Positions 1-64,000 are shown, counted from the stretch's first letter. The stretch: DNA of 64,000 bases from Kudoa neothunni (GCA_964304625.1 OZ199840.1:5445200-5509199), one strand, 5' to 3'. Numbers and translations: made by a program. Notes: generated from the sequence alone by a model not told the origin.

Positions 1-874
1 TATTCATCTTTTTTACGTACTAATTATGCTTATAAATTATTTAATGCGAATATTTTTAACATTAAATCATTTAAATAGGAAGGAGCATTTTAATATGTAA
101 AATGACTAATGAAGGTACGACCGGTCGATTACTGTATCACTGTAGTTCAATGTCAATTTATTAAATTAAGAATATTAAAATTTAGTGATACCGATGTGTT
201 TATTAATAATAATTTTTGATATCAAAATAAATTAATTGTTTTACACAACCATTAAACATGGATGAGGTTTACAATTTAATTCCTGTCCAACAATTTGAAT
301 ATATATTTGATAAATAATTATTTTTTACATATATGAATATATCAAATAAAATAATAATTAAAAATTAATATATTCTAAATAATATAATCCCTATCAATAA
401 TTAAAAATAAACAATAATCTATTAGAATTTAAATTATTCAGTTATCACATTGTTTTATTTATTTATCTACTATTAATCTTTTGAAAAGATTATTTATCTT
501 AAAAAATATTGGAATTGTGAGAAGCGACGTAACAGAGATATAAATTTATTGCCGTATCTTTGTAATTCAATGATATTAATCAATACAGATAAATAATATA
601 AACAGACACATTTTAATTATTGTATTTATTTGAATTAAATGTATACGTTAAGCTCGGATAATTGAGTATTTTATAATATTTAACTCAAACTAAAAATCAA
701 TTAAAAATCTCTCTCAAATCAACGTATATATTATACACAACAAATTTTAGATAATCGATAATCTAGATAGTAATTTTTATTTTTGTTTCTACATATGTGA
801 AATATATTGTTATCTATACTCGATAAAACCTTAAATAATCGAGATTTTGTCATATTTCTTTTGTGTGTCCAAAA

Positions 875-1725
875 ATGTCGATACATACAATTGTTTTCCT
901 TGGCTTCATTTGTTATATTCATAATTTGATACATAAATTTATTTTTATTAGGTGTCATAAAAATAGTACCTACTATAGAAGATGAGGTATCATGCTTTTC
1001 AAAATAATTTAATACACTTCAATAGTTTATTTTAATGAATAAAATGAGAGATCAGTTGATTCTAAGTTTGGTTGACCTAAGTAATAACAAATTATTTCAA
1101 AGTGATACAATTAAAGTATGCCTTTGGTTTCTTAAATGAAAATAAAATTATCCAGAATCTTATCATACAAGATGCTCTTGGCGATTTACCAGGATTCATT
1201 CATGAGTTTCCTATACTCACAGAACTTTGCGAGATATATGCTGTCTGTGAATACCCCTATAGTATGTTTTTTATTCACCCAATATCAATATAAATATATT
1301 CATAATTTTTTTTTTCGAATTCAAGTTCTCAAATTAAGAAATAAACCTGAATGCGTTCCATGTGTCGTAATTAATTTCTTCATGACAATGATATAGTTTT
1401 ATTATAGTTGGTTTTATATTTGTTTCATATGAGGGAACATATTAATCAACCTTTCACTGAATCAGTAAATATTTATAATATCCACGCAATCTATAAATCA
1501 ACATAATTTCCTTAATTCTCTTTCGCCACAGAAACAATATATGTTACTTCAAGTAACGAAATTATTATGCACTTTGGGGGATCACTGCACACCCTATCAG
1601 CATTATTTTCACTTACGTAATTAATCATTTTTACATATTTAAAGCTGTTATATTAATCGACTTATTATTTTACTTCATTTTTAGACTCAGTAACTTATAA
1701 CAAAGATCAGGGACCTCATTGCTAA
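875..1725 (+). CDS. Secreted Cys-patterned (saposin-like?) family protein, paralogue A, 8 exons
   Basis: Exons 875-911, 952-986, 1026-1115, 1156-1261, 1326-1366, 1408-1464, 1532-1616, 1685-1725, all GT-AG, splice to an open frame: MSIHTIVFLGFICVIKIVPTIEDEFILMNKMRDQLILSLVDLSNNKLFQSDTIKNLIIQDALGDLPGFIHEFPILTELCEIYAVCEYPYILKLRNKPECVPCVLVLYLFHMREHINQPFTESKQYMLLQVTKLLCTLGDHCTPYQHYFHLHSVTYNKDQGPHC*. Hydrophobic N-terminus; exon sizes and phases match the paralogues. Confidence 0.85.
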
Positions 1726-2779
1726 TTGGATAAATTCTCTAACCTTGATCGCTGTGGTGAATTTTACATCAGATTTTACTATATAAAATCAAATATAACT
1801 ATACCAATCTAATTCGATATGTGGTAAATTTAGATATTTTTTAAATTTTCAAATGAATATAATTTTTATCATGATAAGATGAATAATGATTAAGGAACAA
1901 CATAATTTTAAGTTCCATAAAAATAATTTTTTCGTTACATTCTTTCCATAATTAAAATTTAAATTTCATAATGCTTTGAAATGAATAAAGTATTTGTTTA
2001 CATAATTTTTTAAAGAGGTGGGTAAACTTTTTTAACTTGATTATTAAATAATGTTATTATTAGGTAAATTTATTTCCAATAATATAATTGATTTAATAAT
2101 AATTTTCATTTAAATTATCGTATAGTATCAATTTCATATTATTAGGTAACTATTTATTTTATATATTGTAATTAGAGAACTATCTATAAAATTTCTTTTT
2201 GCTCATCTTATATTTCGTAGTACATTTTTCTAAAACGTCCTATTAACGAATGAGTGATCTTAGTTCCTCAATGAAATAGATTTCAATAATGATAATGATA
2301 AAATAAACTTATAGTGGCAGTAGATAATCGATAGTACGAAATCCATTCAGAAACGCCAAAATAATTGGGTAGTAAATATTGCAATCAAGACGTCCAAATC
2401 TTGGTGTTTTCCTCTTGATGTTGAGATTCTTTTTCCAGTGTTTGGTTCTTAAGAGGTTTTTTCGCTTTAAGCCAAATCCAAATCCTGTGTGTTTTTTGTT
2501 TATTTTCAAAACATTTAGATTATTGAATTCTTTGTGACCAATATATAAATAAGAAGTTTTAGAATTAGGTAGAATAACCAAAGTTATTGTTTTAGTAACG
2601 GAAAGAATTAAAATTATTCGATATTTTAAAAAGATATCGCGGTCGTCGATATCGCGCTATATTCTAACTTCTGGATAATTTTTATTTAACGAATTGTTTT
2701 TATAATGAATTATTTTGATGTTATTGACGTAAATTATTTTATAGTATGAGTGAAATTTCAAACGGAGATCAAAATAGAG

Positions 2780-2950
2780 CGTGAAATAATGTGCCTCAAT
2801 CATGTTTGGCTAAATATTAACTTTAAATATTGACTTAACTAGGATGGTAAGGAGAGGAATTCCATCTAGTGCAAATGTTGAACGAATTTTTTTTAATGGG
2901 CACAATAAAAACTAACTAAACTATCTCATTAAAGGCTGAAATTATAAAAT
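2780..2950 (+). mobile_element. hAT dimerisation-domain remnant
   Basis: GIPSSANVERIFF at about 2856-2895, compare hAT PxSSxxxERxFS. Confidence 0.5.
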
Positions 2951-3619
2951 ATCAACATACCACAAAGCAGTTGATCAGATGAAATAATAATACGTGTTTG
3001 ACGTCACAACCAACAAATAAACTAATATATTACGTGAGCAGCGGTGTCGTGACCCAATGATACCTTGAGCGTTTGAAACATTGATCTAACTTCCTAGCTC
3101 AGGGTTGTGAAGACGATGAAAGCAATTCAATCGACGACAAAAATGAGAAAAACGCGTTTAAAATAAAATTTTATATTATTTTAATAATACTATTGTTTTT
3201 TATTTGCTATTTTGTTTTTTTTTTCGCCTAATCATTCGTATTTATAGAGTTCAATCTTGGGTTTATTCTGATAATCTCATTTGACGTCCTGGTTTCAACC
3301 ACTTGTAAGCAAACATTATTTGTGTTTTCTTTATTCTTCAACATGGTTAGACCCTCCTATTTTTAAATAAGAAAAACTAAAAATTTATTATTAAGTTTTA
3401 TTAAGGATATTTGGCCGAAAAATAATTTGTAAATTTAGTTTAAATCGAATTATTGATAAAATATTTATAAATCATTACATTGTATAAAATTCATTTAATA
3501 TGCAGTTCAATTAAATTGTAATTAATAATAGATTATTTATTTTTAGCGTCATGTGTAAAAAAGTTTTTATATCTGAATCTTATAATTTTTTAAACGCGGT
3601 GGCTAATCTCATGGTACCA

Positions 3620-5130
3620 AATAACTCCTCCGTTATAATTGAAATTTCAAATCTGATTATAAATTTAATTGTAGCCATTTTAAATCTAATTTTTTATGAA
3701 AAAACTGTTGGAAAATTGGATGAATAAAAATTCAACAGTTGGTCTGCCCTATTTACACAGTTCAATAAGTACACTCACATTTTTTGAGCCTAATATTATG
3801 TAATATAAATATTTTAATTAATATCAAATGTAAGCATTTCTAATGGTGGTTAGAAACCTTCATGTTAATAAACATTAACGCATGTAGTTTAATTTAGAAT
3901 ATGTCATCTCTAATCATTTACGAAACATGTACGTTTTTATCTAAACATTTTTAAATATAATTTTAACAAAACTGTTGTTATTTAATGGATATTAAATGGA
4001 GACGAATTATATTACAAATGTGTAAACCATTTTTCCTATGTATCTATAAGATTGTATTATAATTTCTGAGAATGTTCTTTTTTTGTCCCGACAATTCTAT
4101 TTATTTCAATCAGAAGTATGAGAAAGGTTTTCATGGTGCCTATTCGTGTATACAGTACATATGAGTTTAAATTTTAGAGTAAACCTACACTTCTTTATTT
4201 AAACCCATATATCTTTTTTTTCAAGCAAGGAGAATCTAAATTATCTGCATACATTCATCTAGTAGTGTCTCAGTGGGTAAATTTATAAAATGAAAATTTT
4301 TCAATGGTGATTTTTGTGGTACCTTTGCTTTGATTATTGTAAAACGAGCCAATGATGAAATATAAAATGGTAAATTCGTCCTTGAGCATTTTGAGTTGTA
4401 CAACCAAATTTCGTTTTAAAATTACAAACATTTGCTTCCTGACACAGAGGAATGTATAATTTTAATAGTTCAGAAAAATCGATTTTCACTCTAATGAAGA
4501 ATTGATCAACTTATACACACACTATCAATGGTTGTTTGGCTGGGGGCCCAAAAAATTACTCACAAATAACCACATACGAAATTTCAACAGTAAAATATTA
4601 TTTTTTATATAACATAGAGGTTTGAGAAAATCAATTTAAAAGCGCTTCATAGGAAGTTATAATGTCACCACTTTTCAGACTTATTCCATTCAATTGATAT
4701 TTTATATCTTACAAAAGCTTAAATTTCTCTGCTCCAATTGAATGTAACATATAAACATGTTAAACAACTTTAATTAGTTCAAAGTTCTTTATAACTTTGA
4801 AATAGTCTCACGAGATAGAACTCCCATAATCAAACAGGATTCATTCGCATATTCAGAGGGGGCGGGTGACACAAAAATACACAAACAGAACATTTTTTAA
4901 TTATTAGTGAATTTTTTGACTTTTTATTTCAACTAAAATGGTCATATTAAAGAATGTTAGGCTTAATAAATGTGAGTGTACTTATTGAACAGTGTAAATA
5001 GGGCAGAGAAACTGCTGAATTTTTATTCTTTAAATTTTCCAACAGTTATTTCATAAAATATTAGATTTAAAATGGCTACAATTAAATTTATAATCAGATT
5101 TGAAATTTCAATTATAACGGAGGTGTTATT
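3620..5130. repeat. ~175-bp long inverted repeats (3620-3797 / 4953-5130) bounding a 1.5-kb non-autonomous element
   Basis: CTCCGTTATAATTGAAATTTCAAATCTGATTATAAATTTAATTGTAGCCATTTTAAATCTAAT...AATAAGTACACTCACATTT is mirrored on the opposite strand with scattered mismatches. Confidence 0.85.
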
Positions 5131-5849
5131 CGATTCCATGAGAATAGTCACTGTCATTTTAAAATGATTCACCCAACTATATAATGTGAATACAGTGTAT
5201 ACTATAAAACGTCTAATGATGATTATTAGTGCGTTTTTAGACACATTTGGTATAATTTTTTATAATTTCGTACATTCCTTCAAAAATTCATTCGTAATAA
5301 TTTAAATTTTATTCTCTCTCCTCCAATACACAACAATAATATTCAAGTATGTTGGCTAAAAATAATTTATTATCAATAAGTCAAATTATATAATATATGG
5401 AAATTCCCTAGTTTATTCCAAAAATATTGTGAAGAATTTCACTCCGTTATAATCATAAAAATATTTCAACCTGTATCACTTATTATAAACATCGAACTCA
5501 TGGTATTCGTGTAATTGCATATTATGAGTTACGTAATGTATAATTTTTTTAAATTTTTTCTAGAATGATAGTCATAGCCACAATGACCACTCATCCAACC
5601 TCATGTAAGGTACCAATGTCATATTTGGTTACATTCTTATTTAGTAATTTTAGCGTTTGTGATATTCACAATATACAGTAGTGTATTGGTCGTACGCAAT
5701 ATGAATCCAACCCAATTTTAAAAAATTTACTTTTTAGTACTGATTTTATTTTGATTATAATTTGAATAGATGGTTCAATAAAAATAGATAATTTGTCAAT
5801 GAATAATTGATTTTCAACAAAATATTAGCGATGAAAATTTACTGTATGT

Positions 5850-6650
5850 TTCTAACGCAAAAATGCCTCGAGCGCAGTGCATAATCTGAACGTTGCAAAA
5901 AAAATGAATGGAACTATAATAATAGCGTAATAAATCACTTTGTATTGCCAAATAACACGAAATTTGAAAGTTTTATACTTTCATATCATTAATAAAGATT
6001 CTAAGCTCCAAGCGATGTAATAATTTCCCAATAAAACAGCACGATAACAAACAGGCCTAATGACCTGTTCCATTTTTGAGTCTTTTCTTAAAAAATAGAA
6101 TAGGCAACTGGCTCTTTCCAAGATAAAATTTTTTTATAATTTCGCAACTTTTTCTTAGCTCAAAAACAATATTTTTCTATCTTAACACTATGGTACATTT
6201 TTTCCAACACAACAAGTGGACTTCAACATGGGATCATAAAATTGTTAATGTTTTAAAATGACTCAAAAAGTAAATAAACGACATCATTCATTTATCAGAT
6301 AAAATTTCAAGATAGTAGCTACATTATAATTTATAAATAATATTTTGGATGTAATTGTTTTGGCATTCAAATTATGAGAATGCATTAAAACGGAATCCAT
6401 AGTTAACTGATTTAGGGAATCTTTTTCCTCTCTCAAAATCCACTAAATAATGATTCTTATGATGGTCTAGACGATGATCAGTTTAAACATGACATAATTT
6501 GGCTGATTGGATTGGAGGAATCATTAGAATCAACAAATTCTATGGAGGAAACTCTTGAGAACAACACAGTCGTCACCTCTGAAATTTTGACATCAGATTT
6601 TTCTTATCTTGACAGGGATGATGACGACTCTGATTATAGTGATAAGGATA
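5850..6650 (+). mobile_element. pogo/Tigger transposase remnant
   Basis: 6200-6245 reads NTTSGLQ-HGIIK, compare pogo NTTSxLQPxDxGII. No TIRs found; boundaries approximate. Confidence 0.5.
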
Positions 6651-8588
6651 TTATATCAACACGGAAGGAACTATTGTATTTGGCATGAGTTATAAAACTC
6701 TTTCTAAGTAAGATTTTGTCAATTCCTGACAATATAAACTGAACATGAAATGGTTGACTCAAGATTATAACAGTTTTATAGAGCAAAATACAGAACGGTA
6801 TTTTAATAAGGACAAGTATAAAAATTAATTTGTTCATCTAAATAAATTTTTATTGATTATATTATCGATAGAAATTGTTATTTTTGTCAATGCATGCGAC
6901 ATTCGAATATGGTCAATGCAAAAATGGATGCAACGCAATGGATATCATCTTTCAAATTTCTTTGTTACATCTATACATTACTGCAATCACACAACATATA
7001 GCTTTTAGTCCATCTGATATAAAGCAAGCATATACGGAAATATTTTATAAGCTTTAGTGAATATTTTTAATTTTTCCAAAATAATATTCATTAGTAGTCT
7101 GGCATAAATAATTATTGGTTGATCGAAATAGAGTAAAATTGTATTTATTGTAATTTTTATAAAAACTTTAATAATGCATTGATATACAATTATTTGTGGC
7201 AAACGTTACAATAAATAACATTTTAAATGAATTAATGTTAAAAAATAATATTATTTAATAAATTAAATATTAATTAATTAAATAACAACCAATTATTGAT
7301 TATTTAATAATATTGTTGCTTATGTAGCATTAATGGAGGTTAGATGTAATACGAGAAAACAATAATAAGCTTGCAATGAATGAAACAATAGATTACGAGT
7401 AAAATGGATTAGCCTGAATACAAAAAAGTTTTTCAAATTACATGGATAATTTATAATTATTTCAATTATATTTCATCTTTTTATAGGCCTTGGTTTTAAT
7501 AAAGAGGATGTTTTAAGTTATATAAATTGAAATAAATTTTATCGTACGTTTGGATTTTTTATGGAAAAAGGTATATTATTTAATAAAAACTCATTTTCTA
7601 AACACAATCTAATATATTTGAATCTATCATAATTATTTTTCAATAATAGACAACTATAATAAAATATTATATTAGCGATTATATGAAATTTACTTTATTA
7701 TTCAATTTATTAAAACATTTTAAAAAAGGTGGTTTATTATTTTTTGTGGTGAACATGCTATTTATTTAGTTGACAATATTATGGGGTAAACAATTTTTTA
7801 ATCGGTTAGGTTGTTGAATAGTACTTAATGATCTCTTCACAATTAATAAAGACAAATATTATTTAATGAAATAAATAAGGTAAAAATATTATTTTCACTT
7901 AAACCATTATTTGTAACCAACAAAAATTATCAATAAAGTATACAATACGTGATCAGATACGATGTTTAGAGAAATCAGAGTACAAACGTTAATCTTAATA
8001 AATAAATAATAATTCATTTATAACATGCCAATATATATTAATTCTTTGTGAAATATATATAATTTAAATTTCTTAACTTATATAGGTATAAACAATATCG
8101 ACGAAATCATTAAATAAAATAGTGGGAAATCAAATTTTTTAATCACGCAAAAAGATACAACATTTTTAACATTATTTTAACACACAAAAAACCAATGAAT
8201 TTTTATAAAAATATTCTGATATTAGATAACACGTATACAAAAGACTATAGTATCCAGTGTATTTTAGGAGGGTATTAATAAGATCTACTTACAGTTATAA
8301 GCGTAAATTCGTTTTATTACGAATTAGTAATAAAACGAATTTTTATCACTAATAATACTTATATGATAAAATTAATTTAATAATTTCCAACCATTCTATA
8401 ATACACATTATTGATTTTTTACAGTTTACACGTAATTATGTTCAATAATACTTTTTTTGTATTTTATTAAATTACTTAAATTTTTTAATATTTAAACGTA
8501 TTTGTTATCCGACTGATAGATTCATTGTATACAAGTGATATAACTTTATTGTTTTTAATTATTTTGATAACGATCATCGATAAAGTAG

Positions 8589-8596
8589 TATAAAAG
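8589..8596 (+). promoter_or_regulatory. Probable TATA box of paralogue B
   Basis: TATAAAAG 47 nt upstream of the ATG. Similar elements lie upstream of C (TATATAAAG, 17428) and D (TATATAA, 20080). The AT-rich background lowers specificity. Confidence 0.4.
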
Positions 8597-8635
8597 CACG
8601 CAGCATTGATTCAGCTAAATAGAATAAAGTTCTTC

Positions 8636-9658
8636 ATGAGTTTGTTGCAACCTTTCTGTTTTTTGTTGATAGGTTAGAATAATTATATTTTACATAAATA
8701 AATAATTTTAGTGTTTGTTTACTCGAAAAAAACTGTTCAGCACAGTGATGTAATATAATTTTTTTTGTTTTCTATCTTATTAGTTGATTTGTGTACATAT
8801 AGTTTGAAGTTTCGGAAACCGTAGCTCAGGAACTTACCCAGAGAATAAAAACATTTATGGGAAATCCAGCATTCAATGGCAAAGTTAAATTGAAATGAAT
8901 TTTTAATGTATCATTTTTAAATGATTACCTCAGGAACAATTGCTTATTAACGCGCAAAATAATCCGAAAGATTTTATTAATGAATTTCCTGATACTGATG
9001 GTTTCAGGAGAGATTACGCCGTGATTGAAGCAAACGAAGGTAATAGTTATTTATTCCCATCCATTTTTTATAATTATATGAACATATTTTATTACAGTTA
9101 AAGAAATAAGTGGAGATATAAATTGTTTCATTTGCTCTGTAGTGCACTTTTATTTTATAGATAGTTATAATTTTTATTAGAACTTATATTATGCTATTTT
9201 AAAAGACGGAACTAACGTAGAACAATCTTTCGACACTTCCGTAACTTTCTATATATATATATATATATATATACTTAAATTTTAAATATTTTATCGAAAA
9301 TTTAATAATTAATGTTGAATAGAAAGATATGGAAATTCTAAAAAACTCAAATAAAGGGTGTGTGAAGGATTTATTGTGCGATGTGTCAGTTCTTCCCTAT
9401 GCTGAAAGTATATGAAAATTTATTCAATACTATGTGTATCCTATAACTAATTACTAAATTTTGCTAATTATTTCATTTTCATCATCATAATGAAAATTTT
9501 AATAATGTTGTTATTTCGTATTAGGGGAAGAATTCAATGATGAAGGATGTGGTAATTTGCATTCACATAACAATGTACATTCATTGTTACGTAACGCTAT
9601 CCAACATGGCGAAGTACAAAAGATAGTCCTAGAACGTGATGAATTGCCTAGTAACTAA
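8636..9658 (+). CDS. Secreted Cys-patterned family protein, paralogue B, 8 exons
   Basis: Exons 8636-8672, 8712-8749, 8803-8883, 8934-9039, 9098-9138, 9181-9240, 9323-9407, 9525-9658: MSLLQPFCFLLIVFVYSKKTVQHSDFEVSETVAQELTQRIKTFMGNPAFNGKEQLLINAQNNPKDFINEFPDTDGFRRDYAVIEANEVKEISGDINCFICSNLYYAILKDGTNVEQSFDTSKDMEILKNSNKGCVKDLLCDVSVLPYAEREEFNDEGCGNLHSHNNVHSLLRNAIQHGEVQKIVLERDELPSN*. It has the same 106/41/60/85-nt core exons. Confidence 0.85.
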
Positions 9659-11559
9659 TACCAAACTAACAAAAATTATCAATTAGTGAATTCTCTATAT
9701 TTGAAGTTTCATTTTATTTTTTTATCTCAATCTATTTAAATATACCTATGTATATATATTTATTCAGAACGAACCAATATCATGAGTTATTACATATGAG
9801 TATTTTAATATTTTAAGTCATTAAGAATCAGCATATAGAATTCAATTCTATATAAATATAAAAATTATATGCTGAAAGTGAGTGTTTATGTAACGGTCAC
9901 TGCTATTCAAATTATAATTTAAAAATTAATGCAATAATTAAAATTATATTGATCAAAATATTAGAAAAAAATTATAAAATTAACTCGGAAAATTATATTT
10001 ACTATATAATATAATCATTTTAATTTAATATCTAATACATATATTAAAATTTATATAATTCTAAACAATAAACGTTCATTTATTACGAGAAATAATTCAA
10101 TCCATGAATTAAAAAATATGTGGATTTTAAATAATTTATTAAATTATACTAAAGTATTATAAATATAATAATAACGCAAAATTTCTAGCTTCGCTATGAT
10201 TCGAAATTATTCTACATTGAATATGTTCTTAAATCTTTCAATAAAATTTAGTAATGCATCAAAATTAATAGAATGGATAAAAATATGATCTATCTAGGCC
10301 ATAAATACATAATAAACGGGATGGGTGAAATATAAATTAAGATACTTGGATGAATTTATTTAAAATAATAAATTGTATATATTTATATTAAATAATTTGA
10401 GAATAAATTTGTAGAGGCTTAGATTATTTTTCTTCTTTTTTTATGGGGGTATAAATTTTTATATTGACATTCATAAAAACAACTTTTTTCAACTTATATA
10501 ATTAAAATATTTAGTTAAAGCACTAATAATTAGTACTTATTTCACTTTATTTATGTTGTTACATAAAAGAGGACATTGTTAAATAAATATAAAATGTATC
10601 CTAAAACTTTAGCTATAGTAAAATTAATAGGAACTATAATCCTAGAGAAAATAATAAAAATACCCAAGTAATGTCAAAAATTTATCAGAGATTAAATTCG
10701 ATTAAACATTCCGTGATGGACTTGCAAATTTTGGGATGTGAAACTTTTTACTGGGTTTTTATTTAAAAAAAATTTGTTATATTATTCATTCTCGCCTTTT
10801 TTTGAGAAGTAAATAACATTCATAGATTAACATTGTGCTCTGTTTGGATATATTTAAGAATTCTCTTATCAATAATTAATATACATTTTTCTCAATAATA
10901 AAACTACTTTTTCACTTGATGATCCTGTTTTTATAATCCATTTGCATCCGCGACCATCATTCAACGTACGTGAAAGTAGACACACGGTTTTTTGCTTATT
11001 CAGAAGTCGGTGAGTGAATCGAAATGCATTTGGAGCACTCGGAGTAAGATCATCATAGTTGTCACTGTTATTGTATTTCATATTTTAAAATTACTCGGGA
11101 TTCGGGACTTGCTACTAGCTGGTCCCGAAATTTGCAAGTATATTCCGGGCGCTTTGGGTTCTATTATACTCCAAAACTATTGTGAAAAGATTTTTTTGTA
11201 TTTTTTGAACTAAGCACTATTTATATCACTTGTTTTTTCCTAAAATATACACATGAATATTATAATCATTTATTTTATAAAATGATTACATTTTTAAGGG
11301 AAATAAATATACTTTTTACACATTGTACTTTTTGGGGTTTATTAGACACCCCTTTTTTATGTGCCCAAACAACAACAAAAATTTTTCTATTTAACATTTT
11401 AAAATAAAAACAGAATCTACCGTAAATATTAAGAGAAAATGAGTAAACAAATATCGACGATGTTCCGTGGTAATACCGAACAGGTCGTTGGATATACTAG
11501 CGCCTCGAATGATATAAGTTACAAAAATTACGATAGTGATTTTAACAGATTCATTAATA

Positions 11560-12060
11560 TATTAATAGAGTAACAATATGTCAAAAACTTTTTAATTTTA
11601 TGATAATGATGTCGACATTCATATTATATACTCGGAAAAAATGGCGTAATGTGATATATTGAAATCATAAGAACATCAAAAGTGTGAACAGAAAATATTA
11701 TGGACGATGCCCTAGGTGTTAGCGCTTATTTAGCTCATAGAATTAAGGAATTTTTGGAATGCTCAGATATATTGCTCTGTGATGGCGTTTATGAATACTT
11801 AATATGAAATACAAATAAATCTGGTTTACATCATTACGTTCATCGTTTGAAACAATTTTTCAATAAATAAGTTTTGGTTATACATAGGTGTACTTATTGA
11901 TATGACAATAACGAGATCTAGACTGGAGTTTATAAAAACATTTTGGAGTAATGATATAGGTATGGAAATACTTCGAGTGGTCATGAATTTGAGAAGTTTG
12001 ATTGAGATTACGAAGACTTTCCCATTTGAATATTATACAATCACAATCGAAAAAAACAAA
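11560..12060 (+). mobile_element. Mutator (MULE) transposase remnant
   Basis: LECSDILLCDGVYE (compare MULE DGTF) and VVMNL...IEITKTFP (compare DFE...FP). Confidence 0.5.
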
Positions 12061-12199
12061 CTGATGACTTTTGCCAGTATCGGGAGAAATTCGACAAATG
12101 AAAACAACTTCTTCCTAGTTACCTAATACCTTATTTATATTTAACAGTTGATTGCTTATAGAAGGAAATATCATTCCACACTATACATGCCTTACGAAC

Positions 12200-12760
12200 C
12201 GGCAGTTTAACAATTGAAATTTTTCTTGCATGTACACTCAGCTAACTTTAATCACAACATTTCTGTCTTCCTTCGTAAACAAATTAACCAAAAAGCTTAT
12301 TGTTTAGGATAATATTGTTTTATATCTTGTGCCATACCTAAAAACAGTAATAGAAATATTGTTGCTGATAATTATTTGAACATTAATTTTATTTTTCAAT
12401 TAATTATTAAGAACTAGTCTGACTATGGTTGGAACAATTAAGCCAACAAGGAGATACATACGAAATAATGAAGCTGAGCCAATCAAGGAAGCTTTATAGT
12501 TAATTATTTCCTTTCTCCGATATAATTATTGTGTTCCATGTCTCTAAAAAAACATGTCAGTTATACTCTTGGTTTTTTCTTCAGTAAATACGAACTTATC
12601 TCCTGATGAATACAAAAAACTTGAAGTCATTTCATTTTCCAATAAAAACAGACGTGGCTTTGATACTGTCGGTCACATTATAGTTTCCACTAATGTCAAA
12701 AGGTATTTTAACTGCTAGCCAACCGTGTTTTTAATATTTTAGGCATTAACCTGATAAATT
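12200..12760 (+). mobile_element. piggyBac transposase remnant
   Basis: RNIVADNY (about 12352-12378), MVGTI, and NKNRRGFDTV, compare the piggyBac YNxxKGGVDxxD motif. Confidence 0.6.
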
Positions 12761-27200: not shown

Positions 27201-27582
27201 ATACTAAATACTCAGAATCAGTAAATCTATATGTATCCATAAAGTTAGGTTATAATCGTTTATTATTTTGTATGAAATTCTATCAGATATTTATACATGA
27301 TAATATTGACCAGATTGATGACAACACGTGTAACAACAAGATGTATTAGGTAAAGATGTACCGGTAACTTATCAAAATGTTTTGAAATATTAAAACGAAT
27401 AGAAATAATCTTTCAAATATTACAAAAAAGATCGATCAACTATTCGTAACCTCGTTGGGAACAAGGTACATTCAATTTGAGTTAAAAAATATCTCCTATA
27501 AAATATAAAATCATTCCAATTTAAAAATTAAATATTTAAGGGGTAAATAGATAAAAAATGCACCCAACTTCAGGAACGCTAT

Positions 27583-27655
27583 GGTTCATTATCTAAGTGG
27601 CAAGGTGCCGCAACTTTTAGCTTGATGGTCAGGGGTTCAATCCTTTCCATTTTAT
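27583..27655 (+). pseudogene. Degenerate tRNA-like sequence (tRNA-Lys(TTT)-derived pseudogene or SINE head)
   Basis: A-box-like TATCTAAGTGG, anticodon-loop-like CTTTTAG and B-box GGTTCAATCC, followed by a T run. The acceptor and anticodon stems pair poorly. Confidence 0.4.
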
Positions 27656-29244
27656 ATTTTCGTTTAAGTTATATGCAAATTAACTTCAAAAAATTGTAAA
27701 TAATCCAATGTTAGTTACCAATGCGCATGTGCAGAATAATTGTAAAAATGGGATCCTTATATACTGTCTAAAATAGTTATTTTCATCTTTTAAGTTCTAA
27801 AAGTTAACTTTTCTTAAATTCTTCAATACCGCTTTTATATTCGTAAAGTAATTTTATGATATTTTTACTTTTTTAAAAAAGTTTAAAATTTTTTTAATAG
27901 AAAAATAGAAAATGACTATAATTTTTTAAGAGGTAAAGTTTTCAACGAAAGTAGTATAGCGAATAATTAAAAGCTGAGACTATTAATGAGGTGAATTTTG
28001 ATCTCAAAGGCATGCTTCCTTTCGCTATGATAATAAGATAATAATTATTACTATCAAATCGTATTCGCAGGTAGATATAGATGTAATTTTTTAGAATCTT
28101 CTAAAATAACCTATTTCTAGATCCCAATATTGATCTTGGGTGTTATAAATAATTAAATCTAGTTATAACTTATAACTAGTGATACCTGAATATAATTTTG
28201 TAATATAATTTGATATTAGCCTAAAATTATAAACATTGGTATTTTTATTCCGTTTGTTGCGATTAGGATAAAATGCCGATTTACATATTTACGATTCAAA
28301 TTTCTACATTTTATCACGCCATGAAAATTAATAGTTAATAAAATATGTGATACTTAATTATTGTCACCCATAAATAAGCAACGTAATGATGTATTATTAA
28401 CGTTTAGCATCATTGTTAACAACATAGTTGTAGACGAAAATTGAAATAAAATCGCATTATATAATTTTAAAAATTCTATAACTCGTAAATTTACATATAT
28501 CACCACCTAAAAATGTAATGAAAAATAATTAAATGGCATTTAAATATAATAGTTAAATTCTCATTTATTTAATATTTCTTTAAATCATGGGCATTTTTTT
28601 GACAATAGAACCGTTTAATGGTATAATAATTGTAAACTATGCATTTATAATATCCGAAAGTGACTCCTCATTTCCAATATTATCTGAAATTTCAACTGCT
28701 AAGAATAAAATTATTTTTAAGTTCGCTTATTTGCGATTAATCCGCTTTAATTGGTTAATTAATTTTTTCTCTCGTAATTGTTTCAAATATTTTAGCAAAT
28801 ATATTGTTTACTTTATTTAATTTATAACCTTACACAAAAGATGTTACTAATCAACGATATTAATTGCTGAAAAAATTATAGAAAAATATTTGATCATGAA
28901 GCTGATAGTAGCAGCGCGGTTAAAATCTCATATATTTAATGCACGCTAATGTGTTTAATTCACTTCATACAGTTAACTTGGTCACGCACTCAGTGATAAT
29001 AGATTTGAATGCGACCATTCATTTCAATGATACCACGTTTTTGGGGGTTAAAATGACAGCCTTAAGATAGAATATAATAAAAATCTTTTTTATATTTTCT
29101 TCTTGTTTGAAAATAAACTAAGAAAGTTCAGCACATGAATTATAAAACATTTTTTAAATAAGCCAATTTATTTAAGAAAAATCAGATTAATCCTAATATT
29201 TAAGAAATTAAATTTTGTCGCCAAACGAACTTTAATATCAAGGA

Positions 29245-30314
29245 ATGGCCTCTCAAACTAACGCTAAACTGTTACATATTATTGCAAGTAACATTAAAAA
29301 GGCTGCATCAGCTAAGAGGTTTGTCTAGTCGTATGTGGAGTTATTGCAGGTGCCACCAGTTTTGGCGACACAGACACAGATGCTCCACCTATCCAACTTA
29401 GTGATCAAGCCAGAAGTTTGTTAGTTAAGGAATTGCTACTTCAGATGAACCAAACTGCCAATACTGGAATAGTTAACGAAGTTATTACATAAAAATGTTC
29501 AGGGTTTGGCTAATTATTATTTAGATCTATAATAGAATAGTACCTGATCAAAAATATGAAGAACTATTGCCTAAAATATTGGATTATAAACTTATCCGCA
29601 AACATTTGGGTAATTGTAGTGAAAATCGTGAAGGTATAAAGTTACATTTATAATTTATCTTAATTTGTTTCAGTACTCAATTTTCTTGACAAATACAAAA
29701 GATGTATTCCATGTCTTGTAAGTTGTTTCGATCGAATATATCGTCGATATATCTTTAGATCAGAGGCCACTCCGCCAATTTCTACTTGAGGGAACACATT
29801 CTGAGTAATAAATATTCGAAAATATTCAGCCACCCTGTAATTTAACATAACTATAATATTCATAATTCTTTCACACATATTACCTCAGTACAAAGTTGCA
29901 CCAAGTACCTACTACCAAGTATGCTCAAAGCACATGCCGAAAGCATTCTGTGTAATTCAGAAATTTTGTCCATATGAGTAAAAATCATACTGTTAAATTA
30001 AATAAACGAAAAAAATTATAATCAGGGTTCTGACTCGAATGGATAAGATATTCTTTATTCTCATGGACACACCTCCCCGCATGTAAATTAATATACCATT
30101 TTACTTATGTAAATATATAAAGGTATGAGGATGCAGAAAATCGCTTTGGTAAAGTGAATTTTTTGAATTTTTATTAATTTTTTTAGAAACTTATGATAAA
30201 ATAAATGAAATGCTAAAACCATATTACGCAGGCATATGGTTTAATTCCTTTGGTTCTTTCACCTCTAGTGACCTAATTTCCTTATTACAAAGAAATCACA
30301 TAATATTGGTCTAA
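29245..30314 (+). CDS. Divergent member (F) of the secreted Cys-patterned family, about 9 exons
   Basis: Exons 29245-29287, 29329-29480, 29525-29633, 29674-29717, 29759-29836, 29889-29977, 30026-30082, 30123-30148, 30187-30314: MASQTNAKLLHIIAIVCGVIAGATSFGDTDTDAPPIQLSDQARSLLVKELLLQMNQTANTGIVNEIYNRIVPDQKYEELLPKILDYKLIRKHLGNCSENREVLNFLDKYKRCIPCLIRGHSANFYLREHILSNKYSKIFSHPYKVAPSTYYQVCSKHMPKAFCVIQKFCPYEVLTRMDKIFFILMDTPPRMYEDAENRFETYDKINEMLKPYYAG... It retains the CIPC exon and C-x5-C-PY. The last exon and stop are uncertain. Confidence 0.7.
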
Positions 30315-31499
30315 AGCATCACATTATTGGCGAATACGCGGCCAAACAAAATAATATTATATTCTACCGTTTTCGTTACTTCGTTATCAAGTCGTTATAA
30401 TTTGAATACTTTCTCTAATGAGTTATGATACACTCTTTTCTTTATTAATGCACCAATATAAATTAAAATTGGAAATATAAATTAGACTTCATTTTTATTA
30501 ATAAATAAAATTTCACTCAATTTGTCAGAAAAATTCCTATCTTATGCACCCTTAGTTGAAAATCTTCGAGAATTTAAGGCTAGCGTGTTTAATTCTTATG
30601 GTTGTTTTCTTAACTGAAACTACTTAAATCAAATAAAGTAAGATAAGTTTATTTGGATTAACATTTAGATCACAATACATAAGGCATTAAAACTATAAAT
30701 AAATTTTATTTCAGTGAGCTACATTGTTAATTATTGTTAAAAAAAATATTTTACTAAATATTTTTATTTGTCGTTTACAACATTAAAAATTTGATTATAT
30801 ATATATATATATATATATACATGAAATAACTTTTCTAACAATAATGATTTTTTAAGTACTCGAATAAAATATTCAATATAATAACAATATGGTCATTTGA
30901 TATTTTTATCAGACGTATGATTGAATTTTTGAAATCAATAATGCGATTGTTATATTAAATATATTTCTATATCGGTTTTATATTTTTACAAATAAATCTT
31001 TTTTTCATTTAAAGAGTAAAATTAATTCAGAATTAATTTTTAGTAGTTATATCGTTCATAAAGTAACTGTTAAAAAACCTCTGAACCAGCAGCTCATTTG
31101 GGGCATTTGGAATTCCTGAAAAATACTGTCGACAATGAAAATGAAAATAATATCGATTCTATACTATATGTATAAAGCAAGTTATCATATAACCCTTTCA
31201 CGTCTAAATTTTTATTTATCGATGAAATAAATATAAAAATTTAAATTAATAATTTTAACTTAAAACCGATATTTATTTTTTTACAATACCTTTTAACATC
31301 TCATTAAGATAGGTAAAAAATGTTGTACCGTATACAGGACATCCGGCATTAGTGGTCCGGAATTTATGCGAACGATAGAAATCTAAAGGAATTACATAAA
31401 GAAAAAAAATAGATTATAAAATGTAAATTAATTTTTGTTATAAATGCAGAAGCAATTCTATCATTCATAAGACAACATGAAGCATTACATTTCAAACAT

Positions 31500-32400
31500 A
31501 ATACTACTACTATTTGGAGGTTTCTTCCGCAAATTTAGCATTTTCTTGGATATGAAGTTACTTCAGGGAAGAAACTTACATTATCAAATTTTTTTCGATC
31601 GATAAATGAAATATATTTGTTTCGTGGTAATTTTATGTTTTCGTTGATATCGTATGTAGTGAGATAAATACTTGGGGGGCTTCGTTTATGAGTCTGTATG
31701 GATAATTGATTTTTATATAACAATGACTCGAAAATTGATTAAGGATGGTAGATCAAGATTTTAGGATCTCTATGGTATTGCGTATCAATTTGGCTCGACA
31801 ACAATCAATTCAAGCAGTTCATTATCGAAAAATCCATTAAAATAACCGATGAGATTAGTTAACTCGTTTAAATTTCCAAAATTATCGTTATTGTTTGGTA
31901 ATTCCTGTTGCAAACCTACGTTGTTCAAAGCCTTATTCTATTTGGTTTCTGAATTAATTTCGGAATCAATTTCAATATCAGACTCATCTGTTGACACGCA
32001 TTCTTTTCCTTTTATATTTGATGATACAATCATTGGATCGTCATCTGAATACGTACCTGGATCAGTTATGTCAGCATAAGTTAGAATAATGATTTCTAAA
32101 AGTTTTTTTACCATTTTCATCATTATTAGTCCTAATGTTATGATCCATTGTGATCATTTGAAATCCGGTCCACAGGTACGTGTTAATCATTGCATTATTT
32201 CATAAATTATGAGTCTGATTTCTTTATAAATATATTGAATTAATTAAATTAATTTATTACTCACATTATTTCAAATTTTTATTTTGGTAAATCATGAAAA
32301 CTCTAGGTGTTATGCTCAAATTCTTTTGAATGCTACAATGGTATGGTGGATCCAATTTTAAAGGCCTAGTTAAATGAATTTAATATTTTTTAATAATAGT
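31500..32400 (-). mobile_element. Mutator (MULE)-like remnant
   Basis: ORF 31535-31723 PPSIYLTTYDINENIKLPRN resembles the MULE Pp..W.vy...lPRTNN segment. Boundaries approximate. Confidence 0.4.
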
Positions 32401-35047
32401 GAAATATATAATTAAAACACAAATACTTGAATATATTATACTGATATTCGTCTCACAAAGAAATTTCGCGTAAGTAATTATCCGATTTAAAAACAAATTG
32501 CTTTCCCGAATAACGGACATCATATACGAAAGTATGAAGTCTTAACATTGTAAATATTTCGCGATTATTCCTGGAATTTCCAATTTAATATAGATTATCT
32601 TATTTTTTCGATTTTTCATTGCTGTTTTATGGATAGTTTCATAATCGAAAACAGCGTTCCGTAAGTAAGCAACTGCCGCATATTACAAAAAATAAAAATA
32701 ACACCGTAGTTAATTCCATTATGAGAAATCTTCGAATAAATATATTTAAACTTAGTGTCTAGCTTTATTTATAATTTAAATATCGGCAATAGAGGAATAT
32801 GAAGAAAAAGATTAAAATGTATTTTTCAATAATTAATTCATAGAAATAATAGATAGTCGGACAAACGAACCCATGTCAACAATGTATGGAAAAAAACACA
32901 TTTTTAAATATTAATTTCTAATTGAGAATAAAATTATGGATTTTCTTAATCATAAAAATGGTTTTCTATCTTATAATCTCCGCGAATCATTTTTTTATTA
33001 TCGATAAATGCGAATGCATGTTGGAATATTAAATCCATGAAGTATGAAAATGACTTTGATATTGGTGGTACCGAAAGCTAAATTATCATTAAAATATTTT
33101 TTAATAAAATATATTTGACTCAGCTTATAAATAAATTATAATTAAATTATATAACATCTTCTTGAATAATCTATTTAATTTTAAAGGATGAATATTCGTA
33201 AATAAAGATACAACATCGTCTCAGGAATTGTTATTTTATCCCAACACCTAATGCATGGTTTAAAATAGCGTTAAATAAAATTCAAGGAATTGACAAAAAA
33301 GACTCAACAATTTTTTGGATGGTTTGAATCGCAATGATTGCGGTTTTTTAGGTTGAGCTATAATAATTAAGTTAGATATGGGACTGTTTGAGTTGTTATG
33401 ACAGGAAGATGTGAAAGTGTTTGCTTGAAATTTTGATAAGAATATAAATTTAATTCGATTAACTTGTATGTGTCATTCGCTTGAAATGTTTGACATTATT
33501 ATTTACTATTTAATCGTTAATATTTCGAAAAACGTATTGGGATAATCAAAACAAACAATGAGTTGTAACATATATCTTACCTTAAGGTTAAACAGTAGAA
33601 CGGAATGACATTCCATAGGTGATATAATTGAGCGGGTAATTATTAATTTAGAATTTATTCAATATTTTATAATTTTTTTTTGTAAAAAATAGGATAAAAG
33701 ATTTGTTTTATTTATATATTTTATTCAATAACTCATTGGAAAATACACCGATTTAAATTGAGATTATTTATTCCTTGATTTCAGTAGAGGAAATAAATTT
33801 TTAATAAAATAATTTAATATTCGAGTATATAATATTTAAATTTATCTATACATATTTGAGTAATTTATTACGTGAATTCCCGATTTTGACAGTAAAATTT
33901 TAGCTTGGAGTTACCTAAAAATTGTCGACTGAATCTAAAGCTAGAAGTTAAAAATTATGAGTTAATCACAAAAAGTCTTTTCTCTAAGTAAGGTATCATA
34001 ATTGATCTAGATTTGAAAATCTGTATTTTACGTGGTGTAGGGGGACTAGTTTAAATTTAGGAATGCTAAACAAGAGTAGTCCTTATTAAAAAACGTAGAA
34101 TAAAATTGATATACCAAATATTGCATCTCATAAATAGATTCAATCACATTGTGTAGGGTTGTTTACGAAGAAAATAATTTTCACCCATCGGAAATTATTC
34201 AAGATCTCTACTCAAACTGACTGTGATTAACTTTATTTACGGAAGAGAATTACTTCTGCTCGTAAAATCAAACAGAATAGGAGATATAGAATATTGTGTA
34301 TACATAAATTAATCTTATTGGAATGATGGAATTATTCAGTATATCGACCAAATGGTGTCATAACATTGAAGTTTGAGTCAATTATATAATTAAATATAAT
34401 TTTCTCCTTAACATAAAAGAATGATCTGTCCAATAAATGTGGGAAAAAATTTATCCAAATATCTGTTTTAAGTAGGCAGAACAGAAGGAGATTCGCAGAT
34501 GTATGTGGGAAGGAGTGTATTAAAGTGTATACAGTATAAAAGGATATCAATTTGAGCAATTAATTTTTATGACTCTTAGAAGCGCAGAGAAACCCTGAGC
34601 CAAAAATAGAACGATAATGTTAGATACATACCGCGAGGAATAATTAATATTTTATAATATGGTTTACGTGACATTAACATTAATGTTTGAAAAATTTTTT
34701 CTAGCTCTATATTTTTTGCTATTTTTATGATGTCCCAAAACAGTGGTATAATAATCATTTGAGTCTGGAAGAGATACAGTCGAGATTCGATATCGCGTAA
34801 TTTATGGGACCGAGGAAAAAGTACGCAGTAAAAAGGTTTTACGCAATATTCAGACACATAGAAACAATATTATTTTTATTTCTTTTTAAATTAATAACTT
34901 ATTAATTGTAATTAAGATACTATTTTAAAATATTAAATTACTCAATTTCGAATCTCGACTCTAATAACTTTTTTGATTACGCTTTGTAATATTTAAAAAT
35001 TGGTAACCAAAAGAAATAAGGTACTTCTCTTCAAATATTTAGGACTG

Positions 35048-35083
35048 AATGCGGGCCAACAAATTTTTATTGGGCCACCCCTG
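35048..35083 (-). mobile_element. Solo hAT-like terminus
   Basis: Minus strand CAGGGGTGGCCCAAT...TTGGCCCGC is typical of hAT ends. No partner end identified. Confidence 0.45.
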
Positions 35084-36081
35084 TTCAAAAATGATCATAA
35101 TTTTGATCTGCTAACTACGATCGTTAAAATAATGATATCATAAAAAAATATTTTTGTACAATTCCCTCTTTGGATTAATTAAAATGATTCATATATTTGT
35201 CAAATATTTAAAAATGATCTTATATCATAAATAATCCCGCTCCTTGTTGAAATACTCTATGTATATTCGTGGTTAATTGACTTAAATTCTATTCGATACA
35301 ATCATAAAAAAGTATGACATTGTAGACAAATTTTGCATTAAATCTATTCAACGATAAGTTATTTGAGAAGAAAAATTATTCTTCCATGCTTTTGAGGAGT
35401 TCTACTAAGATAAATACAACCACTCCTGAAGGAAAGACGGAAGTCGGGGAAATTTAAAATTTATGTATTGCTCAAAATTTTCATGATTGACTATATTGAA
35501 AGAAATATAGTTTAGAGTAACCTTAGACGTTTTTACTTCAATTTAGATTTATATTAAAAACAAGGGACACATTTTAGTATGGCTTAAACAGAGAACTTCA
35601 AAAATTTTTCACAATGTGTTAATTTCCCGTTTCAAAAACACATCATTGTTTTCATAGTCTTCCTAACCAACAAGCACAAAGAATTGGATAGAAAATAAAG
35701 AGCTACTCAACCAGGTTATGTTAAATAAATCTTAATGTTACAGTGGTATATGAAGACATAAAATAGAATTTACTTACGTGTACCACAATATTTTATAATC
35801 GTCATTTGCTTTGGTAATCTTATTATTGTCTACGTTAATCTTTAACAGTATGTTTACACTTCCAATCCATCATTTTATAAGAGATTTCAAAATTTCGTTT
35901 TATTTTTGTAACAAATAATTTTTTGAAGTATATTTATTTATTAACAAATTGAAGAAAGTTTTTATATAATCCTTGATTTTATTTATCATTTCCACAAAAT
36001 ATCAATTTGAAAATATAATAAACAGCATATAGTTATTGACAATTTTATTCCAGTATCGACGGTATATATTTGCGCTTTTCA

Positions 36082-37555
36082 TCAATTTTCGACGGGATCG
36101 CTGCTGGTGGACGGGTCTTTTTCGTTGTAATGGCCTTTACAAATCGCTATACATTCAGCGCTCGATTTAAAATTATTCGAGTTCCCACCGTATCCTTTGT
36201 AATAGAATGCTTGGCATGTGTTTGTTTCATGTTTATAGTAGTATCTTGTTACTTTGAAAGTCCCAGTAGCAGAATTCCCAGCTTTACCCATTTTGCATGT
36301 TTCCTCGATTTTTATTTCTTTCTTATAGCCCTCTATATGTATTTAAAATGATTTTATTTTAGTTATTAACAGCTATAGATTTAATTTTTGTAAAAATTAA
36401 TTTTTTTAACTAAGTTGAAATAAAGTCATTACCAGCACCGCAATAACTATGACACATTTCCATCGTGGGGAAACTATTTTTAGTTTTATCGAATACAAGT
36501 GCTCCTTCTGGAAGAGAACCAGTTTCCATACGTTTGCATACTTTGCCATTCTCATCGTAATAGTATCTTACTAATATCGGTTGATTAGTATCAAAAGCAT
36601 TTTGTGAAGGATCTCCTTCACAAGCAAGAACTTTTTTTTTCCTGTCAGTCAATTCGTCAGTCACATCGTCAGTCGTAGTTTGAGTACTTTTATACGCTAA
36701 GAAAATTAAAATTCTTATATCAAATAATTATTATACGAAAACATTTGTTGACGCATTCAGAGAACGAACTAAATATTCCTCTTGTATTTGTATCGATTGA
36801 GACAGCAGCAAAAGCACACTTTTTGTTATCGACATCAGCTATAATTGCAGTGCTTGGATCTTTATCTTTAACGTCTGGTTTTAGTGTGCAGTCTAAATAA
36901 TTTGGTGACAAATATTTTTCCTTATCTTTTAGTGTTTTTATATTGTTGTCATCAGCGTTTGTGAGACCTCCATTCTTTTTATCTGATATGTAAAATTTAG
37001 TTATTTAATATATGTGGAGTAATATAATTACTAAAACAATACAAATAACATTCATCTTCACTTTTATATCTGTTAAAACTTCCACCACATCCATTATATT
37101 TGAATGGTTTGCATGTTGCAGTTGTTTGATCAAAGTAATGCATATCATCTGTGTTTGAATTTTTAACACAGTGACCGGGATGCATAGGTTTTTTGCATCC
37201 TTGAAGTTTTTCCCTTTCAGTCAACTTACCTCAAACAAATCTTAATATTAAATTATAAATAAAATTGTACCGTGCATTTCGCAAAGTCCTTTTGATGCGA
37301 AATTATTATAATTTCCTTTAATGCCTCTGTATTCTAGTGGTTTGCATTTGGCATCATTAATGTCAATGAACCAACGGTCGATGACATTATCCATGTTTTT
37401 AGCCTCCCCAATAGGCCAGTCTCCTTCATCTCTTTCATAGGAGGGTAATATTGAATCTATTGAGCATATTGAAGGAATGCCAAAATATGTTAATTACCGG
37501 CCCAACAATGAGACCAATATAGAATAAAGATTATTAGATTAAATAAAGAGCTCAT
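36082..37555 (-). CDS. Secreted multi-Kunitz/BPTI domain protein (5 domains), copy 1, about 400 aa
   Basis: Exons 37555-37498 (signal peptide MSSLFNLIIFILYWSHCWA), 37456-37271, 37229-37032, 36982-36737, 36696-36433, 36332-36082. All introns are phase 1, one Kunitz domain per exon. Domain 2 is canonical (CKKPMHPGHC...CKPFKYNGCGGSFNRYKSEDECYLYC); domain 5 has FYYKGYGGNSNNFKSSAECIAIC. Confidence 0.92.
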
Positions 37556-38299
37556 TCTTTTTCAAGCAAAACAACCAAGCTACGAAAGTTGGAAAGTAGA
37601 ATTATAATCAGATGCACAATAGGACAACTATTCAATACATCCATAAGATTATGGAAAATTTAATTAGTATTATTATTCGTGTATATTATTCAATACTATT
37701 ATTATATTTCCGATTTAATTATATTTATTTAACCGATTAACAAACTAAATACATTATGTTTTATCCTTAATTAAATATTATGGTCTTTGAAGTCATTATT
37801 TTCTCGAATAAAATTTTTTATTAGGTATCTAGACAATGTAAATAATACAATCTTATTAAAATCCACATACATTAAGGTTTTCAGAATATCAAATGGATGT
37901 GTTTGGTTGTTGGTCCGTAAGATTGGACAAAAAGAGAAATTTTTCCTTTAAACAATATTAAAATCATACTTTCTATATATTGATTAATAATTCTAACTTA
38001 TTCCGTCTACACTTATTATAACTTTATTTGTTTAAAAGTATACAATGTGACAGGGATCGTACGTAACAAGGGTCATACGTAGTCCATATTTTTAATACTA
38101 AAACAAATTTAAATTTCTTAGTCCTCATACATAATAAAAAATACCTTCACCTATCAAATAAATAAAAATAAAAAATTATATTAACTTTGAAAAAATAAAG
38201 ACTATGGTTATTCCAACGGGAGGAAAATACTCCTAAACTAGCATGTTTATAAAAATTTCAATTTCATTTACCTAATAAATGATTTATTCGCTAAATAAT

Positions 38300-41200
38300 T
38301 TCTAATTTTTGGGGAAGATAGACTGTTGGAATTTTCAAGGTTGTTACTGGAAATTGAGCCATCCCATAACGTTATTTTGATTTTATAGATCACAGAAATA
38401 ATAGCATAAGCTTTCTGAAACAGTAAACTATTGTAATTGCTAAAATTTTTTGTATATCATGTGCTTTCTGTAATATGATTTACCAAATTCAGTAGTACGT
38501 GCTATTATTAAGACTTAGTAAACTAATGATAGTGGTTCCTCTGTTGGTTAACATCTCTCCGATTTTATACGTTCTATTACTGAAAATTATAACTTTATTT
38601 AATACATTTTTTCAAATTTTTAGAAGAATAATTTGTACTTATTCATAACTCTTTCTATTTAAAGCAATTTGTCACTTAATTTATAAAATCGATAATAATT
38701 TTTTTTATTTAGATTGATTCATGTTGAACAAGGGTCTTGAAAGTTGATTATCAGCTAAACATATTGTAGTTATTAAGAAACAATAAAAACAATAAGTTGA
38801 ATGAAATATTATATTGATGTAATATAAATTACTCAACTTTGTACATGTTTAGCATCCAATCATTTCGGCGAGACAAATGGAATTCAGTTAAGCGACATAT
38901 TCTCAAACTACAAGTTTGTAAGCATTATTAGGGTTAGTAAGTATTATTTGTAAATGAATATTTAGATTTATCGAATAAAAACCCGTTTCTATAAAATTAA
39001 ATAGCACTATTGAACTCTCATCAGATAAACCACTAGCTTGGTTTTAATACAAAAACAACCTATTTTTTGGAGAATAATTCCTAGTAAACAAGAAAACATT
39101 TCGAAATACAGTAGGTAATCGATTTTTCGTATTTTTTAATTTCTTGTTTCACGTTTACTCTGAAAGTTTCTGTAAAAGTGAAGATTCAATATTAGAATAT
39201 CATATTAAAATTTTTGAGGAATCTTGGGGGTTCTTCGTCGTTTTTAGATGTCAGAAAAAACAAAAACAACATAACAATTAAGTACGAATTTGAAATAATC
39301 TATTTTTTTAACATTTGCTTAATAAGGGAGCCAAGGATGCTACTGTTCGACATTTTAAGCATCCTACAATTTCAACATTAGATGGCATTCATAATAAGAA
39401 AGAAGAAATATTAAAATCCCATGAGAGTGGGATAGCTTCACCAAGAAAAATTGAAATATAGCACCAACAAATAGCTTGATTTGGAGAAGTTTGAGTGGAT
39501 TAATTTGATGTGCTCAAAAAATAGAGCTAACTTCTATTGATATGATTAATAAAATGAGAGAATTTCTCTCAAATTATTCGTGTGTGGATCCATTAATAAT
39601 CGACAGTTTAAAAGGTTTAATCAATGTTCAACCTGAAATGGCAAAATTATCATGATGATTTTTGTATCGTTGACAGCGAAACAATTAAAAATGAATTCCG
39701 ATGTTATTGGATGTAATAAAGGAATGCTCACCTGACTGTGTTTTTAAAATTGACGAAACTGCGTTATACAATTAGCAACACGAGCTAAAATGTTTGTTTT
39801 ATTAGTTCTAGGAAAGAGCTATGCCACAACTAAGAAGAATGCCTATAACCGAAGAAAAAAAGAATAAAAATCCCCTTTTATACCTTCATATAAAGTAAGA
39901 AACTCGATCCTTTGATTATTTGGCATTCTTCTAAATCGAGATGCTCCAAAAATGTAAAAAATCTTCTACTAAATATGAGTACCGCGAAAAAGCATAAATG
40001 ACTGATTATATGTTTATAAAATATATAACTGATTTAAATAAGTTTTTTTAATAAATTCCAATAAAATTGTTTTATATTTGATAATGCAATTTCTAATTTC
40101 CACAACGATTAGAGTCATGTAGAAATGGTTTTTCTTCCTCAAAACACGATAAGCGTTTTGCGGCTTTTAGATCAAGGTATTATCCATTCGTTCAAAGTGG
40201 TATATAAAAGTGAAATTATAAAAAAGTTTTTTGAATTCACAGAAGCTGGATCTCTCCCAACTTCCCCAGATTACCTGGAATCTAAATTTTTAATTAAAGA
40301 AGCGTGATAATCTGTTAGCAATAAGACCATATTAAATTGTTTTTAAGCTAGATTTTCATCTGCTAACGATGAAGATATAAATAATTAAATTACGCTCCAT
40401 GAACTAGTAGAAATTGATGCGAAAATTGACGGGATGATTCTAGAGGAGTACGATAATTTTCTATGGATCATGAACATTCAATTAACTTACAGCTTAGCAT
40501 AGAAAAGATAAAAGAACTATTATGATGACGATATATCCTTAGATTTACAAATCGATGATATTTCTTCGAAGTAAGTTATAGAATCAATTAAAAAACCTTA
40601 AAGTTTCGTAAAAAGTAATGCAATTGATGAGTACAACTTGTGTATAAATGTATGAAATTGGGAAGTGCGCTGTCAAACGTAATGTTCAACAAAATTTAGC
40701 CCAACTAAGATAACTAATTATTTCCATAAAAGCGATTCTTAAAGTCGTTTCTCAGTTATTTTTTGATGTATAATAGCACTTTTTCATTATTGATTATCAA
40801 AATTGATGAGATAAGATAAAAAACAATTACTATCGTTTCTTGCAACTACAATAATTGAATTCGAAATCACTTAGCTCAAACATTACAACAGAATTAATTG
40901 CTATTAAATCACAACGATGAAATTATAAATAAAATTTATAGATAAAAAAAATTAAATTTACTCATATCACTGATAGCATTAAACGGGGGTTATTTCTAAT
41001 TATTTATATTAAATTAAACAGAAAATGTGAAAAAATATTAATGAAAAACCATTTAAATCAATCCTCGACCATCATGATTTTTAAGACGCACATGCTCCGA
41101 AAAGTACGAAAAATCGATTGCCTACTGTAGTTAACATTGGATTGAAATATCATTCATCCACTGGGTTGATGATAGATTCTTGAATTAATTATTCAATGTG

Positions 41201-41300
41201 ATCGTCAAAGTTTTTTATTTGCATAATTTAAAAAAATCTTATCAAATAATATTAAGAATACTGTGGGGAAAATAACAAGAAATAATCTTTTTTAAATCTC
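38300..41300 (-). mobile_element. Possible old piggyBac remnant interrupted by the Tigger element
   Basis: Minus strand has a VDE-like motif at about 41150-41165 on one side of the Tigger and NVMG (compare YNxxMGGVD) at about 38360 on the other. Heavily decayed. Confidence 0.3.
39109..41127 (+). mobile_element. pogo/Tigger-type Tc1-mariner element, decayed
   Basis: TA-flanked TIRs CAGTAGGTAATCGATTTTTCGTA / TACGAAAAATCGATTGCCTACTG. DDE_1 motif FLPQNTISVLRLLDQGII at 40125-40307. Confidence 0.9.
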
Positions 41301-42399
41301 GGATGAATACAGAAATTAAATAAAATTCAATTCATGATGTAACCATGTGCATTAAAACAATAAAAATATATATTGTTTACACATACGTATATTCCAAAAA
41401 GTGCATTATTCAGCATTTTTTTTATTTTGGAATTACTACCCACAAAATAAAATTGTAAAAGGTCAAAATTTGTAGTTTCGTTTTTTTCCTAACATTCATA
41501 AAATTAATCAACATAAAAACAGTTTATGATATAATTTTTAAAAAAAAATTGCACTAATTTGTTAGGAAAAATACATATATTTTTTTTATGTTTGAAAAAA
41601 CACCCCAAAAATATTTATAAACTAAAAAAAATGTTTATACTTAGAAAAATATTTTATAAACAATATTTACTTAAATATGACTACTAAAACAGGCATTTTT
41701 CTACATAATATACGAAAATTTTAAAATATGGCTTATGATAGTTCATTTAAGTGTTGAACTAATCAAAAAAATTACACTAGAACATTAAAAATAATTAAAT
41801 ACGATTGTGAGAAAAATAAACAAAACTTCGAAGTAAGAACGAACGAACATAATGGAGATAACACGTGCTCCAAATCTCTTTTTGTTACAATCTATCAATT
41901 TAGAAGTGACCTTTGTGGTGCTACTTTAGAATCCATAATTTCTAGATTTAAAAAATAAATATGAAAAAAAGAAAAATTTGATCAGTGAAGATGTTCGTTA
42001 GATGCCACAATCTTCATCATTACACTGTCAATTAGAGAATAAAATTCCCCAATCTTGTAAGATTTTCATGCTTTTGTGTAATATTTAACGATAGACAATT
42101 AGTTAGATTTAAATTAATATTTAATGATACGAAAAATTTATTACCTAAATCTCGTTAGCTGAATATTGTCACGCACAATTAAACAAACGATAAACAATTC
42201 CCATAATAAAATCCCAAATAGCTAATGAAGTTATCATTGTCAATAAAATAATAAATAGATTGTGAACTAACTTTTGATAATTTGTACACCTCCTTAAATC
42301 GTAAGTGAGGTAACCGATTCATGAAGAATAAAATATTTAATGTAAACATATTTTCAAATGAAGGATAAACACTAATTCTATCCCTTCCTGTTTTTAATC

Positions 42400-44263
42400 C
42401 TAAAGTTTCTTTCAGTATGGCAAGCCACCAAAAAGTTAGGAAATTGAAGGAAAAATACCCCAAATACGGTTTACTAAAAAACTCGTCAATGGTGTTGAAA
42501 AACCACAATGCTTTGTTTGTAATGTCGTTTATCCAAATTCCATCTTGAAGCCATTGAAGTTGCTTCAACGTTTTGAGAACAAACATGGTGGTAAAACACA
42601 TATAGGAAAGGATATCCAGACATTAAAAGTGAAAAGAGCGCGCTATGATTTAAGAGGAACATTTCCCTAAATAAATCCTTGCTTCTCGCTCCATTCAAAA
42701 TAGTTTTTGAAGTGGCAAAAGCAAAATAAACCCCACAATATTGCAGAGGCGTTGATAAAACCATGCATTTTGGGGGCAGAAAAGATTGTTTTGGATGAAG
42801 AAACAGCACATAAACTCGAAGGAATACCACTATCCAGCAATGTTATCCGCAATAAAATTGACAAGATAAGTGCTGATATTCACGATCAAATAATTTCGGA
42901 TATTAAAGCATCTCTAATGCATATTTCACTCTAGCTGGATGAGTTAACGGATATCGATAATTGTAGTCAGCTCATCGCTTTCGTAAGATATGTGAAATCG
43001 ACTTTTATTGAGGAATACTTTTTATTTTACAAGGCGTTGAATACTACAACAACAACTACAGTGGATATTTCGAAATATTTAAAAATTTTTTGACGCTAAC
43101 GGAATTTTAATCACAACTATTGGATCTATTTGTACCGATGGTGCACCCATCACGTTAGGAAATAAATCGGGGTTTGTTACTCATATAAAATGTCATGTTC
43201 CGAACGTGATAATCATCCATTCTATTTTGCATCGCCAAGCTCTGATGTCAAAAACTTTGCCGATTAGTCTAAAATCAACAATGGATTATTGTATCAAAAT
43301 AATAAATTTCATACGCGGAAGAGCTTTAAATCACAGACTTTTTAAAGCATTTTGCAATGAAATTAACGAAGAAGCTCCTGTTCTTATCTACCACACAGAA
43401 ATAAGGTGCTTGTCTCGAGGACGCGTTTGAAGTCAAAAAACCGACTTAAAACACGAAATCGAGAAATTTTTATTGGATCAAAAATCGGATCTTGCTAATG
43501 TTTTCAAGTTCCATAATTTCTCAATAATGATACCATATCTCACTGATACCTTTCAACACTTGAACGAATTAAATTATTCGTTTCAAGGGAAAAATATAAA
43601 TATTATAATCGCGTCTGACAAGTTACGAGCTTTTCGCGAAAATCTAATTTTATGGATTGTCAGAATAATAAGTAAAAATGTGAATTCCGAAATTTTGCAA
43701 ATTGAAATAAAACGTCATTTGGAAAAATTGAAAGATTCTTTTAATGGCTATTTTTCTACTGGCAACTTAAATGAAATTGTTGTTTGAGTCAAGTTTACTT
43801 GAGCACTTCTGGTGTCACGCACTAAATAGTTATCCCAGTTTAGCGAAAAAAGCGCTGAAGATTTTAATTCCATTTGCCATTACGTGGTTATGTGAATGGG
43901 AGTTGTCCTCCCTTAATACATAAAAAACAAGTATAGAAACACGTTAAAACCAGAAAATGACTTACAAATAGCATTAACCAACAAAAGTCCTCGTTTCGAT
44001 GTTTAATTGCCAATAAAAAACAAAAAAAAGTTCATAATGTATCTAAAATTTTTTAACTGTTAATTTTACAATTGTATTTTTTCGCATTAAATGGTTAAAA
44101 ATGTATATTCGTGCAATTGTCTACGAATGTATCGCGGTTAAAAGAAATATGTGGGCGTTAATCTTATATAATCCGAATTTCGACTAGCCTTAAATATAGG
44201 GGTGTGGAAATTGCCGATACAATTGCAGGAGATGTCAAACCCAAAACGAATAGGGAAACCCTG
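42400..44263 (+). mobile_element. hAT (Buster/ZBED5/SCAND3-like) transposon remnant
   Basis: Fragments KPHNIAEALIKP, IPLSSNVI, TDGAP, HSILHRQAL, YHTEIRCLSRGRV and a dimerisation-domain remnant (LIPFAITWLCE). Right terminus TAGGGAAACCCTG ends at 44263; left end not located. Confidence 0.85.
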
Positions 44264-45879
44264 CTCTAAAAAGGTTCTAATCGCCTATGCAGAAGAGCTC
44301 TTGATTTTATCACATTAACAGCAGACTCTACAGGGTCCAAAATATGCTTGAATTTCAGTGAAAATTTATATAAGCTTTCCTGGTGTATAATACAATGAAA
44401 TGAAAAAATTTTGTGTGAGAAGAAATCTTCATTGATTTTATCATTCATCAGTAGTGACACTGGTGGGTTTGTCCAAGCTTAAACCAGAATTGTTCCAATT
44501 ATTTGTAACGCTATCAAAAAAATGTTGTCCAGTTGTGGTATTCTTCAAGGATTTAAGTGATAGGAGCTCCTCGGTAATTTCGAAATTATGGTCAATTCCT
44601 TTTACAAAAATGAGTAATTGGGCGATATCGGTAGCATCCGCACTTTCGTCCAAAGCAATAGAATAATACTCAAAGTTAGTAATTTTTTCAAACAAAATTT
44701 CTTGTGAATTTCGAAAAATGTTTTCAAATCGTCGAACAATTGTTCTTTGTGACAGACGAATAGCTTCAATTTTCGAGATGACTTCAGGGCATACATCATT
44801 AACAGCATCCATAAAACATTCATTAATAAACTTCCCATCCGTGAATGTTTTGTTATGTTTTAAAAATTTGCGGGAAAGTATAAAGCTAGTCATCCTTTCA
44901 TCTCATTTTATGGATGTTGCTTTTCCAAATGAATTTTTATGGCGGCGTTTTAAATTTTGTTCCGTATCAGATGTCTACTTTTTTAGTTCCTCCTGTGACT
45001 AATGTCATCCAAAATTGGAATGTTTGGTTTTATAGTGGCGTTTCATGTTGTATTCTTTGTACACAGCGATTGTGTTACGGCAAATCAAACATACAGTCTT
45101 ATTATTGATATTGTTAAAAAAAATAATTTTCAGTTCACTCGTGATTGAACCTAGTCATTTCAACAAATTTTTTATACTAAAGAAAGTTTTGGCAAAAATA
45201 TAAATGGGGTAACCGTTGTTTATAATATCGTCTTTCGGTATATTTTTCAACTTTTTTTGATAGCAGTATGTTTTGTAGATTTACATCATTTAATTATGGT
45301 AAAAAAATTTATCCCTGTGTATACAAAAGCTAAATTAATTTTAATATAAAAACGCTCATCCATCAGTAGATCCATGAATACCGGTTAAACGAAGTCTACA
45401 TTACGATGTTAAAAGTTCGAAGAGAATTATTTATGGTGAGCTTATTAATATCGCAATTACTTAGTTCTTGAGGACAAATATGGAGATATTTCCTAATTTT
45501 TATGATTGATGTTATCTATTAGATATTTGAGATCATTTTTAATACGCATAGTCCTCTTTTTCGATGACCCCTTTATAGCTCGAACGTAAAAGTTAATATT
45601 TAGAAATTAAATTATGATATAAAGTTATTTCTTATTTTTTTAATTATACTTGTTGTTAGAATGATTATTGGTAACAATATTAAAATTTTAATACTTAATT
45701 CACTTGGGCATGACGTTTGTGATGAATTATTTTAAACTGCTAAATACAATGCACATCAAAGTTCTTTAAACTAAAATAAGCATTTTAATTATGAAAATTA
45801 GGTATTTAAATTTATTAGAAACAAAAAGTTTTTGCGACCGGTGTTGGAGTCTCTCGCGGGCTGTGGTTTGCCCACCCTG
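44264..45879 (-). mobile_element. hAT (GTF2IRD2/SPIN-like) transposon remnant, truncated at the adjacent Buster-like element
   Basis: ORFs 44441-44893 (FTDGKFINEC, LSQRTIVRR, YSIALDESAD, SVTTD) and 44266-44460 (FHCIIHQESL). Terminus CAGGGTGGGCAAACCACAGCCCGCG on the minus strand at 45879. Confidence 0.85.
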
Positions 45880-46375
45880 GTATAGCGCATTACACTAAGT
45901 TAATTATAATTTATAAATTAACATAATATTTATACATATAATTAAATATTATTTCTGTGTTTACAAAAAATTCTGATTTTCCCAATTTTGTACAGCAAAA
46001 CTTTTGCCAGATGTCCGATTCGGGTGGGCAACGCTGATATCAATGCTCTCAATTTTTCTTACTTGAAAATTATTTAATCAATGTAAAAATTGATGAAAAA
46101 TTACAAACCCTATTTTATTACATTAAAGTATGGATAAAATAAAGGTAACTTAAAATAAAAAAATTCGAAAATGTCAATACGTTTGCGCGCGTAGGTTTCA
46201 TATGTAATACGGCGATTCTGAATAATGAGGTTCCGTTCCTCGAGTCATTACGTATGAGATTTGTTGGACTGTACATATTTCTTAAACTTAAGATCGCGTC
46301 GGAAGAATAAACTCAATAAAAAATAATCACGAATAATTTCATTTTAACAGAAGTAGATTTAGTTTTTATTTCTCA

Positions 46376-47837
46376 TCAACTTTCTGGGGTAGAATTAACT
46401 GCAATATCGACACCTTTGTTGTAATGATCTTTACAAATTGCTATACATTCAGCGCTCGTTTTAAAGTTGTTCGAGTTCCCATCGTATCCCTTGTAATAGA
46501 ATGCCTGACATGTGTTGACTTCATGTTTGTAATAATATCTTGTTGCTTTAAAAGTCCCAACGTCAGAATTTCCGGCTTTAGGCATTTTACATGATTCCTC
46601 GATTTTTATTTCTTTCTTGTAGCCCTCTATATGTATTTAAAATGATTTTATTTTAGTTATTAACAGATATAAACTTAATTTTTGTAAAAATTAATTATTT
46701 TAACGAAGTTGAAATAAATTCATTACCAGCACCACAATAACTGTGGCACATTTCCATCGTAGGAAAACTATTTTTGTTCTTATCAAATTCAGATGCCCCT
46801 TTTGGAAGAGGGCCAGTCTCCATACGTTTGCATACTTCTTCTTTGTCATCGTAATAATATCTTTCTATATCCGTTCCGTCATCGTTATGAGGATCTTGTG
46901 AGGGAGTTCCTTCACAGGCACGAACTTTTTTTTTATCTTCAGTCACATCGTCAGTCGTAGTTTGAGTACTTTTATACGCTAAGAAAATTAAAATTCTTAT
47001 ATCAAATAATTATTATACGAAAACATTTGTTGACGCATTCAGAGAACGAACTAAATATTCCTCTTGTATTTGTGTCGATTGAGACAGCAGCAAAAGCACA
47101 CTTTTTGTTATCGACATCAGCTATTATTGCAGTGCTTGGATCTTTGTCTTTAACGTCTGGTTTTAGTGTGCAATCTAAATAATTTGGTGACAAATATTTT
47201 TTCTTGTCGCCTTGTTTTTGTATATTGTTGACATCAGCGTTTGTGAGACCTCCATTCTTTTTATCTGATATGTAAAATTTAGTTATTTAATATATGTGGA
47301 GTAATATAATTACTAAAACAATACAAATAACATTCATCTTCACTTTTATATCTGTTAAAACTTCCACCACATCCATTATATTTGAATGGTTTGCATGTTG
47401 CAGTTGTTTGATCAAAGTAATGCATATCATCTGTGTTTGAATTTTTAACACAGTGACCGGGATGCATAGGTTTTTTGCATCCTTGAAGTTTTTCCCTTTC
47501 AGTCAACTTACCTCAAACAAATCTTAATATTAAATTATAAATAAAATTGTACCGTGCATTTCGCAAAGTCCTTTTAATGCGAAATTATTATAATTTCCTT
47601 TAATGCCTCTGTATTCTAGTGGTTTGCATTTGGCATCATTAATGTCAATGAACCAACGGTCGATGACATTATCCATGTTTTTAGCCTCCCCAATAGGCCA
47701 GTCTCCTTCATCTCTTTCATAGGAGGGTAATATTGGATCTATTGAGCATATTCTAGGAATGCCAAAATATGTTAATTACCGGCCCAACAATGAGACCAAT
47801 ATAGAATAAAGATTATTAGATTAAATAAAGAGCTCAT
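46376..47837 (-). CDS. Secreted multi-Kunitz/BPTI domain protein (5 domains), copy 2, about 396 aa
   Basis: Same six-exon structure as copy 1, offset by about 10.28 kb. ORF-track translations of domains 2 and 3 are identical to copy 1; domains 4 and 5 are diverged. Confidence 0.92.
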
Positions 47838-48230
47838 TCTTTTTCAAGCAAAACAACCAAGCTACGAAAGTTGGAAAGTAGAATTATAATCAGATGCACA
47901 ATAGGACAACTATTCAATACATCCATAAGATTATGGAAAATTTAATTAGTATTATTATTCGTGTATATTATTCAATACTATTATTATATTTCCGATTTAA
48001 TTATATTTATTTAACCGATTAACAAACTAAATACATTATGTTTTATCCTTAATTAAATATTATGGTCTTTGAAGTCATTATTTTCTCGAATAAAATTTTT
48101 TATTAGGTATCTAGACAATGTAAATAATACAATCTTATTAAAATCCACATACATTAAGGTTTTCAGAATGTCAGATGAGTGTGTTTGGTTGTTGGTCCGT
48201 AAGATTGGACAAAAAGAGGAATTCTTTCAA
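46420..48230. repeat. Direct duplication (~1.8 kb) of ~36130-37950 (Kunitz gene plus upstream region)
   Basis: Near base-for-base match of 36660-37950 with 46940-48230, including introns and about 400 nt upstream of the ATG. Identity is lower across the last two exons. Confidence 0.95.
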
Positions 48231-51200
48231 TTAAAAATATTAAATTTATATTTTTATAAACATTTAATACTTTTTAACTGACCTATCTATAATTATTAAA
48301 ACTTCCATATAAAGTTGTATATCGCTTTCTGAATAATTGTAGACATCAAATTAAGTTACTCCGAAATATACTGCTTAACGTAGTAATAAATATTTAAATT
48401 ACGTTGAGAAAGTACTACTGGAAAGTTGAATCAATAATCCACTATTTAAAATATAAATTTGTATATATAAATCATTCAAATCATGTAAAATCCAAATAGA
48501 TGAATTGGTTCAATTTCGTTCAAACGTATTAAATTGAAAAAAATGTTTTAAAATCCCACCTAATTTTTATTAAATATTTTTTGAGTCGAGTATATTCTAG
48601 AAAGTATCTTTACAAAGTTGGCGAAATGGGTGGACGAAAAATATAGGATAATTTAAAAATGGAAATGATTACACGTAATACCTCATTAACTGGTATATAA
48701 CAATAGGCTCTCATATTAATACGTACTGAATTTTCAACTATTAATGACTCTACATATAACTAGACATACTTGCCTATAATAAAATCTTTAGTAAATGTAT
48801 TTGCAATATTTGATACCGCTATTCAACTTTTTAATAGGATTATTTGAAATTTCATAATTTTCTTAATATTACCTGATTAATTATTTTATTTATAAACATA
48901 AACTTTCTATTGAAATAACTAATCATATTTCGTGAATATTTTCTTATTTCCTATTTTATATAACATTGGTTTTAATGGGTTATGAAAATAAATTTTTTGA
49001 TTTCTCATAAAATAATTTTTCGTTGTACGGTTATTTATGATTGAAAAATATATATAACGTAATATCTTGATCAACAAAATTACTTACTATTTTTCAGAGA
49101 GTTTAAAAGATTTTATTATCGGGCGTTAATCTCAAATATTACTTTATTAAACTGAAGCGTATAAATCAATCGTTATGAATAAATCGAATTCAATTATGAA
49201 ATCAAAGTTATCCATAAGTAGGCCTTTAAAAAATCGAGGGTCGTGGAAAATTTAAAAAAAATGAGTGTGATTGTGTTGAAGTGAGAATTATTAAGGATTT
49301 GGATAGGGATATCATGATTCCAACGTCTTGTGGTTGTTATTAGTTTTTACAAATATTTTGATATATAATATGTCTCAGTAAATTAATTAAATTTGGTTTT
49401 GAACGCTTGTAACCTTCAACAACACAAAAATATTGAAGTAAAATATAAAATATGGCGTAATATTTCGTTTTATATTCAAAAAATAGGTAATAAATGTTTA
49501 TTTTTAGGTTTTACACCATTTTTATACTGTTGAGATAAGTAATAAAAAATGCTTTGCACTTATCAACGTCTATAACTGATTTAATTTAAAACGCTTAAAA
49601 ATCGTATATTTTGATTTGTGACGATTATTTTAAAATTGCTTTTAATCAAATAATAATTATTTTGTATTTTTGTTTTTAGTTACTTAATGGGTATAAATAA
49701 AAAGATAACTTAATAAAATAAATTCAAGAATTTCATATGTGAATTATGGAACAAATATTGTTATAACATTTTTTTAATCATGAATAAACTATGTGAACAA
49801 ATTTATAAACTAAAAACCAAATTAAGGGATGCCATCGTTAAATTGAGCATTTACAAAATTTTTACTAACAGATACAAATAAAATAATTAAGTGGAAAATT
49901 ATCAACTTCGAATTTGTTAAAATTATAGAGGAATAATTATTTTTTTGATTTGTTTATCAACAACTAAGAGATTCCACGTGAATCCGAATGCGCCAGACTT
50001 AGGAATTATTTCTAGTTTATGAATTAATTCTTTTTGATTTGAATTTAAACACATAATGTAATTTTTTGTAAAGAGAACAACAACGAAAACGCATTTGAAA
50101 AAGGTGTGAATTAACCGGACGAATTGTAGGAAACGACTTTATTTCTGATTTCGTATGAGATACCGACCGAAGTTGTACACAGATACTGTAGTACTGTTGT
50201 TTAGCCGATATTTTAAACGAAATACGATAGTTTATTCTAAGAAATAATGCATTACTGAGTTAGATAAGAAAGTTTCTCCTAAAGTTGATTACAAAAATCC
50301 ATTGTGAACGAATCACACAATCTAATTTATACATTAATTTAATTTATTCGAACTAGAGGATAATCTCTTTACCTTCGAGATTTCGAGGTTTGGAAAATTT
50401 CCTAGGGTCGAGGATCCTCAATTTTTTGAAGCCCTATCTAAAAGATACTTTGGACCGTACATATTTTTAAAACAAATGTTTATTTATCATTTAATTGAAT
50501 AAAATAAAATGAATTTTAAAAAAATTATTTATGGCTAAATTTTCATACTTTTTAGTTTGTTAGTCTGGAATTATATTAAGTAATATTTTAATACATGGTC
50601 GAACTCCGTTTATTCGCAAATCGCTTAATCCGAACATTGTTATAAATATATATTTAAAATGGAGGTATATTCTAATTCAATAAATTCGACTGATAATTTA
50701 ATATTTTCATTAATCAGCATTATTAGAGAATTTGACTATTTATACGTTTTTTATAATAAGTAAACTATTTTTTATACATTTTAATCTTTTAAAGTTACAC
50801 AAACGCTTTCAATCTATAGTAAATTGTTTCGCGCGTGCGAACTTTACGACGTCCAAAATTTGGGTTCTCCCCAAGACCTTGAATTTTTTTCCATTGGCCT
50901 TAGGTTCTCGGAATTTTTTATTTGTACAAAAATCTATAATTGCATTGAATAATGATCTTATTTTTGAACGAAAATAATATTTACAAAGATAAGAAATATT
51001 CACGATTTAATTATTGGCGAAATTATAAAATGTATAATAACTCGAATGGACCTCATTTTCAAAGAGGTTGCACACCTGCATCCAAGCGTTCTCACATATT
51101 AGCTATTGAAATCTTTTTATTGCATCTAGTGATTTTGTCAGATTTCATGACTAATCTATTCATTATGCCGCCTTATTTTGACAATATTATAAAAATTTAT

Positions 51201-51959
51201 TAATTTTAAATAATGGAAAAATAAAAAGAACTAACTTTTTGAAAGAGGAAACGATCAAATTTATGCAGCCTGAAATACAGTTGATTAGATGATATAGTAA
51301 TATATGCATAATATTATAACCGATTAAAAATATTATAAGTGTGAAACTGTAATATGAACTAATTTTTTTGTTTAAGTTTACAGAGAAAATCATTGAAACA
51401 ATAGTCGGGAGAAGAGCACGATGGCTAATTGAAGGCGTAAACTAGATAAAAAAAGTAAGGTATTATTATAATATTTTTTAATTTTTTGACTTATTAAAAA
51501 AATCTCATTTTCGTCACCCAAGTATGGAACAGACAGACTAATAAAAATACAAACGGAGTTTTATACACATAGATAATTGATTATCCAATTATTTATTTAT
51601 ATTTTCAATATAAATGAATATATTTTTAATTATTCAAGGATTATTTGAAACGGACATAAATATACCAACCTGTAAGTTTTTCATACGTTAAAAAATAAAA
51701 TTTTCCTCAAATAATGTTTTTATTAATAACTAATGTTAATATTTATTCACTAAAATTTACTTCGATATCTTTTAATCACATGTTTAATAAATATATATAC
51801 TGTTGATGATGAACCATTATAATTAATATTACAAATCTATAATTACTAGTATTTAATCAAAATAAATTTATATAGATTTATTCGCACAAAAATTTCACAT
51901 TTTGAAGATACAAAATTTTAAACTATTGTAAATAACAGTAAAAACAATATTTTTTATAA

Positions 51960-64000: not shown

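Follow-up and report, generated by a model that had tools for sequence, protein, structure and literature searches.

Six plus-strand genes in a 64,000-nucleotide stretch (hereafter the window) of the genome of Kudoa neothunni, which parasitizes tuna muscle, are the right-hand end of a larger family of this species, which comprises at least about 50 genes. Judged from sequence, this appears to be a real, undescribed and lineage-restricted family of predicted secreted proteins. Its members are built from short exons of strongly conserved size and phase, and the exon-chain pattern exceeds chance.

Six genes in the window

Four genes, A–D, were modeled by a constrained exon-chain search. Gene A (875..1725, + strand; eight exons at 875-911, 952-986, 1026-1115, 1156-1261, 1326-1366, 1408-1464, 1532-1616 and 1685-1725) encodes 163 amino acids and matched the exon-4 profile with E = 1.9e-13. 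Its introns were 39-68 nt long and GT-AG throughout, and its product had a signal-peptide-like N-terminus and the framework C-x5-C-x13-C-x2-C-x32-C-x5-C. Gene B (8636..9658, + strand; eight exons at 8636-8672, 8712-8749, 8803-8883, 8934-9039, 9098-9138, 9181-9240, 9323-9407 and 9525-9658; 193 amino acids) formed a long branch in the family tree; it was without the first C-x5-C pair and had the C-terminal amphipathic motif. The full six-cysteine framework was found in gene C (17479..18380, + strand; eight exons at 17479-17512, 17552-17589, 17658-17750, 17791-17896, 17949-17989, 18029-18088, 18143-18218 and 18298-18380; 176 amino acids). The full framework was also found in gene D (20116..21056, + strand; eight exons at 20116-20146, 20185-20222, 20294-20383, 20423-20528, 20575-20615, 20660-20719, 20809-20893 and 20962-21056; 181 amino acids), which had a tail rich in His, Asp and Asn and whose sequence was spanned by DNA contigs of run X1 with 0 differences. 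Genes C and D were sisters in the tree (support 97/97) and shared 40% identity.

All introns of A–D were GT-AG and 38-117 nt long, the open reading frames encoded 163-193 amino acids, the phases were 1,0,0,1,0,0,1, and the core exons measured 106 (exon 4), 41 (exon 5), 57-60 and 76-85 nt. The spacing C-x5-C-x13-C-x2-C-x32/33-C-x5-C was present in A, C and D, and the lack of the first pair in B had been allowed for in the earlier note. Pairwise protein identity among the window genes was 15-40%, in agreement with the strong divergence that had been claimed.

The remaining two genes departed in part from the earlier account. Gene E (23402..24290, + strand) had the A–D-type eight-exon layout and the framework, with homology-consistent exons at 23402-23441, 23482-23513, 23570-23659, 23699-23804, 23852-23892, 23932-23991, 24056-24140 and 24208-24290. 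The sole GT..AG choice for its third intron was 23660-23697, which left a surplus T at 23698; thus, with canonical splicing the reading frame of gene E breaks between exons 3 and 4, and an X was placed in the translation only at this break. For the surplus base, a frameshift, an indel in the assembly and an unusual acceptor are all conceivable. Gene F (29245..29980, + strand) appeared to be a divergent relative with weak support and an ambiguous 3' end (candidate stops at 29980, 30046 and 30314). Its exons lay at 29245-29287, 29350-29480, 29525-29633, 29674-29717, 29759-29836 and 29889-29951 or onwards. Its layout differed, with exons 2 and 3 fused (131 nt) and core exons of 109, 44 and 78 nt, sizes other than those of the family as defined below. 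The cysteine framework also deviated: the first pair was reduced to one Cys, and the last motif was C-x8-C-x5-C, ~47 residues past CxxC. The family HMM scored 12.8 bits on gene F and at most 7.2 in 200 shuffles, and a genome search with an exon-4 profile built without F did not recover it. In three RNA runs labeled with the host species, 0 reads fell on 19900-24400, a result that says nothing about expression.

Size, age and integrity of the family

The exon-4 profile was searched against the 40.3-Mb K. neothunni genome, which was assembled from yellowfin tuna data, and gave 52 matches at E<1e-3. The window genes are grouped, as the earlier note held, and the expansion that it proposed extends far beyond six genes. 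Most matches fell in a pair of opposed blocks on contig 3 (5.05-5.17 and 5.32-5.47 Mb), and the rest formed smaller groups on contigs 1, 2 and 3. Gene models were drawn from 43 exon-4 anchors, on DNA that included roughly half of the two contig-3 blocks. Complete eight-exon models were obtained for 33, and exon 4 measured 106 nt and exon 5 41 nt in all of them. A chain of exons 5-7 with CxxC and Cx5C was found downstream of 34 out of 40 real exon-4 anchors and of 0 out of 400 anchors with shuffled downstream sequence. GC content was 32.8% in exons and 19.1% in introns. The median intron of 46 nt agreed with the median that has been published for K. neothunni, 49 nt (PMC12239612), which supports the reality of the genes. 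A typical member was an eight-exon gene of ~0.85-1.0 kb that encodes 155-197 amino acids.

As a working definition, the family was taken to have eight exons with phases 1,0,0,1,0,0,1, an exon 4 of 106 nt ending in C-x5-C, an exon 5 of 41 nt in which C-x-P-C follows after exactly 13 residues, and an exon 7 with C-x5-C. All of these features were found in 27 models besides A, C and D; the first pair was absent from B and two others, and gene E departed from the definition by its 1-nt frame defect.

The family appeared to be old, as had been proposed. Pairwise identity among the 33 models had a median of 21% and a maximum of 51%, synonymous sites were saturated (dS >= 0.9), and no copy-to-copy nucleotide similarity could be found among the genes. 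Transposon-borne copies were considered and ruled out, since the genes share no nucleotide similarity and repeats lay only between genes. The crude dN/dS among paralogues was 0.17-0.55, and neither recent duplicates nor a sign of positive selection was found among family members; the lack of recent duplicates and the crude dN/dS point to long-maintained paralogues and not to fast arms-race turnover.

Two observations would suit an array that is mostly a decaying remnant, that is, a pseudogene field or exon-like patterns no longer expressed: the frame defect in gene E, and the 10 out of 43 exon-4 anchors for which no complete model was obtained under the rules used. We consider such decay highly improbable. 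Part of the incomplete models was due to locus edges or model size limits, and the survival of 33 complete eight-exon reading frames at ~21% identity and saturated dS is incompatible with neutrality. The strong GC contrast between exons and introns and the homologue of the same architecture in another organism (see below) also argue against decay.

Cysteine scaffold and resemblance to known proteins

The earlier note had assigned a signal-peptide-like N-terminus to all six genes. A hydrophobic N-terminal core of this kind was found in 30 of the 33 models by a hydropathy heuristic (a 10-residue window with mean Kyte-Doolittle >= 1.8 in the first 30 residues), whereas gene F had weak N-terminal hydrophobicity. 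The next ~75 residues showed helix-like periodicity, a crude hydrophobic hint, and contained the motifs L-S..A...L, LF and II..A..D...F.N.YP. They were followed by the cysteine core, C-x5-C-x13-C-x-P-C ... C-x5-C, and by a highly variable polar tail; many members ended with an alternating-hydrophobic motif, K-I/L-x-x-I/L-T-L/I-E-F. The full C-x5-C-x13-C-x2-C...C-x5-C framework was present in 30 of 33 models, and the x13 spacer was invariant in all 30, which is consistent with the fixed disulfide scaffold that had been predicted. The family alignment showed neither a further long hydrophobic segment nor a hydrophobic C-terminus, and KDEL-like ends were absent. One clade had an extra, symmetric Cys pair (+8 and -8) in an all-or-none manner, with both residues present in 13 members, both absent from 21 and no mixed case. 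On the family tree this was a single change; thus, the co-occurrence is statistically weak evidence for pairing. An internal duplication of exons 2-4 as exons 5-7, which share the same phases, was not supported, as hhalign aligned only 13 columns around C-x5-C (P = 0.22).

The family seems to be absent from public protein collections. When the exon-4 profile (35 positions) was searched against 1.84 billion proteins, the only true match was P0001, a 35-residue ORF fragment on a metagenome scaffold whose protein cluster was a singleton; the other match, P0002, was a false, low-complexity one. A homologue with exon sizes of 37, 44, 87, 106, 41 and 51 was identified on scaffold L051 of an ENA metagenome, from another organism; it showed at most 31% identity in full-length alignments and was nested within the eight-Cys clade. 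No consistent or significant match was obtained in Pfam with the exon 4 and exon 7 sets, in PDB profile searches with exons 3, 4 and 7, or in a protein homology search with the open-frame-extended exon 4, although exon-level queries are short (28-35 positions) and weak for remote known folds. ESM Atlas features scored < 0.8, with no consistent match, and PF11938 (Canopy / DUF3456 saposin-like ER proteins) gave 0 matches in the genome at E<=10. These results agree with the proposal of a lineage-specific family.

Saposins pair their cysteines in the order C1-C6, C2-C5, C3-C4, and the pattern used for comparison is C-x2-C ... C ... C ... C-x5-C over ~80 residues in a four- or five-helix fold. It might be supposed that the C-terminal half of the family proteins is a shortened SAPLIP lipid-binding module, divergently expanded for lipid uptake or membrane attack. 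Both groups are small secreted proteins (predicted for the family), the N-proximal C-x2-C and the C-terminal C-x5-C of the family probably hold antiparallel helices together, the nested middle pair added in the eight-Cys clade mirrors the saposin order, and helix-like periodicity near the Cys motifs and the reliance of myxozoans on host lipids also suit this reading. However, we regard it as quite improbable. The saposin-type order was found only in the eight-Cys clade (13 of 34 members), compressed into ~40-57 residues; most members, including all six window genes, are without the middle pair, and the window genes have only the outer four Cys of this order. The family module is about half the saposin length, its CxxC-to-Cx5C spacer being 26-41 residues vs about 60 in saposins, and the preceding extra C-x5-C and ~75-residue N-terminal region have no saposin counterpart. 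Exon-level PDB and Pfam searches gave no saposin match. In six-frame searches of the whole genome at E<=10, PF05184 (SapB_1) and PF03489 (SapB_2) matched two unrelated places each and 0 of the >50 family loci, a test that is weak because introns split the candidate module over exons 5-7.

A likeness to OS-D chemosensory proteins was also considered, as both are small, soluble, secreted and helical binding proteins (predicted on the family side), and the OS-D sub-pattern C-x6-C-x18-C-x2-C resembles the family C-x5-C-x13-C-x2-C. However, the Cys spacings are unlike those of OS-D, and OS-D proteins are not known outside arthropods. PF03392 (OS-D) gave 0 matches in the genome at E<=10, which is weakly informative, since control genomes also gave 0.

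With respect to organization, the family resembles the VSP-like genes reported in Sphaerospora molnari (preprint 10.64898/2026.02.11.705288) and the Kunitz expansion of the K. neothunni genome: all are parasite gene families in tandem arrays that encode signal-peptide proteins on a fixed Cys scaffold, and annotation based on homology misses them or leaves them without a name. VSPs are CXXC-rich, membrane-anchored proteins of 300-700 amino acids (preprint 10.64898/2026.02.11.705288), whereas the Kudoa proteins have ~180 residues, are predicted to be soluble and show no Pfam match and no recent duplicates; the Kunitz expansion of the same genome, unlike the Kudoa family, has strong PF00014 matches. 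The Kudoa family also differs from many arms-race effector families, in being without recent duplicates and without a sign of positive selection.

Possible roles at the host interface

We infer a host-interface role for the family, for which 'effector' would be a hypothetical label. The best explanation, towards which we lean modestly, is a secreted, disulfide-braced family that has diversified as a binding repertoire at the parasite-host interface. The signal peptide would take the proteins into the ER, three or four disulfides would brace the core, and CxxC and Cx5C would staple an antiparallel hairpin. As the proteins show neither a TM segment nor a GPI-like tail or a KDEL-like end, they would be released in soluble form outside the cell. 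They may be used in the fish muscle fibre or in an invertebrate host, with purifying selection keeping each paralogue for a ligand of its own. Against such a use, the plasmodia of Kudoa reside within muscle fibres, and the reducing cytosol of the host is poorly suited to disulfide-dependent proteins; this favors a luminal, spore or extracellular-stage role. As one concrete option, a saposin-like module may bind or scavenge host lipid. According to a preprint (10.64898/2026.02.11.705288), most myxozoans depend on lipids of the host, which provides a rationale for lipid binding.

The poor fit to host cytosol could also be met by a luminal compartment of the parasite. The proteins might be spore structural parts or secretory-organelle cargo (polar capsule or tubule, valve or sporoplasm granule) and not host-directed at all; they would be made through the ER-Golgi route, and either disulfide exchange or the C-terminal amphipathic strand would serve to polymerise them. 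As a rule, the capsule proteins of cnidarians are small and Cys-rich and take the secretory route; the conserved C-terminal alternating-hydrophobic motif of many members could be a donor strand, and long purifying selection without recent turnover suits structural parts. However, >50 paralogues at ~21% identity far exceed the diversity that known capsule-wall families need, the tails are highly variable, and motifs of collagens, of minicollagen-type Cys-rich domains and of lectins are absent. Thus, we consider spore cargo, including its assembly by either route, unlikely.

A more far-reaching proposal is tentative and, in our opinion, rather doubtful: the proteins may represent a new fold or domain, in which a disulfide-stapled helical hairpin is combined with an N-domain of helices and with a donor-like strand at the C-terminus. 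It would have been born in the Kudoa/multivalvulid lineage before the species split, would now be among the largest secreted repertoires of these parasites and would work where the parasite meets host muscle, capturing ligands or lipids, for example, or modulating the host response. If this were true, the family would be a source of species-specific antigens and markers, and a core that is either a mini-saposin or a new fold would be of interest for protein evolution.

To our knowledge, almost nothing is known about the Kudoa-host interaction. Post-mortem 'jelly meat' in tuna and other marine fish is a form of spoilage due to Kudoa species, some of which are linked to food poisoning. Kudoa has been placed among foodborne pathogens in a review. 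The family members would be candidates for factors of host interaction, for antigens of diagnostic use and for species markers. The annotation of K. neothunni relied solely on protein hints from other species, and almost no parasite RNA reads were available in the genome paper (PMC12239612). With such hints only, families like this one may be left unannotated, and the present family appears to be so in K. neothunni; a secreted family of 50-plus members may noticeably enlarge the set of 5,316 predicted proteins. In genomes with tiny introns, orphan families can be revealed by the conservation of exon phase and exon size.

Gene models in the window

Kudoa neothunni possesses a real, large, ancient and lineage-restricted gene family, which is characterized by a rigid exon architecture, a cysteine scaffold and signal-peptide-like N-termini. 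In the window, exon chains for six plus-strand genes (A-F, starting at positions 875, 8636, 17479, 20116, 23402 and 29245) were enumerated by a depth-first search of all GT..AG combinations from the six proposed start codons; the filter required the proposed phases, exons of 106 and 41 nt and the CxxC...Cx5C pattern. Gene A, examined by eye and then by script, has eight exons and an ORF of 163 codons, and its introns, 39-68 nt long, are all of the GT-AG type; the published median intron of K. neothunni is 49 nt (PMC12239612). After filtering of the constrained exon chains, a single best model was left for each of A, B, C and D, with exactly the exon sizes that had been claimed for them in the earlier note. 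Pairwise identity among A-E was 15-40%.

The earlier observation was largely right, the exceptions being E, whose reading frame is defective, and the divergent F. The eight-exon layout proposed for gene E was recovered and aligned well to the other genes, whereas its frame was not intact: the sole canonical choice for intron 3 is 23660-23697, and a surplus T at 23698, which separates the acceptor of this intron from the point where exon 4 would start in frame, puts that exon out of frame under canonical splicing. The extra base may reflect a frameshift, an indel in the assembly or an acceptor of non-canonical type, and the E protein was read with an X at the exon 3/4 break. Gene F scored 12.8 bits against a family HMM built without it (at most 7.2 bits in 200 shuffles), with an alignment in register across the N-domain and CxPC, but its layout differs from that of A-E: a single fused exon replaces exons 2 and 3, the core exons measure 109, 44 and 78 nt, a single Cys of the first pair is kept and the last motif is C-x8-C-x5-C. 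Its N-terminus is weakly hydrophobic, its 3' end allows several models, and a genome search with an exon-4 profile made without F did not detect it. Gene F is probably a distant, weakly supported relative.

GC content ranges from 22 to 32% across the window, which contains nearly no long ORFs; those present are transposon remnants. The remnant of a piggyBac-type transposase gene lies at 55068-56278, where two overlapping plus-strand ORFs each have a hit to Pfam DDE_Tnp_1_7 (E = 2e-28 and 5e-12), indicating that the gene is frameshifted; neighbouring ORFs at 42182-44893 had no Pfam match. No Rfam match was found in the window. Interspersed repeats common to other parts of the array were observed at 3319-5866, 10771-11091, 13203-13342, 15069-15437 and 26371-26697, as well as at 22300-23200; in the DNA run, contig depth was high and heterogeneous over 22.3-23.2 kb. 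Three RNA runs labelled with the host species contained no read from 19900-24400, which says nothing either way about the genes.

Size, layout and exon architecture of the family

The genome searched comprised 40,260,978 bases in 4 contigs. The assembly has been described as 40.2 Mb, with three chromosomes and the mitochondrion, obtained from yellowfin tuna data, and its annotation was built from protein hints alone because parasite RNA reads were almost nil (PMC12239612). An exon-4 profile made from the six window genes identified 46 places in the genome, and a profile made from 22 verified sequences identified 52 at E<1e-3. Two main blocks with 17 exon-4 matches each are located on contig 3, one on the minus strand (5.049-5.167 Mb) and one on the plus strand (5.316-5.469 Mb); they are oriented away from each other, with approximately 150 kb between them in which the profile search found no family match. 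In the window, which spans 5,445,200-5,509,199 of contig 3, A-E are the final five members of the plus-strand block, with F next after them. Small clusters at 9.20-9.23 Mb of contig 3, 2.956-2.994 Mb of contig 1 and 11.29-11.38 Mb of contig 2, together with singletons, account for the remaining matches. The tandem cluster reported previously is real, being one end of a block, but its count of six members fell about tenfold short of the scale of the family.

With exon 4 as the anchor, a rule-based search that covered part of the family DNA gave 33 complete eight-exon ORFs from 43 anchors. Exons 4 and 5 were 106 and 41 nt, respectively, in all 33 models, and with a single exception exon 3 measured 81-93 nt. 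Exon 6 was mostly 57-60 nt and exon 7 mostly 85 nt in the plus-strand block, in contrast with mostly 39 nt and 97-109 nt, respectively, in the minus-strand block. A chain of exons 5-7 with both Cys motifs could be built for 34 of 40 real anchors and for none of 400 with shuffled downstream sequence. GC content was 32.8% in exons and 19.1% in introns.

Predicted proteins and comparison with known families

The modelled members are 155-197 aa long, and their N-terminal core is strongly hydrophobic in 30 of the 33 models. The first part contains the conserved motifs L-S..A...L, LF and II..A..D...F.N.YP with a helix-like hydrophobic periodicity. The Cys framework consists of C-x5-C, exactly 13 residues, C-x-P-C, a hydrophobic-aromatic stretch and, 26-41 residues on, a second C-x5-C. 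A polar tail follows, which varies greatly between members. In many of them, this variable polar linker leads to a conserved alternating-hydrophobic motif at the C-terminus, K-I/L-x-x-I/L-T-L/I-E-F, encoded in the last exon (for example, gene B at 9600-9658 and the loci L045, L044 and L021); it is absent from A, C and D, and looks like an amphipathic beta-strand. The alignment revealed no second long hydrophobic segment, hydrophobic C-terminus or KDEL-like end in any modelled member. From these sequences we infer soluble, secreted proteins that are braced by disulfides.

Thirteen members have two extra Cys, eight residues after CxxC and eight before Cx5C: all modelled genes of the minus-strand block (an 8-Cys subfamily whose exon 6 is mostly 39 nt), four scattered genes and a foreign homologue on a metagenome scaffold (L051). 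Both Cys were present in 13 and absent in 21 sequences, with no mixed case; on the maximum-likelihood tree the pair was a single change (support 90/84), so this co-occurrence is not an independent statistical proof of pairing. The symmetric placement is nevertheless what would be expected of an antiparallel hairpin held together by nested disulfides.

Outside comparisons were made exon by exon, and spliced proteins were compared among paralogues only. At the exon level, no match was obtained with Pfam, PDB sequence profiles, a word-indexed protein search or ESM Atlas features. A half-length saposin was also considered; the SapB_1 and SapB_2 models detected no family locus in the whole genome at E<=10, and the OS-D and DUF3456 models found nothing, although none of the four tests is strong, as the candidate module is interrupted by introns. 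On the basis of these negative tests the family was not classed as saposins. A saposin-like role in lipid handling, as a rival reading, seems unlikely. An organization into two tandem three-exon modules was unsupported (hhalign P = 0.22 over 13 columns). The literature on Kudoa and myxozoan genomes, as far as searchable, described no such family. As the earlier note had proposed, the family appears to be undescribed.

Age of the family and its possible role

When the exon-4 profile was compared with 1.84 billion representative proteins, only one true match was observed, a 35-aa ORF fragment (P0001; E = 5e-8); a second match was false and of low complexity. No full-length relative was found by this profile, which suggests that public collections of proteins, any deposited K. 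neothunni annotation among them, lack the family. P0001 derives from the 1,978-nt ENA metagenome scaffold mentioned above (ERZ28624939, scaffold_5105; GC 26%), which has no nucleotide similarity to K. neothunni. The homologue (L051:1265-1978) has exons of 37, 44, 87, 106, 41 and 51 nt with the same phases and the 8-Cys pattern; exons 1, 4 and 5 are identical in size to those of K. neothunni members, whereas full-length alignments showed at most 31% identity to any of them. It comes from another, AT-rich organism. In the tree it was nested within the 8-Cys clade, which, together with the shared exon sizes and phases, indicates that the intron positions and the split between 6-Cys and 8-Cys members arose before the two organisms diverged.

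Median pairwise identity among the 33 models was 21% (51% for the closest pair), and the closest pairs had Nei-Gojobori dS values of 0.9 or saturated and crude dN/dS values of 0.17-0.55. The previous view of an old, lineage-specific family diversified on a fixed Cys scaffold was supported. The window genes had no nucleotide-level similarity to any other locus compared, and the repeats of the array are confined to intergenic stretches between family genes; recent or transposon-borne copies were rejected on these grounds. The members are old paralogues that were long kept intact. Such long-lived paralogues without recent duplication argue against a fast-turnover arms-race family and are compatible with functional specialization. 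Most likely, the family would supply a diversified set of binding proteins at the interface between parasite and host; a structural role in the spore or polar capsule seems rather unlikely.

In addition, Kunitz/BPTI domains were hugely expanded genome-wide in K. neothunni, with 950 first-look candidates, 150 of which were scored and had at least 49 bits each. Approximately 25 near-identical domains lie in one array on contig 1 (for example, C1:14,950,483-14,956,649).
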